Virus record (IMG/VR): IMGVR_UViG_3300032225_001322
Location: 1-64,000 of that record
Direction: 5' to 3' (one strand)
DNA: 64,000 nt
From: a virus
Lineage: Duplodnaviria; Caudoviricetes
Below are positions 1 through 64,000 of the stretch, one piece after another. Position 1 is the first letter of the stretch, and each line of letters begins with the position of its first letter. Below the pieces are notes generated by a model. The model searched no databases. It was given only the letters and a program-made list of their open reading frames with translations, and was not told the DNA's origin. Both the position numbers and the translations under genes were made by a program.

Positions 1-80
1 GAGTAGATCGCGATATACAGCATCGTCACCCGAGTTAACATGACTGGAATAGAGTCTACGAGCGACGCTGACTATGGTAG

Positions 81-269
81 TCATTGGGCAAATTCCCCAA
101 ACAATAACTTACGCTTATCCACACTTAAATGCAAGTCTAAATTGTGCCTAGCTACATTTAATAAGCCTATTGACAATAATGCTATTTCTTCTGAATCATC
201 ACACATCTGTATCTGTTGATATATGGGCTGTAATAATAGTTCTAAATGATCTTGTAATTGTTTACTCAT
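81..269 (-). CDS. hypothetical protein
   Basis: 62-aa ORF overlapping the end of the upstream ORF in a minus-strand run. Confidence 0.6.
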   Translation of the reverse strand: MSKQLQDHLELLLQPIYQQIQMCDDSEEIALLSIGLLNVARHNLDLHLSVDKRKLLFGEFAQ

Positions 270-444
270 AGCGACCCTTTTTATGCCTGCGACGTTGATT
301 ATACTCTTGATATTCTGTTAAAAAATACATTATAACAAAAATACTCAATGCTACTAATAAAACTATACCTATTAATTGATAAGCCCATTCAATCAAGCTC
401 TTGCTATAGTATGTATAATACCATGTGATACGGTTAATGTCCAT
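262..444 (-). CDS. small membrane protein
   Basis: One hydrophobic segment followed by a basic tail; start abuts the upstream stop. Confidence 0.6.
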   Translation of the reverse strand: MDINRITWYYTYYSKSLIEWAYQLIGIVLLVALSIFVIMYFLTEYQEYNQRRRHKKGRYE

Positions 445-611
445 TATTGCTGATTGTCCTTACTAGTTAAACGATGCCACATGAGTCTTTTTGAATGCTT
501 ACGACCTTGTAAGCGATCCATGATCACAGCTATGACATATGATATAATAGCTATAATATAGAACATGGTCCATCCCAAGTTAACGATGAATCCAATTATA
601 GTGTCTAACAT
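444..611 (-). CDS. small membrane protein (55 aa, MLDTIIGFIVNLGW...; below the ORF-track cutoff)
   Basis: Read manually; ATG lies 7 nt downstream of TTGAAT-N17-TATAAT (647..619); TAATG coupling to the next ORF. Confidence 0.6.
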   Translation of the reverse strand: MLDTIIGFIVNLGWTMFYIIAIISYVIAVIMDRLQGRKHSKRLMWHRLTSKDNQQ

Positions 612-1108
612 AGCTTAAATTATAACATCGTATGAATAAAAATTCAATCATTTTGGGGTCGGTAGTCTAGGGTTCCCGCCCGGTGATATAATAAAGTTGA
701 TTAAATGGCTAATATGTAAGGAAAAGTAAGAAAAGGTAGGAAAATGTTAGATATTATTCGAAATAATAAAGAAAAGTATATGTATAGTGGGTTAGTTATT
801 AAAGAAAAGATTGAATCTTTTCGGTAAGCGCGAGCTATGGAAGAAAGTGTCAAAACCTTCAGTCCTCGGGGCTAGATGGCTAGAAAACGGCTTATACATC
901 GCCCGTTATCACCTTGGCACCAAATCCGTTGCCCGTATCCGTATAGTGTATCCTTATATACTATAGTCCTACCGTGTCCGCCCGGTTATAACACGATGCC
1001 TTATATACCTTATACTAGAGTGGACCGTACTTTCCCTAATCGCCGTGTTTTGACGGACGTTTAAGGGCTTGGCCCGAGGTTCTCGACTCTGCACTGCAGC
1101 GATTCGAC

Positions 1109-1240
1109 TTAGTCCTTAGTAGCAATGACAAGCAATATCAGGGTCAAGCCCACTGCGGCTACAGCGCCGAATCCAGCGAATAATAGTATGGTTAAAAAGC
1201 TGTCAGCGGCTATGGATAAAGCGATATTTACATCTGTCAT
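1109..1240 (-). CDS. small membrane protein (43 aa, MTDVNIALSIAAD...)
   Basis: Read manually; last gene of a tightly coupled small-gene operon at 1109-2154. Confidence 0.55.
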   Translation of the reverse strand: MTDVNIALSIAADSFLTILLFAGFGAVAAVGLTLILLVIATKD

Positions 1241-1241
1241 A

Positions 1242-1412
1242 TTAGCATCCGATCTGGCAACGGAACTGGCCCCGACCGGTATAGGTAGTGGCCTTGTACA
1301 TATTATCTCGATACTCTTTAGGCTGGGGATTGGCCAGGTTATACACTACAGTTCCTGACAGGGCCCCTGCCATGCTAGCCCAGATATAAGCATAGACGAC
1401 GGCTTCTTTCAT
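1242..1412 (-). CDS. small hypothetical protein (56 aa, MKEAVVYAYIW...)
   Basis: Read manually; AAGGAG SD and ATGA overlap with the upstream ORF. Confidence 0.6.
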   Translation of the reverse strand: MKEAVVYAYIWASMAGALSGTVVYNLANPQPKEYRDNMYKATTYTGRGQFRCQIGC

Positions 1413-1582
1413 ACTGGCTCCTTTACGGGGAATCGATCCTGGATCACACGATATGCTTCCATAGTGCGCTCCGAATATAACATGCGGCCATGTCGAGCGA
1501 TATCCTGGATGATTGCCGGACCGGTCCAGCCTACGAATGCCGCTTCTTTATTGATCTGTTTGATGGCAGTTTCTAGCTTCAT
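1409..1582 (-). CDS. small hypothetical protein (57 aa, MKLETAIKQIN...)
   Basis: Read manually; TAATG coupling to the upstream ORF, GAGG SD. Confidence 0.6.
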   Translation of the reverse strand: MKLETAIKQINKEAAFVGWTGPAIIQDIARHGRMLYSERTMEAYRVIQDRFPVKEPV

Positions 1583-1830
1583 TATTCACCTCTATTGTGG
1601 AACACGATGTCACGGACGAACTCACGGTCGGCAGTATCGCCCAGGAACTGAGTATCCGCTAGATCCTTGTACTGAGCAATGGCTTGGACGACTTCCTCGC
1701 GGGTAAAGCCATAAGCATAGATACCATTATCGCCGTAGAACTCTAATGTATAAGCGATGAAACGCTCTTGGGGATCCTCAGGTAAACCCAAGGGAGTCAT
1801 GCCGGGTAGTGCGGATACTTGTGGGGTCAT
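1582..1830 (-). CDS. hypothetical phage protein (likely start MTPQV at 1830)
   Basis: ORF track 1582..1887; start shortened to fit the upstream ORF and a GAGG SD. Confidence 0.65.
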   Translation of the reverse strand: MTPQVSALPGMTPLGLPEDPQERFIAYTLEFYGDNGIYAYGFTREEVVQAIAQYKDLADTQFLGDTADREFVRDIVFHNRGE

Positions 1831-1831
1831 A

Positions 1832-1954
1832 TTATAGTGCCTCGTATAAGTGTGCGAATGTGTCCATGCTAACATAGTCTTTAACATAGATATAGATTAC
1901 ATCAATGCTGTAGCCCTGGCGTTTCATGCGTACGATCTCTGCGTTGACATCCAT
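1832..1954 (-). CDS. small hypothetical protein (40 aa, MDVNAEIVRMK...)
   Basis: Read manually; AAGGAG SD, TAATG coupling. Confidence 0.55.
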   Translation of the reverse strand: MDVNAEIVRMKRQGYSIDVIYIYVKDYVSMDTFAHLYEAL

Positions 1955-2154
1955 TATACTGTCTCCTTGATGAACTGTTGACCCACCACAACTGGGATAG
2001 CTTGGGCGTGGATTTGATCCAGGATTTGCCCGAGGTCTAATACATCGCGGCCGCTGAGGAATGTGCTGCTTCCTTTAACAATCTCCTGCTGTACGGCAAT
2101 GCTTAACAAGCGGGCCTGCTTGCTGCTTAACTGTAATGTGTATTCACTTTTCAT
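1954..2154 (-). CDS. hypothetical early protein (start MKSEY)
   Basis: First gene after a sigma70-like promoter, AAGGAG SD. Confidence 0.65.
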   Translation of the reverse strand: MKSEYTLQLSSKQARLLSIAVQQEIVKGSSTFLSGRDVLDLGQILDQIHAQAIPVVVGQQFIKETV

Positions 2155-2159
2155 TGTGT

Positions 2160-2300
2160 GCTCCTTATTGTTTACTATATACATAGTATAACGCCATAGC
2201 TATTATATGTCAACCAAAACACCAGGTTATGGCATCTGCCTAGGCGGTTAATACGCCACGCCTACTCTTATTATACTATCTTTCAGAGCTTTTGTCAACC
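2160..2300 (-). promoter_or_regulatory. two tandem sigma70-like early promoters (GGTTGACA-N17-TATACT / TATAAT) plus RBS
   Basis: Near-consensus -35/-10 pairs at about 2185-2215 and 2270-2300. Confidence 0.75.
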
Positions 2301-2649
2301 GGCCTAGGCTTGATTCGTAGCGTATAAACAACGGTTTTTAACCCCCGAAAACAGCCCCTAAAATGGGGCCCGTTCTAGCTCCAAGATAGCTCCAGGGTTG
2401 ACACCGTGAAATCGGCGAGGTGGGGGTGGGGGGTCTAGGAACTAGGGGTACCCCCGGTAGGTCTATTAAGCTACAATACAAACACTAAAGTGGGAAAAGG
2501 CGTCGGTTAAAACCGCGTAAAAAATTTGCCTTTATACCCCGACCCCCAGGTCTAGAAACTTCGGTCGAGAAAAATATGGGCATTCAAAAAATTGCACAAA
2601 AATTTTTTTTATCTTCTATGCATATAGACCGGGTGGTAAATATACGCCT

Positions 2650-3093
2650 ATGTTCTATATCTTGACCTTTCTCGGGTGGACACTATATCTATACTGCCTA
2701 CACCGTGTAGCACACTCTGGACTAATACCCTTTTTACGGCGAGCTCACATGGCACATCATGCCCAAATAAGACAGAATGGGACTACTCACTGGCATTGGA
2801 CTAACATGTTCCTATTCACTGATACATGGGCAGTTACTAGGGATATGTGGGTCACAGAGATCATACCCACCGTAGTATTTGCTCAAGTGTTTGATTGTTA
2901 TTGGTTGCTGGCCGTATACTATGTGTGGGCTGCTTTCTTACAAGAGCCCCTAGAGCATAGGCAGGGTTTACGCATATATCCCTTTACCATGGGTTCTTGG
3001 CACTTACAGCATCATAAGGATGTATATAGTAACTACGGATTGTTCTTACCCACTTGGGATCGTTTGTTTGGCACAGAAGCTAAAGTAGACTAG
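2650..3093 (+). CDS. fatty acid hydroxylase / sterol desaturase family membrane protein
   Basis: His boxes HRVAH, HMAHH, EH and HLQHH, plus C-terminal NYG...WDRLFGT. Confidence 0.85.
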   Translation: MFYILTFLGWTLYLYCLHRVAHSGLIPFLRRAHMAHHAQIRQNGTTHWHWTNMFLFTDTWAVTRDMWVTEIIPTVVFAQVFDCYWLLAVYYVWAAFLQEPLEHRQGLRIYPFTMGSWHLQHHKDVYSNYGLFLPTWDRLFGTEAKVD

Positions 3094-3095
3094 AG

Positions 3096-3123
3096 CTTTC
3101 TAACGTGCTGCGCTTCGCGCTGG
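3096..3123. repeat. 28-bp direct repeat, copy 1 (ctttctaacgtgctgcgcttcgcgctgg)
   Basis: Identical to 5615..5642. Confidence 0.9.
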
Positions 3124-3207
3124 GTTTTCTGGTTCAATAGCGGCCGGGCTAGTTATTTTTCATCACATGTCTATACTAGTAAATAATCCCATAACAAGGA
3201 TATATTA

Positions 3208-4002
3208 ATGTATTTTGAAAACTTTTACGAAGAGATTGGTCAGTTTGATGAAAGTATTTTAACTGATTTTAAGCAGAACTTATTCAATGTAGATTTATCG
3301 GATCCTTTATTAAATAGACCCGAGTATTGCTTTAGAGATGGGGGACGCTTGATACTGCCCATGAACTTTGCCGAAGTGATGAATGAGGAGTATTATCCCT
3401 ATGTGGAACCATTGATCCAGATGATTCAAGCAACAGGGCATCCTTGTTTGTCTAATACAGTACCATATAGAGTAGAGATCAGTATAATTCGACCTGGCAA
3501 GGGTGTACTGTGGCACCAGGATCAACATGTATGCCACAAGTTCTCCGAACGTATACATGTACCTATTATAACCAACGATAGTGTAGAGTTTATGAGCAAG
3601 TGGTTTCTAGAGGATCGTGCTTATAAGTTTAAAATGCAGCCCGGGCATATATACCGTTATAATAACCGTGTAACACACACCGTCAAGAATCCCTCTGATC
3701 AGTTTAGATGCCATGTCATAGTGGACTTTATACATAAAAATGTCTTGGATTATTTTTTAAACACTGGGGCGGAAAGGTTAACCAGTAATGTCACTGTAAC
3801 TCCTGTTGATGAGATCTATTACATGGTCAATCATCAACCCCGGGGAGTTGAAGTGGCCGAGCTCACTGCAGATGATCAAGAACAGTTGGACACTATGAAA
3901 GATTACTACTTACTTAGGCAAGATCCCAGGGCCGATCGCAAGAGCTTTACTCCCGAACAGGCTGCCCGTCTAGATCGATTAAACGCTATAAAGAACTATT
4001 AA
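3208..4002 (+). CDS. aspartyl/asparaginyl beta-hydroxylase-like 2OG-Fe(II) dioxygenase
   Basis: HQD...RIHVPIITN...NN..TH.V.N...R.H.I.D pattern. Confidence 0.8.
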   Translation: MYFENFYEEIGQFDESILTDFKQNLFNVDLSDPLLNRPEYCFRDGGRLILPMNFAEVMNEEYYPYVEPLIQMIQATGHPCLSNTVPYRVEISIIRPGKGVLWHQDQHVCHKFSERIHVPIITNDSVEFMSKWFLEDRAYKFKMQPGHIYRYNNRVTHTVKNPSDQFRCHVIVDFIHKNVLDYFLNTGAERLTSNVTVTPVDEIYYMVNHQPRGVEVAELTADDQEQLDTMKDYYLLRQDPRADRKSFTPEQAARLDRLNAIKNY

Positions 4003-4003
4003 T

Positions 4004-4813
4004 ATGGAAGATTTTGTCAACGAACGCTTGGAATTACTGTTAGAAGATCAGATAGTCAGGGTAAGTTTTAATGAGGTATTCGTAGAAGAAGCTCGTTATA
4101 TAAAACGCACTTGCCTGGCCAACGACTTGGTCAAGGTCGTGGACTTTGGATCGTGGTGTGGGATATTAGCGCAGGAGGTATTTGATACTGGTTTGGTCCT
4201 GGAAAATTATCACTTGGTGGATGCCGTGCCCTACTACATGAACCGGGCTGTATCCTTGTTGCACAATCGGCCTATTACCCACGAAACAGTGACCTTGCTA
4301 CCACCTAGCTATGACCGACCAGCTCCTGAATTCATGCTGGTCCATCCCTATGATACGCTGAACACTAGTAGTCTTTACTCCGAGCTTTTTTTAAGGGAAT
4401 ATGTTAAACGTTCATCCATACAAGTTCCCTTGGCTCGATCCCGGGGAGTAGTCGATTATATACATTCAAACTTGGACAAGTTCGGTCCGGATTCATATGT
4501 CAAGATAGACTTGGATGGCGTGGACATCGAATTCGTCGCCGAGATATTGAAAGCCGAATTACAGCCAGGTGCCATACATTTTGAAGTTTGGAATAACATG
4601 CGACCTGGGTATGCCAAGCTAGCAGAAGCATTGGCCCAACGGGGTTATTGCGTACCCACTGCAGATTTAAATCAGCATAGAAACTATAGTGTGGGAGTCA
4701 GTCGAAACTACTGGTGGGCTGTGGGCTATGATGTTGCTGCGGGACAGTATAACTTTACCTACTATGATCAGGATCACGGCACAGAAGCAGTGGTCTTAGA
4801 CGCCCCACTTTAG
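4004..4813 (+). CDS. FkbM-like SAM-dependent methyltransferase
   Basis: VVDFGSWCG motif I and YVKIDLDGVD (FkbM KIDvEG-like) motif. Confidence 0.7.
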   Translation: MEDFVNERLELLLEDQIVRVSFNEVFVEEARYIKRTCLANDLVKVVDFGSWCGILAQEVFDTGLVLENYHLVDAVPYYMNRAVSLLHNRPITHETVTLLPPSYDRPAPEFMLVHPYDTLNTSSLYSELFLREYVKRSSIQVPLARSRGVVDYIHSNLDKFGPDSYVKIDLDGVDIEFVAEILKAELQPGAIHFEVWNNMRPGYAKLAEALAQRGYCVPTADLNQHRNYSVGVSRNYWWAVGYDVAAGQYNFTYYDQDHGTEAVVLDAPL

Positions 4814-5038
4814 TCTTATTAGCAAGGCCTCGTGTTCACTGTCTACATCCAAGTACCACGAAGTCATCTGTCGTTTCCAAGTGTCATCAGGGTTTATGGG
4901 TCTGAGTTCACTGTATATACGCCAACCCTCACCCCCAACTTGATTGTGCAGCCAATACATACGCTTGCTGATTGTACGACTACAATATTCAGCTAGGTCT
5001 ACTCTATTAGTAGACTCGGGTATAGTCAGTAGGGTCAT
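4796..5038 (-). CDS. hypothetical protein
   Basis: Coupled ORF; ends LRLKW-like, as does the 14198..14425 product (FKLKW). Confidence 0.6.
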   Translation of the reverse strand: MTLLTIPESTNRVDLAEYCSRTISKRMYWLHNQVGGEGWRIYSELRPINPDDTWKRQMTSWYLDVDSEHEALLIRLKWGV

Positions 5039-5343
5039 CCGAAGAACTTGTCCAAGAGTATGGGTATATTCTGTACGTCTTCTTCAGTGCGTATGTACAT
5101 GTCATCCCTATTTGTACCCGGCACCTGCTCAAATTTATAATCCCATACAGCTAGTCTAATAGCTGTTTCCCTATTAGTACGTATGGGGTATACTCTTATT
5201 TCTTTACCATTGATAAAGATATCTGAATATAGTGCTTCGCCTGCTGTCATAGTCCCCCATCCACCCGTTGTGAGTACATGGAATACCCAGGCGTCACCAA
5301 AGTACTGTTCTACTCGTTGTTTGACTAGTTCGCTAGTTGCCAT
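5035..5343 (-). CDS. hypothetical protein
   Basis: Overlapping start/stop within the operon. Confidence 0.65.
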   Translation of the reverse strand: MATSELVKQRVEQYFGDAWVFHVLTTGGWGTMTAGEALYSDIFINGKEIRVYPIRTNRETAIRLAVWDYKFEQVPGTNRDDMYIRTEEDVQNIPILLDKFFG

Positions 5344-5608
5344 TTTTGAGCAGGAACATGGTCAAGGCAGGCGGTAGTGTGTCACCCAGTAATATAGTTC
5401 TTTTAGGCTCAATTAAGGTTATCCAAGGACTAGTCACCATTTGGCCATTGAACATGTGCCGGTACTTGTAGTGTATCTTCACACGGCACTTAGTCAGTTT
5501 GGTAACAGTACCTATTTTAACACCTTTGAGATAGCTACTTGTAAACGCTATGGGCTGGCCCACTTGGATAGGTTGGTCTAGACTATCTCTATGTTCGTAA
5601 GTTTTCAT
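5333..5608 (-). CDS. hypothetical protein (SH3/KOW-like beta pattern)
   Basis: D..GQPI.VG..I...G.V.K.T..RV.I pattern; ATGA overlap. Confidence 0.65.
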   Translation of the reverse strand: MKTYEHRDSLDQPIQVGQPIAFTSSYLKGVKIGTVTKLTKCRVKIHYKYRHMFNGQMVTSPWITLIEPKRTILLGDTLPPALTMFLLKNGN

Positions 5609-6111
5609 TGGTCACTTTCTAACGTGCTGCGCTTCGCGCTGGTTTCTCTAGTATAATTGGCGCCCGGGGTCAAATAATCCTTGTTCTTCATAGTCTTGAT
5701 CCTATGGCAACGGCAACAACGGGTTCTAATGTTTTGGGCAGAGTCCTCGCCGCCATCGCTTTTCAAGTGTAAATGGTCGCCTTCTAGTGTAGCTCGCATA
5801 CAAGCTAGTTTATGGAACTCGTCTTCTATATCATCAAATGCGGGGTCAACGCGAGGATCATAACCGCAATCCTCGCACACCCAACCGCGATAAAATGTAT
5901 GGGGTCTATCGGACTTACCCATACCACCGTATTCAGTTAATTCTAGTTGATGAACACGGCAGTACAGATCTTCGCCAGGACCTTCAAACAAAGTCAAATC
6001 ATTGTCGCAATCAATTAACTTACACTTGCATTGCCGTTTAAATTGCTCGGCAAGTACGCTGGGGCCTTTGCGACTATCTTTGTTAAAATCACGCAACTTG
6101 CTCATTACCAC
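5605..6111 (-). CDS. HNH-type endonuclease
   Basis: CEDC ... EGDH...DGG.D...N....C..CH..KT zinc-HNH signature. Confidence 0.8.
   Translation of the reverse strand: MVMSKLRDFNKDSRKGPSVLAEQFKRQCKCKLIDCDNDLTLFEGPGEDLYCRVHQLELTEYGGMGKSDRPHTFYRGWVCEDCGYDPRVDPAFDDIEDEFHKLACMRATLEGDHLHLKSDGGEDSAQNIRTRCCRCHRIKTMKNKDYLTPGANYTRETSAKRSTLESDQ
5615..5642. repeat. 28-bp direct repeat, copy 2
   Basis: Identical to 3096..3123; lies within the 3' end of the HNH ORF. Confidence 0.9.
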
Positions 6112-7259
6112 AGATCCTTTTTATTAACAGTAAAGCCGTTGTTAGCAGAATAACTAGGAGTTTTTAACTTAGTGCTCTTTTTAAGTTGGGCTAGCAAGAA
6201 AGGAATACCTGTACGCATTTCTGATGTAAAGCCACGGATAATAACTTCGCCTTTCTCGTTATATTCAAGCGAGCCAGCATTTGCTCGGCAATACCAAGAT
6301 TCGTATGCTGTCCTAACCTTAGCCCAAAATGGACCATTGGGATCAAAGTCTGCTCCAAAGTTATCTCGAGTAAATGCCACAAACTCAAGCAAGTATTCAT
6401 CATCAACTGTAATATCTTGCTCATGGCACAGGTTAAAATATTCGTATAACTGGCGAGCTTCTTTAGGTTCTACACTACGCTCTTGATTTAAGAATGTCCA
6501 GTATCTAGTAAACATACGAGTCACTTCTGGATCTTTACGATTCTTTGCGCTCTTGCTCATTAGCGTATCAGCTAATAGTGTAAAAGCGCCAATTTGGTCA
6601 TCGTCGCCAAACTTAGCATGAGTAGCAAATAATCCAGCGGCGGCCAAGTAATCGTTTTTAAGTGCCACATCGGTCCATTCTTTATCAGTCGCACCATCGA
6701 CTTTGGCACCATATACCATTTGCTTGTACTTGTCAATAAAATCAAGTTCTTCGTTAGCTTCGCCGTTGAGTAAAATAAAATTACGGCGAATTTCTAATTT
6801 ATGTTTAACATTATAAATGACTACCGGGATTAATATTTTGGCCGTTTGCTCGCCAAACACTTTAGTAAGGATAATGTATAAACTAATTGCGGTGTGTTGT
6901 CCGTCCCAGGCAATATAATAACCAGGTTTGTTTTCATCTACATAGACTTGGATAGCCATGGTCATTGTACTACGGAAATGTTGTAGAATATTTAATATAT
7001 GACGCATACTAAGACTGCGTTGCATAGTAGTGTCGATTAAAATCTTATCCATGGGAACTGGAATTGCTTCGCATAGTTTTAGGTCAGCAAATCGCTTCCA
7101 ATGTTTATTTCTGCGTTTGAATTCATCTACCATACCTGCCAACTGACCGGCAAAAATAGGTGCTTGTTTAAGTGCTGAGTTTAAACGATCCTGTAAAGTC
7201 ACAAAATGACTAGTGGATTTTAGATATTGCTCGTTGATGAGCTGTGCGTGAGTTTTCAT
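6105..7259 (-). CDS. ParB/Srx-fold (DGQHR/DndB-like) protein
   Basis: ID.TMQR.L...HI..I ... WDGQHT ... F..LN motifs typical of DGQHR-domain proteins. Confidence 0.7.
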   Translation of the reverse strand: MKTHAQLINEQYLKSTSHFVTLQDRLNSALKQAPIFAGQLAGMVDEFKRRNKHWKRFADLKLCEAIPVPMDKILIDTTMQRSLSMRHILNILQHFRSTMTMAIQVYVDENKPGYYIAWDGQHTAISLYIILTKVFGEQTAKILIPVVIYNVKHKLEIRRNFILLNGEANEELDFIDKYKQMVYGAKVDGATDKEWTDVALKNDYLAAAGLFATHAKFGDDDQIGAFTLLADTLMSKSAKNRKDPEVTRMFTRYWTFLNQERSVEPKEARQLYEYFNLCHEQDITVDDEYLLEFVAFTRDNFGADFDPNGPFWAKVRTAYESWYCRANAGSLEYNEKGEVIIRGFTSEMRTGIPFLLAQLKKSTKLKTPSYSANNGFTVNKKDLW

Positions 7260-7274
7260 AATTCTCCTTTAAAC

Positions 7275-7312
7275 GGGCTTCTCTTGCCCTAAGTTGCGGT
7301 CTTCTCTTGACC
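7275..7312 (-). promoter_or_regulatory. twin RNA hairpins (loop AAGAGAA) directly upstream of the SD; putative translational operator
   Basis: GGUC-AAGAGAA-GACC and GGGC-AAGAGAA-GCCC: identical loops with a compensatory stem change. Confidence 0.65.
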
Positions 7313-7397
7313 TAATAATGATCTAGCGGAATTACTTTATCATTACAATAATAATAACACTTATATAATTTATTGTCAAACTATTTTGGCAAACAAC

Positions 7398-7415
7398 AAA
7401 GCCCCTTGCGGGGCC
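7398..7415 (-). terminator. intrinsic terminator
   Basis: GCCCC-GCAA-GGGGC followed by TTTGTTGTTT on the minus strand. Confidence 0.65.
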
Positions 7416-7515
7416 TCGTTGTCCTAGTGCTTGGTTCCAAGTCTAGGGTCTTGGATAGTAACCCCATGTGACCAATATGGGCACCCAACCAAACTTGGAT
7501 GTTTTAGGGAGCGGT

Positions 7516-7749
7516 CTAGATTAAATATACAGTAAAGGCCCGGGCGTGTCGTTTAAGGGTATGACGATTATCTGTACCAATCCTGGGACCACGAAAGCGG
7601 ATCCTTGTCCTATATCCTAGACTCTTTATCTGATGTCTAGTCTCTTCTAGTTGACTGATTGGTACATGGGCTAGGTTACGGTCAACGATATCGTTATACA
7701 GTTGCCCATATCCAGCGATAAACGCCGCTACTTTTAATTCTTTAAACAA
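7516..7749 (-). CDS. hypothetical protein
   Basis: 77-aa basic ORF (TTG start) following the upstream stop. Confidence 0.55.
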   Translation of the reverse strand: MFKELKVAAFIAGYGQLYNDIVDRNLAHVPISQLEETRHQIKSLGYRTRIRFRGPRIGTDNRHTLKRHARAFTVYLI

Positions 7750-7750
7750 G

Positions 7751-8152
7751 TTATTCGCCGTCGTAGCTCAAATGAGCATGGGCTTTATTCCAAGCATCAC
7801 GAACCTTACGAGCTTGAGCCGTGGTCATCGCTTCACTTACTTCAATCTGTTTGCCAGTAAGTTGTTGAATGGCCTTGGGTGGAACTTTAATTACTACAGT
7901 ATTTTTCTTAACCGTGGCACCGCGGGCCTTACCAACCAACAAATTAGTAATTTCAGTACGACCATTATCAAAGTTACGTACCAGCAATTCTTTAATAGCA
8001 GAATCTTTGTCCTGGGGTTTAGTCAGTTTAATCATTTCAACTTCTGTATGGCCAACCTTAACCAAGTGTAAAAATCTAGCATCTGAAGTTGTGAAACGCA
8101 ATTTAAGTTCACCGTTTAATCTGCTAACACCTGCGTATGTAAATTGTTTCAT
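7751..8152 (-). CDS. hypothetical early protein
   Basis: Own sigma70-like promoter and AAGGAG SD. Confidence 0.75.
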   Translation of the reverse strand: MKQFTYAGVSRLNGELKLRFTTSDARFLHLVKVGHTEVEMIKLTKPQDKDSAIKELLVRNFDNGRTEITNLLVGKARGATVKKNTVVIKVPPKAIQQLTGKQIEVSEAMTTAQARKVRDAWNKAHAHLSYDGE

Positions 8153-8215
8153 TTATTGCTCCTTTTTGTTAACTATAGAACTATTATATGATAAATTGGA
8201 TTTGTTGTCAACCGA

Positions 8216-8446
8216 TTAAAAGTGTGGGTCCATGTACTCATGTACACCAGGAATCAAATAGCAATACTTACAACCAGTTTGTGTATAATACACACGACCG
8301 TCCTGGGCTACTTTTTTGGTATATTTTGTACCTTGGCTTGTAGTAATAAATCGCTTAGTGATACGAGTAATCTTGCCATCGTAATAACGATCACCACCAA
8401 TACCATGACTAACATCGTCGCCTACTTTATAAGTTACTGTTATCAT
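8216..8446 (-). CDS. hypothetical early protein (start MITVTY)
   Basis: Downstream of the promoter-RBS cassette at 8453-8533. Confidence 0.7.
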   Translation of the reverse strand: MITVTYKVGDDVSHGIGGDRYYDGKITRITKRFITTSQGTKYTKKVAQDGRVYYTQTGCKYCYLIPGVHEYMDPHF

Positions 8447-8452
8447 TTTTAA

Positions 8453-8533
8453 CTCCTTTTTGTTTACTATGATACTAGTATAGCAAAATTGGAATTTCTC
8501 GTCAACCAAATTAGGTGTTGTTTTTAAACAACG
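8453..8533 (-). promoter_or_regulatory. early promoter-RBS cassette (TTGACG-N17-TATACT) with upstream GTTG-N8-CAAC palindrome
   Basis: 63/73 nt identical to 29701..29773; 46/48 nt identical to 58059..58106. Confidence 0.85.
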
Positions 8534-9129
8534 GTTTCTGCTCTATTATTAATTATACGATCTGCTAGCCCGTAGTCTACTGATTCTTGGGCACTCATAA
8601 AGTTATCCCGTTCCATATCATTGGTTAACTGTTCAAAAGTTTTACCCCGAGTATTGTGTTTAACATAAATCTCAGTCAAGTACTTTTTCATTTTAAGTAT
8701 TTCAGCCGCTTGGATTTGAATGTCTGTAGCTTGCCCGCGAGCACCACCCGAGGGTTGATGGATCATATGACGGGCATTGGGTAGTATCAATCGCTTACCC
8801 GGAGCTCCTGCTTGTGCTAGACAACTGCCCATAGAACAAGCCTGACCCATGACGATAGTGCTTACATCACATTTAATAAAGTTCATAGTATCATAGATAG
8901 CCATGCCTGCAGTTACTACACCACCTGGACTATTAATATAGAAAAGGATGTCTGCGTCTGGATCTTCGGCTTCTAAGAATAGCATCTGTGCCACTACTAA
9001 ACTAGATGAATTTTCATTGACATCTGTGTCCAACATGACGATACGATCTTTGAGCAGTCTACTGTAAATGTCGTAACTGCGTTCGCCTTTGGCCGTTTGT
9101 TCTACAACCATTGGAATTAAACTTGGCAT
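8524..9129 (-). CDS. clpP: ATP-dependent Clp protease proteolytic subunit
   Basis: [27 protein letters not shown] (Ser), MIHQPSGG (His), MERDNFM (Asp). Confidence 0.97.
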
Positions 9130-9192
9130 ATCTTTCCTTTTATGTTTATAAGTTATTATACTACAGAATTGTTTTTAAAGCAAGAGTTTTGA

Positions 9193-9771
9193 TTATTTTT
9201 TGAAGTCGGATACAATATCACAAATGCCTAGTTTGAGTGCTTCTTCGGCAGATAGGTAAACATCTGAAGTTGGCAATAACTTTTTCATCACAGTAGCTCT
9301 TGTCATACCAGTAGTCTTCATATAATGATTGAGCATACGCTGTTGGATTAAAGTAAACTCTTTGGCTATGCTTATTAGTTCGTGATGTTTACCGTCTGAA
9401 CTACCTGAGTACTGATGACTCATAATAGAGGTATTTGGGGTTAACATTCTACGGCCTTTATGCCCTGCTAGGAATATCATTAAGCCCGCAGAGGCTATTA
9501 CACCCAGGCCCACGGTCTTAACTGGTATAGTGCTAGCACCTATGATGTCTATAAGAGCAAAAGCATCTTCTACCGAGCCGCCCTCGGAACATACTATTAG
9601 CAATAGTTCCTTTTTCTTCTTTTGGGTTACATGATTTTCGAGTAAGATCCACTCGATGATTGGTTTAATGCTTTCGTCCGAAACTTCATCCATTAGCACA
9701 TAGATACCCGAGTCTTGTAATATCTGCGAGGTATCGCGTTGATCAATTTCTGGGCTAGGTGCTAAGGGCAT
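9193..9771 (-). CDS. second, divergent ClpP-family protease
   Basis: SEGG, IASAG (Ser), MSHQ (His), SDVYLSAEEA...G..D. Confidence 0.88.
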   Translation of the reverse strand: MPLAPSPEIDQRDTSQILQDSGIYVLMDEVSDESIKPIIEWILLENHVTQKKKKELLLIVCSEGGSVEDAFALIDIIGASTIPVKTVGLGVIASAGLMIFLAGHKGRRMLTPNTSIMSHQYSGSSDGKHHELISIAKEFTLIQQRMLNHYMKTTGMTRATVMKKLLPTSDVYLSAEEALKLGICDIVSDFKK

Positions 9772-9862
9772 GTTCTCTCTACTTTTAATTAACTATGTAT
9801 ATTATTGTACTACAGATATTGAACAACAACAAGTATTTATGAGTAGATATATTACTGTTTGA

Positions 9863-10933
9863 TTAAGCTGAACACTGGTTTTTTGGCACTAGTTTTAGCT
9901 GAGTTTTGCTGGCTTGCTCCAAAGTAGTTGGCGTAGTTTTAAGTTGGATCGCTGTGTCCATAAATGCTTGACTGTTAACCCGGACATTAGATATGTTAGT
10001 TTTCGAAACATCTACAAAATAAGCGGATTGATTATAATCATCTATATGATCCAAGGCTGCCCAACGAAAGCATTGACGATGCATAACTTGATCCTGTTGT
10101 GTAAAAACAGTAAGTTCCACTTGTGGTTCGGATAATATCATAGTTTGGATTAATGCCGTAGCTTTAGCGGAATCCGAAAATCCCAATCGAGTACCTGCGA
10201 TATCTACTACCGATACATTACGGAAACAATTTGTCCAGCACCATGCATTGGTATTTTGGGCTGTGGCTTGATATGCTTCGGTCAACGAGTTTAAGTAATC
10301 TTTATTCCAACTTAACCTAAAGGGAATAGTTAGTATGCCGTTTCGATTATTATCAAATCGTACTTGCGAGGGTTTTAATTCTATTGTCATGCCGCGGCGA
10401 TAAAAGTCGTTGAGCACCACTCCAACTAATCTATCGCCTTGTTGTCGTTCATATTGGATAGAGGCCAAGTTAACACTGGCTTTGGCGCCATCTAAATCTC
10501 CAGCTACTCGATTTTCGTGTAATAGTCTATTTGCAATAATACTACGCTTGATCCAAACTTTCATTTGGGTCTTGTAACCAGTTTCAGCACTTACTTGATC
10601 TACAATAATAAACTTAGTGACATAACCCGAAGCATAGGATATTACTTCATCCCTGGCAATACGATTATTAACTACTTCGGTTTCAGATGCTATTATTGAT
10701 CCCACAGCTTGTTCTACTGCTAGCCTAAAACCATTTAGTTTAGATTCTTCGGCAGTTTTACCTACACCTACTACTTCGATATAGTAAACCTTTTCACCGC
10801 CAGAAAATAACCACTGCCCTGCTGTTAGTATTGTACTAATGGGTACCTGTAACAGCATGGCTGTGGTTATAACCTGGGCCTGACTGACTGTAACTAATAA
10901 AGCCAGGACTAGAGCTGTAATGAATCTTATCAT
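9863..10933 (-). CDS. secreted protein with LPP20-like N-terminal domain
   Basis: Signal peptide; G.G.T.E.....R.AVEQA.G..I.SET.V pattern. Confidence 0.6.
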   Translation of the reverse strand: MIRFITALVLALLVTVSQAQVITTAMLLQVPISTILTAGQWLFSGGEKVYYIEVVGVGKTAEESKLNGFRLAVEQAVGSIIASETEVVNNRIARDEVISYASGYVTKFIIVDQVSAETGYKTQMKVWIKRSIIANRLLHENRVAGDLDGAKASVNLASIQYERQQGDRLVGVVLNDFYRRGMTIELKPSQVRFDNNRNGILTIPFRLSWNKDYLNSLTEAYQATAQNTNAWCWTNCFRNVSVVDIAGTRLGFSDSAKATALIQTMILSEPQVELTVFTQQDQVMHRQCFRWAALDHIDDYNQSAYFVDVSKTNISNVRVNSQAFMDTAIQLKTTPTTLEQASKTQLKLVPKNQCSA

Positions 10934-11652
10934 TACATTGCCATCATACGGCCAACATCAAGACGGATTTCGTTGTTCTTTTTATCCCAGCGCATGACGA
11001 CCTTAACCGCTTTACCATCGTCGATTACGCTACCTTCTTTAAGATATAGACCCGACAAGATACCGCGATTAGTAGTGACAATGGTAGTACGCAATTTACT
11101 AGCAATTTTCATAGCATTGTTTCTAGTAGCCGTATTTTCTTCTGTATTGCCAGATGCCGCGGCTTTGACACGAGCGTCATCGTCTGCGGCCACTAAGTCA
11201 TCGGCGGTACCTGTGTTGCCTTCGGTTCTGCCTGGTTTGTTTGTAGAATAATTATTGCTATTATTATCCTGTGCGTGTTCCAAATTTTCTGAAATCATAA
11301 CAACAGATGTCTTACTAGCAATAGTTTCTTTATGGATAAAATCGTTTAAAGATTTTTTAGCTTCTAGTTCGGCTACACGGAATGCTTCACGAGCTGCATT
11401 ATGTGAGCCTCCCCATGTTGGAGCATAACCTGTGACTTCGATAGCTTCCATATTGCCACTTAGACTATAAATGATTCGAACACCTTGTTTCTTAAAATCG
11501 GATACCGCAAGTCGTTGATCCGCAATAGGAGTCGTAGCACTTGAGCCTGGTTCAATACCTGCGCCGCTGCTTAATTTGGACGGAACCGAACTACAGCCCA
11601 CCAAACCTACTAGCATACTACTCATTGCCAAAATTAAAATTCGTTGTTTCAT
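10933..11652 (-). CDS. lipoprotein (LPP20-like), likely start MKQRIL
   Basis: Lipobox LVGC; A.R.AEL.AK..L..FI pattern; sigma70 promoter at about 11687-11716. Confidence 0.7.
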   Translation of the reverse strand: MKQRILILAMSSMLVGLVGCSSVPSKLSSGAGIEPGSSATTPIADQRLAVSDFKKQGVRIIYSLSGNMEAIEVTGYAPTWGGSHNAAREAFRVAELEAKKSLNDFIHKETIASKTSVVMISENLEHAQDNNSNNYSTNKPGRTEGNTGTADDLVAADDDARVKAAASGNTEENTATRNNAMKIASKLRTTIVTTNRGILSGLYLKEGSVIDDGKAVKVVMRWDKKNNEIRLDVGRMMAM

Positions 11653-11730
11653 AATTAACCTCTTGATTGTGTTGTAACTATAAAACAGTATAGCTGATAT
11701 TGTAATTAAAGTCAATCGAAATATAGCCAA

Positions 11731-11755
11731 AAGAAAGCCCCTGTTACCAGGGGCC
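11731..11755 (-). terminator. intrinsic terminator after the phasin-like gene
   Basis: GCCCCTG-GTAA-CAGGGGC followed by TTTCTTTT. Confidence 0.7.
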
Positions 11756-11811
11756 GAAGATCCTATGCGGTGCGCTTCTACGAGAGGCGGACAGGATATG
11801 TTAGTGTGAAC

Positions 11812-12063
11812 TTACTTAACTAACTTAGCAAATTGGTTAGACAATTCTTCAGCTTGCTTGGATACAATAGAAGCAACAGAGTTGAATGCTTCTACTTGTG
11901 CGCGAGCAAAAGTACTAAAATCACCTGTTAAAGTAACCAAAGTCTTGCTGAGGTCTTTTGGTTCTACATAAGCCAAAACAGCCTGGGCATTCTTTTCAGC
12001 TTGGTCGATAAACTTAACTGGGTTCAATGCTTCTTTGATTGTATCAAATTTAAATGCGTTCAT
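11812..12063 (-). CDS. phasin-like (PHA granule-associated) amphipathic helical protein, start MNAFKF
   Basis: 83 aa, Ala/Gln/Lys-rich and predicted all-helical; strong SD; PhaR-like box upstream. Confidence 0.5.
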   Translation of the reverse strand: MNAFKFDTIKEALNPVKFIDQAEKNAQAVLAYVEPKDLSKTLVTLTGDFSTFARAQVEAFNSVASIVSKQAEELSNQFAKLVK

Positions 12064-12120
12064 GGTAAATCTCCTATAAATTAAGCGAGTTTTATTGCTA
12101 GCCCGAACCATTCGGCACTA
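12064..12120 (-). promoter_or_regulatory. ROSE-like RNA thermometer leader
   Basis: CUC(G)CU can pair with SD AGGAG leaving a bulged G; upstream hairpin UAGU(G)CCGAA-UGG-UUCGGGCUA. Confidence 0.6.
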
Positions 12121-12188
12121 ACTGTTCTCTACTTTACTTATCTAATTATATTGCGACCGCACATTTTTCGCAATCTTTTTGGTAGATT

Positions 12189-12896
12189 TTACTGGCGTAA
12201 TTTTGCCAAACCTAGAGATTTTAGAATAGTTATATAAAACCATCCGATATCAAATTCCCACCATCGTTGGCTAAATTTAGGATTAGCACCATCTGCATGA
12301 TGCCCGTTATGTAGCTCTTCGCCGCCAATCCATATGGCTATGGGCCATAGGTTGCGACTAGTGTCTTTGGTATCTGTATTGCGATAGCCCCACCAATGCG
12401 AGAGACCGTTAATAACGCCGGCCGCCCAAAACGGTATCCAAAGCATCTGAACACCCCATACTACCCATCCCCATAACCCAAATAAACATAGATCAATGAT
12501 CAGCATGAGCATGATACCCAGCGTATTATACTTTTTGTACAAGTGGCGCTCGACCCAGTCGTCTGGAGTACCAGCACTCAACTGTGAGATCATTACGCGG
12601 TCCTTGGCGGCTTGTTTATAAAGTAACGCACCACCGAGTAGTACTCGCCATATACCGTAGATTTGCGGACTATGTGGGTCGCCGGGTTGGTCAGACTTTT
12701 GGTGATGTTTACGGTGTACAGCCACCCATTCTTCTGTAATCATGCCGGTTGTCAGCCAAAGCCAAAAACGCATAACGTGTTCTAACGCAGGATGGAATGT
12801 AACTCCTCTGTGTGCTTGACTACGGTGTAGATAAAGTGTAACACAGGCTATAGTGAGTTGAACCATCACTAGGGTTGATAAGATTATGTACATCAA
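12189..12896 (-). CDS. delta-9 fatty acid (acyl-CoA) desaturase
   Basis: HRSQAH, HRKHH, GEELHNGHH and EFDIGWFYI motifs. Confidence 0.93.
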   Translation of the reverse strand: MMYIILSTLVMVQLTIACVTLYLHRSQAHRGVTFHPALEHVMRFWLWLTTGMITEEWVAVHRKHHQKSDQPGDPHSPQIYGIWRVLLGGALLYKQAAKDRVMISQLSAGTPDDWVERHLYKKYNTLGIMLMLIIDLCLFGLWGWVVWGVQMLWIPFWAAGVINGLSHWWGYRNTDTKDTSRNLWPIAIWIGGEELHNGHHADGANPKFSQRWWEFDIGWFYITILKSLGLAKLRQ

Positions 12897-12900
12897 TTAC

Positions 12901-13458
12901 TTAGCCGTACATTTCTTGGTATAAAAACTTGCTATTTTGTAGGAATGTGTGATAAACATTGCGTTGTTTAATTCCAACTTCTTGGGCAATGGTTGTCCAA
13001 CTTGGTGGATTTAGATGTATGTTTACTTCGCTGTCACCCAGAATATTGCGTGGCAATAGGCCATGTTTTTGGCATAGATGTTGTATAGGTTTATTCCACC
13101 CTAGGCAGTGCATGAACAATTCACTATAATTACGATTTCGGGCCCAGACTATGGCTTCTTCTAGCATAGCATTACCAATGCCTTCGCCGCGATAATCTTT
13201 ATGGATTATAATACCAAACTCTACTTGTAACTTACTAATTTTTGCAATGTGTAATGTGCCTAACCACTCGGTACAATTTTTTGCCACTAAAATCTCATGC
13301 TGGTCTGGCTCGGCTTCTATGCGTTCTATTAAACTTTCAACAAGTCCTGGACCGCCAGTCACACCAAAATATAGTTGCCGAGTTTCTTCGTCTTGACTGT
13401 TTAACCAATCACCATAACGGTAATGATCTTTTACACTTAGAAAATCTGTAGTAAACAT
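12901..13458 (-). CDS. GNAT acetyltransferase (likely start MFTTDF)
   Basis: EFGIII...YRGEGIG..ML motif A; N.PI..L..K.G. Confidence 0.85.
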   Translation of the reverse strand: MFTTDFLSVKDHYRYGDWLNSQDEETRQLYFGVTGGPGLVESLIERIEAEPDQHEILVAKNCTEWLGTLHIAKISKLQVEFGIIIHKDYRGEGIGNAMLEEAIVWARNRNYSELFMHCLGWNKPIQHLCQKHGLLPRNILGDSEVNIHLNPPSWTTIAQEVGIKQRNVYHTFLQNSKFLYQEMYG

Positions 13459-13459
13459 T

Positions 13460-13576
13460 TTATTTGTAGATAGATTTGGCTCTCTTATGTTGGCCGTTGC
13501 GGGCCAAATGTGCTGCATAACTAGCTTCAGTAATATCCATTATAGCGGACCAGATAAATTTTAAAATTTTTGACAT
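13460..13576 (-). CDS. small protein (38 aa, MSKILKFIWSAIMD...)
   Basis: Read manually; AAGGAG SD; first gene after the TAAATA promoter at 13622-13627. Confidence 0.65.
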   Translation of the reverse strand: MSKILKFIWSAIMDITEASYAAHLARNGQHKRAKSIYK

Positions 13577-13705
13577 TGTGTGTCTCCTTTAGTAGTGTAG
13601 GAACTCATGGTTTCTACTGAGTATTTATGCTGTACCGCAATAATGATTATTAATACTTAATACCAAATATGATTTCATACTAAATATTCTACAAGGAGAT
13701 TTATT

Positions 13706-13897
13706 ATGTTATCATTTATCAAAAAATTATTTGGTTCTAAGCCAGAAGAAGCAGCAGCGCCTTACAAAGTCGAAGCGCCAGTTGAGGCTCCAGTTAACGA
13801 AGCCGCATTACCGTTTCCAGCATCAAAACCTACTAAGAAACCGACTGCTAAAAAGGCTCCTGCTAAACCACGCAAGCCAAAATCCACAAAGGCTTAA
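13706..13897 (+). CDS. small Lys/Ala/Pro-rich (histone H1-like tail) protein
   Basis: KPTKKPTAKKAPAKPRKPK tail; TAAATA promoter and AAGGAG SD. Confidence 0.75.
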   Translation: MLSFIKKLFGSKPEEAAAPYKVEAPVEAPVNEAALPFPASKPTKKPTAKKAPAKPRKPKSTKA

Positions 13898-14196
13898 TGT
13901 TGTAGGAAGTATCGAATTAATCCGATACTATCAATTGTGACTAGGAACACGGAGTTAGCCATTAGGCCAAAACTCCGTCTAGTCCAGCAAGCCCAAGCAC
14001 TGGCACAACACCCGGCAATAAAAATACTATAAAGCGGAACTACCGGAATATCGGGCACCGTGGCTGCAAATATAACGGCGCTTACTACGGAGCAGGCCCA
14101 AGCAAATACTTCAGCACAGAATCTTACTCTGTTGCTTTTCCAGTCTGATTTAATATAACCCCAGGCATTATTTGTGCCTACTACGATCCATTCCAT
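13894..14196 (-). CDS. small membrane protein
   Basis: About three hydrophobic segments. Confidence 0.7.
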   Translation of the reverse strand: MEWIVVGTNNAWGYIKSDWKSNRVRFCAEVFAWACSVVSAVIFAATVPDIPVVPLYSIFIAGCCASAWACWTRRSFGLMANSVFLVTIDSIGLIRYFLQH

Positions 14197-14197
14197 T

Positions 14198-14425
14198 TTA
14201 TAGCCATTTCAATTTAAAATATGTTGCGTCTTCTGGGCGTTCAAATCTAAAAGCAAAACCTTCCGTACCATGATGCCCATGTAAATGATATCTACCGCCC
14301 GGAGCTTCGTCTATCCAAGATAATATTTCTCTAATTGGATAAAATGGCTTATCTACAATTTCTTCCCACATTATAATTACTTCTGTCCAGTCAGGGTGCG
14401 GATCTTGATAGTCTATTTTTTCCAT
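14198..14425 (-). CDS. hypothetical protein
   Basis: F.FE..EDAT.FKLKW C-terminus typical of a small phage family. Confidence 0.65.
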   Translation of the reverse strand: MEKIDYQDPHPDWTEVIIMWEEIVDKPFYPIREILSWIDEAPGGRYHLHGHHGTEGFAFRFERPEDATYFKLKWL

Positions 14426-15441
14426 TGTTCATACAATGCTCGACTGGCTAAGTTCTTACCTTTACTTTCACACATGATATCAAAGTCATCTAAGAAACTC
14501 AATGCCCATTCGTTAGTAGCATTATTCCAATAGAAGTCAGAGTGCGCTCTTAGTTTTTGCTTACTATGCCCGGATTCGAGAAGTGTTTTATGGTCGGGGG
14601 GACAGGTCGCATCATGTCCGACAAGGTAATCTTCACGACTAAGAGCATAATGAAGAGTAGGGCGAGTGCCCCGCCAACTGTCAATAACTCTTTTACAATA
14701 GTCGCTTCGGGGGTGTATGTACTCGCCCTCGCGGACCCAGTGATGATGAATGTCCAGGACAGTAGGAATAATATCAGAAAGGCTAAGAGTATGTTCGATC
14801 CCATGGGTTATTTCCTCGTTTTCAATTGTAATACAACTGCGGGCTTCGGGTGAGAGCCTGCTGTAGGCACGTCTAATACCTTCGGGACCTTCTCTACCCG
14901 ATATGTGGACATTGATTTTAAGATCCTGGAAGGCAATGCCATAACCCATCCATTTTGCCATATCAGCATGATATTCAAACTCCTGTATTGATCGATCAAT
15001 TATCCCTGGATTACTGCTCGCAAGAACAGTAAACTGACCAGGATGAAAACTAAGTCTAACACCGTGTAAGCGAGCGCAAGCACCAATTCTCGCAAACTCT
15101 TTTTCCGCGTATGAAACAACACTAGGTTCCATCCAATAGTCAGAATAATCGTCGTGAGTATAGCCAGGCAAGATGTCACTACTAAGCCGAACCATACGAA
15201 GATTTGGAGGTAACTCACTGACTCGCTCCACCAACAATCTTGTTGCTTCGATATTGCCTACCATTAAATCCCATAATTTTTGTTCTGCTATTTCTCTTGA
15301 CTGTCTATTTAACCAAGTTATGGTAGTTGTACCTGTATTGTATTTTTTGGCATCGTCTTTGGGTTTAATACCATTTACCTGTTCGGGGGTATCAATCCAT
15401 TTGCAAGCAAAGCCAATACGGGGAATAGTCTTAATCGTCAT
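14413..15441 (-). CDS. uvsE: UV damage repair endonuclease
   Basis: RIGFAC, RLSSD, RLSFHPGQFTVLAS, IENE, LDIHHH and HSD motifs. Confidence 0.92.
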   Translation of the reverse strand: MTIKTIPRIGFACKWIDTPEQVNGIKPKDDAKKYNTGTTTITWLNRQSREIAEQKLWDLMVGNIEATRLLVERVSELPPNLRMVRLSSDILPGYTHDDYSDYWMEPSVVSYAEKEFARIGACARLHGVRLSFHPGQFTVLASSNPGIIDRSIQEFEYHADMAKWMGYGIAFQDLKINVHISGREGPEGIRRAYSRLSPEARSCITIENEEITHGIEHTLSLSDIIPTVLDIHHHWVREGEYIHPRSDYCKRVIDSWRGTRPTLHYALSREDYLVGHDATCPPDHKTLLESGHSKQKLRAHSDFYWNNATNEWALSFLDDFDIMCESKGKNLASRALYEQWKK

Positions 15442-15472
15442 GTTACTATAATACTATAACACGAATTAATTG

Positions 15473-16033
15473 TCAATCGTTTAGGATTTTTAATACATTA
15501 TCGAAAGTGTCTTTGCCAATATTTGATAATTCGGCAAGTTCTGGGCGAAGTTCGCTGGGGTGATCGACTAGTATCCATTGTACATGGGGAGTTGATTTGA
15601 TTGCTTGGGTTACTAATCCACGATAGTTTCGAGCTTTAACTTCCTCAAGTTTATCCAATTTTTTTTCTTTTTCGGTCCAATCAAAACCTAATAGTAGTAC
15701 AATATCACATATACTAGCCGCAAGATTCATAGCTACCAGTTCATCCTGATTGTCCACATCGTGCCCCATGAAGTCGCCTTCGTATAATCTCACGCCCTGC
15801 GGGCGATTTAATGTTACATACGACGAATTTGGAATATAAAAATTACAAGTAGCTTGAAAAGCTCTTTTGATTAATTCTTGAGATTTTGGCAAGTCGTGGC
15901 AGATAACATTATCGGTATTATACGCCCGCCATGTTTTCCAAGAACCCCAAAAAGCTCCCCCGCGTTTCATTCGCATAATATCAGCTGTTGGATCTAATAC
16001 AAGATTGTCAGCAAGAACCCATTGAATATTCAT
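15473..16033 (-). CDS. hypothetical protein (Rossmann-like LLGFD motif)
   Basis: 186-aa ORF. Confidence 0.65.
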   Translation of the reverse strand: MNIQWVLADNLVLDPTADIMRMKRGGAFWGSWKTWRAYNTDNVICHDLPKSQELIKRAFQATCNFYIPNSSYVTLNRPQGVRLYEGDFMGHDVDNQDELVAMNLAASICDIVLLLGFDWTEKEKKLDKLEEVKARNYRGLVTQAIKSTPHVQWILVDHPSELRPELAELSNIGKDTFDNVLKILND

Positions 16034-16147
16034 ACATTTACTTAGTTAAAAGTTTAATGTAGGTAGTTTAAAACAAGATACTTAATTTGACTTACCTAGT
16101 ACTAAATACTTGTAGCTTTACAATAATAACAATAATAAGGAGCAAGC

Positions 16148-16693
16148 ATGTCGGCAGTTCAAGAATCAAAGCCGCTCTCACGAAGCGAAAGAGAAGCACA
16201 CATTAAAGATCGGGCAGGGTGGGTAATAACTGTACTCGCTGCGTTGCTGGCGGTTAATACTTTAATGGGAGGGGCAAACTCCAGTCATATACTCAACAAC
16301 ACTATAGATGCCAATAATATCTGGGCATTTTATCAAGCTAAAAGTATCAAACAAACCTTAGCTGAAATGGCACACGATGATGCTGTACGGGTAGGGGACA
16401 AAATCAAAGCTCAAGATTTAAAAGCCAAGATTGATCGATATGAATCTGATCCTGCGACAGGAGAAGGCAAACATGAATTAATGGCTAAAGCTAAAAAATT
16501 AGAAGCCACTCGTGCTGATGCTAAACATCGTAGCCCCTGGTACACTTATGCTGGTAGTCTATTTCAAATAGCCATTGTACTATTAACTGCTAGTATTCTG
16601 GCAGTCAACATGAATCTATTCTGGGCTAGCATTGGCGTTGGCATCCTAGGTTCTATATCAATGACCGAGGCTATATGGTTATGGATCCAGTAA
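16148..16693 (+). CDS. DUF4337-like membrane protein
   Basis: WAFYQAKSIKQ and QIAIVL..ASIL motifs. Confidence 0.85.
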   Translation: MSAVQESKPLSRSEREAHIKDRAGWVITVLAALLAVNTLMGGANSSHILNNTIDANNIWAFYQAKSIKQTLAEMAHDDAVRVGDKIKAQDLKAKIDRYESDPATGEGKHELMAKAKKLEATRADAKHRSPWYTYAGSLFQIAIVLLTASILAVNMNLFWASIGVGILGSISMTEAIWLWIQ

Positions 16694-17115
16694 GCGGGGC
16701 AAAGGCAGCGGCTAGCACATTAAAAGGAGCACAGGCCGCAGGTAAAGAACTAGGATCGGTTGTGTCTTCACAACAAGCCGACATGGAAGCAGCGGTACAG
16801 CAACAACATCGAGCACGGGTTCAAGCTAAACTAGCAGCGGAAAGACATGCTGCTATGTTAGAAGTCCGTGCTGTAGAAAAATACGAACAACAAAAAGCAC
16901 ACGAAAGAGAAATAGAAAAAGTAAAACAAGACACCATACGCAAACATGGAAAAAATGCCTGGATTGAAGTGGAGGCATTAAAAGCCAAAATGCAAAAAGA
17001 ACAAGAAGAAGAAAACAAGCTAGTAGATTATGACCGTCAACGACAAATGCAGGCGTTTTGGTGGTGTATGACTGCTGCGGCCTTGGTCACTTACTTTTTT
17101 AAATTATACAAATAA
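16675..17115 (+). CDS. coiled-coil protein with C-terminal TM segment
   Basis: Helical composition; follows DUF4337 gene. Confidence 0.7.
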   Translation: MVMDPVSGAKAAASTLKGAQAAGKELGSVVSSQQADMEAAVQQQHRARVQAKLAAERHAAMLEVRAVEKYEQQKAHEREIEKVKQDTIRKHGKNAWIEVEALKAKMQKEQEEENKLVDYDRQRQMQAFWWCMTAAALVTYFFKLYK

Positions 17116-17116
17116 C

Positions 17117-17233
17117 ATGCAACCCATATTTTTTATAACTGTATTCATTGTCTTATCGGCAATGATTGTTTTAGAATCTGATACCATGAAAACTCAGTCA
17201 CAACGAGTTACAGCAGCACAGCATCAACGTTAA
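17117..17233 (+). CDS. small membrane peptide (MQPIFFITVFIVL...)
   Basis: Read manually; starts 1 nt after the upstream stop. Confidence 0.45.
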   Translation: MQPIFFITVFIVLSAMIVLESDTMKTQSQRVTAAQHQR

Positions 17234-17258
17234 TTAAATTTTACTAAAGGAGAATAAC

Positions 17259-17345
17259 ATGAATTTAGCACCAATAGTTTTTATCTTTGTTCTTATAGGA
17301 TCTTTAGGTCTTGCAATGTTAGAAGCTCTGGCAAAAATGTCGTGA
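17259..17345 (+). CDS. 28-aa membrane peptide (MNLAPIVFIFVLIG...)
   Basis: Read manually; strong AAGGAG SD. Confidence 0.55.
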   Translation: MNLAPIVFIFVLIGSLGLAMLEALAKMS

Positions 17346-17517
17346 TACCGGCTCAGTGGTTTCGAATTACAAGTGTTACTCATGTTAATGGTAAACTATG
17401 GAACGTAGTTTATCAAACTCAGGATGGGCAAGTAGATTTTGAGACAGTAGAAGCATTAGATGACCAAGAAGCCTATCAGTTGGCTGTAAAGATTTTGAAT
17501 AAAAAAGTAATAAAATA

Positions 17518-17718
17518 ATGGACAGAGCTAATATAAAATTACAACATTATGGGGATGCATTTAATACTACTTGGTACTGGACTGATGAGACCGGTAAAAC
17601 AATCTCACCATATATAAATGATTCAGATGTGGCCGAGCGCTGGGGTAAACTCTATTTACAAGCAGTAGCCGATAGCGTAGTCCGTGTCAACGGGGTTACT
17701 TATAACTCAAAAAAATAA
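17518..17718 (+). CDS. hypothetical protein
   Basis: TAATG coupling to a short upstream GTG-start ORF. Confidence 0.55.
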   Translation: MDRANIKLQHYGDAFNTTWYWTDETGKTISPYINDSDVAERWGKLYLQAVADSVVRVNGVTYNSKK

Positions 17719-17742
17719 ATACCTTTACAGCAAGGAGATCCT

Positions 17743-17904
17743 ATGAAAGGCTCAACAATACAAACACTAAGTGAATATATTACTCAATTGCACAACAACG
17801 AACAATTAAGAAGTCAACTCGAACAACCTGACTTTGACACAACTATACATACTACTACGGACTATTGTCCACCGGAGCGTGAATCTCCATCTACTGACAA
17901 CTAA
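17743..17904 (+). CDS. small hypothetical protein (53 aa, MKGSTIQTLSEY...)
   Basis: Read manually; TAAATA and AAGGAG upstream. Confidence 0.5.
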   Translation: MKGSTIQTLSEYITQLHNNEQLRSQLEQPDFDTTIHTTTDYCPPERESPSTDN

Positions 17905-17987
17905 AGTACTAGTATTATGACTACAGTATTTTATGTAAATATTGAGTCAATATAAAAACTTTAAGGAATTGGCCCTGAATTATTTTT

Positions 17988-18014
17988 AATAGCCCGTTGT
18001 TAGGGCTATTTTTT
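17988..18014 (+). terminator. intrinsic terminator between convergent genes
   Basis: AATAGCCC-N7-GGGCTATT followed by a T tract. Confidence 0.75.
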
Positions 18015-18023
18015 ATTAATAGA

Positions 18024-18383
18024 TTAGCCTTTGGGTATGATCCCAGTCCATGATTCATCTGGTTCGTTTTCTTTGTATTCGTCTAGTCGAGCATTTAATA
18101 TTTCGTAAAAAGAGTCAACTTGGCCGCCCCAAAAACCTATTAACTGTTCTGTTGCCTGTTTACAAAAATCCCAATTACGATTTTTATAGTTTTCTATCAA
18201 ATCAGCGTGTATTTTAATATATGTTTCTGCTTTGGTTAATTGCTCTAGGGATATGTTTTCTACTACACAATAGACTGGTGTTGGGGCGCCATCCTTGATA
18301 GTTATAGTGTCTAGTTCTAATACTATATATTTGTTTCTTAATTGATCTGCTTCTTGTTTGCCGAAAATAATATTCAATTTCAA
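18024..18383 (-). CDS. protein resembling the C-terminal extension of class III adenylate/guanylate cyclases, lacking the catalytic core
   Basis: LELD.I.IK...PV... Y..RNW... P...W.G pattern. Confidence 0.55.
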   Translation of the reverse strand: MKLNIIFGKQEADQLRNKYIVLELDTITIKDGAPTPVYCVVENISLEQLTKAETYIKIHADLIENYKNRNWDFCKQATEQLIGFWGGQVDSFYEILNARLDEYKENEPDESWTGIIPKG

Positions 18384-18403
18384 TCTCCTGTTAAATAGTT
18401 ATC

Positions 18404-19192
18404 ATGAATTTCAACTTTGATTTAATTTCCGATATACACAGAGAAACCTGGCCTTCGTTTGATTGGGAGGGGCAACCTACATCACCTTACTGCATTGTAG
18501 CTGGCGATGTAGCAAGAGACCGCGCACTAGTAATTGATACCTTAGAAAGATTAAGTGATGTATATAACGGAGTATTTTATATAGATGGTAACGATGAGCA
18601 TAAAGACTATGCTGAAGAACTAGGTCGTAGTTACGCTGAACTACATGAACTTATTAGGCCCATGGGTAAAGTTGTTTTTTTACAAGATAATGTTGTTATT
18701 ATTAACGGTGTCGCTATTTTAGGAACCAATGGTTGGTGGAGTTATGATTTTGATCCCGATATGGAATTGGATCAATCTGTACAATGGGTAAAAGATAAAG
18801 ATAAAATTAGCGAGGCGGCCGCTATGAATATTAATGGTGTAGGGTATCACGATGTTGGCTACATGGTTAACGGCGTACAAAAATTACAAACACATAATGA
18901 TGTTAAAGCTATTATTATGGTTACTCACACAGTACCACATCCAGAACTTATACAACACGATTTAGAATTAATTCATACTTGGCGCTATAACTCCATGGGT
19001 AACAGTCACATGAGAAGTGTGTTAAGAGAAGATTCAGAATCTAAAATTAATACTTGGTGTTTTGGTCATTATCATAGACCGGTTGACACAGTAATTGACG
19101 GAATTAGATATGTAAGTAATCCTCGTGGCAGAGGTGACACTCCTTACTCGCAAATTGCTTATTATCCAAAAAGAATTACTATAGCTATTTAA
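18404..19192 (+). CDS. calcineurin-like metallophosphoesterase
   Basis: SDIH, AGD, GNDE (GNHE variant), THT.P and FGHYH motifs. Confidence 0.88.
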   Translation: MNFNFDLISDIHRETWPSFDWEGQPTSPYCIVAGDVARDRALVIDTLERLSDVYNGVFYIDGNDEHKDYAEELGRSYAELHELIRPMGKVVFLQDNVVIINGVAILGTNGWWSYDFDPDMELDQSVQWVKDKDKISEAAAMNINGVGYHDVGYMVNGVQKLQTHNDVKAIIMVTHTVPHPELIQHDLELIHTWRYNSMGNSHMRSVLREDSESKINTWCFGHYHRPVDTVIDGIRYVSNPRGRGDTPYSQIAYYPKRITIAI

Positions 19193-19497
19193 ACTGACTC
19201 GGGTTCTAGTTTAACTTGCAAAGGCATATTTACTGAACGAGCGCACAGAGTTACTTCGATGCCTTTTTGCTCAGCAATCTCATAAGGTAATACTGCTACC
19301 ACTGCTGATCCTGCTTCGTGGATGTCTTGTGTAATTTTTACAGCGGTATCTGTGCTGTAATCGAAAAAATTCATTAAAGTTTCAATAACAAATTCCATAG
19401 TTGTGCCGTTATCATTTAGATAGATAACTTTAAACATTGGCGGCTCTGTAAGCTCATTATTAACGTGTATTTGTGATACTACATCTGCGTGTGACAT
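19189..19497 (-). CDS. clpS: Clp protease adaptor ClpS (start MSHADV)
   Basis: P.MFKVI.LND..T.MEFV..., IH..G..VV...YEIAE.K. Confidence 0.92.
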   Translation of the reverse strand: MSHADVVSQIHVNNELTEPPMFKVIYLNDNGTTMEFVIETLMNFFDYSTDTAVKITQDIHEAGSAVVAVLPYEIAEQKGIEVTLCARSVNMPLQVKLEPESV

Positions 19498-19554
19498 TCT
19501 CAATCCTTTTGTAAGTAGGGGGCGAAATGCCCCCATACTGTATTTACTATTGTA

Positions 19555-20001
19555 TTACGATTCGTAAGTAATAGCAATAGACTTTGGCTTCATTGCTTCT
19601 GGTACTTTGCGTTCTAATTGAACACTTAGGATACCGTTTTTAGATGTCGCACTAATTACTTCAACATAATCAGCTAAACTAAAAGTACGCAAAAAATTAC
19701 GAGCACTAATACCTTTGTGAGCATATTCGTGGCCTTCGGGTAATTCTTTATCTAACTTTTCGCCTGATACAATTAAATTATTATCGCGAACTTCAACATT
19801 AACTTCCCCTTCGTTAAACCCAGCGATAGCTACTTGTACTTCAAAAGCTTCTTCACCGGTTTTAATAATGTTATAGGGTGGGTAATTTGTTGCGTCGTTA
19901 CCATGTTGATCGATTTGATTAACAATACGATTAAACAAATTATCAATGCCGATAGCATTGCGGTAAAATGGATTGAGATCCAAGGTTGTGATTTTTGTCA
20001 T
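19555..20001 (-). CDS. small heat-shock protein (Hsp20/IbpA-like)
   Basis: YPPYNI, AIAGF, HKGISARNF.R.F.L and NGIL...L...PE..KP..I.I. Confidence 0.95.
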   Translation of the reverse strand: MTKITTLDLNPFYRNAIGIDNLFNRIVNQIDQHGNDATNYPPYNIIKTGEEAFEVQVAIAGFNEGEVNVEVRDNNLIVSGEKLDKELPEGHEYAHKGISARNFLRTFSLADYVEVISATSKNGILSVQLERKVPEAMKPKSIAITYES

Positions 20002-20057
20002 ATTTTTCTCCTTTGTTTAGCAAGATGACATAGACGAACCCAAACTGCGGCATTCGT
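20002..20057 (-). promoter_or_regulatory. ROSE-type RNA thermometer in the hsp20 leader
   Basis: UCUU(G)CU pairs with AGGAGA; upstream hairpin ACGAAU(G)CC...GGGUUCGU. Confidence 0.75.
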
Positions 20058-20110
20058 ACAAGTATTTATTATACTACAAAATCATTATATACAAATATAA
20101 TTCGGAAAAA

Positions 20111-20332
20111 TTAATACATCTTTTTTGGAAGTTGCTGATCCCTGAGCTTTTTGCGCCAGCGAGCTTTTGCGGCACCCTTTTTACGCTTACGCTCGGTTGT
20201 TGGTTTTTCGTAAGTTTCGCGGGCACGAAGTTCATCAAGTAGGCCGGATTCTTGTACCTTTTTCTTGAACTTTCTAAGGGCTTTTTCTACATTGCCATCT
20301 TTAACCAATACGCTATTGCCGTAAAAACTCAT
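20111..20332 (-). CDS. rpsU: 30S ribosomal protein bS21
   Basis: [15 protein letters not shown]...G...ELR.RE.YEKPT..RKRKK.AA..R. Confidence 0.95.
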
Positions 20333-21519
20333 TCATTCTCCTGTGCGAGTGTTGTAGGAGTATTTACTAATTTAGATGTGATTGCAACTGTTGAAATACT
20401 TTGCTTACGATACCGGGGCAAATCGTACATGTGGGGCAATAATATACGCTCTAATTCGGAGTGTAATCCTCTGGCTCCGGTTTTAGTTTTAAGGGTACGC
20501 TCGGCTATGAGATTTAACGATTCGTCCTCAAATGACAATTCTACACCATCTTGATTAAATAACCATTGATATTGTTCCACAAAATTATGTTTAACTTCGG
20601 TTAAAATACTAATAAGTTGATCTTTAGTCAATCCATGTAAACTTACTGATGAACTAAACCGACCTACAAATTCAGGAATCATTCCATACTTAACTAAATC
20701 ATCAGGAGACACAGTTTCATAATCTACTATAGCATCTGTAGTAAGTTGGGCACCAAATCCCATGGCTGTTCCTTGTATGCGATTTTTAACAATCTTTTCA
20801 AGTCCAACAAATGCCCCGCCTGCTATGAATAAAATATTTGTAGTGTCGATTTCTACACTAGCATCAGATTTTCTGCCACCTGCAGGGTTGATCTTAATTT
20901 TAGTGCCTTCAACTAATTTAAGTAAGGCTTGTTGTACGCCTTCGCCAGAAACATCTCGACTCACAGTAGCACTTTCACTTTTTCGAGCGATTTTATCAAT
21001 TTCATCTAGGAATATAATGCCCCTTTGTGTGCGTTCTATATCGTTATCGGCATTTTGATATAAGCGAGTTATTACAGAATCGACATCGTCACCAACATAT
21101 CCTGCTTCGGTTAATGTAGTAGCATCAGCCACAGCAAACGGAACATTTAAATATTCAGCTACAGTTTTAGCTAATAATGTTTTACCAGTACCAGTAGGTC
21201 CAATCATGAGTATGTTTGATTTGACTACTTCGTTTTCAGGACTACTAATTCGTTTATAGTGATTAGTAATAGCAACAGCTAAAACTATTTTAGCTTCTTG
21301 TTGCCCTACTACATATTCATCTAGATATTCTTTGATGTCTCGAGGATCCGGAATATCTATTGCTGATGATTGCTTAGTATTAGTCTTTTTATTTTTTATT
21401 AATTTGTCACACAACTCCACGCATTCGCTACATATTGCGACTTCGTGACCTACTATTAATCTACTAACAGAACTTTTGTGTTTGCCGCAAAAAGAACAGT
21501 TATCAATTTTTTCTGGCAT
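20329..21519 (-). CDS. clpX: Clp protease ATP-binding subunit ClpX
   Basis: CSFCGK...ICSEC zinc domain, [37 protein letters not shown] loop, TGARGL. Confidence 0.97.
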
Positions 21520-21520
21520 A

Positions 21521-23158
21521 TTATCCTAAATCATCAGAGTTTTTAAGTTTTTTGGCTATGCGCTCACGCTCGATATCACTTAACAAATCGGGATCATATT
21601 CCCCTGATCCAATTTTTTCAATAAGATGATCAATATAAGCATCGTCGTAAATATAACTGTCACTTAGATTTTTATTTACTTTTATCCACTGAGTGCCATT
21701 ATATTTGTATAGCTGACTTGGTAAGTTGTCAACTCTTAAAAACATATCTCCTTTTTTAGCCGTCTTGGGAAATTCTATACCAAAGCCTTGAACTTCTCCA
21801 ACTGTTGGTTCATTGTCAGCTTGTAAATGTAATTCTTTTAAATTAAGTAAGTCGCGGTCACTTAGTCCAAGACCTTCAACATGATCTATATGCTTCCATG
21901 GTAATTCTGTTATTACACTATTTCTTAAATCATCTAAATATTGTTTGTATGTTTTGTCAGGATTTTGCGATTTCCACATACGCATGACATGCTTTTCCAT
22001 ATCGCTGCCATAAGGTTCAATGTCTGTTGGTTCTTCGACAACTATTTCTTCTTCAACAGGCTTAGGTAAAGTAGTCGGGCTGATAAACATCCAACCAGGC
22101 GGGGTTGGATCGGTATGTAGTGTAGATTTAGTATCATTTGGTCCATTATCAAACAGTCCCATAGCACGATAATAATCTTCTGGAGATATATCTGCAGGCT
22201 GATCCACTACAGGTTCGCTATCTTCTACATCTCTAATCCAAAATTGACTTTCGTCTATAATAACATCATCAGTAGTAGTTTTTTGTTGTTTATCCCAAAA
22301 CTTAGCTCGGTTACGAGCGCGGTCAAACCAAGATTCTACAGATTCTTCCTCTTTTATTTCTTTATTATCTTCTTCTTTTTTACTTGTCGCTAGGATGTTA
22401 ATACCTCGCTCCCATTCAAAGGTCTTGGTAGCGGCCAATAAAAGTGTAAGGGCTAGTGGGTCAAACACAATAACAATTAAAATAATTACCCAGCGTACTG
22501 CTTTTTCTAGTACATTAGCTTCAGGATTGTCACCGTAGATAAGTGCGGCAATATATTTGATTGGCCCTACTTCTGCTTCGACCTTACGAGCTTCACTAGC
22601 AATAGGAGCTCGTTGTTCTTGTAGTTTAGTAATTTCAGTTTGAGCCTTACTAATATCGTTTTGTAAATTACCACGCTCCTTGGCTTGGCTTCTACGAATA
22701 GCTACTGCTTTATCTGCGCCTTTTTCGTCCGAACTACGACCCATAACTTGATCTACAGCCGTGTCCATTTGTGCCAGGGCCGCCCGAGCTGTTTTAATAT
22801 TATCTTTTTGTGTCTGGATCTTATCGTCAAATATTTGAACTTGGGCTTGGACATCGCCTGACGGTATTGCTTGGTCCAAGTGTGCCTTGGATAAAAATCC
22901 AAACACACCCATACTAGTTAATACCATAAGGATAGCTACAGCCGAGGACAGATAAACTTTATATTGTAATTCAGCTTTATCCCAATATTTGTGCAACCAA
23001 AGCGTGGTAATAATCTTACCAATCTCTAAACTGCCGCCCAGCACTACAATAGGCCAAAAAGCCGCAGCAAAAATGGCTGTTAACCCGAGTATAGAATAAA
23101 CCGCCGATGATAATGAAATTATCAGGGCTGTAATAAGTGTTAAGTATCCAAAGATCAT
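21521..23158 (-). CDS. membrane-anchored coiled-coil protein with acidic C-terminal region
   Basis: Three N-terminal TM segments, coiled coil, VFDPLA TM segment, acidic tail. Confidence 0.75.
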   Translation of the reverse strand: MIFGYLTLITALIISLSSAVYSILGLTAIFAAAFWPIVVLGGSLEIGKIITTLWLHKYWDKAELQYKVYLSSAVAILMVLTSMGVFGFLSKAHLDQAIPSGDVQAQVQIFDDKIQTQKDNIKTARAALAQMDTAVDQVMGRSSDEKGADKAVAIRRSQAKERGNLQNDISKAQTEITKLQEQRAPIASEARKVEAEVGPIKYIAALIYGDNPEANVLEKAVRWVIILIVIVFDPLALTLLLAATKTFEWERGINILATSKKEEDNKEIKEEESVESWFDRARNRAKFWDKQQKTTTDDVIIDESQFWIRDVEDSEPVVDQPADISPEDYYRAMGLFDNGPNDTKSTLHTDPTPPGWMFISPTTLPKPVEEEIVVEEPTDIEPYGSDMEKHVMRMWKSQNPDKTYKQYLDDLRNSVITELPWKHIDHVEGLGLSDRDLLNLKELHLQADNEPTVGEVQGFGIEFPKTAKKGDMFLRVDNLPSQLYKYNGTQWIKVNKNLSDSYIYDDAYIDHLIEKIGSGEYDPDLLSDIERERIAKKLKNSDDLG

Positions 23159-23165
23159 ATAATAT

Positions 23166-23567
23166 TTAGCGCCAAGTCCTATGTTTTTCTGCTACCCATT
23201 CTTTGCCATCGTATTCTTCGATATACCAGTCTACATCTGCGGGGATTTCTACAACCTTAAGTTTAGCATACTCACCGTTGGCTTTGCTACCTAAACGGCA
23301 AACTGTAGTGACTAATGCTGGATCATCTCTAACAATACCGCGGTTAGAAAATTCTACTCCATTTACTATAATTTTATCACCTAACCGAATTTGGGTATCA
23401 CGGTCTTTTTGAGGTTCTGATTTGTAAGTAATGCCTGCTAGTTCTAAATAAAGTAATTCGCCCGTTCGGCTAAGACTAAATCCGCCGTAGGTTGAGTTGA
23501 TCACAATGCGGCGCACTCCACGAAGATGTTTGATAAGTTCTTCGTGCGTTGGGTTTACTTCTGCCAT
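23166..23567 (-). CDS. conserved hypothetical phage protein
   Basis: VIN..YGGFSLS ... RDDP.LV ... LKVVEIP...W.I.EYDG.E. Confidence 0.75.
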   Translation of the reverse strand: MAEVNPTHEELIKHLRGVRRIVINSTYGGFSLSRTGELLYLELAGITYKSEPQKDRDTQIRLGDKIIVNGVEFSNRGIVRDDPALVTTVCRLGSKANGEYAKLKVVEIPADVDWYIEEYDGKEWVAEKHRTWR

Positions 23568-23776
23568 TTGCTAAGTGTAATATTATAGTCGCGTTCAGCA
23601 TGAACTAATCGTGATTCTAAAGTGTTAATCCTTTTTTGGAGATTAATAGTACGGATCATAAGAATAACCAATACTACTACAATCAAAGTAACAGTAAGAC
23701 CCCACCCAGCAACTAACCCATAAGTCCATAGCCAAAGGCTGTCAACAGTTTGAGTTAATAGTTTAATTGGGTTCAT
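23555..23776 (-). CDS. small membrane protein
   Basis: TM segment plus coiled coil. Confidence 0.6.
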   Translation of the reverse strand: MNPIKLLTQTVDSLWLWTYGLVAGWGLTVTLIVVVLVILMIRTINLQKRINTLESRLVHAERDYNITLSKWQK

Positions 23777-23973
23777 AATTGTTTTCTTCTAAATTCAACA
23801 TTTTCTTCGGAAATAGTTTTACATAATTTTTTATAATACGCAATATCTTCGATTAATTTTTTATTTTTTTCTTTAAGTTCTTCTTCGAGTACTGATGATT
23901 CAACTGGAGCATTATTACTTTTGGCTATACCAAAACCTAGTATAAAACCAATAACTCCAAATATAATATCCAT
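23773..23973 (-). CDS. small membrane protein (likely start MDIIFG)
   Basis: TM segment plus coiled coil; TAATG coupling. Confidence 0.6.
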   Translation of the reverse strand: MDIIFGVIGFILGFGIAKSNNAPVESSVLEEELKEKNKKLIEDIAYYKKLCKTISEENVEFRRKQL

Positions 23974-24167
23974 TACTCTGGTTTCCCGCCTGTACAAGAG
24001 CCGCCTTCAAACCAAAGTCCTTGTGCTTCTTTTTGATACTGGGCTAAATCATATTCGTCTTTTTTAGCTTTATATGCTTCTTCAGTAAGGGCATGCCAAC
24101 CACAACATTTACCGGTTGGGCTACGACCACAGCCACACATTCCTGCTACTTCTGCTCTAGGCATCAT
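23973..24167 (-). CDS. CDGSH-like iron-sulfur protein
   Basis: CGCGRSPTGKCCGWH matches C-x-C-x2-S-x4-C-x-G-x-H. Confidence 0.65.
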   Translation of the reverse strand: MMPRAEVAGMCGCGRSPTGKCCGWHALTEEAYKAKKDEYDLAQYQKEAQGLWFEGGSCTGGKPE

Positions 24168-24481
24168 ATTTCTTCTCCGTATTCTTCGTCAAACTCATCA
24201 CGCCCGTACCAATCGCGGAACTCTTCTTTAAACGATTCGTCGGCGGTTAACCAATGCTCAATGGCCTCGCGGTCTTCGTCACTTATAGAAGAAAATTCAG
24301 AACGGAAATATCCGGCCTGTTCTTCGCTGGCTTCTTCACGCTTTCCCTCGGCTAATTCCCAATCATCTTCGTCATCTGAATCAGCCAATTCGTCGGCTTC
24401 GATCCAAGTATCCCATGCCATACCGTGCGCTTCTTCGTTCAAGCCTTCAATAATTGCGTATGCTTCTTCTAAAGTTTTCAT
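24164..24481 (-). CDS. highly acidic hypothetical protein
   Basis: Very Asp/Glu-rich, 105 aa. Confidence 0.7.
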   Translation of the reverse strand: MKTLEEAYAIIEGLNEEAHGMAWDTWIEADELADSDDEDDWELAEGKREEASEEQAGYFRSEFSSISDEDREAIEHWLTADESFKEEFRDWYGRDEFDEEYGEEI

Positions 24482-24494
24482 AAATTTTCTTTCT

Positions 24495-25688
24495 TTAAAA
24501 TGGCCAACCTCTTGGGTCTGCTTCTTTAAGTTCTTCTACTTCAGGTACTGGGATTCTTTCTAATGCTACTACAGGATCCCATTCCTTACAATATTGTTCG
24601 CGATTCTTGCGACCTTTGGCTGTCATAGGATCATAATCAATCCAACTAAACTCAGTACCATCACAACCTAGGCAATGTTCATTACCTTCGTCATCTTCTT
24701 TACGATCTTCGCTCTTGCCGATCCACCCACATTTTTTATTGTCGCAAACAATATTTGGTGGCTCTGGTGGTTGATTAACCCAACTTGTTGTGTCCCAATT
24801 ATAACCTTGCCAATATACAATACTGTCGTCGGATACAATATCTTCTTTACCGTAGTTGAATTCTACAAAGTTTGTTCCGTTCCAATATAAACTACCATAG
24901 GTAGTTCCATAACCCCAATTACAACGATACCAACCTTGATGTACTGGTTTGTGTTTTTTAAATTTAAACTCGGGAGATTTTTCCCAGTCGTCGGGACTTG
25001 GTCCAGACTCAGGAACTTCCCAAGAGTCCGACGGCTCAAATACTTCCTCGTCGCCACTTAAAATCCATTTATTTTCAGACCATTTACCTGTTGTGCTGTA
25101 ATCGTTATTATCTACATCTTCGCCGTCATACATAACTCCATTACTTAAATACCATCCGTCGGCATCACAATAACATATTTTTAATTTACTGGGGTCAAAT
25201 GGCGCTTTGAGTTCGATTTCGCCGCCGAACAATAAACCTTTTTCACCCTGTGCTCCAAAAAATGCTACCTGGCCTTTGGGTAAACTGTCATCGATATAAT
25301 ATTCTTCATCTTCCTCAACTTCGACACCAGCATTTTCTAATGATCCAATATCTAACGAGCAAGACCAAATCATGTTATCATTTTCGTCAAAGACTTCTAC
25401 TGTATTGCCATCATCCATAGTAGCGCCAGATGCGTGAATTAAATTATCACATTCGTACGCACTACCGGCAGGAAATGGTTGAAATTCTTCTGGAACCTCT
25501 AGCTCATCATCCCACGAGCTAGCATATTCCTCGATATCAATATTGTTATCTTTGAAATAGTCATATATTTTACGGTCAACTGACCCAATATAAACTTCAC
25601 CACCGTAGGCGCCTAGCTCAATTCGATATGTGCGTGGTATGAACTTAAGAGTTTGGATAAGTTCTTCTTGTTCTTTGATTGTTGCCAT
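24495..25688 (-). CDS. acidic multidomain protein with C-terminal zinc ribbon
   Basis: CDNKKC ... CLGC. Confidence 0.7.
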   Translation of the reverse strand: MATIKEQEELIQTLKFIPRTYRIELGAYGGEVYIGSVDRKIYDYFKDNNIDIEEYASSWDDELEVPEEFQPFPAGSAYECDNLIHASGATMDDGNTVEVFDENDNMIWSCSLDIGSLENAGVEVEEDEEYYIDDSLPKGQVAFFGAQGEKGLLFGGEIELKAPFDPSKLKICYCDADGWYLSNGVMYDGEDVDNNDYSTTGKWSENKWILSGDEEVFEPSDSWEVPESGPSPDDWEKSPEFKFKKHKPVHQGWYRCNWGYGTTYGSLYWNGTNFVEFNYGKEDIVSDDSIVYWQGYNWDTTSWVNQPPEPPNIVCDNKKCGWIGKSEDRKEDDEGNEHCLGCDGTEFSWIDYDPMTAKGRKNREQYCKEWDPVVALERIPVPEVEELKEADPRGWPF

Positions 25689-25843
25689 TATTCGTCCTTG
25701 TTAAACTGAGATATAAACCACACAACTATATAACCTACCAAAATGGCCGCCGCCATTGTGAGTAAAGCTTCGATTACCCATATACCTAGTTCCATGTAAT
25801 TCTCCCTAATGATTATACATTATACAATCACTAAAGTATTAAA

Positions 25844-26092
25844 TCAACTTTTTATTTTACCATTTATGCTTACTAGAGCGCCACGAAAATACCAATCCCC
25901 ACCTAATTTATCGTTAGGTCGCCCGGATATTTTTCGAAAACTAGTGCCAGGTCGATTTTTAGCGTCTAGCGTAAATTCATAAAATTCGTCGGGTGTTAAA
26001 ATATATTCTTCTACTGGGCCCGATGCTGTGGCATCAGCACAAGCCATTTCCATTTGTTCAAAAATATTAAATTTTCTGCGTTTTATTTTCAT
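25844..26092 (-). CDS. hypothetical protein
   Basis: TAATG coupled. Confidence 0.6.
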   Translation of the reverse strand: MKIKRRKFNIFEQMEMACADATASGPVEEYILTPDEFYEFTLDAKNRPGTSFRKISGRPNDKLGGDWYFRGALVSINGKIKS

Positions 26093-26259
26093 TAGTAATT
26101 TTCCTTAACCATATAATATTGTGGCTTTGGATACTTTTCCACTAGTTCCTCTGCCTTAATAAATTTATTCATTTCAGGAGCGGTGAAGAACATTTTGTCT
26201 AATATTTTTTTGTTTGTTCCAGTTTCCACAACAGTTAAGTACCAAGATTTGACAGCCAT
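26092..26259 (-). CDS. small hypothetical protein (55 aa, MAVKSWYLTVV...)
   Basis: Read manually; AAGGA SD. Confidence 0.6.
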   Translation of the reverse strand: MAVKSWYLTVVETGTNKKILDKMFFTAPEMNKFIKAEELVEKYPKPQYYMVKENY

Positions 26260-26271
26260 TTTATTTTCCTT

Positions 26272-27657
26272 TTATAATTTTTCGCCTGGTTCAAAACCAC
26301 GAAATCGAACAAACCGCGGGAATCTTAACGAGTAAGAGCCGTCCTGATTTTGTGTAACTGCGTCGGCAGCCACTTCGACAATATCACCGACAAGGTTATC
26401 CCGACTGGCCCAATAATCAATGCGATTATCATCGCTAAGACCTGATCCGACATTAACCCTAATAAGTTTTCCATCATCTGTTCCTTCGCAAATAAATGCT
26501 CCAAGTCTACCTTCGTTTCGGCCTGTACCTTCTTCGTAGCCAACAATATTTAAATCCACAGTAATAACTGGTTTCCATTTCATCCAGAATGTATTGCGTT
26601 TACACTCATACGGAGCGTCAACATCTTTAATCATAATACCTTCGAAGCCTGCTACTACAGCATCGTTGGCATAACGGCGCAGAATATCATGACCTTCGCT
26701 AATACTAAGGTCGACTTCGATACCATCCATAACTCGAATACAATTAGTATTGTCTTCAAACACACTTCGATATTCTTCTAAAATAGCTAGTCGTTTATGT
26801 TGTTGAGCATTCCAATGTCCTAACGAAAAGTCAGTGAACGGAATAATATCAAACACAGAATAAACCATGTCAGTAGTTTCTACATTAGATTTTCGTTGAG
26901 CTTGTTTCATCAGTGCTTGAAAACTTGCGCCAATAACTTCACCGTCTAATACAAATCCTGTACGATATTTTGAAAAGAGTTTAGCAAATTTATTTTTATT
27001 TTCTTCTAATGATTCTATAATGTGTGGAAAGTTTTCAAATGGTTTTCCATTGCGACTGTATAAATTAATACCAGCTTTGGTCACCACTGCTAGCACCCGT
27101 ACACCATCTAATTTTTGTTCAAGGCGCTTGACGCCTTTCATTTTGCCTAAATGCTTGTTCGAGTCAGTAGCCAGCTGGCATTCAAATACAGGAATAGCCC
27201 ATTCAGTTTTACCCAAGACTTTATTAAGTGTACGCTCAGTAATGCCACAGCGTAAGTCTTTAATTAATACTGGACGGCATAACTCATTCCACTCCTCGCT
27301 ATCAAACTGGTCAGCAACATTTTGTATAGCATCGCGAGCGGCGTGTCCAGTCACGGAGCGAGTCCGTAAGGCTTCGCATAGTGCCCAAAACTTAGGCCAC
27401 GGATTAGGCATATGGACTAAACCTTCTGTTTCGGGTACTTTCTTTACTCCAAAGACATAGTATGGATTATACGCTTGATAGCAATTAAACAAGAAACATT
27501 GGGCATTAGTTGACCCGAGTTTTGCGGCCATTAATGCTTTTTCAATAACAGATTCTTTGTGTAAGCGGCTATCACTGCTTTTAAGGTCACGGATCCAATC
27601 TGCCGCCAATTTGATTCCTTCGAATTGTGTAGACTCAAAGTCTATTGTATTACTCAT
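26272..27657 (-). CDS. ATP-dependent DNA ligase (T4 gp30-like)
   Basis: EQKLDGVR (motif I), LDGE, FDI, EGIMIK, WMKWK and SLRFPRF. Confidence 0.95.
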   Translation of the reverse strand: MSNTIDFESTQFEGIKLAADWIRDLKSSDSRLHKESVIEKALMAAKLGSTNAQCFLFNCYQAYNPYYVFGVKKVPETEGLVHMPNPWPKFWALCEALRTRSVTGHAARDAIQNVADQFDSEEWNELCRPVLIKDLRCGITERTLNKVLGKTEWAIPVFECQLATDSNKHLGKMKGVKRLEQKLDGVRVLAVVTKAGINLYSRNGKPFENFPHIIESLEENKNKFAKLFSKYRTGFVLDGEVIGASFQALMKQAQRKSNVETTDMVYSVFDIIPFTDFSLGHWNAQQHKRLAILEEYRSVFEDNTNCIRVMDGIEVDLSISEGHDILRRYANDAVVAGFEGIMIKDVDAPYECKRNTFWMKWKPVITVDLNIVGYEEGTGRNEGRLGAFICEGTDDGKLIRVNVGSGLSDDNRIDYWASRDNLVGDIVEVAADAVTQNQDGSYSLRFPRFVRFRGFEPGEKL

Positions 27658-27658
27658 A

Positions 27659-27829
27659 TTATTTACTTTGCCCTTCTTGGTGTTTATATTCCCGCTTTAA
27701 CCAAAATTTATATTTTTTAAAATATTCTGCGCTGTTTGCTATGTCTGACTTTTGACCATAGGACAACATTTCATCTTGATGCTCGTACCATTTTTCAGTA
27801 CACCAATGACGGAAAGATCCTTGTTTCAT
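27659..27829 (-). CDS. hypothetical protein (likely start MKQGSF)
   Basis: ATGA overlap with the upstream ORF. Confidence 0.6.
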   Translation of the reverse strand: MKQGSFRHWCTEKWYEHQDEMLSYGQKSDIANSAEYFKKYKFWLKREYKHQEGQSK

Positions 27830-28113
27830 ATTGTTCCCTTTAGCATTGACCACATAGCTGTTTGTTCTAAATCTTTTTCAAACTCAGGATATACTTTATC
27901 TAAATTATTTTTGTCAACGCTAATATAACCTTTAGCTGTTTTTTGATTAATTAATTTTCTTAATTCATAAGAGCTTACACCCAGCGATTTAGTTTGTAAT
28001 TTCTTTCCACGCCGACCCCAGAATGTAACATACTTAGCGGTACCGAGTTCAATGGCTCCCCATACTTTATCGTGGTTTTCTTCCTTACACCACCCGATAA
28101 ACGAAAAGTTCAT
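27826..28113 (-). CDS. WGR-domain-like protein
   Basis: DKVW ... FWGRRG...QTK ... K..KGY. Confidence 0.7.
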   Translation of the reverse strand: MNFSFIGWCKEENHDKVWGAIELGTAKYVTFWGRRGKKLQTKSLGVSSYELRKLINQKTAKGYISVDKNNLDKVYPEFEKDLEQTAMWSMLKGTI

Positions 28114-28307
28114 TTCTTCTCCATGATATGTTTTATCACTACATTGGCTTCGGGAAAACCTTGACGCTCTTTGGCTATTACTGTAGTCTCAATCATGTCC
28201 ATCTGCATATCGTGGAGGCCTGATACAAACGTCATAATATCTTTTCGACTCATGGAATAGCGTAAGGATCCAAACTTGTCATTACTCATTAGTTTTTTCT
28301 TTTCCAT
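28110..28307 (-). CDS. hypothetical protein
   Basis: Coupled ORF. Confidence 0.55.
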   Translation of the reverse strand: MEKKKLMSNDKFGSLRYSMSRKDIMTFVSGLHDMQMDMIETTVIAKERQGFPEANVVIKHIMEKK

Positions 28308-28684
28308 TATGCCAATTCCTTAGCTTCACGGTTAAACACCATTTCGGTGCTAGTGCTCATTACTTGAGCCTCCATTTCATCCCAGCTCAAGTACGGCTCA
28401 GGATAAGCAATATGGCCGTCATACTTTAACTGTGACTTTTCAAAGTCTGACAAGTAATCATCTTGTTCAAACGAGTAGCCCAGGATATATTCGCGAGCGC
28501 CTTCACAGCTAAATTCAACATTGGCAAGATTGATATAATCTTGTGGGTCGGCAGTAGGGTCTACGCCTGTAATTTTATACTCGGATCCACCTTTATACTT
28601 CCAGTGTTGAGGACATTCGCCATTACCATCCCAATCGTGGGCACCGTAGTTTTCCATAAATTGTGTACGAATAACGAACATCAT
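28307..28684 (-). CDS. conserved hypothetical early phage protein
   Basis: TQ..ENYGAHDWDG.GECPQ.WK.KGG; preceded by a promoter-RBS cassette at about 28693-28745. Confidence 0.75.
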   Translation of the reverse strand: MMFVIRTQFMENYGAHDWDGNGECPQHWKYKGGSEYKITGVDPTADPQDYINLANVEFSCEGAREYILGYSFEQDDYLSDFEKSQLKYDGHIAYPEPYLSWDEMEAQVMSTSTEMVFNREAKELA

Positions 28685-28739
28685 AATATTGCTCCTTTTA
28701 TTAACTATACAAGTATTATAGCGAATTTGGAATTAATTG

Positions 28740-28946
28740 TCAACCGGGTACTGTAACCTGTTTAACTGTAATGGTTGTAGGGGTTCCTAGCTTGACTTCC
28801 TTGGCTGGTTTACATTCAGCTTTCATGCTGGTAAATTTTTCTTGATAATATGCTTGTTTTGCTAGACAATTATCTTGTACCAAGTAGACCGAATGTACAG
28901 TAAAATTTGCGGGATTGGTGGCCCAAAATATTAATGCCCATTTCAT
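28740..28946 (-). CDS. hypothetical protein
   Basis: ATGA coupling; its TGA stop is embedded in the downstream -35 box (GGTTGACA). Confidence 0.55.
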   Translation of the reverse strand: MKWALIFWATNPANFTVHSVYLVQDNCLAKQAYYQEKFTSMKAECKPAKEVKLGTPTTITVKQVTVPG

Positions 28947-29512
28947 ATATAAACTCCTGAATCTTTAGCACGGTTATAAAATAAATGTCGTCCAATGGTT
29001 AAAACATATTCAGTAGGGTCAACCCAATAAGGTTGTTTGATGTAGTCGGCATGATAATATAAACTGTTAGCAACTCCTCGAACTCTAGCACCTTTTAATA
29101 CCTCGACGGCAATAGCTTTAGATTCTTCCCATACATCTTTATTTGGTGTAGGTAATTTTTTCTTCAAGGTCCAACTAAATTGTTTTTTAGCATAGACTAC
29201 GTTACATACATCCTTGCCCCAGTATCCAGACTTTAGACGATTAAGGGTTACATGGGCCACAGCATATTTGCCAGTGCGACTTTCTACGCCAGCTTCGTAG
29301 TAAATATTTTTAGTTAAACATTCAACATCTTTAGGGGTATGTTTAACTACATATTTGGTTTGAATTACATCATCTAACTTGTCTTCTATCTTATCCATGC
29401 GTATTTCAGCACGGAGTAAGATTAACCCAAGAAGAATACAAGCTATAATAGTTAGAGTTTTATTTGACACATTAAGCCTTAAAGTCAAATGCGTATTCGC
29501 CGGTGTCTCCAA
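28943..29512 (-). CDS. cell wall hydrolase (SleB / Hydrolase_2)
   Basis: CL..NIYYEA..E...G..AVA.VTLNR, C.VVY...QFSW, YYHA.Y..P.W, IG.H.FY; true start probably GTG at about 29470. Confidence 0.92.
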   Translation of the reverse strand: METPANTHLTLRLNVSNKTLTIIACILLGLILLRAEIRMDKIEDKLDDVIQTKYVVKHTPKDVECLTKNIYYEAGVESRTGKYAVAHVTLNRLKSGYWGKDVCNVVYAKKQFSWTLKKKLPTPNKDVWEESKAIAVEVLKGARVRGVANSLYYHADYIKQPYWVDPTEYVLTIGRHLFYNRAKDSGVYI

Positions 29513-29687
29513 TTGGACTTACTGACACTTTAGCAAAGCCAATAACATCGGATAATCTATGAAATACCTTGCGGGCTTGTACTTCGGTAATAGTACTAAC
29601 AAACAAGGTACCGTTATAGAACTCTGTTTTTACAGATTCGTTTGTAAGTGTTACTTTAACTAATTGATCTACTAAAGTTGCGAACAT
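29472..29687 (-). CDS. hypothetical early protein
   Basis: Directly downstream of a promoter-RBS cassette. Confidence 0.7.
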   Translation of the reverse strand: MFATLVDQLVKVTLTNESVKTEFYNGTLFVSTITEVQARKVFHRLSDVIGFAKVSVSPIGDTGEYAFDFKA

Positions 29688-29692
29688 ATTAA

Positions 29693-29773
29693 CTCCAATT
29701 TGTTTACTATAGAGCTAGTATAACAAAATTGGAATTTGTCGTCAACCAAACCAGGTGTTGTTTTAATACAACG
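29693..29773 (-). promoter_or_regulatory. early promoter-RBS cassette, copy 2
   Basis: Near-identical to 8461..8533, including the GTTG-N8-CAAC palindrome. Confidence 0.85.
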
Positions 29774-29778
29774 AAATT

Positions 29779-30732
29779 TTAGGTTGTAGTTGGCGGTGGA
29801 TATGGAGGTTGTGCTGGTAGTAAGTTTGCTTGTGGTGGCAAGGTAGTTGGAGTAGAGGGTACACTAGTACTTGGTTTAATTCCTGTTGAGTTAAGACTGG
29901 ACTGTCCTTGTCGTAAAGTTGCAATAATGGCTTGTCCACCGATAGTAGTTTTATCTGCGACTGATTCTAAAAATTGTGAAGTTCCGCCCACCGTAGTGTC
30001 TTTTCCGTATGATGGTAATGAAAATACAAAACTATAAATTGACGATGTACTGTTTGGAGTCAAGTTAGCAAAATTAATGCCAGCGTCAGCTTGTGTTGAT
30101 TTCTCAAGATTTATTTGACTAGCCATGTTAGACCAATTAGTATTTAAATTAGCGGTTTGGTTAGGGTAAGATGATTGTATAGTTGGTATTACATTTGATG
30201 TGGTGGCCGGGATAAGACCAAGACCACCAATATTTCCAGAAATTTCTTGTCCATTAAATGCGGCATTAAGATTATCATATGTTCCATTGGCAGGTCCAGA
30301 TGGAATAATAATAGGGCCAGAAGTAATATCTCCATAACTTCCATTAGCTGTAGCAGTCATATCAATATAGATATTAGCTAAATTACTTAAATTCATTGTA
30401 CTTACAATAGATATAGTATTTTGCAACGCATCAGCTGATACTACACCGGCTATAGTTCCCATAGTATCAGAAATAGTAATAGTCCCATTAGTACCGGTGC
30501 CTACTCCTAATTTACCAACAATAGCATCAGTTGAACTAGCAGGCACCGCCGATGTTGAATTAGTAATTAATGGTAATCCATAAGTTGTTTGAACATTAGC
30601 TACGGTATTAGCAAATTGCGGCAAATTCATTGAAGCTATACCAGTAATTTGTAACATAGATACAGCCAATGCTTTATTAGCTAGTGCTATATCTGGAGGA
30701 GTTATTTGATTTAATCTATCTAATGCGGTCAT
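29779..30732 (-). CDS. probable virion (tail/baseplate-associated) protein
   Basis: Thr/Ser/Asn/Gly-rich; in an operon with PAAR. Confidence 0.6.
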   Translation of the reverse strand: MTALDRLNQITPPDIALANKALAVSMLQITGIASMNLPQFANTVANVQTTYGLPLITNSTSAVPASSTDAIVGKLGVGTGTNGTITISDTMGTIAGVVSADALQNTISIVSTMNLSNLANIYIDMTATANGSYGDITSGPIIIPSGPANGTYDNLNAAFNGQEISGNIGGLGLIPATTSNVIPTIQSSYPNQTANLNTNWSNMASQINLEKSTQADAGINFANLTPNSTSSIYSFVFSLPSYGKDTTVGGTSQFLESVADKTTIGGQAIIATLRQGQSSLNSTGIKPSTSVPSTPTTLPPQANLLPAQPPYPPPTTT

Positions 30733-31697
30733 GATAGTGATCTCGCTGCTACTTTAGGCAAATATTGTTTTACAGTTGAATTGACTGTGCCGGCGGAATC
30801 TAAATAGATATTTTGTGAAACACCGTTCACACCAGTGACTGTTAGTGATTGGAAACTATTAGGAAATATTTTATAAGGATTTAATAAATCAGCCATAGTG
30901 TTAATATTAAGAGTAGTAACACCTAGTAGTGTTAACACTTGAGTTAAAACTGTGCCAGTGATTTGTGTCATAGCTGTGTACATTGCTTTTTGATCAGTAT
31001 CTGATGCGGCCACACCACGCGAGGTTAAATTTACCACCGTCAAGGGATTGACGCCAGCATTGGCAAAGGCCAACGATATATCTGGAGTAATGCCTCCCAC
31101 TTTAGCAAGTTGTCTAACTAGTGCCATAGGAGTTCCTAATTCTTCTAAATTGCTTAAATCAATTAATCCGCCTAAGGCTTGTAAATCACTACCCCATAAA
31201 GCTGTGCACACATTTACGCTAGTGATACCGCCAGTAAACAAACTATCATTACCAGGAAATACTCCTCCTAGATATGTTTGACTATTAACCGCAGAATTAA
31301 TAAAACTATTTGTTATTCCGTTGTACCCAACTAATGCGCTAAATCCTTGACAAAATATTGACACATCTTTTCCTGGACCAGAGGAAATATATGAGTTAGC
31401 AATTTCTACTAATAAGGTGGTGAATAATGTGTTTGCTGGTTGTGATGTACTTGACGAAGGAATACTGTCACCGAGTGCTGGGCAAGTATTTGTACCTAGC
31501 GTATATAATTGACTTAATGTATTTGCCGCTAAGTTAGCAGTCTTGGATGTTGTTATAGCTTCCTTTAATGCTGACACATAAGGAAGATTTTCATAAGTTG
31601 CTACGTTAGTTAAGAATACAGCATTGACGCTTATGCCTTGGTTATACAATAAATTAGCAGTAGTAGTAATCTGAAAGGGGGTTAATACACTTGCCAT
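30729..31697 (-). CDS. probable virion (tail/baseplate-associated) protein
   Basis: Composition; immediately downstream of PAAR. Confidence 0.6.
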   Translation of the reverse strand: MASVLTPFQITTTANLLYNQGISVNAVFLTNVATYENLPYVSALKEAITTSKTANLAANTLSQLYTLGTNTCPALGDSIPSSSTSQPANTLFTTLLVEIANSYISSGPGKDVSIFCQGFSALVGYNGITNSFINSAVNSQTYLGGVFPGNDSLFTGGITSVNVCTALWGSDLQALGGLIDLSNLEELGTPMALVRQLAKVGGITPDISLAFANAGVNPLTVVNLTSRGVAASDTDQKAMYTAMTQITGTVLTQVLTLLGVTTLNINTMADLLNPYKIFPNSFQSLTVTGVNGVSQNIYLDSAGTVNSTVKQYLPKVAARSLS

Positions 31698-31698
31698 A

Positions 31699-31980
31699 TT
31701 AACTGCCTCCTACATTAGGACTACCTTGAATACGAGTGTGACCGCATGTATCGACATCTCCTACAAATATTATTCGTTTGCCTTGTATTTTAATTGTTTG
31801 TTCAGAAGCCACACAATGAGCAATGTCATGCTGAACAGCGCCCTTAGGATGTGGATGTGGAGTTACTGGTGATCCGTCTATAGCAATATCTAGTCCGTTT
31901 AGTCGCACCGAAGGATCACCGGATATTACTTTTCCACCTCCGCTGTTTATATCGCCTACACGAACTATTTGTCTGCTCAT
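31699..31980 (-). CDS. PAAR-repeat spike tip protein (T4 gp5.4-like)
   Basis: RVGD...GG.VI.G...V..NG; H..H; GD..TCGH....GS.NV. Confidence 0.88.
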   Translation of the reverse strand: MSRQIVRVGDINSGGGKVISGDPSVRLNGLDIAIDGSPVTPHPHPKGAVQHDIAHCVASEQTIKIQGKRIIFVGDVDTCGHTRIQGSPNVGGS

Positions 31981-31981
31981 T

Positions 31982-32284
31982 TTATCCCATTATGATCGAA
32001 GGTTTACGAACTGGTTTAAGACCTGTTGTAGCTTCGAGATAATGATCGCCAACTTCTTCACGAGTTGAACAAATCATTGCTACTGCTGTTTTATTTATAG
32101 TAGCATTTTCTTTGGGGTCGCCCGTAAACACGCTATAGATTAATTGAATGCCTTTTTCTGTAGGCACAGCACTTAGTGGTTGAGCTACTATGTAAGCATC
32201 TTCTGTGATATCTACTACTTTACCAACGATTTCATCGGCGTTGGTTAATTTAAATGTATAAACCTTGTCTTTTTCTACTATCAT
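31982..32284 (-). CDS. hypothetical protein (Sm-like fold; likely start MIVEKD)
   Basis: FKL...DEIVG.V ... Y...TTGL pattern. Confidence 0.65.
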   Translation of the reverse strand: MIVEKDKVYTFKLTNADEIVGKVVDITEDAYIVAQPLSAVPTEKGIQLIYSVFTGDPKENATINKTAVAMICSTREEVGDHYLEATTGLKPVRKPSIIMG

Positions 32285-32285
32285 A

Positions 32286-32510
32286 TTATCCTTGGAAATG
32301 TTTGCGGAGTTCTGTAAACCCGCCAATATAGTTATCGTCCAAGAAGATCTGTGGTAAAGTTCTTGCGGTAGGAACTGCTTCTAGCAACTGTTCTTTTGTC
32401 CAATTTTCTTGAACATTGCGCTCTTCAAATTCAATACCTTTTGATTCTAGTAATGCTTTTGCTTGAACGCAAAAAGGGCAGGCGTTTTTTGACCATACAA
32501 TGGCTTTCAT
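32286..32510 (-). CDS. glutaredoxin
   Basis: CPFC, TLPQIF and IGGF motifs. Confidence 0.95.
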   Translation of the reverse strand: MKAIVWSKNACPFCVQAKALLESKGIEFEERNVQENWTKEQLLEAVPTARTLPQIFLDDNYIGGFTELRKHFQG

Positions 32511-32525
32511 ATTTTTTCCTTATTA

Positions 32526-33626
32526 TTATAAATTTGGTAACTGGTCGTAGTCCAGTACATCACTCATTACACCAATAACATAATTAGTCGATTCTGATTC
32601 TTGGAGTGCTGTTTGTTTGTTACTTACATTTACATGTTTATTAAACCACGGAATAGGAGTCGTCTTAGGAGCAGGAGACTGATATTTAATGCCAATTTCT
32701 TTAAAAGCACCAACGGCTGTATAGTCAACAAAATCTTTAAGTATTGCCGCATTAAGTCCAATCACTGGACCTTTTTGGAATAGATAATCTGCCCATTGTT
32801 TTTCTTCTCGTATGACATCTAAGTACATAGCATATACTTCTTGCTCACACTCTACTTTAGCTTGTGCAAATCGAGGATCCTCTTTGACTACTTGGTTGAT
32901 TAGCCAACCTGTCCAGTCTTTGTGTAGTATTTCATCCTGTAAAATTAAACTAATAATATTGCCATTACCAATGAAGATACGATTCTCGACCATGGCTAAA
33001 CTTGTGGCAAAACTTACCATGAAGCGGAAAGCTTCTAATCCATACGAAGCATTGAGAGCCAACCATATAGCATTAATATGTTCTTGTTCATCAACTTTTC
33101 CTAATAATTCTTTTCGACAGTTGGTCATGTGTAATCTATCATAATATTTTCCAATTGAAGAAGCCATGCCAACAATTTCTTCAGTGTCATGAATAGTATT
33201 GAAAATGTCTTTAGGTACATTATAGATATTGCGTATAATGTGACTATAACTACGACTATGTATATTCGTTTCAAAAAAACCCCAGTTATACATTAGTGCT
33301 TCTAGTTCAGGGATAGATACTACAGGAGTAAACACTTGTGTTGGTCCGCGACCTTGTAAACTATCAAGGGCTGTTTGCCTAAGCAAATTACTGGTAAAGA
33401 TATGTCGTACTGTATCAGAAGATTCTTTAAAATCGTTAGCATCTTTAGTTAACGAAATTTCTTCCGGGACCCAAAAGAATCCGCGAGCTTCTTGTTCAAA
33501 TTTTACAATTTTATTATATTTGACTTCTTCAAATCGTTGGATAGTTACAGGCCCGGCTGGGTCCAGGAACATCTTGCGGTTAAGATAATCTGTTTTAGTT
33601 TTTAGGTTGTATTGTTGTTGGCTCAT
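32526..33626 (-). CDS. nrdB: ribonucleotide reductase class Ia beta subunit
   Basis: FFWVPEE, QTALDSLQGR, ETNIHSRSYSHI, LEAFRF.VSFA, DE.LH. Confidence 0.97.
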   Translation of the reverse strand: MSQQQYNLKTKTDYLNRKMFLDPAGPVTIQRFEEVKYNKIVKFEQEARGFFWVPEEISLTKDANDFKESSDTVRHIFTSNLLRQTALDSLQGRGPTQVFTPVVSIPELEALMYNWGFFETNIHSRSYSHIIRNIYNVPKDIFNTIHDTEEIVGMASSIGKYYDRLHMTNCRKELLGKVDEQEHINAIWLALNASYGLEAFRFMVSFATSLAMVENRIFIGNGNIISLILQDEILHKDWTGWLINQVVKEDPRFAQAKVECEQEVYAMYLDVIREEKQWADYLFQKGPVIGLNAAILKDFVDYTAVGAFKEIGIKYQSPAPKTTPIPWFNKHVNVSNKQTALQESESTNYVIGVMSDVLDYDQLPNL

Positions 33627-33867
33627 TTTCGTCTTCTTTATATTCTACTACTAGACCATTTTCTTCGTCGATGTAAGCTGATCCAAAATTTTCATCTTGT
33701 AGAGCAGCTAATATCATTTCTTTTGCTTCGTCTTCAATGTAAAAATCTGGATCAATATTTCTTATCGTCAACCACTCTCTTAAATGTTGGTCTAAACTTT
33801 TAAGAACTTGTCCTTCGTTAGTAACAAATTCTATATCAGTTATATCTTCATTTGATGATATTTTCAT
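33595..33867 (-). CDS. acidic hypothetical protein
   Basis: 90-aa ORF within the nrd locus. Confidence 0.55.
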   Translation of the reverse strand: MKISSNEDITDIEFVTNEGQVLKSLDQHLREWLTIRNIDPDFYIEDEAKEMILAALQDENFGSAYIDEENGLVVEYKEDENEPTTIQPKN

Positions 33868-33881
33868 AATTTTTCTTTATT

Positions 33882-34547
33882 TTAATAGTTTTTTGAAGCT
33901 AAAACAATTTTACAAATATGTTCTAAGCGTTCAATGTGTTCGTATGCTCGCCACGGGCTTGTATCTATAGCAACTACTCCGTGTCCTTTAATACCAACAA
34001 TATCGTAAGCAATATTGCCTTTATCATCTAATTGTAGATTTTTATGACATTGGTCTGCAAGCTCTTGACTGATAGGTGGAACATCTGGTACATTTGGTGC
34101 CACTTTGGTATAGCGACTAAGTTCTGGAAAGTCATCGACAATAGTACTTAAATCAATACCAGCGTGCATTGCGGCTACGCAATAAGTAGGATGTACATGA
34201 ACTACTACTCGTACTTCTCCGTGATGTTGTCCCATTTCTTTTTGTAAGCCGAAATGTAAGGGTATTTCTCCACTAGGCTTTAACCTATCGCTAATATCAG
34301 TATAGGGCAATTCTTTCCACCCGTATCGTTCAGCCAATAAACCAGTACCAACTTCGTTCCAAGTCAGTGGCGGTTTAATCAGAATCTTCTTAAACTGATC
34401 AGGTTGTAGTGTTTGTTTACGCACACCACTTGGTGTAATGTAAAAGTGATCACGGTCGTGATGACGAATGCTAACATTACCATCACGACTGGTAATCCAG
34501 TTACGCTTGTAAGCGTCTACCATTATGTCACATATAGTTTCTAACAT
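33882..34547 (-). CDS. class II aldolase/adducin family protein
   Basis: GNVS.R, ITPSG, PS.E..LH, VVHVHP and GHGV motifs. Confidence 0.9.
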   Translation of the reverse strand: MLETICDIMVDAYKRNWITSRDGNVSIRHHDRDHFYITPSGVRKQTLQPDQFKKILIKPPLTWNEVGTGLLAERYGWKELPYTDISDRLKPSGEIPLHFGLQKEMGQHHGEVRVVVHVHPTYCVAAMHAGIDLSTIVDDFPELSRYTKVAPNVPDVPPISQELADQCHKNLQLDDKGNIAYDIVGIKGHGVVAIDTSPWRAYEHIERLEHICKIVLASKNY

Positions 34548-34568
34548 TATTAATATTTTTCTTTAATT

Positions 34569-34880
34569 TTATTTTGCGGCCGGCATCTCTATGGTAAGAT
34601 TGATTATTATTTTTGTTGGTGCGTTACCGTTGCTTCCATTGCCGCCGATGCTGACAGTATTACTGGTATTGCCATAAGATCCTTGTAGATTGGTATTGCC
34701 ATACGAGCCCTTGATATCGGTGTTGCCATACGAACCTTGTAGATCAGTATTGCCATAGGAGCCCCGGAGGCTAGTATTGCCGTTATCTTTTACAGCGGCC
34801 TTGCCGTTGTTTTGTGTAGACTGTGCAAATCCAAATGCTGGGATCAAAAAAGCCAGCACAATAAGTAATTTGAATTTCAT
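34569..34880 (-). CDS. secreted protein with 9-aa GSYGNT repeats
   Basis: Signal peptide; four [LI]xGSYGNT units with a 27-nt period. Confidence 0.7.
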   Translation of the reverse strand: MKFKLLIVLAFLIPAFGFAQSTQNNGKAAVKDNGNTSLRGSYGNTDLQGSYGNTDIKGSYGNTNLQGSYGNTSNTVSIGGNGSNGNAPTKIIINLTIEMPAAK

Positions 34881-34891
34881 TTTATTTTCCT

Positions 34892-35503
34892 TTAATTACC
34901 TGGTGGGTTTTGTATCGGTAAACTTACAGGATACTGACTACAAGCATCTGGATTACCTTGACCTGCTTCAGTTAAGAATGTAGTAGCGGCAGGCACTTGA
35001 CCAGTAGGGCAAGAGCAGATAGCAATGCCATCCGAGCCAATCTTACAATTCCAACTAAAGCAGTTACTAGCTTTGTCGCCTAAATTTAAACTGGCATCAC
35101 ATTTTTGAACTGTGGCTTTCATGTCTTTTGGCTTGTTGCTGAAATTACTAGCTTCTTGTGGATAGTATAATTTAGGAGCAAACAAACTCCAAACGTGTTG
35201 GCTATCTGTTGGTGTACAGCTACCCGCCATGTTACCAGCTTTGGTATCAGCAATAGCTCGACCTTCGAGAATAGGACAACGACATTCTACTTCAGGATAA
35301 GGTGTACCGTTATTACCAGTAATCATCTTGCCTGTGGCTTTACAAGTTGACGCAGCGCACAAGGCATACTTGCCATCACATACTGTTAAACCAGATGTAG
35401 ACTTTGATTGTGCTTTATTAGCGATACTAAATTTTGTATATAAGGTGTATGATGCTAGCGCCAATACTACTACCCCGACTAATACTAATAATATTTTTTT
35501 CAT
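34892..35503 (-). CDS. exported cysteine-rich protein (12 Cys)
   Basis: N-terminal signal/anchor segment; 12 Cys. Confidence 0.75.
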   Translation of the reverse strand: MKKILLVLVGVVVLALASYTLYTKFSIANKAQSKSTSGLTVCDGKYALCAASTCKATGKMITGNNGTPYPEVECRCPILEGRAIADTKAGNMAGSCTPTDSQHVWSLFAPKLYYPQEASNFSNKPKDMKATVQKCDASLNLGDKASNCFSWNCKIGSDGIAICSCPTGQVPAATTFLTEAGQGNPDACSQYPVSLPIQNPPGN

Positions 35504-35512
35504 TTTTTCTTT

Positions 35513-37831
35513 CTATAATTTACAAGCTTCACAATCTTCTTGATCGTCAAAATCTATCACTTCTAATTTTTCTTCTACTTCGTCTTGACCTTTACTACCT
35601 TGTTTATTGATCAAACTATAGTAGAAAGTCTTTAATCCCCATCTATGTGCCGACATTAAATTTTTAGCAATTAATGTAGTTGGTACTTTTCTATCTGGAA
35701 AGTGAGCGGGATTATAGAAAGTGTTAGTTGAGATACTTTGATCTACATAAGCAGCTAATACACTAGCAGTCTTAAGATAACCATCGCAATCCTTCTGTTC
35801 CCACATCAATTGATATTTATTTTTTAATTTATTGTACTCGGGCGCTACTTGAATTAAACTTCCTGCCTTTGATTCTTTAACAGTAATTAAACTCATTGGT
35901 AATTCAATACCATTTGTACTATTAATAACAACACTACTTGACTCCACTGGTGCTACAGCCATTAATGTGCCATTGCGTACTCCGTACTCTTTCATATTAA
36001 TGCGTAGTGTTTCCCAGTCGAGTTCAGGAGTAAAATCAGTTAACTCATTGACTGCCTTGGCACGAAGTTCCCACGGGAATGTGCCTTGGCCATAGCGTGT
36101 TTTATCTGAATGTAAACAAGGACCGCGTTCTTTGGCAAGTTCCACTGTGGCTTCTGTTAAGTAAAATGCTTGATGTTCCATCCAGGATTTAACTTCGTGT
36201 AAAGCATCTTTTTCACCGTACTTCAAACTACGCTTGGCGTGCCAGTAGGCTAGGTTAGTAATGCCAATGCCCAAGGGCTGGATTTCGTCATTGCTTAACT
36301 GTGACTGAATGGAAAGAAAATCTTGGTAGTCCAAAATATTACACAGGCTACGCTGGAGTATGCGACAAGCACGGCGCATGTCTTCTGGATTACGGAAAGC
36401 TCCCCAATTGATGGAACCCAGCGTACAAAGAGCGATACGACCATCGCTGTCATCCAGACGTTTAAAGGATTTAGTAGGAAGAAGTATTTCACAACAAAGG
36501 TTACTCTGGTAAATGGTATGGAATTCAGGATCAAACGGACCTTGATTCTGAACATTGTCAATGAACACAAGATAGATACGGCCTGTGTCAGTGCGCTCTT
36601 TTAATATGCCGCCTTTGAATACATCTTCGGCGTTCATTACTTTCTTGCGTAAATCTTTACGCCGTTCGTATTTTACATACAGCTCTTCAAAGCGTTCTGT
36701 ATTTTGATAAAATGCTTCGTATAAGTCAGGTACTTCGTTAGGATCAAAGAATGTAATATTTTCTTTATTCTTAAACCGTCTCCAGAAGAAAGCAGACAAT
36801 ACAACACCGTAGTCCATAAATCTCACACGGGTTTCATCAGTTCCTTGATTGTTCTTGAGTACGATAAGATCGTCAAACTGATAGTGCCAAATTGGATAAA
36901 ACACAGTAGCAGAAGCATTGCGAATTCCTCCCTGCGAACAACTTCTTAAATCACCAAACCATTTTTTAAGGAACGGTACCATACCAGTGTGCATAACTTC
37001 GCCACCACGGATAGGACTACCTAGTGGTCGTAAGCGGCCAATTTCTAAACCTATGCCGGCTCGTTTAGCGGCATACTTGGCCATCATCTCTCCAGAAGCA
37101 AATATGCTATCCAGATTGTCGTCACTGCGGATAAGCACACAACTAGAAAACTGTTTAGTCGGAGTGCCAAGACCAGCCAGGACAGGTGTAGCAAGAGTAA
37201 ACAAACCATCGGATGCCGCACCATAGTATTCTTTAATGTAACGCATACGAGCACTATTCGGTTCTTCTTTATGGAAGACTGTAGCCGCTGCAATAATATA
37301 TCTAACCTGCGGAGTTTCATAAATTTCTTTTGTAGCTCGGTTTCGTACCAAATATTTTTCAATAAGTTGTTCAATAGCAGCATAACTGTATCCTTCGTCT
37401 TTCTCATGGTCAAGCATGTCATTCATCTTATTCCAGTCTTCTTCTGTGTACCATTCAAGAAGTTCTGGAGTATAAAGACCAGTAGCTACATTCTTTTTTA
37501 CAATTTCGTATAAATGCGGAGGTTCGTATGAACCATATACATCTTTGCGTAACATTGACAAACGTTGTTTACCGGCCACAAATTGATAGTTAGTATGACC
37601 TATGTCTGGATTAGCTTCTACATCAATAAGATCTACTATAGCTCTTAAAGTAATACCATCGATTTCTTTCGTAGTAATTCCATCATAAAAATGTAATTGC
37701 GCTTTAATTTCAATCATTGACTGACTCACATCAGCAATACCTTGGCATACTTTGGCAACCTGTGCCTGCCACTTGTCAATATGTAGTGGCTCTCTTGCAC
37801 CATTGCGTTTAACTACTGTAATTTGCGTCAT
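35513..37831 (-). CDS. nrdA: ribonucleotide reductase class Ia alpha subunit
   Basis: ATP cone (VVKRNG), QFSSC, QSNLCCEI, KTFYY and C-terminal CEAC. Confidence 0.98.
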   Translation of the reverse strand: MTQITVVKRNGAREPLHIDKWQAQVAKVCQGIADVSQSMIEIKAQLHFYDGITTKEIDGITLRAIVDLIDVEANPDIGHTNYQFVAGKQRLSMLRKDVYGSYEPPHLYEIVKKNVATGLYTPELLEWYTEEDWNKMNDMLDHEKDEGYSYAAIEQLIEKYLVRNRATKEIYETPQVRYIIAAATVFHKEEPNSARMRYIKEYYGAASDGLFTLATPVLAGLGTPTKQFSSCVLIRSDDNLDSIFASGEMMAKYAAKRAGIGLEIGRLRPLGSPIRGGEVMHTGMVPFLKKWFGDLRSCSQGGIRNASATVFYPIWHYQFDDLIVLKNNQGTDETRVRFMDYGVVLSAFFWRRFKNKENITFFDPNEVPDLYEAFYQNTERFEELYVKYERRKDLRKKVMNAEDVFKGGILKERTDTGRIYLVFIDNVQNQGPFDPEFHTIYQSNLCCEILLPTKSFKRLDDSDGRIALCTLGSINWGAFRNPEDMRRACRILQRSLCNILDYQDFLSIQSQLSNDEIQPLGIGITNLAYWHAKRSLKYGEKDALHEVKSWMEHQAFYLTEATVELAKERGPCLHSDKTRYGQGTFPWELRAKAVNELTDFTPELDWETLRINMKEYGVRNGTLMAVAPVESSSVVINSTNGIELPMSLITVKESKAGSLIQVAPEYNKLKNKYQLMWEQKDCDGYLKTASVLAAYVDQSISTNTFYNPAHFPDRKVPTTLIAKNLMSAHRWGLKTFYYSLINKQGSKGQDEVEEKLEVIDFDDQEDCEACKL

Positions 37832-37872
37832 CTAACTCTCGTTTTATTATTTGTATTTTACTTATGTTACTA

Positions 37873-38283
37873 CTATAGGGTGGTATTGATAAAGCGTTTT
37901 TTTACTTTAACAACATGTGGAGTATTTACTAAGACTGAACTGTCCCAATTAAGTGTATATTTTGATTTGTTCACTAAGACTAAATTACGATTATCTTCGG
38001 ACAAAATCAACTCATACGATACTAAATCCTTATGGTCTAACATACTTAGAGTATACAGGATTCCAAGCCCGCGAGCAAGATCACAATAGACATTATCGCT
38101 CAAAAGTTGCCAAGGATCGGGCCAATTTGGCTGATCATCCCAATGCAGATAATAAGGTTGCCATGGCGACTCTTGCCAATAATCATTTATATTTTGAAGA
38201 GCTTCTTCTAATGGAAGCTCTTGATTTTGGCTACGCAATTCGGCCCAAGACTCTAGCCTGTCGGCAAAATCTCTATACCACAT
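37873..38283 (-). CDS. hypothetical protein (possibly transglutaminase-like)
   Basis: WP.PWQLL....YC...GL...YTL pattern. Confidence 0.55.
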   Translation of the reverse strand: MWYRDFADRLESWAELRSQNQELPLEEALQNINDYWQESPWQPYYLHWDDQPNWPDPWQLLSDNVYCDLARGLGILYTLSMLDHKDLVSYELILSEDNRNLVLVNKSKYTLNWDSSVLVNTPHVVKVKKRFINTTL

Positions 38284-39911
38284 TAAGAAGTAAAATAAGA
38301 AGTAGAGTAATTAAAACTAGCTGAACTACCAACCGTTGAAAAATATTGTATTCTAACATTAGCCGTATTTGCGATCTGAGTAGCTAGTAAAGTTACACCA
38401 ATAGGATAATTTTCGGTATAGTCATCCATATAGGAAACATTACCATCGGTATTACTTGCTACCCATATTGTGCCTGTTCTAAAACCAAACACATTTCCGG
38501 TACCTCCTAGATTGCCAGTTCTAGTAGTAGAATAATCAATCTTGAAACTAGGGCCAGCTGTGGTAGTATCAATGGTGAATATAGTATAAGGATTTCCAGG
38601 TAAGATATTGTCTTCTAATGTAGCAACTTGTCCTGACTTTACAGTCTTTGTACCTAATTGTATTTGTACACCATTGGTAGTTGAAATACTAAGTGTAGAG
38701 CCTGTATAGATTCTAGGGTGCTGTTCAGCATACACATCTGTACGCTCAAACATATCTCCAATGCTAACATTGTTATTGCCTTGGAATAAAATTACCGGTG
38801 TTGCTGGATTATCGGTACCTAGGAAAAAATTAGCTACATCATAAAAAATATTATATCCAGTAGCATTGAGACTCACGTCATGAAATATAATACCATAACT
38901 ATAGATATTATCGAACATGTTATTTGTTATTCGAGTGCCTGTAGGTCCGCCGTTAACGATAGTACCAGTACCAAATGCTATGCCTTCATGTAAAATATTA
39001 AAATAAGAATTGTTTATAGTAATGCCTGTAGTTCTTTGATTGGCAGTAACACCATATACTGTTCCAGTAAATCTGCAGCCATCAAATAAAATATCACTAG
39101 TAGTAACGACATCACTAGCAAATACCACACCGCTTGTCTCTGTTGTAGGACTAACTAATGTACTGGTCGTTTCAGTTCCCATGAAACTTACAGCGCGAAA
39201 TATACAATTAGTGGCAGAATTGACCAGAAATACATTTTTAGTATTATCCAACGTTTCAAATGCCATATTCATAATGTTAATATCGGTAGGTGTAATTGCT
39301 CCGTTACTGCCAATATTAATACCAGTTTGTGGAGGATTATTGTTGTCAGCTGTTTGTGCTACACAGGTTCCGGTTCCGCCCGAAGCTACCATCTGAATGA
39401 TTGAGTTTTGTGGGCCTTCGCCATACAATGTTGCAAAAGGTGGAATATTAATTGGCCCACTTACAATATATTTTCCAGCTGGAAAGAACAAGCCTCTGCG
39501 TACTTGGACATTATTTGCTCGGCAGTATAATTGTGTTAAAGCGCGATTAATAGCAGCAGTATCATCTGTTAATCCATCGCCCTTGGCACCAAAATCTTTT
39601 ACTGTAGCAAATTGATCTAACCAAGTCTGTAGACTTAATGTAACCGGAGTACCGGGAGTTGGGCCAGTTTGTACTACATAACCTGCGGCAGTTCCTTTGT
39701 AAGTGTAGGCAGCCGCTAAATTTATAATATCGGAAAATTCTGTTAAAATTTCAGTATTTCCAATAACAGGAGCGCCTTGCTCTAAAGTGCCGTTACCAAT
39801 ATAAAGCTGACGAGTGTCAGTGGACCAGCCTAATTCAGCACCCGCCAACTGGGGTAAATCTATGTTTAAACCTAAGCGGTTAGTAATCTGAGAGATTTGC
39901 ACAATAGCCAT
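38283..39911 (-). CDS. tail spike/fiber-like protein with pectate-lyase-3-type beta-helix
   Basis: L..AELGW.TDT..LYIG.G N-terminus; VKDFGAKGDG.TDDTAAI ... FFPAG.Y. Confidence 0.85.
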   Translation of the reverse strand: MAIVQISQITNRLGLNIDLPQLAGAELGWSTDTRQLYIGNGTLEQGAPVIGNTEILTEFSDIINLAAAYTYKGTAAGYVVQTGPTPGTPVTLSLQTWLDQFATVKDFGAKGDGLTDDTAAINRALTQLYCRANNVQVRRGLFFPAGKYIVSGPINIPPFATLYGEGPQNSIIQMVASGGTGTCVAQTADNNNPPQTGINIGSNGAITPTDINIMNMAFETLDNTKNVFLVNSATNCIFRAVSFMGTETTSTLVSPTTETSGVVFASDVVTTSDILFDGCRFTGTVYGVTANQRTTGITINNSYFNILHEGIAFGTGTIVNGGPTGTRITNNMFDNIYSYGIIFHDVSLNATGYNIFYDVANFFLGTDNPATPVILFQGNNNVSIGDMFERTDVYAEQHPRIYTGSTLSISTTNGVQIQLGTKTVKSGQVATLEDNILPGNPYTIFTIDTTTAGPSFKIDYSTTRTGNLGGTGNVFGFRTGTIWVASNTDGNVSYMDDYTENYPIGVTLLATQIANTANVRIQYFSTVGSSASFNYSTSYFTS

Positions 39912-39937
39912 TTACTGTATTCCTTGTTATACAGTAT

Positions 39938-40651
39938 TTAGCTAATCGTGTAGTAGAGCTCCAATCGTTTCCACCACTCTTGTTCCCAATGGTCAAATTC
40001 GCTGGGTTCAAGCGTAAATTCCTGATATTGTGGTTCTGTAAGTAAGTTGCCCATTTCATCAGTGTCAGGTTTAACACACATTAGTACCACACCCTTGCGA
40101 ATATTAGTTTTATAGACTTCGTTGTGTGCTAGGGCATAAGCTACTAATTGAAGATAGTAATCTTGGATCCATTCAGTTTTTTTAGGCTTGTTAGTTTGTT
40201 TATAGTCAATAATACTTTCGTCGCCCATGTGAATACCACATCCGTCAGTAGTGCCCGCATACAAACTAGGGAAGAATAACGGGATTTCTACTCCCCATAG
40301 TTCGTTGACATTTTTAAGACCTTGGTCAATTACAGTTTGGGCCATAGCGTGACTTGCCCAACCAAAAGGATTTGACCCACGGTCGGGCATTGCGCCTTCT
40401 TTAATATAGCGTTCCAAGTAAGTATGCATTCTGGTCCCACGATTGGCGGCTTCTGTGGTAATAGCTTGAGCCTTGTCTACACCAACTCGTTTACGCCAGT
40501 TTTGTAGAGCTTCTTTTTTCTCTTTTGGTTCTGTGGCGCTAAGAATTGTAGTTACACTAGGAACCTTTTTGCCATCTGGAGTAAGATATAAGCGCCGACC
40601 TTCTTCGCTTGTGCGGGATAATTCATGATACGCAAATTTTGGATTATACAT
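39938..40651 (-). CDS. PD-(D/E)XK exonuclease
   Basis: PSVTTIL, RGT.MH, E..L....YAGT.D, IIDYK, LQL.AYA. Confidence 0.88.
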   Translation of the reverse strand: MYNPKFAYHELSRTSEEGRRLYLTPDGKKVPSVTTILSATEPKEKKEALQNWRKRVGVDKAQAITTEAANRGTRMHTYLERYIKEGAMPDRGSNPFGWASHAMAQTVIDQGLKNVNELWGVEIPLFFPSLYAGTTDGCGIHMGDESIIDYKQTNKPKKTEWIQDYYLQLVAYALAHNEVYKTNIRKGVVLMCVKPDTDEMGNLLTEPQYQEFTLEPSEFDHWEQEWWKRLELYYTIS

Positions 40652-40692
40652 TGTATCTAGTATAGCAACCTACTGCGAGGTTGTCAACCTTA

Positions 40693-41013
40693 TTATATCC
40701 GAAAGGATTCGCCGCAACCGCAACGGTCTTTTTCCAGTGGGTTAATAAATTCAAAACCTTCATTAAGCCCTTGGCGGACATAATCTACAGTAATACCAGC
40801 TACCATTGGCAAAGATTTTGGATCCACTACTATTACAGCACCATTGTCTGAAAGTAATACATCATCAATAGTAAGTTCGTCTACATATTCCATTATATAA
40901 GCAAGACCAGAACATCCTGTGGTTCTGACGCCTATACGGACGGCGATACCTTTGCCACGCTTTTCGATATTAGTTTTAATTTTCTTAGCGGCTGTGTCTG
41001 TTACTGTGATCAT
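40693..41013 (-). CDS. iscA: iron-sulfur cluster assembly A-type carrier
   Basis: TGCSGLAY and NP.EK..CGCGESF. Confidence 0.95.
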   Translation of the reverse strand: MITVTDTAAKKIKTNIEKRGKGIAVRIGVRTTGCSGLAYIMEYVDELTIDDVLLSDNGAVIVVDPKSLPMVAGITVDYVRQGLNEGFEFINPLEKDRCGCGESFRI

Positions 41014-41384
41014 TGTTTTTTTATGTAATCTTCTATCGCGGCTTTAATAGCGTCTTCCGCAAGGATCGAACAATGAATCTTAACCGGCGGGAGTGCGAGT
41101 TCCTCTGCAATTTCAGCATTCTTAATTGTGCCAGCTTGCTCCAGCGTTTTACCCTTGACCCACTCCGTGACGAGCGAACTACTCGCGATCGCGGACCCAC
41201 AGCCGTATGTTTTAAATTTTGCATCTGTAATAATTCCATCTTCTACTTTTATTTGTAAACGCATGACATCACCGCAAGCAGGAGCACCGACAACACCGGT
41301 GCCGATACTGCTATCAGTGGCATCCATCTTACCAACATTTCTTGGATTTTCATAGTGATCAATTACCTTATCTGAGTAGGCCAT
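41010..41384 (-). CDS. iscU: Fe-S cluster assembly scaffold (start MAYSDK)
   Basis: YSDKVIDHYENPRNVG, GAPACGD, YGCGSAIA and LPPVKIHC. Confidence 0.97.
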   Translation of the reverse strand: MAYSDKVIDHYENPRNVGKMDATDSSIGTGVVGAPACGDVMRLQIKVEDGIITDAKFKTYGCGSAIASSSLVTEWVKGKTLEQAGTIKNAEIAEELALPPVKIHCSILAEDAIKAAIEDYIKKQ

Positions 41385-41701
41385 TACTGTGGTACCAGTA
41401 CTGTACGATAACAATTACAGTTAGCATCTAAAATCTGTTGTTGAACATATCCAGGTGGAATAGATTGCTGAATGTAAATTACCTGTGGTTGCTGAACATA
41501 AACTGGAGGAGCGTAATATGCTCTTGCGGCCAAACCGCCAATTACTACACCAGCTGCCGCAGGGCCAACCCAATTATTATTGTTACCATAATATCCGCCG
41601 CGATATCCGTAATAACCGTGAGCTTGAGCTTGAGAGGCAAATAATGTACTCATTGCCAAAATAGAACCGAATACCAATGTGTAAATCAATTTATTTTTCA
41701 T
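41384..41701 (-). CDS. secreted Gly/Tyr/Pro-rich protein
   Basis: Signal peptide, glycine zipper, PPVYVQQP. Confidence 0.7.
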   Translation of the reverse strand: MKNKLIYTLVFGSILAMSTLFASQAQAHGYYGYRGGYYGNNNNWVGPAAAGVVIGGLAARAYYAPPVYVQQPQVIYIQQSIPPGYVQQQILDANCNCYRTVLVPQ

Positions 41702-41774
41702 TTTACTTCTCCTTGAGTTATACTCTTATAACGCTTATTGTATAGGAAAAGTTGACAGATGTCAACCGAAACGC

Positions 41775-42122
41775 TTAAGATCGTCGTTTCATCGCCGCTT
41801 TGGCGTTAGAATCCACTACTTTGGCAGCCTGATCAGTGTCCATGGGCTGTTCGCCTGGTTCGTCATTTCCTTTAAACTTAACCACTCCTGAATTTGGTTC
41901 ATACGGAAGTAATACATTTGATAACGGATCTTTAGCAATTAAATCGCCCAATGTATCAGTAGTAACATTAACTCCAAGACTTTGTGCCAAGTCTATAAAT
42001 GCTTTTGTAGAAATTTGTTTCTTTGAATCAGTATCGCCAGCACGACCAGCAAGGAATTGAGTCAATGCCATGAGCTTACCGGAGTTAACAGTTTCTGGAT
42101 TTTCTACTTCAAAGATTAACAT
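41775..42122 (-). CDS. probable head-associated protein
   Basis: N-terminal MLIFE motif; late-gene cluster. Confidence 0.6.
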   Translation of the reverse strand: MLIFEVENPETVNSGKLMALTQFLAGRAGDTDSKKQISTKAFIDLAQSLGVNVTTDTLGDLIAKDPLSNVLLPYEPNSGVVKFKGNDEPGEQPMDTDQAAKVVDSNAKAAMKRRS

Positions 42123-43082
42123 TTAGCGTTTAGCGCGACCTAAGCCTGCGCCACCCATTTCAGGAGCTTCTGGCTCTTCTGGTGGAAGTTCTTCATCGTC
42201 CATTTCAACACCTAAATCGGCGCCAATATCAGCGCCCATCTCAGCACCTAGGTCAGCATCTAATTCATCTTGCCCCGGAATACTAGGAGCGGCTTGACCA
42301 GTAACAACACCAAGAGCTTGGTCTAATTGTTGTTTAGCACCTTGTAGATTTTGTAACAAACCAGCAAGAGCGGATGTAGCATCTGTGTTGAACTGCATTG
42401 CTTGGTCAACACCAATTTGATTTTTGATTTGGTCGCATAGTGCTGGCAAATCTTTAAACTGCATACTTGAAATTTCTTCGCTCATTTTTTGAACATTATC
42501 TACCATGTCTTGTGCGGCTAACACTACTTGTGCTTGTTGTACTTCTGATTCGCGAAGAATTTTATATAAACTATGTCTCAATTGTTTGCTTTCTGTTTGT
42601 AGAGCAGCTTGAGCAACTAATTGTTGATCAGCTGGATTTAATGATTGACCTTGTGTGGCTTTTTGCATAGCAGATTTTAATTTAGGATCACTAATAGTAT
42701 TTACTTGAGCTTGCTGTTGTTGTTTTTTAACAGCATCGCCTGCGGCTACCGTAGGATTAACTGGTGGCATACCTGCAACTGATTTAGCTTGATTTTGATC
42801 AGCCCCGGCAGTTGAGCCAACGGCAACGGTAGGAGTTTCGTTAACTTTGGTAGCTAACACTCTTTCCATCATCATCAACTTCAAATAAGTTGGGTTCTTT
42901 TCACTGTGATGAAAAGCTGATGTTTGACGATGTTCATTTACGAGCTTGCGTACTTTGTTTAACATCATACGGGCTTGTTTAGCGGACATTACGTCTACAT
43001 TAATGGAGTCACCAAAATAACTCTCAAATACCTTAGCGGCTTGCTTTGATGGCTTGGTTGCGGCCAGTTCGAACAGTTTCAT
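42123..43082 (-). CDS. probable prohead core/scaffold-like protein (start MKLFEL)
   Basis: TAAATA promoter, GAGG SD, [LIVF]xE sites, acidic C-terminus. Confidence 0.6.
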   Translation of the reverse strand: MKLFELAATKPSKQAAKVFESYFGDSINVDVMSAKQARMMLNKVRKLVNEHRQTSAFHHSEKNPTYLKLMMMERVLATKVNETPTVAVGSTAGADQNQAKSVAGMPPVNPTVAAGDAVKKQQQQAQVNTISDPKLKSAMQKATQGQSLNPADQQLVAQAALQTESKQLRHSLYKILRESEVQQAQVVLAAQDMVDNVQKMSEEISSMQFKDLPALCDQIKNQIGVDQAMQFNTDATSALAGLLQNLQGAKQQLDQALGVVTGQAAPSIPGQDELDADLGAEMGADIGADLGVEMDDEELPPEEPEAPEMGGAGLGRAKR

Positions 43083-43533
43083 TATTAAATCCTCGTTGTT
43101 GACAGTATTTAGCATAATTGACGCATTTGGTTAATTCCTGCTCTACTTGTTTTTTGTGTATAATCTTGGTTTCTAGCTTGGTTTCTATAGTTTCGCGAAA
43201 TAAAGGCTGTTTACTGCGGTCTGCTAGATTAGCTCTTGTTGATATATCTGATGTTAATGAGCTTAATTTATTGTCTAATGTTAGTATATCCCGGGCTAAG
43301 TTATAATGGGTATATTTGTCAGCTATACACCAGCTCAATGCTGTTTTTGTTGTACTAAACACACCCACTTCTGTAGCTGAACAGCGCACTCTGTATCCCT
43401 GCTTTTCCGGGCTTATTACATAACGGTCAAATACTTCGTATTCACCGTCGTCATTTTTCCATATAAGATTAGCAGCTAAATCTGGAAATTCTTTTCGAAA
43501 TAACTTGTTAAGTTCTGGGGTATTTTCAATCAT
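43033..43533 (-). CDS. hypothetical protein
   Basis: Coupled ORF. Confidence 0.65.
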   Translation of the reverse strand: MIENTPELNKLFRKEFPDLAANLIWKNDDGEYEVFDRYVISPEKQGYRVRCSATEVGVFSTTKTALSWCIADKYTHYNLARDILTLDNKLSSLTSDISTRANLADRSKQPLFRETIETKLETKIIHKKQVEQELTKCVNYAKYCQQRGFNNETVRTGRNQAIKASR

Positions 43534-43796
43534 TTAATTACGTAGTGGGATATGAGATAGATAGTTGATGCGGCGAGAAAACTAATAATGCCGACACCCC
43601 AGTGAATTAATCTATCTGTATTTTTTTCATTTAATTTACTAATAGATGCTTTAACATCCTGTACCATAGAGCAAAGATGTGCGATATTTTCACTCATAGC
43701 GGTCATTTTGTCTTCTAACGCATTATAGCGTTCAGCACAGAGTTCTACATGAGCTTCTAGACTCTTTTTTTCAATTTCAGTGGCTTCGATGCTCAT
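43530..43796 (-). CDS. coiled-coil plus C-terminal TM protein (holin-like)
   Basis: LEAHVELCAERY coiled coil and a single TM segment. Confidence 0.55.
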   Translation of the reverse strand: MSIEATEIEKKSLEAHVELCAERYNALEDKMTAMSENIAHLCSMVQDVKASISKLNEKNTDRLIHWGVGIISFLAASTIYLISHYVIK

Positions 43797-43826
43797 ATTC
43801 TGTCCTATTTTAGTATCATATATTTA

Positions 43827-44237
43827 TTATAATTCGTCAAACCATATATTTTGATCAGGCCCCGATACAATTAATAATGGTGCTAAATTTTTAATATTTC
43901 CCAATCCTACTAGCATAGGAACTCCTGCTGAGTCGGATAATAACAATTCTGTGGAGTTATCTTGGGAGCCAAATGCATATGGAGTCTCAGATTCAAATTC
44001 AAAGATCCATAAATCATTATTTCTTTTAGGATTTTGTAATTCTGAGATTTGTGTGCGTAAACTTATTAGTTGAGTAATAGTTTCCCAATTTCTTTGCTGA
44101 TTTCTAGCACGATTCCACGACAGTTCATTTTCAATATTACTGCCAGATAAATCTCGAAATGGAACTCGGGAAGATTTGTAATGTCCAGTTACACCAGTGG
44201 CGGTAATGTCAAAGAAGGTTTTACAAATAAATTTCAC
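43827..44237 (-). CDS. hypothetical protein
   Basis: T.FDIT.TG...RNQQRNW motif. Confidence 0.65.
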   Translation of the reverse strand: MKFICKTFFDITATGVTGHYKSSRVPFRDLSGSNIENELSWNRARNQQRNWETITQLISLRTQISELQNPKRNNDLWIFEFESETPYAFGSQDNSTELLLSDSAGVPMLVGLGNIKNLAPLLIVSGPDQNIWFDEL

Positions 44238-44488
44238 AATGCCTTTTTGGACAATTCATATAAAATTTCCGCTTGTTCGCAAAGGTTGTTTATTGCTGAA
44301 TTGTTTTTTCTAGCCGCTAAAATATATTGCCAACGCTCTTGTTGTTTTAATTCATTTTCTTGTTCAATTAGTTTAGGATCGCGACTATATAATTCCCTTG
44401 TGCTACTTCCTGGATGTCGAGCATAAACTGTACGGCCGCCATCGGGGCTTTCATATATGGTAACTTCGGTAATTTTATTAATTGTCAT
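44234..44488 (-). CDS. hypothetical protein
   Basis: IYESPDGG.TVY.R motif; TAAATA upstream. Confidence 0.7.
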   Translation of the reverse strand: MTINKITEVTIYESPDGGRTVYARHPGSSTRELYSRDPKLIEQENELKQQERWQYILAARKNNSAINNLCEQAEILYELSKKAL

Positions 44489-44525
44489 AATATAGGTATA
44501 TTTAACCTATAATAAACTGCCCAAC

Positions 44526-44548
44526 AAAAAAGCACCTTGCGGTGCTTT
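44526..44548 (-). terminator. intrinsic terminator
   Basis: AAAGCACC-GCAA-GGTGCTTT plus T tract. Confidence 0.8.
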
Positions 44549-44575
44549 CTTGACATTTTAAAGAAAACTTTAAAA

Positions 44576-45022
44576 TTAAGATGCTGCTAACTTGAAGCCT
44601 AAGTTTGTTACTTCAGCGCCTGTAGCACTAAAGCCAGTTGTTACGCCACCGTTAGTGATTTGGATGTTACCTAAAGCAACAACAAGTGCTTGAACAGCAG
44701 CTGCTGAAACACTAGCGTTACCACCAAATGCGCCTAATGGGTATGTAGCGATACTGATAGAGTTAGTATTAACTTGCTGAATAGCAATTGTGCAAAGCTG
44801 TTGTAATGCTTGATCAATAACTTGAACAGCGCCGTTAACTTGAGCTTGGTTTTGAATACCAGACAAGTTGCCGATTTGATAAAACTCAAGTGCTGGACCT
44901 GCAAAATTTGTAGGTGTAGCAGCTGGAGTGTAAGCAACGTTAGCTGATAATTGTGAGCCATTGCGTGTGTCAATGGAAAATACTGGTTGTGAACCGCCTG
45001 ATACTAATGGAATCTGTGCCAT
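44576..45022 (-). CDS. probable abundant virion structural protein
   Basis: Monocistronic: TAAATA promoter, AAGGAG SD and own terminator; Ala/Asn/Gln-rich. Confidence 0.65.
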   Translation of the reverse strand: MAQIPLVSGGSQPVFSIDTRNGSQLSANVAYTPAATPTNFAGPALEFYQIGNLSGIQNQAQVNGAVQVIDQALQQLCTIAIQQVNTNSISIATYPLGAFGGNASVSAAAVQALVVALGNIQITNGGVTTGFSATGAEVTNLGFKLAAS

Positions 45023-45099
45023 TTTAAATCTCCTTATGTATGTGGACTCAAAGGTCCTACGTGTATTTAGTCTTTTGGCAAAAAAATTAAGGAGTTGGA

Positions 45100-47049
45100 T
45101 TAGGATTGTGGAGCATTTTGGGCCGCATTTGCCCGAGAAAAACCAAATCTATTAACAAATTTAGTTATTCCGCCCGGATGAGCTATTACCCAGCCTTCTT
45201 GCCCAGGATGCTGACGGTCTAACTGTTGTAGCATATCCATCTTGATATTATGTAACAATACAAAGGCTGTAAATGCCGCACTCATTCCGTCCATATTACT
45301 TCTTGGGCTTTGTAAGTATTCTACGATATTATTATATTTTCGGGGAGTTACTTTAGTCTGTAACCACTTGCCAAATCCTGGCAATAATGTTGCCGGGTCA
45401 AAATCTGCCACAGAATCATCTTTAACTAGACTATTGATATAATCAACGCATAGTCTTGGCAAATCACTAATTTGTAGTTGACGCAGTTCGGCAGGATTAA
45501 ACAATGTATTAATAGCTATTCCACTACTGCTTACTAAACTTTTCAATTGTTTAACTAGACTACTATCTGTAGGTTTGACATTTTCTTTAGGAGAGATAGG
45601 TTCGATTAATAACAGACCGGGAACTGAGTTTAGATTAACTCGACCCAGTGGTTCTTTACCGGCACCTTGCTCTTTATAATAGGTGTGTATAGCAATACCC
45701 ACATGACTGCCAGCAATTTCTTCGCCTAATTTAGAGCTAGCTGGAATATTATATTCTACAGTATTGGGTTTGAATACAAAAGCCCCAGATACTTCGGGTG
45801 GTGTTGTAATATACAATAAATCGCCCTGGATATAACCTTTAAAATCTTTTGGAGTTGCTGCTTCTAACATGGGCCATAATGTTTGATAGATAGGGGCTAG
45901 TTGAGCTACCCGATTAGCGGATTTGCCCTGGGCTTTTGCTTCGGTATCGCGATTAGCTAAATGTTGTGTGATTTGTTTTGAGCTGGTAAACATGCCATTG
46001 TAGCCCACAGCGCCAAACCCTGCTACATCAGTTAATACAAAAGTGCCGTTAGGTTCGCGCCCAAACACCACCGCAGGTTTGCCGTCCCACTTAACTGTAA
46101 CCGATGATTTTGTGTTATCTTTAAGATGTTCAATGACCGCAAGTGCTTCCTTAATACCTGCGGTTCCTTTTCTAAATACTAAATCCTCAATATGTTCGAT
46201 GCCTTTGGCTTTACCGCCTTGTACTTCTATATTTTCAATTAGTTTTTCCATACCTTGATTGACAATACGGTCACGCAAGCGGGCTAGGAAATGTACTTCT
46301 GTATAAAGTTCTGTACTTGTATTTTCAAAAAATGGAGTTCCAACTCTTTCAAAGTGTGATCTAGCATCCGCTAATTTTTCATCTTTTTTAGGATCGTTTT
46401 TTAATGCCTGGACAATGTTTTCCACAGAGGTAAGATCTTTCTTTGTTGCTCCGGGAGTGAGTAATAATTTAGCGATCTTGTCGGGATCCGTTTCAACTAC
46501 TTCTTCATTAGCGCGATTGATAATACCACGACGCATGTCTAATTTATAACCAAATGCTTTAGCTAGTGAATTTACCACTACAGCTCTATCTTGACCTGAA
46601 AATTTTGAATTTGGCGACGCTTGTAAAAAGAATTGTCCTACTCCCATGTCTTTCATAAACATAAAATCAGTCTGTACATACCCTTTATTTGGATTACCGC
46701 CTATCGGTGTCTTAAAGTGTACTTGACCGCCTGCGTTTTTAACATATTCTTTTGGATCTAATTTATGACTATTACACCATTGGGTTAACTCTGCTACTAG
46801 TTGTTGTTGGGTGATTTCGTTAGCATTGACAGCTAAATCAAGATCTCCAGATGTAGGTTTCTTACCTGAACTACCCAACCAGCGTTCTGGATATCCAGTA
46901 TCAGGATCTATCTCGCCCCGCAAGTCAAGATCAGTTAATTGTTCTAGCCAGTCTACAGTAATAGCAACATCTGCTTGATTTATTCTTTGGGTTAAGGCTT
47001 GTTTATCATTGTTCTTAAAAACATTGCCGCCTTCTTTAATTAAATTCAT
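45100..47049 (-). CDS. fusion of Pol-beta-type nucleotidyltransferase and ATP-dependent ligase-like domain
   Basis: N-terminal LGSSG....SGDLDL...QTDF; C-terminal TVKWDG, QGDLLY, EGWV and KFV. Confidence 0.6.
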   Translation of the reverse strand: MNLIKEGGNVFKNNDKQALTQRINQADVAITVDWLEQLTDLDLRGEIDPDTGYPERWLGSSGKKPTSGDLDLAVNANEITQQQLVAELTQWCNSHKLDPKEYVKNAGGQVHFKTPIGGNPNKGYVQTDFMFMKDMGVGQFFLQASPNSKFSGQDRAVVVNSLAKAFGYKLDMRRGIINRANEEVVETDPDKIAKLLLTPGATKKDLTSVENIVQALKNDPKKDEKLADARSHFERVGTPFFENTSTELYTEVHFLARLRDRIVNQGMEKLIENIEVQGGKAKGIEHIEDLVFRKGTAGIKEALAVIEHLKDNTKSSVTVKWDGKPAVVFGREPNGTFVLTDVAGFGAVGYNGMFTSSKQITQHLANRDTEAKAQGKSANRVAQLAPIYQTLWPMLEAATPKDFKGYIQGDLLYITTPPEVSGAFVFKPNTVEYNIPASSKLGEEIAGSHVGIAIHTYYKEQGAGKEPLGRVNLNSVPGLLLIEPISPKENVKPTDSSLVKQLKSLVSSSGIAINTLFNPAELRQLQISDLPRLCVDYINSLVKDDSVADFDPATLLPGFGKWLQTKVTPRKYNNIVEYLQSPRSNMDGMSAAFTAFVLLHNIKMDMLQQLDRQHPGQEGWVIAHPGGITKFVNRFGFSRANAAQNAPQS

Positions 47050-48083
47050 TGGCCAGTTACCGCCGTAATTAATTTGTCTATAGTATCGGATCCAGTTTTT
47101 GATTTTACTACTTCTTTATTTTGTGCCATTCGTTGTTGTAATTTTGCAATTGCGTCTGGAGTAATACCTAATTGATTGGCTGCTTGTTGTTGTGTATAAG
47201 AAGCTGCGGATATACTTGATTGATTGTACGATCCTTGCCCTGCTCCAAGTGCGGCTAGTGCTACAGTAGCATATTCTTCAAAGGCCGCGTCTACTGCTTT
47301 AGTATTGCCTTTGGCCATTACAATTTTTTGAAAAAGTTGATCTAATTGTCTTTGAGTAGTTGGATCTATATTCTCTATGCCAGGAATATGCTGACTAATC
47401 CATTTTTGGAAATTTTTTTCTTCTATATCTTTTTTCCCAACTGCTTGTGTCGGTTGAACTGGGGCTACAGGTGCGTTTCGATTTTGAGATCGTTGAGCCA
47501 AGGAGCCTTCTCTAATTCCCGATAGTGGGCCCATCTGTCTATTTTGTGCCGCTATATTTTGTTGCGTTTGAGAAGTATATGGCTGTGTTGTAGTATTAGG
47601 TTTAACCGGTTGAACTGGAGCGACTGTTTTTTGTTGAATAAATTTCTTGGCCGCATCTGGATTCTTTTGATATTGAACATCGGGACCAGTATCAAACTCT
47701 TGGTCAAATGCCTTGACTAATTGTGCTATTTTTTGTTTAGCTTTTGGGTCTCGTTTAGCTAGTTCTAATTTTTGATCTAAACTTAGTTCACCTCGTTGGT
47801 TAGCACCGCGTACAGATGCGCCAACTTCCTTATATTGGTCACCTAGAGCTTTTTGATTTTTTGCGTTTATTTGTTGTCTAATCGCATTAGCTTGTGCTAA
47901 TGCCGACACATTTTGTGCCTGTTGAAATTTGCTTCCACTAAATGGATGTTTTATTGCATTTACCGCTGTATTTTTAGTTGAAGTAACAGCTTGGCCTAAA
48001 GAAGAGGCTTTGACCGATTGCTTAACAGTATCCAATAGCCCTTCATCGGTGCGCTGGCGCTTGGTTATTTCATGAATTTGCAT
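47046..48083 (-). CDS. probable head-packaged Gln-rich protein
   Basis: MQIHEI N-terminus; DEG and IREG sites. Confidence 0.6.
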   Translation of the reverse strand: MQIHEITKRQRTDEGLLDTVKQSVKASSLGQAVTSTKNTAVNAIKHPFSGSKFQQAQNVSALAQANAIRQQINAKNQKALGDQYKEVGASVRGANQRGELSLDQKLELAKRDPKAKQKIAQLVKAFDQEFDTGPDVQYQKNPDAAKKFIQQKTVAPVQPVKPNTTTQPYTSQTQQNIAAQNRQMGPLSGIREGSLAQRSQNRNAPVAPVQPTQAVGKKDIEEKNFQKWISQHIPGIENIDPTTQRQLDQLFQKIVMAKGNTKAVDAAFEEYATVALAALGAGQGSYNQSSISAASYTQQQAANQLGITPDAIAKLQQRMAQNKEVVKSKTGSDTIDKLITAVTGQ

Positions 48084-48318
48084 CAGTTTTCCTCACAGAG
48101 CGAGTAAACTTTTCTGGGTTACGAAGTCTAATCGCATTAATTAATTTGCGTGTAAGGTTCTCTGCTTGATCTGCTGGGTAGTTTTCGTCGATTTGTTCCA
48201 ATAAACGAATGGCACTAGCAATAATATTAGAGGCACGATTTTCGATCACATGACGCTGATCGCGCTCGATATACATACTATCTAATTCTTCTAATAAACT
48301 ACGGGTTTTCTTTTGCAT
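48070..48318 (-). CDS. hypothetical protein
   Basis: RSLLEEL...IENRA; TAAATA upstream. Confidence 0.7.
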   Translation of the reverse strand: MQKKTRSLLEELDSMYIERDQRHVIENRASNIIASAIRLLEQIDENYPADQAENLTRKLINAIRLRNPEKFTRSVRKTDANS

Positions 48319-48370
48319 AATTGCCAGAACCTTTTTATTATTTATTACAATTTAAATTATAGTCTGGCTT

Positions 48371-49774
48371 TTAATTCTGTTTAATTTGCCCCAATAATGC
48401 CTTTAATTTACTACTTTGTACTTCTGCTGTAATTTTTCCGATTTCTCCAGTATCAGCATCAATAGTTTCCCCGCCGCTAACTTTAGATTGTGTTTTAATA
48501 TTATCATAAATGTTAGCTTTTCTAAATGAATTTACTGGAGTGGCTTCTTCGGGTAAGTCAGTAATACGCATGGTTTCAATATTGTAGTCCAGTTCAACTT
48601 TTTGCCCTGTGCCGTTAGAAGTACGAGTTTTCATACATTGTAATTGATAGCGTCCACGCTCTTTCATGGCACGACTTGTAAAGATACCAAATACATTATC
48701 TGCGGTATTAATCTTAGAAATACCACCCGAAATATGACTATGATCAAATTCAATTTCTTCCACAGCCGCACGATTTAATTGCGAAGCTGTTACTAATAGT
48801 ATATTAAGCTCTTTTGCTAAATTGCGTAATTCTTCTGAAACATATTTGTCTTTAACAAACAAATCGTTAGGACTAACTTTAGCTGAAACTGGCATTAATA
48901 AGTCTAAGTAATCAACCATTACAAAATCAATTTTGATACCCGTTTGAACTTGTACTTCTTTTAAATAACTCCGCACATCATTGATATTACTTTGTGCTGG
49001 CAATGCCTTAACTCGATATTGCCCTGCTTTTTTGCCAAACATTTTAATCTTTAATTCAGCAGTTTCTAAATCTTTACGGATATCTTTAGTCGACATACTA
49101 GACAGCATAGCATCAGTACGCAATCCAACTAATTCTTCACTAAGCTCTAAACTAATATATGCGCCACTAAGCCCTTGCTCTAACCAGCTAATAGCAATAT
49201 TCATCATGACCAAAGATTTACCAGAACCAGATCCACCAGCAAAAATATTAAGTTCTCCGCGACTGAACCCGCCATAAAGAATCTTATCTAAACTTGGCCA
49301 GCCAGTGCTTACTTGCCCACCACTGTTAAAATATTTGTCATTGCGGCCTCTTGGATCAGCAAAATAGTCTGTACCCATGTCTTTTTGTAGACTAATTTGT
49401 ACTGCGTCTTTGATTAATTTTTCTACAGGCGCAAATTCGCCTTTGTCCAACATATCGTATGATTTAAGAATTGCTCTACTAAGTTCTTCTTTTTTAGTAA
49501 AACCTTCAAATTCTTCCATAAACCAATCTAAGTTACCGTCCGGTAAGTCTGGAAGAGTTTCTAATTTAGACCCAGTGGCGGCATTAATTTGTTCTAATAT
49601 AGGAAGTGATCCATGCTCTTCGTAGTGAGTTTTTACAAAATCTGCCGCCGCTCGTAAACTGCGATCAAAGTTTTCTGGGTTATAGATATTTTGAACACGG
49701 ACAAATGATTCAGCATCGCTGAGCATCATTTCTAAAAATAATTTTTGTACTTCGATACTATAATCTTTTAACAA
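48371..49774 (-). CDS. replicative DNA helicase (T4 gp41/DnaB-like)
   Basis: STGW..LD..L.GG, GGSGSGKS, VDYLDL and TASQLNR. Confidence 0.95.
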   Translation of the reverse strand: MLKDYSIEVQKLFLEMMLSDAESFVRVQNIYNPENFDRSLRAAADFVKTHYEEHGSLPILEQINAATGSKLETLPDLPDGNLDWFMEEFEGFTKKEELSRAILKSYDMLDKGEFAPVEKLIKDAVQISLQKDMGTDYFADPRGRNDKYFNSGGQVSTGWPSLDKILYGGFSRGELNIFAGGSGSGKSLVMMNIAISWLEQGLSGAYISLELSEELVGLRTDAMLSSMSTKDIRKDLETAELKIKMFGKKAGQYRVKALPAQSNINDVRSYLKEVQVQTGIKIDFVMVDYLDLLMPVSAKVSPNDLFVKDKYVSEELRNLAKELNILLVTASQLNRAAVEEIEFDHSHISGGISKINTADNVFGIFTSRAMKERGRYQLQCMKTRTSNGTGQKVELDYNIETMRITDLPEEATPVNSFRKANIYDNIKTQSKVSGGETIDADTGEIGKITAEVQSSKLKALLGQIKQN

Positions 49775-50738
49775 GTTGCTTCCTTTTTATTTCAATTTTA
49801 TATTTGTTAGTTTCTCTGGCATTTAATATAGTTAGTAGAGTTGCTACCTTACCCATACGAATTATAGCATCATTTACATCTTTGACACCCGCCGGCCATT
49901 CAGGGATACTAACACCCCACCCTAATTCTATTGCTCTATTTACTAATGTCATTCCAGCTTGATCCTGATCTGGAACCACAGTAATATTTTTACCTAAACT
50001 TTTAATTACCTGGACTTGTGTATCGTTAATATCGTTGTGTAATACTGCTAGTCCATTAATAGCAAGTGCGTCAAATACTCCTTCTACTACGATTAAATGT
50101 TCCCAATTATCTTTTTGTAAGTCAACCCCAAATACATAACCTTGTTGTGTATCTGATATAAATTTAGGTTGTCTGCTATCAATAAATCTAGATGTATTTC
50201 CTACCATTACACCTTTATGAGTAAACGGTATTACAATACGCTTACTTGATCTTCCTTCGGCATTTGGACTTACCATATATGGATAGCCTAAACAATCAAT
50301 ACATCTACCTTCCAAGTATTCAATATACGGGAAATGCTCGGGATTGTCAATATCTATAAGTTCCAAATCAGCTGGTAAATCTCGCTCTTCGAATTCAACT
50401 GCCTTAATTTGAGTCTTTTGATTCTCTATCAAACCATTCATAGTCCGATGTCTTAGACTTTCGATATTAATTGCTTCGATACTTTGTTGATCTACTCCTA
50501 ACCATTCTAATAATTTACGAGCTTTAAATGATAAATTACGACCTAAAATAAAACTAGCGGTATAGCCACAATTAAAACAATGATAACTCCACCCGCTTTC
50601 TGCGTTAGGTTTAAGGCCGCCACGCTGTCTTTTATCTTGACTATCGCCTCTATGAACGCAACACGGTGCGTTGAAAGATATCCAGCCAGAGCTAGTATGT
50701 TTTCGTTTACTAGGAAGAAAGGAAATCACATCAATCAT
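49758..50738 (-). CDS. DNA primase (T4 gp61-like)
   Basis: Zinc finger ..HCFNCG; TOPRIM VEGVFDA, PDQD.AG and KDVND. Confidence 0.92.
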   Translation of the reverse strand: MIDVISFLPSKRKHTSSGWISFNAPCCVHRGDSQDKRQRGGLKPNAESGWSYHCFNCGYTASFILGRNLSFKARKLLEWLGVDQQSIEAINIESLRHRTMNGLIENQKTQIKAVEFEERDLPADLELIDIDNPEHFPYIEYLEGRCIDCLGYPYMVSPNAEGRSSKRIVIPFTHKGVMVGNTSRFIDSRQPKFISDTQQGYVFGVDLQKDNWEHLIVVEGVFDALAINGLAVLHNDINDTQVQVIKSLGKNITVVPDQDQAGMTLVNRAIELGWGVSIPEWPAGVKDVNDAIIRMGKVATLLTILNARETNKYKIEIKRKQLVKRL

Positions 50739-50776
50739 GCTACGATTATAGCAGATTCAAACAATAAAATCAACGT

Positions 50777-51925
50777 TTAACGGTAGAGTATATTGGTAAT
50801 ATAGCCAGTTGAGATGATTGGGAAAGCACCTTGCTGGGCCGGTGGCACCGGGTAAGCAAGTTGGTTAACGCCGCCAGACGGTATAGGCCAGTAGCCAGAT
50901 CCGCCATTGATGATATTAAATCCAGTGACAGTCCCGTTGACATCAATAGTAGAAGTAACTCTAGCGCCCGAACCGTTACCTACAATATCAACTTGGGGTG
51001 GAGCCAAATATCCGTATCCGCCATTTTGTATAACGATATTGGTGAGCACTCCTTCATTACATACCGCATAAGCAGATGCCGGAACACCAGGAGGATTTGG
51101 TGTGGAGAAAAGACTATTATTAAAACATAATCTTAACAATGGATACCAACCAACTACGTTCATATAAATTGTTCTTGTTTCGTTGTAGTAGGTTGTTGAT
51201 TCAGTAATGTTATACCAAATGCTTTCGTAGTTTTGAGCAAATTGCGCTTTAATTGTTCCTGTATATCCAATCAAATCCATTTGTATTGTTGTGATATAGT
51301 TTCTTGGCTCGATAAAACTTGAATAAAATTCTGTATTTTGATAGTTATTATTATACCAACTACCATTGCCGCCGTAATACCAGTTACCTGCCCAGCCTGG
51401 ATATTGTTCGTAACCTGCTCCGTCGAGACTTGTTTGTGAGCTTAGGCTAGTGGTAGGGATTGTAAGTGGAACGCTAGGCACAAATTGTGGGAATACTGAA
51501 TTTACTAAATCAATCGGGGCACGAGCACCGGCTTGGGCGTTAGTAAATACTGCTTGATTTAAGACACCACTTTGAACGCTGATAGAATAACTTGCTGGTT
51601 GAGCAATTAATTCTAAAGTATCTTCCGCAGGAATAGAAACTTTAACTTGTCCAGTGGCAGCATTAAGGATTGTCATTGGTGCTTGTAATAACAGTACGGT
51701 TCCCGCTGTATTTGTAATGCGGAAAGTAAAAGTAGAGCCGTTTACATTAACAGGTTTTTCGTCCTGGTTAACAAAGGAAAACAGGAGTACATTATCTACT
51801 CCTAAATTAAGGGTTAGTCGTTTAGCGTACACTGGGTCGTACCTTGCTGTGAAGAATTGCCCGCTTGAATCTATCAGGAGTACCTGTGTTCGTTGCTGGT
51901 AAAGGTAAGCGGTAGTTGAATACAT
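50777..51925 (-). CDS. virion structural protein (BppU-like N-terminus, G.GY repeats)
   Basis: NQDEKPVN..G..F.F ... G.V.V.I; NGG.GY repeats. Confidence 0.65.
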   Translation of the reverse strand: MYSTTAYLYQQRTQVLLIDSSGQFFTARYDPVYAKRLTLNLGVDNVLLFSFVNQDEKPVNVNGSTFTFRITNTAGTVLLLQAPMTILNAATGQVKVSIPAEDTLELIAQPASYSISVQSGVLNQAVFTNAQAGARAPIDLVNSVFPQFVPSVPLTIPTTSLSSQTSLDGAGYEQYPGWAGNWYYGGNGSWYNNNYQNTEFYSSFIEPRNYITTIQMDLIGYTGTIKAQFAQNYESIWYNITESTTYYNETRTIYMNVVGWYPLLRLCFNNSLFSTPNPPGVPASAYAVCNEGVLTNIVIQNGGYGYLAPPQVDIVGNGSGARVTSTIDVNGTVTGFNIINGGSGYWPIPSGGVNQLAYPVPPAQQGAFPIISTGYITNILYR

Positions 51926-51995
51926 ACATATTATTTAGCGATATTTAACGATATATTTTTATACCATAAATATTCCAAATGATAACTATTATTAG

Positions 51996-52373
51996 ATGAA
52001 CGCAGAAATTTTTACAAAATTAACCGACAAATACCCGTTTATAACGCTATGTCTCTACGCCTCCCAGGAATATGTAGGAATTATACAAAATCGCGATGAT
52101 GCTATTACCACTATCTATGATTTCGGAAGTATAACAGATTTAGAAGCAAAAAAATTATTCTTAGAATTAGCTAATATTTGGTGGTGGGAAAGTAACAGAT
52201 CTATTCCTATTAATATCTATTTAAAACAGGAATGGGATCCATTTAGAGGTTACCTGCGTACATTTATCAACAAAGATCTTGAAATTCTACATGGCCCAGT
52301 TTGTAGTTTAGCTGAAATGGGTCGCAAAAAATCTAAACGTAAAAGTATTACTTTAGTTCGCCGGATGGACTAA
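51996..52373 (+). CDS. conserved hypothetical protein
   Basis: YPF...EYVGIIQN ... WWWESNR.IPIN; TAAATA upstream. Confidence 0.75.
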   Translation: MNAEIFTKLTDKYPFITLCLYASQEYVGIIQNRDDAITTIYDFGSITDLEAKKLFLELANIWWWESNRSIPINIYLKQEWDPFRGYLRTFINKDLEILHGPVCSLAEMGRKKSKRKSITLVRRMD

Positions 52374-52935
52374 TTTCATCCAATAAATTCATATGTAATG
52401 CTACCAATGCCGCATATGAAATTGAATGACTATGTTTAAAAATAAATCCTTTACTGTCGTCCCCGTTCCATACAGATTCAAAGATTTCACTCCAGGGCTT
52501 GTTTTGTAAGTGTGCTTTGCCTGGTCTAATAATAGCAATAAAAGCCGCCATTCTAGGAATTGAATCGGGCTTCATCTTCGTTAGTAAATCAGTATAGTTT
52601 CCAATATGGGCTAATTGTTTTGACCACTCTAGATCAGTGTATAATCTTTCCCACGGCGGTTCTTTAGTCAACATTTCTTGATAATGTTCTGGACTTTTAA
52701 TTAGCTGATAAACTGACATATTCAGTAAATCAATTTTAAAATAACCGCGAGCTTCAGCTTCTTCGTAATCAATAGCAGCACATTGATTGACTGGATCGTA
52801 TGGAATGTCTGTAACATAAACGCCAGAATTATGTCGACGAACTTGACCTTGATAAAGTTGTCGTGCGGGTATTGCTTGAATAAGTTTTAAAACTTGTTCT
52901 CGGTCGGCTAAATCGATATCAATATCTGCGCTCAT
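52348..52935 (-). CDS. miniature DNA polymerase III alpha (DnaE) catalytic-core protein
   Basis: DIDID, H.SGV, G.FKIDLL, A.IRPG and F..SH..SYA motifs in only 195 aa. Confidence 0.8.
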   Translation of the reverse strand: MSADIDIDLADREQVLKLIQAIPARQLYQGQVRRHNSGVYVTDIPYDPVNQCAAIDYEEAEARGYFKIDLLNMSVYQLIKSPEHYQEMLTKEPPWERLYTDLEWSKQLAHIGNYTDLLTKMKPDSIPRMAAFIAIIRPGKAHLQNKPWSEIFESVWNGDDSKGFIFKHSHSISYAALVALHMNLLDEISPSGELK

Positions 52936-53312
52936 AATACTAGTATAGCAATTATTCCAATATATGTCAAATAATGTAAACCTTGGTCAGCACCGAACCA
53001 TACCCAAAATTTACGATCAGCGGGAGTTAGTCCGCGACTTAAATTTGTTTTTGCCCAATCAATATGATAATGGATCAGGCCATCTAATATACCGAGTATG
53101 ATGGCAAACATATGAGCTCCTATATCCCAAGGAAAAATTATTAGTAATACAATAAAAGTTCCAAGAGCGTGCATGGCGGCATGATTGCGGCCGCCCGGAG
53201 CCATATATATGCCTTTATCTTTGAACATATTTTCATTTTGTAAAACAAAATCGCATACAAAATGTTTGATACCAAATAGTGCTAACAATATGCAAATGAT
53301 TTCCATTACCAA
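52932..53312 (-). CDS. DUF3307-like membrane protein
   Basis: KHF..DF.LQ, H...H, HYHIDW.K and DQ.LH. Confidence 0.8.
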   Translation of the reverse strand: MVMEIICILLALFGIKHFVCDFVLQNENMFKDKGIYMAPGGRNHAAMHALGTFIVLLIIFPWDIGAHMFAIILGILDGLIHYHIDWAKTNLSRGLTPADRKFWVWFGADQGLHYLTYIGIIAILVL

Positions 53313-53980
53313 CCTGCTTTCTGTAATAACTCTTGTGCTTCTATACGATTAGCCGGATCGTCTTTTAATTTTTTAGTCCACACATCAGGATCTATATACG
53401 GCCATACCATTGCTTGATGTTCAGTACTCATTTCAGATAAAAATCTTTGTCCCGATTCACAATTATATAATATCCAAGAACTAATGCGACCGTTGACTAT
53501 CGAATTTGTTATAGTATTGTGATTCCCGTAACGCAAATAATCTTGTGACGGTGCTTCCTTTTCCTCGGCCCAATCTAATGCGTGTTCTAAACCTCTAGTC
53601 AACGCATCCTCCATTCGTTCCACTTTAAGATAAAACAAAAGGTATTCGGTGTATAGATTGTCACTACACCAATAATCTAATTTTTTATTTTGTTTTAAAA
53701 CCCATTCTGTAAAACGAGCTGGATTAATGACTTTAGTGTTTACACAATATCTACCAAATTTTACAAATGCCTTATAGTATGGGCTTTCACAGAAATCATC
53801 GTAGGTTTTTAATTTAGCTGATCCTTGTGTGAGTTCATAAAATTTAAGATATGAATTGAATCCAAGTCTAACCCCAGCTTCGTCTTTTTCTTGCCTACGA
53901 CGTCTTGGCTCACAAGAATGCACAGTCAAAGAAGATTCTTTGATAAAATTCTTCTTACAATACTGGCAAGTGTAACTCAT
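53306..53980 (-). CDS. hypothetical protein with N-terminal zinc finger
   Basis: CQYC..F.....L..H.C. Confidence 0.7.
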   Translation of the reverse strand: MSYTCQYCKKNFIKESSLTVHSCEPRRRRQEKDEAGVRLGFNSYLKFYELTQGSAKLKTYDDFCESPYYKAFVKFGRYCVNTKVINPARFTEWVLKQNKKLDYWCSDNLYTEYLLFYLKVERMEDALTRGLEHALDWAEEKEAPSQDYLRYGNHNTITNSIVNGRISSWILYNCESGQRFLSEMSTEHQAMVWPYIDPDVWTKKLKDDPANRIEAQELLQKAGW

Positions 53981-54213
53981 TCTTCTGGGTTGATGGCAAA
54001 ATTGCGTTCTAATTTTTCTCTCTTAATATAAGTTACCGACTCTGCTGGGGTAGTATTTGGATTTAAAAACAACGGTAAAAGTCTAGCGACTTCATTAGCT
54101 GTAATATTCTTAGTAGGTTTGTATCTCCATACAGTACCGTCATCTAAGACAAACTCTACTTGATTAAAGTCTAGTTTTGTTGCATCCTTCTCTTTTGAAA
54201 AAAACCATTTCAT
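53977..54213 (-). CDS. hypothetical protein
   Basis: ATGA overlaps on both sides. Confidence 0.6.
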   Translation of the reverse strand: MKWFFSKEKDATKLDFNQVEFVLDDGTVWRYKPTKNITANEVARLLPLFLNPNTTPAESVTYIKREKLERNFAINPEE

Positions 54214-54656
54214 TTTTTATTCTCCTGTCCTGATAATTTTAAGTAAACATCTATATCTTTTTTAGTATTGATTTTAGCCATAAGTTCTATCTCATCGTCT
54301 TTCATATGTGGATATAATTCTGCTATCTGTTTTTTAAGACTTCCTGCTCCGGGTTCTTTTTTCTTTGTTGCTATCCAATTATGACGAAATGTCCCCATTC
54401 CTGGACTCACAGTAGTTGCCATTAGCCATTGAAGTTTAGGATGTTTGTGTAAGGGAAAGAAATTCTTATTAAGTCTTTCATTGGCAGAAATAAGATAAAA
54501 TTCTTGTAAATCTCTGCCGCCGCTTACACAGCTACCATATCTAATCATTAGGAATGTAGAAAACTTTTTGCGTTCTTCGTCGGTTAGACTATCGTAAAAA
54601 TCGCGATTCTTGCGATCAAATTGTGTCATTTCATTGCTGATACTTAATTTGTCCAC
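54210..54656 (-). CDS. clamp loader small subunit (T4 gp62-like)
   Basis: F..FLM.RY.S ... N...N...HP.LQW ... H.WI pattern; replication cluster. Confidence 0.6.
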   Translation of the reverse strand: MDKLSISNEMTQFDRKNRDFYDSLTDEERKKFSTFLMIRYGSCVSGGRDLQEFYLISANERLNKNFFPLHKHPKLQWLMATTVSPGMGTFRHNWIATKKKEPGAGSLKKQIAELYPHMKDDEIELMAKINTKKDIDVYLKLSGQENKK

Positions 54657-54659
54657 GAA

Positions 54660-55160
54660 TTAAAATGCCTTATTATAATCTACTACTTCGCAGGTACGAC
54701 TAATATCTTTGACAAAATAAACACATTCTGGCTCTTTGCCATCACCTAATGGAACACATAACATCTGTCCATTTTTAAGTTTAGGAGCATACCATGCTAC
54801 ATCCTGATATACATCTAAAATTTCTACATCAAGAAAACTTGGTCTAAAACTTGTGATTGGATTGAACTGAAATGCTTTAAACCCGCGATCATTAAGTGCC
54901 GACAACGGGATCACTTCTAAATCGCCAAAGTCTGGTTCGCCTATTAATAATTGCCAATCAACTGGCATACGAACTTTATGGTTTCCAATTTTTAATACCA
55001 GCGCAGGAGCATTAAAACTTTCTAAAAAGATCAGTGGAATATAATGGTAATCTGGATCTTGTGGATTAGAATTATCTAAAATACTAAAACGCATATCATC
55101 TATCTCTTCAGGAAGATGATCTAAATCGTACGGTTCGTTGTCTAAAGTTAATATTCTCAT
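54660..55160 (-). CDS. conserved hypothetical protein
   Basis: 166-aa ORF with its own sigma70 promoter. Confidence 0.7.
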   Translation of the reverse strand: MRILTLDNEPYDLDHLPEEIDDMRFSILDNSNPQDPDYHYIPLIFLESFNAPALVLKIGNHKVRMPVDWQLLIGEPDFGDLEVIPLSALNDRGFKAFQFNPITSFRPSFLDVEILDVYQDVAWYAPKLKNGQMLCVPLGDGKEPECVYFVKDISRTCEVVDYNKAF

Positions 55161-55194
55161 AGTATTATTGTAACATCATATTTGGAGTTGTCAA

Positions 55195-56658
55195 CTATTT
55201 CCACTCTAGTTTTTCCTGTGTAAATGGATAGTTTGCTTCTTTATAAAACTGTTTACGCTTGGTCAAATGACGTTTGGCAAACTTGCAGGTACTGGTCACG
55301 TCCCAGATTTGGACGAAATCTTTATCTTCAGCTTTTCGTATTCCTCGGCCGATTGATTGTATGACCCGGACAAAACTCTTACCAGGCTCAATAAGCACCA
55401 AATTAAAAATCCTAGGAATATTAATACCAACAGCAGCAACACCATAGGTAGCAACAATAACCTTCCCAGTAGCAGTTGCCACTTCGGCATATTCTTCATC
55501 TCTCTTAGTTCCTTTAGTTGCGCCACTGACAAAAACTGCCTTATCGCCTAACCGTTCTACAATGGCATGCCCGGCTGCTACTCTATCCACTAGCACCAAT
55601 GTATTTCCTGTAGCATTAACTTTGTCAACTAATTGCGATATGGTGTCAAGTCTATCAGGTTCTTCTAATAAAAATTTAAGTTCAGATTGGTAATTAGAAA
55701 ATTCAGCATGGTCAATTAATTGTACAATATTTACATGACATTGTGCTAGTACTCCACGGTCTTGAAGTTCGCTAGCTGACAGTTGATTAATGACTGGGCC
55801 TAAACTACATTTCAATGCTTGAAACTCATAGGGTTCTTTAGGTACAGTTCCAGTTAACCCCCATCGAATAGGAATACGACTCATTACTCCTGTGAGTAAT
55901 GTTTTTAACGCATCGGCTTTAGCCATATGGACTTCGTCAACCATAATACAGACCACATCTTCGATGAAGTCATGTATAGTAATGTCTGCGCCGTTTTTAG
56001 TATTTTTAAGAAGTATGTTAAGACTTTGCCAAGTACAAATAGTATGTTTCTTGCCCCACTCTTTTCTATCTCCAAAGTAAACTCCAACATCTAATCCTAA
56101 TCCGCGATAATCTTTTTCTGTTTGTGTTACTAAACTCTTATTGGGCACAATTACAATAGTTCTACCATATAATTCGCAGCGTTGACTCAATGCCGCTGTC
56201 ATAATTGTTTTACCAGCGCCCGTGGCAATTTCCTGTATGCTTTGCGGATTTTCTAAAAAGTTATTAATAATTTCAACTTGATAGTCGCGCAATTTAATTG
56301 GCTGCCCTTCCATGGGATGACCTTTACCCCAATTAATATGAGAAAAAGTTTCTTCAGTTACTCGCTCAAAATCAAAAGTAGTAGAATAATCACGTAGATC
56401 ATTAAGCTCAATGTCATAGTTATAACTTTCCAATATAGGAATAATCTCGGGAAGTAGATTTACATAAGTTGACCCACCCAATTGAAAATAGGAAACTTTA
56501 CCGTCCCACCGACCAAGTCTAACTGCTGGCAAATACCTAGCCCCAGGCACATCATATTTGAAAGTGTTTACTAATTTTCGCCTAGCATCCAGTTCTAGGC
56601 CTTCTATTTTGATATTAACTTCATCACGGATTGTTATTATAGCTGTTCGCATTATCAC
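55195..56658 (-). CDS. uvsW: SF2 DNA helicase (T4 UvsW-like)
   Basis: LRDYQ, ATGAGKT, DEVH, LTGT and QSIGRG.R. Confidence 0.9.
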   Translation of the reverse strand: MIMRTAIITIRDEVNIKIEGLELDARRKLVNTFKYDVPGARYLPAVRLGRWDGKVSYFQLGGSTYVNLLPEIIPILESYNYDIELNDLRDYSTTFDFERVTEETFSHINWGKGHPMEGQPIKLRDYQVEIINNFLENPQSIQEIATGAGKTIMTAALSQRCELYGRTIVIVPNKSLVTQTEKDYRGLGLDVGVYFGDRKEWGKKHTICTWQSLNILLKNTKNGADITIHDFIEDVVCIMVDEVHMAKADALKTLLTGVMSRIPIRWGLTGTVPKEPYEFQALKCSLGPVINQLSASELQDRGVLAQCHVNIVQLIDHAEFSNYQSELKFLLEEPDRLDTISQLVDKVNATGNTLVLVDRVAAGHAIVERLGDKAVFVSGATKGTKRDEEYAEVATATGKVIVATYGVAAVGINIPRIFNLVLIEPGKSFVRVIQSIGRGIRKAEDKDFVQIWDVTSTCKFAKRHLTKRKQFYKEANYPFTQEKLEWK

Positions 56659-56688
56659 TTATTATAGCATACTTAGTATGCAAAGAGC

Positions 56689-56719
56689 AAAAAAACAGGC
56701 ACCGTTTTATGGGTGCCTG
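56689..56719 (-). terminator. intrinsic terminator
   Basis: CAGGCACC-N8-GGTGCCTG plus T7 on the minus strand. Confidence 0.8.
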
Positions 56720-56790
56720 ATAAAACGGGCTAGTTTCCCAGCCCAGGAGCTACCTTGTACTTACCATTGGATATACAGTAAGTAAAATTT

Positions 56791-57816
56791 TTAGCTATTC
56801 TTCATACAAGTACTAGCCGCCAAAGCCTTCCAATTATCTTGCGATACTTTGGTTAAGTCTGCCAATTTAAGTGCCATACGCAAGCTCATCTCACGTAATT
56901 TGTCTTTGTTGGTATCCATAAATGCTAGGATTTCTTCACCTTGCTCTGGACTAAAATCATAGTCCTTAAATAATTGGCCTTGACGGAAAATCTGTTTAAT
57001 ACGCAAAAACTTGTCACGCATAGTGTTCAAAGTCAAATCCAAAAAGTGACAACGACTCTGTAATGCTTCCAAATGGTCCTGCATTTTCTTAGATTTAAGG
57101 TTGTCAAATTTTAAATTGGTAATAAAAATACAACCACCTTTAAAATCAAACATATCAGGAACACCTTCACGTCGTAACATAGCACTATCTGAGTTCCAGT
57201 GGATTTTACGCTTCTTACCAGAATCCAATGCGGCTTTAAGAATGTTTAGCGCCAATTCGTCTTGGAACACAGAGTCACAATCGTCAAATACCAAAACGTT
57301 GTTAGCATCAGAATGGCGATATAAAGTACAGTACAGACCAATTGGAGTCATCGCACCTTTGACCACTTCATACTTAATCTTTTTACCTGAGATTTTGTCA
57401 AACAATCCTGACTTTTCAAGTTCAAATTCTACACCGTAACTCTTACCTACGCCCGGAGGACCTACCACAATCATCGCACGAACATCACCTGCGATGGTAG
57501 CACGAGTCATTTGATGTAAAATTTCAAATCGTTGTTCGATACGATCCATAACTTCGTCATCGGATTCAGTCACTGGCTTAGTTACGACTGGCGCAACAAA
57601 TTCACCAACTGGTACTGATTCAGTTACAAACTCTAAGTCTTCGATTGAAGTTACTTTAATACGAACATCGTCGTATTCCTCGCCAAAATAGCCTTCAGAT
57701 TTTACAGTCACATAGCCTCCTTTGGCTCCAGTTTGATAACCTTTAACCAATGTAAATGAAACATTGTTTACAGGTTGATTACGATATACACCATTTTTAA
57801 TTAGAATTGTAGACAT
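56791..57816 (-). CDS. AAA+ family ATPase (early)
   Basis: GPPGVGKS Walker A, VFDDCD Walker B, FITN, ALQSR. Confidence 0.88.
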   Translation of the reverse strand: MSTILIKNGVYRNQPVNNVSFTLVKGYQTGAKGGYVTVKSEGYFGEEYDDVRIKVTSIEDLEFVTESVPVGEFVAPVVTKPVTESDDEVMDRIEQRFEILHQMTRATIAGDVRAMIVVGPPGVGKSYGVEFELEKSGLFDKISGKKIKYEVVKGAMTPIGLYCTLYRHSDANNVLVFDDCDSVFQDELALNILKAALDSGKKRKIHWNSDSAMLRREGVPDMFDFKGGCIFITNLKFDNLKSKKMQDHLEALQSRCHFLDLTLNTMRDKFLRIKQIFRQGQLFKDYDFSPEQGEEILAFMDTNKDKLREMSLRMALKLADLTKVSQDNWKALAASTCMKNS

Positions 57817-57875
57817 CTTTTAGCTCCTTAACTATATTGTTAATAATACTATTATACGGGTAAATGATTTAATTG

Positions 57876-58043
57876 TCAACCGTTGGTAGTATAGCGTATG
57901 ATTAAGTTAGTGTTCATAAACATTGCTTTTACTGTACTTTCAGCCACAAATGAGGAATCAGCATGAACGGGCATTGTTCCTTCGCTTACTACGACGCTAC
58001 TATTTTTTTCGTATGCGGTGTAGGTTACGTTAAAGATTGCCAT
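57876..58043 (-). CDS. small early protein (55 aa, MAIFNVTYTAYE...)
   Basis: Read manually; after promoter cassette copy 3; its TGA stop is embedded in the next -35 box. Confidence 0.65.
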   Translation of the reverse strand: MAIFNVTYTAYEKNSSVVVSEGTMPVHADSSFVAESTVKAMFMNTNLIIRYTTNG

Positions 58044-58049
58044 TTAGTG

Positions 58050-58106
58050 CTCCGTTTCTTTACTATGATAATAGTATAGCAAAAATGGAATTTCTCGTCA
58101 ACCAAA
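58050..58106 (-). promoter_or_regulatory. early promoter-RBS cassette, copy 3
   Basis: 46/48 nt identical to 8463..8510. Confidence 0.85.
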
Positions 58107-58108
58107 AT

Positions 58109-58131
58109 AAAACCCCTATCTCTAGGGGTTT
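58109..58131 (-). terminator. intrinsic terminator
   Basis: AAACCCCTA-N4-TAGGGGTTT plus T tract. Confidence 0.75.
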
Positions 58132-58147
58132 GTAAGTGGACACTAAC

Positions 58148-58900
58148 TTACTGAGCGCCTAGCCAAGTAAGGCTTTTATCTAACCAGGGCAGTACTAAAT
58201 CACGCTGATGTAAAAATCCTCTAGCTAGTATTGATTTGTCAGCTGATTCCGGGAGTAATTTAGCATCAACTAAATCATACCAACGGACAGTTTTAAGATC
58301 TTTAGGGTCTTGGTCGCTTTTATATACTATAGCATGTATCCAATTATTCACCGGATCTAATTTAAAAAATCCAGCTTTACAATCCCAGCCAGTTACAGCT
58401 AACATATGAATAAGACTTACTATCGTATGGTGATAATAGCATCCATCTTGTTGACTAAAATCTAGATCTTTATGATGTATATTTGTAGTTTGTGGGACTG
58501 TTAACGCTAGCATAGCGCCATCGGCAGTGATATTTCTCCAGTTAGACAATGTTTTAATTGGATCTATCGCATATTGAAAAGCATCGTGACACCACAATAC
58601 ATCAAATTTATCAGGCGGTGGATAGATATTTGATTCAAAATCTACTTTTTGATAAGTGATATTTAGGTATTCTTTAGCAATCGGAAGGCTATCTAAAATA
58701 TCTATACCCTGACATTGAATATTAAGCGGAGTAGCACGATCATCGTTTGTTGTGCGAGTGGCCCACCAGGTTAAATCTTTTCCTGATCCGCAACCAATGT
58801 CGGCTAAAGTTTTAATGGACAACATAAAATCTTCGTATTGCCCTAAAGCATTTAAAATTTCTAAACTATGTTGATGTGATTCGTCTGCGTTTCTAAACAT
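58148..58900 (-). CDS. class I SAM-dependent methyltransferase
   Basis: LADIGCGSG, GID, FDVLWCHD.FQY. Confidence 0.85.
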   Translation of the reverse strand: MFRNADESHQHSLEILNALGQYEDFMLSIKTLADIGCGSGKDLTWWATRTTNDDRATPLNIQCQGIDILDSLPIAKEYLNITYQKVDFESNIYPPPDKFDVLWCHDAFQYAIDPIKTLSNWRNITADGAMLALTVPQTTNIHHKDLDFSQQDGCYYHHTIVSLIHMLAVTGWDCKAGFFKLDPVNNWIHAIVYKSDQDPKDLKTVRWYDLVDAKLLPESADKSILARGFLHQRDLVLPWLDKSLTWLGAQ

Positions 58901-58902
58901 TT

Positions 58903-59355
58903 TTATACCTGTATATCTTCCATTCCGGCGGCTCTAAGTCTAACAATATGCCCTAGCATAAAGTTTTTAGACTCCATTGCTTTCATAATGCCTAAGTAAC
59001 GATTGCGTAACAATGCTACTTCATTGATTAGTGTTTCAAAATCGATAACTTCGTCTTCCCCGTCAACATATTTTTCAGCATCACGACTAGTTAAAGCCCG
59101 AGCATATCCTTCTAGATACTTTTGGAAATGTTTACGGCGAATTTTTCTAAGTTGAATATTAAGATAATTTAATACAGCTTCAATTTCTTGGAGTTGATTA
59201 AATCTGTGTTCAGTAATACCGGGTAAGTTAGTAATGTTCTTTTCGACCATACCACCTACTCGGCATTCCATTTTAGCATGTTCGAGTTCAGTTTCGTAGT
59301 GTGCGATAAAATCGGGGATCGCACCTAAGTCAGCTGTTACACGGCTATACCACAT
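58903..59355 (-). CDS. uvsY: recombination mediator (UvsY-like)
   Basis: F..YLE.Y.RAL.SRDAEKY.DG; near uvsX. Confidence 0.75.
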   Translation of the reverse strand: MWYSRVTADLGAIPDFIAHYETELEHAKMECRVGGMVEKNITNLPGITEHRFNQLQEIEAVLNYLNIQLRKIRRKHFQKYLEGYARALTSRDAEKYVDGEDEVIDFETLINEVALLRNRYLGIMKAMESKNFMLGHIVRLRAAGMEDIQV

Positions 59356-59609
59356 TAATAATCTTCATCCTCGTCAAAGTCTTCATCTTCGTAGTCTTCG
59401 TCATCGTCGGCGTCTTCGTGATCTTTAAGATAACTTGTAAGCGCCCGTTTAACTTCTGATTCGGACTTAAAAGTATCTTTGATATCGTCGGCATCTACGT
59501 CGTTATCAATTAAAACTGCTACTAATGTTTCGGCCGCTTCGTCTTTGTCTACTGAATTGACATAACGCTTTAATTCGTTCCAAATTTCTCTAGCTAAATC
59601 TACTGACAT
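59355..59609 (-). CDS. small protein with acidic tail
   Basis: Asp/Glu tail; lies between uvsX and uvsY. Confidence 0.7.
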   Translation of the reverse strand: MSVDLAREIWNELKRYVNSVDKDEAAETLVAVLIDNDVDADDIKDTFKSESEVKRALTSYLKDHEDADDDEDYEDEDFDEDEDY

Positions 59610-59611
59610 TC

Positions 59612-60670
59612 TTATTCCTCCGTAGGTGTGTCATCAGTACTTACTGTTTCTTGCTGTTTTCCAAAGTCTAGCATAATCTTATCAAGGCAGCCATCTTCGT
59701 TAGCTTCCCATTTTTTACGGAATTGTTTAATAACTTCTCCATCGCTGCTGATAAATGTTAAACTGTTGCCTTCTTTTTTGAGTAAGCCACGCTTTTCAGC
59801 TAAGTCTACCATGCCACTATACGGATTCATACCTGTTTCATAAGGAATCTTAATCTGCATTCCCTCGAACGGTTTAGCATAACGGGTTTTCATAACTTTA
59901 CAACCAGCACGAATACCCATAACATCACTAATCTTGTTGCCATCTTCATCTTCTTTGAGTTTCATTTTTTTCATAGCAACAACAATACTTGACGCATAGA
60001 TAAAACCTTGTCCGCCGCTAATTTTATCGTCTGGATCAAACATATCTTGACTAGCGTATGTATGATTAGTACAAACCATACCAACATTATAACTACCAAA
60101 AAAGTTTACTGAGTTACGAACTAGTGCTGTCAGTGCCTTAGGTTTACGACCCATGTCTCCCTTCATGTCGCCAGCTTCGAACTGATTAACGTCGGTTGGT
60201 GTTAACAACATACCAAGCGAGTCAACAACAAACAATACCTTTGGACGCTCGCCGTCGGGTAATGATTTATAGTCTTGCATAAATGTTGAAATGGTTTTTG
60301 CTACATCGTCAATCATAGCCATGTTGAGTTTAAGCAATTTGCTTTCGCTTGTGTCAACACCAAGATTGTGTAACCATAATTCGTCAAGAGCATTTTCTGT
60401 ATCGATTAAGACAACAAAGATACCTTGGTCTTGTGCGTTCTTTACAATATTTCCAGAACAGATATATGACTTACCTGCGCCAGATTCGCCAGCGAATACT
60501 GTTACTTTGCCTAGCGGAATACCTTTATTAAAGTCTCCTGAGATAAGATAGTTCAAAGCAAAATTGCCTGTACTAACCCAATCTGTTGGATCGTTGAATC
60601 CAATCGACATTCCGTCGATGGATTTTGTAATATCTTTTCTAAATTTAGAAAAATCATATGGCTTGGCCAT
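59612..60670 (-). CDS. uvsX: RecA-like recombinase
   Basis: STG..ALN..ISG, GESGAGKS, IDTE.A, VDSLG, NHTY and SGGQG..YASS. Confidence 0.93.
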   Translation of the reverse strand: MAKPYDFSKFRKDITKSIDGMSIGFNDPTDWVSTGNFALNYLISGDFNKGIPLGKVTVFAGESGAGKSYICSGNIVKNAQDQGIFVVLIDTENALDELWLHNLGVDTSESKLLKLNMAMIDDVAKTISTFMQDYKSLPDGERPKVLFVVDSLGMLLTPTDVNQFEAGDMKGDMGRKPKALTALVRNSVNFFGSYNVGMVCTNHTYASQDMFDPDDKISGGQGFIYASSIVVAMKKMKLKEDEDGNKISDVMGIRAGCKVMKTRYAKPFEGMQIKIPYETGMNPYSGMVDLAEKRGLLKKEGNSLTFISSDGEVIKQFRKKWEANEDGCLDKIMLDFGKQQETVSTDDTPTEE

Positions 60671-60696
60671 GTTTAGTCCTTTGAGTTATAGTAGAT

Positions 60697-60730
60697 ATAA
60701 TAGCACAAGAGTTGCCCCTTGTGCTATTAT
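60697..60730 (-). terminator. long hairpin / terminator between gp32 and uvsX
   Basis: ATAATAGCACAAG...CTTGTGCTATTAT, 13-bp stem. Confidence 0.65.
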
Positions 60731-60743
60731 TTTGGCTTAATGC

Positions 60744-61736
60744 TTAGGCTTTTTGACGAGCACGAATCATCGCTAGGATGTCTTGTGCTTTATCAGATGT
60801 TGCCGCTGGTGCTGAAGTAGATACAGGAGCACTAGCTACAGGAGTATCATCTTCATCATCAAAACTACTCGCAGGAGCCGGTGCGGCTTTGGCCGCTGGA
60901 GCAGGAGCATCTTCTACTTGAGTTGCTGGTGCTGATCCACCTGCGGGTGCGTTAACACCTGCTGGGCGGAAATACTGACCCCAACGCTCTGTGTCATAAC
61001 TCTGGCCATCAACTGAAGCTTCAAACATTTCTTTGATAACCTTGAGTTCAACTTCGCCTGGTTTCTTAGGCAAGAATGTTGATAAGTCAAACAAACCATG
61101 TGCTTCAATAGCCGCTTGTTCAGCTTCAGTGAGTGCTGATTCTTTACGAGCCCATTTAGAACCACTGTAGTCAGCAAAGCCACCTTTGGAACCTTTGCTA
61201 ATACGGAAGTCTAAACCTTTGAGATAGTCTGTTGGCAATTCTTCCAACTCTGGATCCATCAACGCACCTTTGATCAATGTAAAGATCTGTGGGCCGATAA
61301 TGAAACGACGAATTGGATTTTCTGGAGCCTTGTCATCAGTCAATGGGTTCTCGCGAACGAAGCCTTGGAAAATATAATCACGCTTTTTCCAATACTTACG
61401 ACCCATGTCTTCTAGTGCTGGATCTTTAAACCATGTACGTACTTCTGACAAGATTGGACAAGTCTCTCCCCACATTTCCACGCATGGAACACGGACTTGT
61501 ACTTGTTTAGATTCTAATTCTCCCTTAACACCATTGAATGGTAAACGAATCATTGCTCGTTCTTGCCAAAAGAATGTGTTTTTTGTGTTACCGTCTGGGA
61601 GGAAGCGGAGTGTGGCATTTTGACCTTCATCGATTGACCAATGTGGATAAATCGCTGAGTCGCCTTGTGAGTTGCCGCCTTGTTTGTTACTTTCTGCCGC
61701 TTGTAAGCGGGCTCTGATTTCTGATAATGATGCCAT
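60744..61736 (-). CDS. single-stranded DNA-binding protein (T4 gp32-like)
   Basis: LRFLPD, C.E.WG..CPI, DF.I.K..KGG.ADY..S.W and acidic/Ala-rich tail. Confidence 0.9.
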   Translation of the reverse strand: MASLSEIRARLQAAESNKQGGNSQGDSAIYPHWSIDEGQNATLRFLPDGNTKNTFFWQERAMIRLPFNGVKGELESKQVQVRVPCVEMWGETCPILSEVRTWFKDPALEDMGRKYWKKRDYIFQGFVRENPLTDDKAPENPIRRFIIGPQIFTLIKGALMDPELEELPTDYLKGLDFRISKGSKGGFADYSGSKWARKESALTEAEQAAIEAHGLFDLSTFLPKKPGEVELKVIKEMFEASVDGQSYDTERWGQYFRPAGVNAPAGGSAPATQVEDAPAPAAKAAPAPASSFDDEDDTPVASAPVSTSAPAATSDKAQDILAMIRARQKA

Positions 61737-61739
61737 TTT

Positions 61740-61871
61740 AAGTTGCCTTTCAAGTTATAAAATGTGATGCCTATCTATGTTACTAGATTAAAGTTGCCTA
61801 CAGTCTTTATTATACACAGGACTGTCTGTGTTTACTACTAAACTGGTTAAGTTGCCTTACTAATGTTGCCG
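61740..61871 (-). repeat. dispersed AGGCAACTT repeats in the gp32 leader
   Basis: Exact copies at 61740-61748, 61791-61799 and 61849-61857; degenerate copies at 61765-61772 and 61864-61871. Confidence 0.8.
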
Positions 61872-61893
61872 ATTACTGCTTTCTAACACTTAT

Positions 61894-64000
61894 TTATCTA
61901 ATGAAAATAGAACTGACAGATTTCATAGCGGTTAAATTGGAGTTTTCTTGTCCATCTGTAGTAGTATCAGTTTCTCTAATACCAGCTAAGAATTTAATTC
62001 TAGACATCATATCTTCGTCAGTGCCTTCTACTGGCTCTAATTTACCAGAATGTCCGTATGGTCCAGTTAACGCTGTATTTTCGTTGACTTCTTTGGATTT
62101 GTGTAGTTTGGCTTTGAGCATTTTTAATTTTTGACTTAGTGGATCATTTAATCCTACACGGCCACCACTGCGAACAATCTTTTCAATTTCGTCTTGTACT
62201 TTTGTCATTTGGTTAACAATACTACCGTTTTCTTCTAAGAAATTGCCGCCACCAACACTTTCTTCAAAATCGCCATTAATACTATCCCACCACTCAGCGG
62301 CTTCTTCTGGAGTCATACCGTATTCCCCAGCATTTGCAATAAAAGCATCTCGGTCCAAACTTTCAGCTTCTTTCCATAACCAGTCTTTCATGGCGCCTTC
62401 TTCTAATTTACCAAGAGCTTTGTGTATGCCATGGCGGCGCTGATCGTCTTTGCGACTATTTTCTTTATCAAACTTTGGTTCACGATCATTCATTGATGTG
62501 CCTGCATCTACACCTTGGTCAAAGTTACGCATCGCACGATCGGAACTTGCGTGTTTAACATAGCTCTTTAATGTATCTGGGCTTAGTTCGTCAAGTTCTT
62601 CTGCGCCTTGATTGGAGCTTTCCAAATCTCTAATAGCGTTATTAACCCAACCGCTTACATCACTACTGCCAATTTCTTCAACATCACCTATCCATTCGGC
62701 TTGATCACGAGCGGCAGTCATAACCGCTTCTGGGCCAAACTTGGCTAGTAAATCTGGATGAGACATCATAATACGATTGATAATAGCAGATTCTACTGGA
62801 CTTGCGTCATCTGTATTGAAAGTTTCTTTTACTGGCTCATTTGCTTGTTTTGTTACTGGTACCCATTGACCGTTTTTAAATTCGCGTTGTCCACCAACAC
62901 CGCCAACATATTCATCTAATTCTTCTTGCCCAGCTTCTGGAGTTTTTAATTGGCCAATAACTTGAGCAATATCTGGATTATCTTTTAACTCTTCTAAACG
63001 ATTAAGGATAATTTCGCGGGCATCAGCATTGGCATCTTGTTCGGCTAACTCTTCTAAACGGTCAAACAATTCGTCATCGCCAAGTAAATCATATAACAAT
63101 TCTGTTGCGTTAGTAGCATCGGCACCAACTGGCAATTCTTGACTGAGCAATGTTACTAAAGCAGTTTGTTTTTCTTTAGTATCGGGAATCGCCCATGTAC
63201 CTTCAAGAATAAGGTTTGTCCAATTTTCAAATATGTTAGCTTCTTTCATGTTGTGTTCCTGTTGTAATTTTGCCAATAACGGCAATGCTTGTTCAATTCT
63301 TGAATCAATGTTTTGTTCTACAAACATATGACGCAAATCTTCGATAATAACATCTTCATCAGTTAATGCTGCTGGATTCCATGATTCAAAATATTTTGTG
63401 TATCCAACTTTTGTACTTAAACTTTTTAAATTACTTTGTAATGTTTCAAAATAATGTGTAGCCTGTTCTACTAACTGTTGTGTTTCGCCTTCAAAGATTT
63501 TACCTTGATTAGCCCGGCGGAAACGACTCAATAAATTCATTTCTTCAACAATAGTAACAATGTGATTGCCACGAATATCGTAAGGCTTGCCGCCTTGGCG
63601 TACATGTTCTAGCATGGCGCGGCCAGCAGATAATTTTGTAAACGGAAGTTTAAATCTTTCGCCGTCTGCTGTTTCAATAAACAACGATTGTATATTACGG
63701 AAGCGAGCTTCGCCTTCGCCTATATTGCGTTTATGTTTAATCAGTAAGCGAGCTTGTGTAGAATCGGCATTCCAGGATAAATCTTTTTTACCTTGCCAGG
63801 ATTCAAATAACCCTTCGCTAATTGCCGCTTGACCCTGCATACTATATTTTAATTTGTTTAAATTTTGTAATGTAAAACTGAATAAATTCCTTTTGGCAAA
63901 CATACGAAGTTGATATAGGAAATCAAACCAACCCTTTTTATCATCGCCTTCCATGCTTTTACCAATATTATCGCCAAAGTAAACATTTAGGTCATTTTCA
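61894..64000 (-). CDS. large acidic, modular, probable head protein (5'-truncated by the window edge)
   Basis: Frame appears open to the window end; many [LIVF]xE sites separate short modules. Confidence 0.65.
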   Translation of the reverse strand, partial: ENDLNVYFGDNIGKSMEGDDKKGWFDFLYQLRMFAKRNLFSFTLQNLNKLKYSMQGQAAISEGLFESWQGKKDLSWNADSTQARLLIKHKRNIGEGEARFRNIQSLFIETADGERFKLPFTKLSAGRAMLEHVRQGGKPYDIRGNHIVTIVEEMNLLSRFRRANQGKIFEGETQQLVEQATHYFETLQSNLKSLSTKVGYTKYFESWNPAALTDEDVIIEDLRHMFVEQNIDSRIEQALPLLAKLQQEHNMKEANIFENWTNLILEGTWAIPDTKEKQTALVTLLSQELPVGADATNATELLYDLLGDDELFDRLEELAEQDANADAREIILNRLEELKDNPDIAQVIGQLKTPEAGQEELDEYVGGVGGQREFKNGQWVPVTKQANEPVKETFNTDDASPVESAIINRIMMSHPDLLAKFGPEAVMTAARDQAEWIGDVEEIGSSDVSGWVNNAIRDLESSNQGAEELDELSPDTLKSYVKHASSDRAMRNFDQGVDAGTSMNDREPKFDKENSRKDDQRRHGIHKALGKLEEGAMKDWLWKEAESLDRDAFIANAGEYGMTPEEAAEWWDSINGDFEESVGGGNFLEENGSIVNQMTKVQDEIEKIVRSGGRVGLNDPLSQKLKMLKAKLHKSKEVNENTALTGPYGHSGKLEPVEGTDEDMMSRIKFLAGIRETDTTTDGQENSNLTAMKSVSSIFIR

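Follow-up and report, generated by a model that had tools for sequence, protein, structure and literature searches.

ROSE-like RNA thermometers are made of two to four hairpins, in the last of which a U(U/C)GCU sequence is imperfectly paired to the SD sequence with a bulged G (PMC3669281, PMC11182007). The elements of the Pseudomonas ibpA genes represent a short form with two hairpins, in which warming melts hairpin II but leaves hairpin I folded (PMC3669281). In E. coli, the IbpA protein binds its own ROSE-type 5' UTR, and Arg93 is needed for this function and cannot be replaced (PMC10474464). RNA thermometers have rarely been documented in phages: those of lambda cIII and SPbeta blyA were counted as the first two in a 2024 paper (PMC11182007), and we came across no published ROSE-type element from a phage genome in our literature searches. 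The ROSE-type hsp20 leader described here recurs across many aquatic phages.

We analysed a stretch of 64 kb (the window), which is the first part of a 152-kb IMG/VR virus record with an estimated completeness of 43%. The source is a large freshwater phage, and the two genes of interest, hsp20 and a gene for a protein of 83 aa, both lie on the minus strand. The leaders of these two genes are probably divergent, short ROSE-like translational control elements that form a small phage proteostasis regulon.

Results

Hairpins of the two leaders

Both leaders were folded with ViennaRNA, computing MFE and centroid folds. The MFE folds reproduced all four hairpins, each with its bulged G (Table 1); the leader letters and the four bulged G residues given in the original prediction were correct, as judged from the minus-strand sequence and these folds. 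In the leader of the 83-aa gene, hairpin I has a lower stem of 6 bp that runs up to a U.G pair, followed by the bulged G12116 and by a CCGAA/UUCGG upper stem. In hairpin II of the same leader, the anti-SD CUC(G)CU (12089-12084, bulged G12086) is paired to the SD AGGAG (12075-12071), and the stem is lengthened by outer A-U pairs; the start AUG is at 12063. The corresponding hairpin of the hsp20 leader pairs UCUU(G)CU (20025-20019, bulged G20021) to AGGAGA (20012-20007), with the AUG at 20001, and its outer helix UGUCA/UGACA takes in the start codon.

Table 1. Positions of the leaders, hairpins, genes and signals in the window, with the basis of each assignment.
Feature	Position	Strand	Description	Basis
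ClpP gene	9771-9193			
Intrinsic-terminator-like hairpin after the 83-aa gene	11736..11755	minus	8 bp stem, 6 GC pairs, U-run	scan
83-aa ("phasin-like") gene	11812..12063	minus		ORF and SD spacing
Leader of the 83-aa gene	12122-12061	minus	two predicted hairpins	
Hairpin II, 83-aa leader	12066..12094	minus	core CUC(G)CU-uaauuuau-AGGAG at 12089-12071	MFE folds, ROSE_3 alignment
Hairpin I, 83-aa leader	12097..12122	minus	GUUAGU(G)CCGAA-UGG-UUCGG-GCUAGC	MFE folds
ATAAGTA	12135..12141	minus	one mismatch from ATAAATA	sequence; relatives compared
Sigma-70-like promoter of the 83-aa gene	12145..12173	minus	TTGCGA-17-TATAAT	promoter scan, 10/12 matches
hsp20	19555..20001	minus	148 aa, IbpA-like sHsp	Pfam HSP20 8.9e-19; PHROG 432
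Leader of hsp20	20057-19999	minus	two predicted hairpins; ends at the hsp20 AUG	
Hairpin II, hsp20 leader	19996..20030	minus	core UCUU(G)CU-aaacaa-AGGAGA at 20025-20007	MFE fold
Hairpin I, hsp20 leader	20034..20057	minus	ACGAAU, bulged G20051, CC...GG, GUUCGU	MFE fold
ATAAATA upstream of the hsp20 leader	20063..20069	minus	in the promoter region orthologous to the relatives' dnaK promoter	

The folding energies of the two leaders were not unusual with respect to shuffled sequences (z = -0.84 and +0.32), and neither these z-scores nor the predicted SD accessibility discriminates when taken alone. Among the 28 genes of the window with a recognisable SD, the median predicted probability of an unpaired SD at 20 C was 0.43, as compared to 0.20 for hsp20 and about 0.03 for the 83-aa gene; two unrelated genes of the window equalled the low values of the leaders. 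When the temperature was raised in silico from 5 to 42 C, this probability went from 0.01 to 0.11 in the 83-aa leader, whose SD is still about 90% paired at 42 C, and from 0.11 to 0.39 in the hsp20 leader. The steepest response, from 0.02 to 0.63, was predicted for the dnaK leader of one relative. Deletion in silico of the bulged G (G12086 or G20021) shut the SD helix at 15-42 C.

Comparison with the ROSE families

No Rfam family passed its gathering threshold in a scan of the window. With permissive thresholds, ROSE_3 (RF02523) aligned at full length to both leaders with 24.7 and 18.3 bits, below its gathering cut-off of 43 bits; a Rfam ROSE scan had been proposed together with the original prediction. 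In the whole 152-kb record, the matches to ROSE_3 were exactly these two leaders. The similarity is also visible in the consensus sequences: after the bulged G of hairpin I the ROSE_3 consensus is UGCCGAAgUCGGG, close to UGCCGAUGGUCGGG in the leader of the 83-aa gene, and the hairpin II consensus ACUcGCU...AGgAG...AccAUG is close to the same leader. The U(U/C)GCU sequence is present in both leaders, as CUCGCU before the 83-aa gene and as CUUGCU before hsp20, each facing AGGAG. The hsp20 leader sits immediately 5' of a sHsp gene, and the 83-aa leader precedes no known heat-shock gene. The phage leaders have the sequence and the structure of ROSE-like elements, but not the score that Rfam sets as threshold.

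Conservation and covariation

Relatives of the 83-aa protein were gathered from 8 viral and 62 metagenomic loci, mostly from freshwater-lake samples, and relatives of Hsp20 from 61 viral loci, which gave 49 and 34 distinct leaders, respectively. A script found the hairpin I architecture to be common to 49/49 leaders of the 83-aa gene and 34/34 leaders of hsp20. Its plan is a lower stem of 5-11 pairs, very variable in sequence, followed by a Y.G (or C-G) pair, by the bulged G and by CC...GG. In the alignment of the 49 leaders of the 83-aa gene, 98.2% of the hairpin I cells were paired and 5 of the 11 pairs were changed on both sides; this covariation was matched by none of 500 shuffles. MAFFT put the 3' arm of hairpin I wrongly when the leaders of the two genes were mixed, and therefore a model-based alignment was used for the combined set. 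Here 98.6% of the cells were paired, 6-7 pairs were changed on both sides and up to 6 pair types occurred at one position, although this alignment is biased towards pairing because it was fitted to a covariance model.

Within each class hairpin II is nearly invariant, so that covariation says little in favour of its pairing. Homologs were expected, according to the original prediction, to keep the UYGCU/SD pairing, and most of them do. Of the 49 leaders of the 83-aa gene, 38 pair CUC(G)CU to AGGAG, and the U(U/C)GCU anti-SD likewise persists in most of the 34 leaders of hsp20. The other 11 leaders of the 83-aa gene have the anti-SD AAAUU(G)UCC instead, which pairs GGAGAUUU in another register, again with a bulged G. 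The outer helix UGUCA/UGACA is present in most hsp20 leaders, and its replacement by UUAGUC/GACUAA in two loci (L025 and L026) represents covariation.

Copies of the leader in related phages

Two covariance models were built, R1 from the leaders of the 83-aa gene and R2 from the mixed alignment. In the phage's own 152-kb record, R2 found two sites only (70 and 44.9 bits). Five related phage records, including a complete genome of 344 kb that has terminal repeats, contain exactly three R2 sites each: before the 83-aa gene, before hsp20 and about 2 kb upstream of hsp20. In three of these five records the third copy lies 5' of a gene for a DnaK of 633 residues; in the other two, and in a further locus (L024), it lies 5' of an ORF of 8 codons, which resembles what is left of a degraded dnaK 5' end. 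In the 344-kb genome, the one record that was examined downstream, groES-groEL come next after the dnaK remnant, preceded by a separate promoter.

No HSP70 gene was found in the record of the window. The promoter and hairpin I of its hsp20 are orthologous to the promoter and hairpin I of dnaK in the relatives; its hairpin II belongs to the hsp20 type. The simplest reading would be that recombination between the two leader copies removed dnaK in this lineage. The data support the homology of the hsp20 and 83-aa leaders and a common ROSE-type design with two hairpins.

R2 also detected the experimentally validated thermometers of E. coli ibpB and ibpA, at the correct positions, with 23.9 and 14.6 bits, respectively. 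Among isolated phages, it matched the hsp20 leaders of Methylophilales phage Melnitz (52.3 bits), Sinorhizobium phage Phosso (29.2 bits), Pelagibacter phage HTVC115P (27.4 bits), Phage C48C1 (25.2 bits), Cyanophage S-RIM4 (21.1 bits) and Pelagibacter phage HTVC008M (18.1 bits). These matches indicate that a ROSE-type leader before phage hsp20 is widespread; what sets the clade of jumbo phages studied here apart is that dnaK and the 83-aa gene have acquired it too. The nearest bacterial sHsps are mostly alphaproteobacterial (40-50% identity), and their loci are mostly without the phage-type leader. It was present in two MAG contigs labelled Polynucleobacter and Haliscomenobacter, which are probably phage DNA. 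The comparison of bacterial sHsp loci yielded no donor or host.

Genes and signals around the leaders

The region had no match among GenBank phages in a megablast search. The hsp20 gene is preceded by the genes of ribosomal protein S21 and ClpX and followed by that of ClpS; together with ClpP, these Clp and chaperone genes make up a proteostasis neighbourhood. The 83-aa gene is a self-contained, monocistronic unit, with its own promoter, a leader of about 75 nt, the ORF and a terminator-like hairpin. An inverted repeat (TTGCGA...TCGCAA) overlaps its sigma-70-like promoter, and the arrangement TTGCR...TATAAT/TATACT is retained upstream of the gene in the relatives. In most of these, ATAAATA occupies the position of ATAAGTA. 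This motif, which is depleted and placed upstream of genes, possibly represents a promoter of the T4-late type.

The Hsp20 protein

The phage Hsp20 contains an alpha-crystallin domain and is 41% identical to E. coli IbpA. Its R101, invariant among the phage proteins aligned, corresponds to R93 of IbpA, a position at which IbpB has Q. The equivalent of IbpA R97 is R105 (K in one relative), and at the position of IbpA K98 the phage proteins have T, S, E or Q. With its IbpA-like sequence and its equivalent of Arg93, the phage Hsp20 makes the idea of an RNA-binding sHsp reasonable.

The 83-aa protein

The family of the 83-aa protein is narrow in range but abundant. It has between 312 and 542 close relatives in a large collection, none of which carries a Pfam family or a name. 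A profile search of 1.84 billion representatives retrieved 15 clusters only, all of about 80 aa, and the search of a larger collection listed only close, unannotated relatives. No homologue was found by tblastn in GenBank phage genomes; profile searches of the PDB gave nothing significant, and there was no PHROG match. Scans of viral contigs with two distant family members (P0129 and P0133) found nothing, and the alignment of the most distant members was too divergent for scanning. An alignment of 21 close sequences yielded a low-quality AF2 model (pLDDT 54), but with a diverse alignment AF2 predicted a helical hairpin with confidence (pLDDT 84; helices 3-12, 15-30 and 36-82). On the basis of this model, the protein is a conserved, all-helical hairpin protein.

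The label "phasin-like", which the gene had received from the original prediction, is backed by weak pointers, but no curated threshold was passed. In fact, Pfam Phasin_2 (PF09361) gave 17.5 bits for the 83-aa protein, under its cut-off of 24.9; it matched 5 of 21 relatives at E<=1 (best E 0.0018), with inconsistent aligned registers. In the ESM Atlas, the nearest named clusters are PHA-related (0.82-0.84), which the tool itself rates as a lead only, and a viral structural neighbour is named "Phasin" (TM 0.74/0.82, E 0.15). The structure prediction suggested as a check of the phasin fold did yield a helical hairpin, but the match of the model to PhaP (5ip0_A; Z 6.4, rmsd 3.2 over 75 residues, rank 17) was tied with unrelated helical hairpins, and a Foldseek search of the PDB gave nothing at E<=0.001. 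No PHA gene was noticed near the 83-aa gene in the window. It is possible that the protein is phasin-like. The sHsps IbpA and IbpB behave like phasins on PHB granules (PMC10646324); for the 83-aa protein this link between sHsps and phasins is an attractive hypothesis, drawn by analogy, rather than evidence.

Discussion

As predicted by folding, hairpin II would sequester the SD, pairing it weakly and imperfectly to an anti-SD of the U(U/C)GCU type around a bulged G, so that translation would remain low until the helix opens; we infer that this occlusion also takes place in vivo. Translational repression through SD occlusion, relieved by the opening of hairpin II, is the best-supported mode of action. 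Hairpin I, a stable 5' helix, would aid folding or mRNA stability, or it would be a binding site for a protein. Copies of the element before the chaperone genes and the 83-aa gene would join these into one post-transcriptional proteostasis regulon, induced by warming and possibly also by titration of the IbpA-like Hsp20 onto misfolded protein. Of the translational mini-regulon put forward in the original prediction, the set of genes co-marked by homologous leaders was found, and in the relatives it extends to dnaK or its remnant. These genes are probably switched on together, and we infer their control by temperature or by the phage Hsp20. The phages are from temperate or cold lakes, in which classical heat shock seldom occurs, and this counts against a thermometer as the best explanation; for such phages, the sensing of misfolded proteins may outweigh that of temperature.

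The strongest alternative, which we regard as possible though clearly less probable than the thermometer-type element, is that the leaders are mainly operators for the phage IbpA-like Hsp20, sensing aggregation and not temperature. Free Hsp20 would block the translation of hsp20, dnaK and the 83-aa gene, and misfolded protein arising during infection would titrate Hsp20 and release them. IbpAs of E. coli and of other gamma-proteobacteria do repress their own translation via the ROSE-type 5' UTR, and all the aligned phage Hsp20s keep the equivalent of Arg93 together with R or K at the equivalent of position 97. The core of hairpin I (Y.G, bulged G, CC/GG) is invariant in 83/83 leaders, and in Pseudomonas this hairpin stays unmelted when the temperature rises (PMC3669281), so it could be the recognition site. 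Hosts living in cool lakes, as the sample sources indicate, would suit such a sensor. However, the residue equivalent to K98 is not conserved as a lysine in the phage proteins, Arg93 is anyway common in alpha- and gamma-proteobacterial IbpAs (PMC10474464), and an operator is compatible with a thermometer, since in E. coli both operate on one UTR. A more elaborate version, a phage aggregation-sensing circuit in which Hsp20 binds the shared leaders and restrains all three genes, and the 83-aa protein acts as a new holdase specific to phages or as a phasin-like coating factor, is speculative and appears unlikely; in such a circuit the 83-aa protein would work with Hsp20 and DnaK during the mass production of virion proteins.

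It is improbable that the leaders are nothing but mRNA-stabilising 5' hairpins followed by a strong ribosome-binding site, with an incidental anti-SD pairing and no regulation. Stem-loops at the 5' end do stabilise mRNAs, a role that has been proposed for hairpin I of Pseudomonas (PMC3669281), the folding energies are ordinary, and the AGGAGAUUUACCAUG stretch hardly varies, which would fit a tuned, strong initiation region. On the other hand, an anti-SD with a bulged G occurs in more than 80 leaders before three genes, and the leaders that lack the U(U/C)GCU form carry a different anti-SD that likewise leaves a G bulged; the start codon is also paired in the hsp20 leaders, with covariation, and R2 recognises validated thermometers.

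A chance likeness of the two leaders in an AT-rich genome, where short weak hairpins are common and z-scores against shuffles are unremarkable, is so improbable that we consider it ruled out, because ROSE_3 and R2 find only the two leader sites in 152 kb, R2 finds exactly three in each related genome, and compensatory changes are extensive across dozens of relatives.

The recurrence of the leader before hsp20 in many aquatic phages, and its presence before two or three genes in one clade of jumbo phages, suggest that phages adjust the supply of their own chaperones through translation, in response to temperature or to protein-folding stress. The isolated phages that carry the leader infect OM43, SAR11, Synechococcus and Sinorhizobium. 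For the widespread, unannotated 83-aa protein, the common leader is a first clue to its role, as it points to co-control with Hsp20 and DnaK.

The closest described elements are the ibpA thermometers of Pseudomonas (Krajewski et al., 2013, PMC3669281; RF02523). As in these, the phage leaders fit two hairpins into some 60 nt; in hairpin I, as in ROSE_3, the bulged G precedes an upper stem of the form CC(G)...(C)GG, in hairpin II U(U/C)GCU is paired to the SD around a bulged G, and the element lies 5' of an IbpA-type sHsp gene. Unlike them, the phage element is phage-encoded and AT-rich, has shorter stems without G-C clamps around the SD core, falls below the Rfam threshold and is present in 2-3 copies per genome; moreover, it also stands before dnaK and the 83-aa gene, and it includes a subclass with UU(G)UCC. 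E. coli ibpA and ibpB (PMC10474464, PMC10410725) offer the precedent of one sHsp and several mRNAs with a ROSE-type leader, and are also linked to the phage by the Arg93 equivalent of its Hsp20 and by the detection of both leaders with R2. Their UTRs are longer than the phage leaders and contain 3-4 hairpins (PMC3669281). The partner genes also differ, being ibpB and rpoH in E. coli and dnaK and the 83-aa gene in the phage.

In P. aeruginosa, a ROSE-like hairpin that occludes the SD is found before rhlA, a gene that does not encode a sHsp. Gene class and organism differ from those of the phage, and rhlA is not part of a multi-copy set with chaperone genes. With respect to the protein, the phasins (Phasin_2; PhaP 5IP0) are small and all-helical like the 83-aa protein, which, unlike them, has no visible link to PHA metabolism. 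Lambda cIII and SPbeta blyA likewise have phage-encoded mRNA structures that sense temperature (PMC11182007), but these are single, unrelated structures in genes for lysis or lysogeny, whereas the ROSE-type family recurs before chaperone genes in many aquatic phages. Within a known class of RNA switches, the leader probably represents a new and divergent member, carried by phages and put to an unusual multi-gene use.

Leader copies and the putative loss of dnaK

The promoter and leader that precede dnaK in two relatives (L025 and L026) are orthologous to the promoter and hairpin I of hsp20 in the window. The record from which the window derives contains no HSP70 gene. dnaK seems to have been lost through recombination between the two leader copies, which left a hybrid leader before hsp20. 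In three loci, one of them (L154) from the complete 344-kb related phage genome G001, the third leader copy is followed by an 8-codon open reading frame, MSK(H/Q)(T/P)(Y/F)LT*, whose DNA is similar to a frameshifted dnaK 5' end; in G001, a TTGACA-17-TACAAT promoter and then groES-groEL come after it. This short frame could be a dnaK remnant, or else a functional upstream open reading frame. Around hsp20, the window carries phage genes for ClpP, ClpS, ribosomal protein S21 and ClpX, which amount to a proteostasis neighbourhood.

Promoter elements and the gene following the 83-aa gene

The ATAAATA motif occurs 10 times in the whole window, as compared to about 33 expected occurrences, and all of the shuffled windows (100/100) contained at least 10 matches. 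Among the copies checked, several have a gene start shortly downstream on the same (coding) strand, and the distance from the motif to hairpin I is constant in most relatives of the 83-aa gene. ATAAATA looks like a T4-late-type phage promoter (TATAAATA).

Inverted repeats (TTGCGA...TCGCAA and TGCGGTCGCA) overlap with the 83-aa gene promoter, and TTGCAnTGCAA-like palindromes are found at the corresponding position in relatives; these palindromes may represent an operator. The gene that follows the 83-aa gene encodes a product with a lipoprotein-like N-terminal signal (…GCSS) and without a Pfam family; the same gene order is present in at least one relative (L136).

hsp20 leaders in other phages and in two MAG contigs

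A full phage-type leader also precedes hsp20 on L160 (56.7 bits), a 5.4-kb contig of a metagenome-assembled genome (MAG) labelled Polynucleobacter, and on L159 (55.9 bits), from a MAG labelled Haliscomenobacter. Their hsp20 genes are 49-51% identical to the phage gene. The two contigs probably come from phages and ended up in bacterial bins, and they perhaps give a hint of the host. To our knowledge, ROSE elements have not been described in cyanobacterial hosts; CU(C/U)GCU...AGGAG and a hairpin I with bulged G are present in hsp20 leaders of isolated T4-like marine phages, a cyanophage included.

Table. Positions of the features discussed
Feature	Source	Positions	Strand
hsp20 promoter and hairpin I, compared region	window	19996-20140	-
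dnaK promoter and leader	L025	905-1048	
dnaK promoter and leader	L026	896-1039	
Region with 8-codon frame	L154 (G001)	1501-2000	
Region with 8-codon frame	L024	786-870	
8-codon frame	L152		
ClpP, ClpS, ribosomal protein S21, ClpX (listed together)	window	9193-9771, 19189-19536, 20111-20332, 20329-21519	all -
ATAAATA (example)	window	20063-20069	-
ATAAATA (example)	window	9834-9840	-
ATAAATA (example)	window	13622-13628	-
ATAAATA (example)	window	17715-17721	+
ATAAATA (example)	window	51966-51972	+
83-aa gene promoter	window	12145-12173	-
Gene with lipoprotein-like signal	window	10933-11730	-
hsp20 leader	L243, Cyanophage S-RIM4		
hsp20 leader	L242, Pelagibacter phage HTVC008M		
hsp20 leader	L240, Methylophilales phage Melnitz
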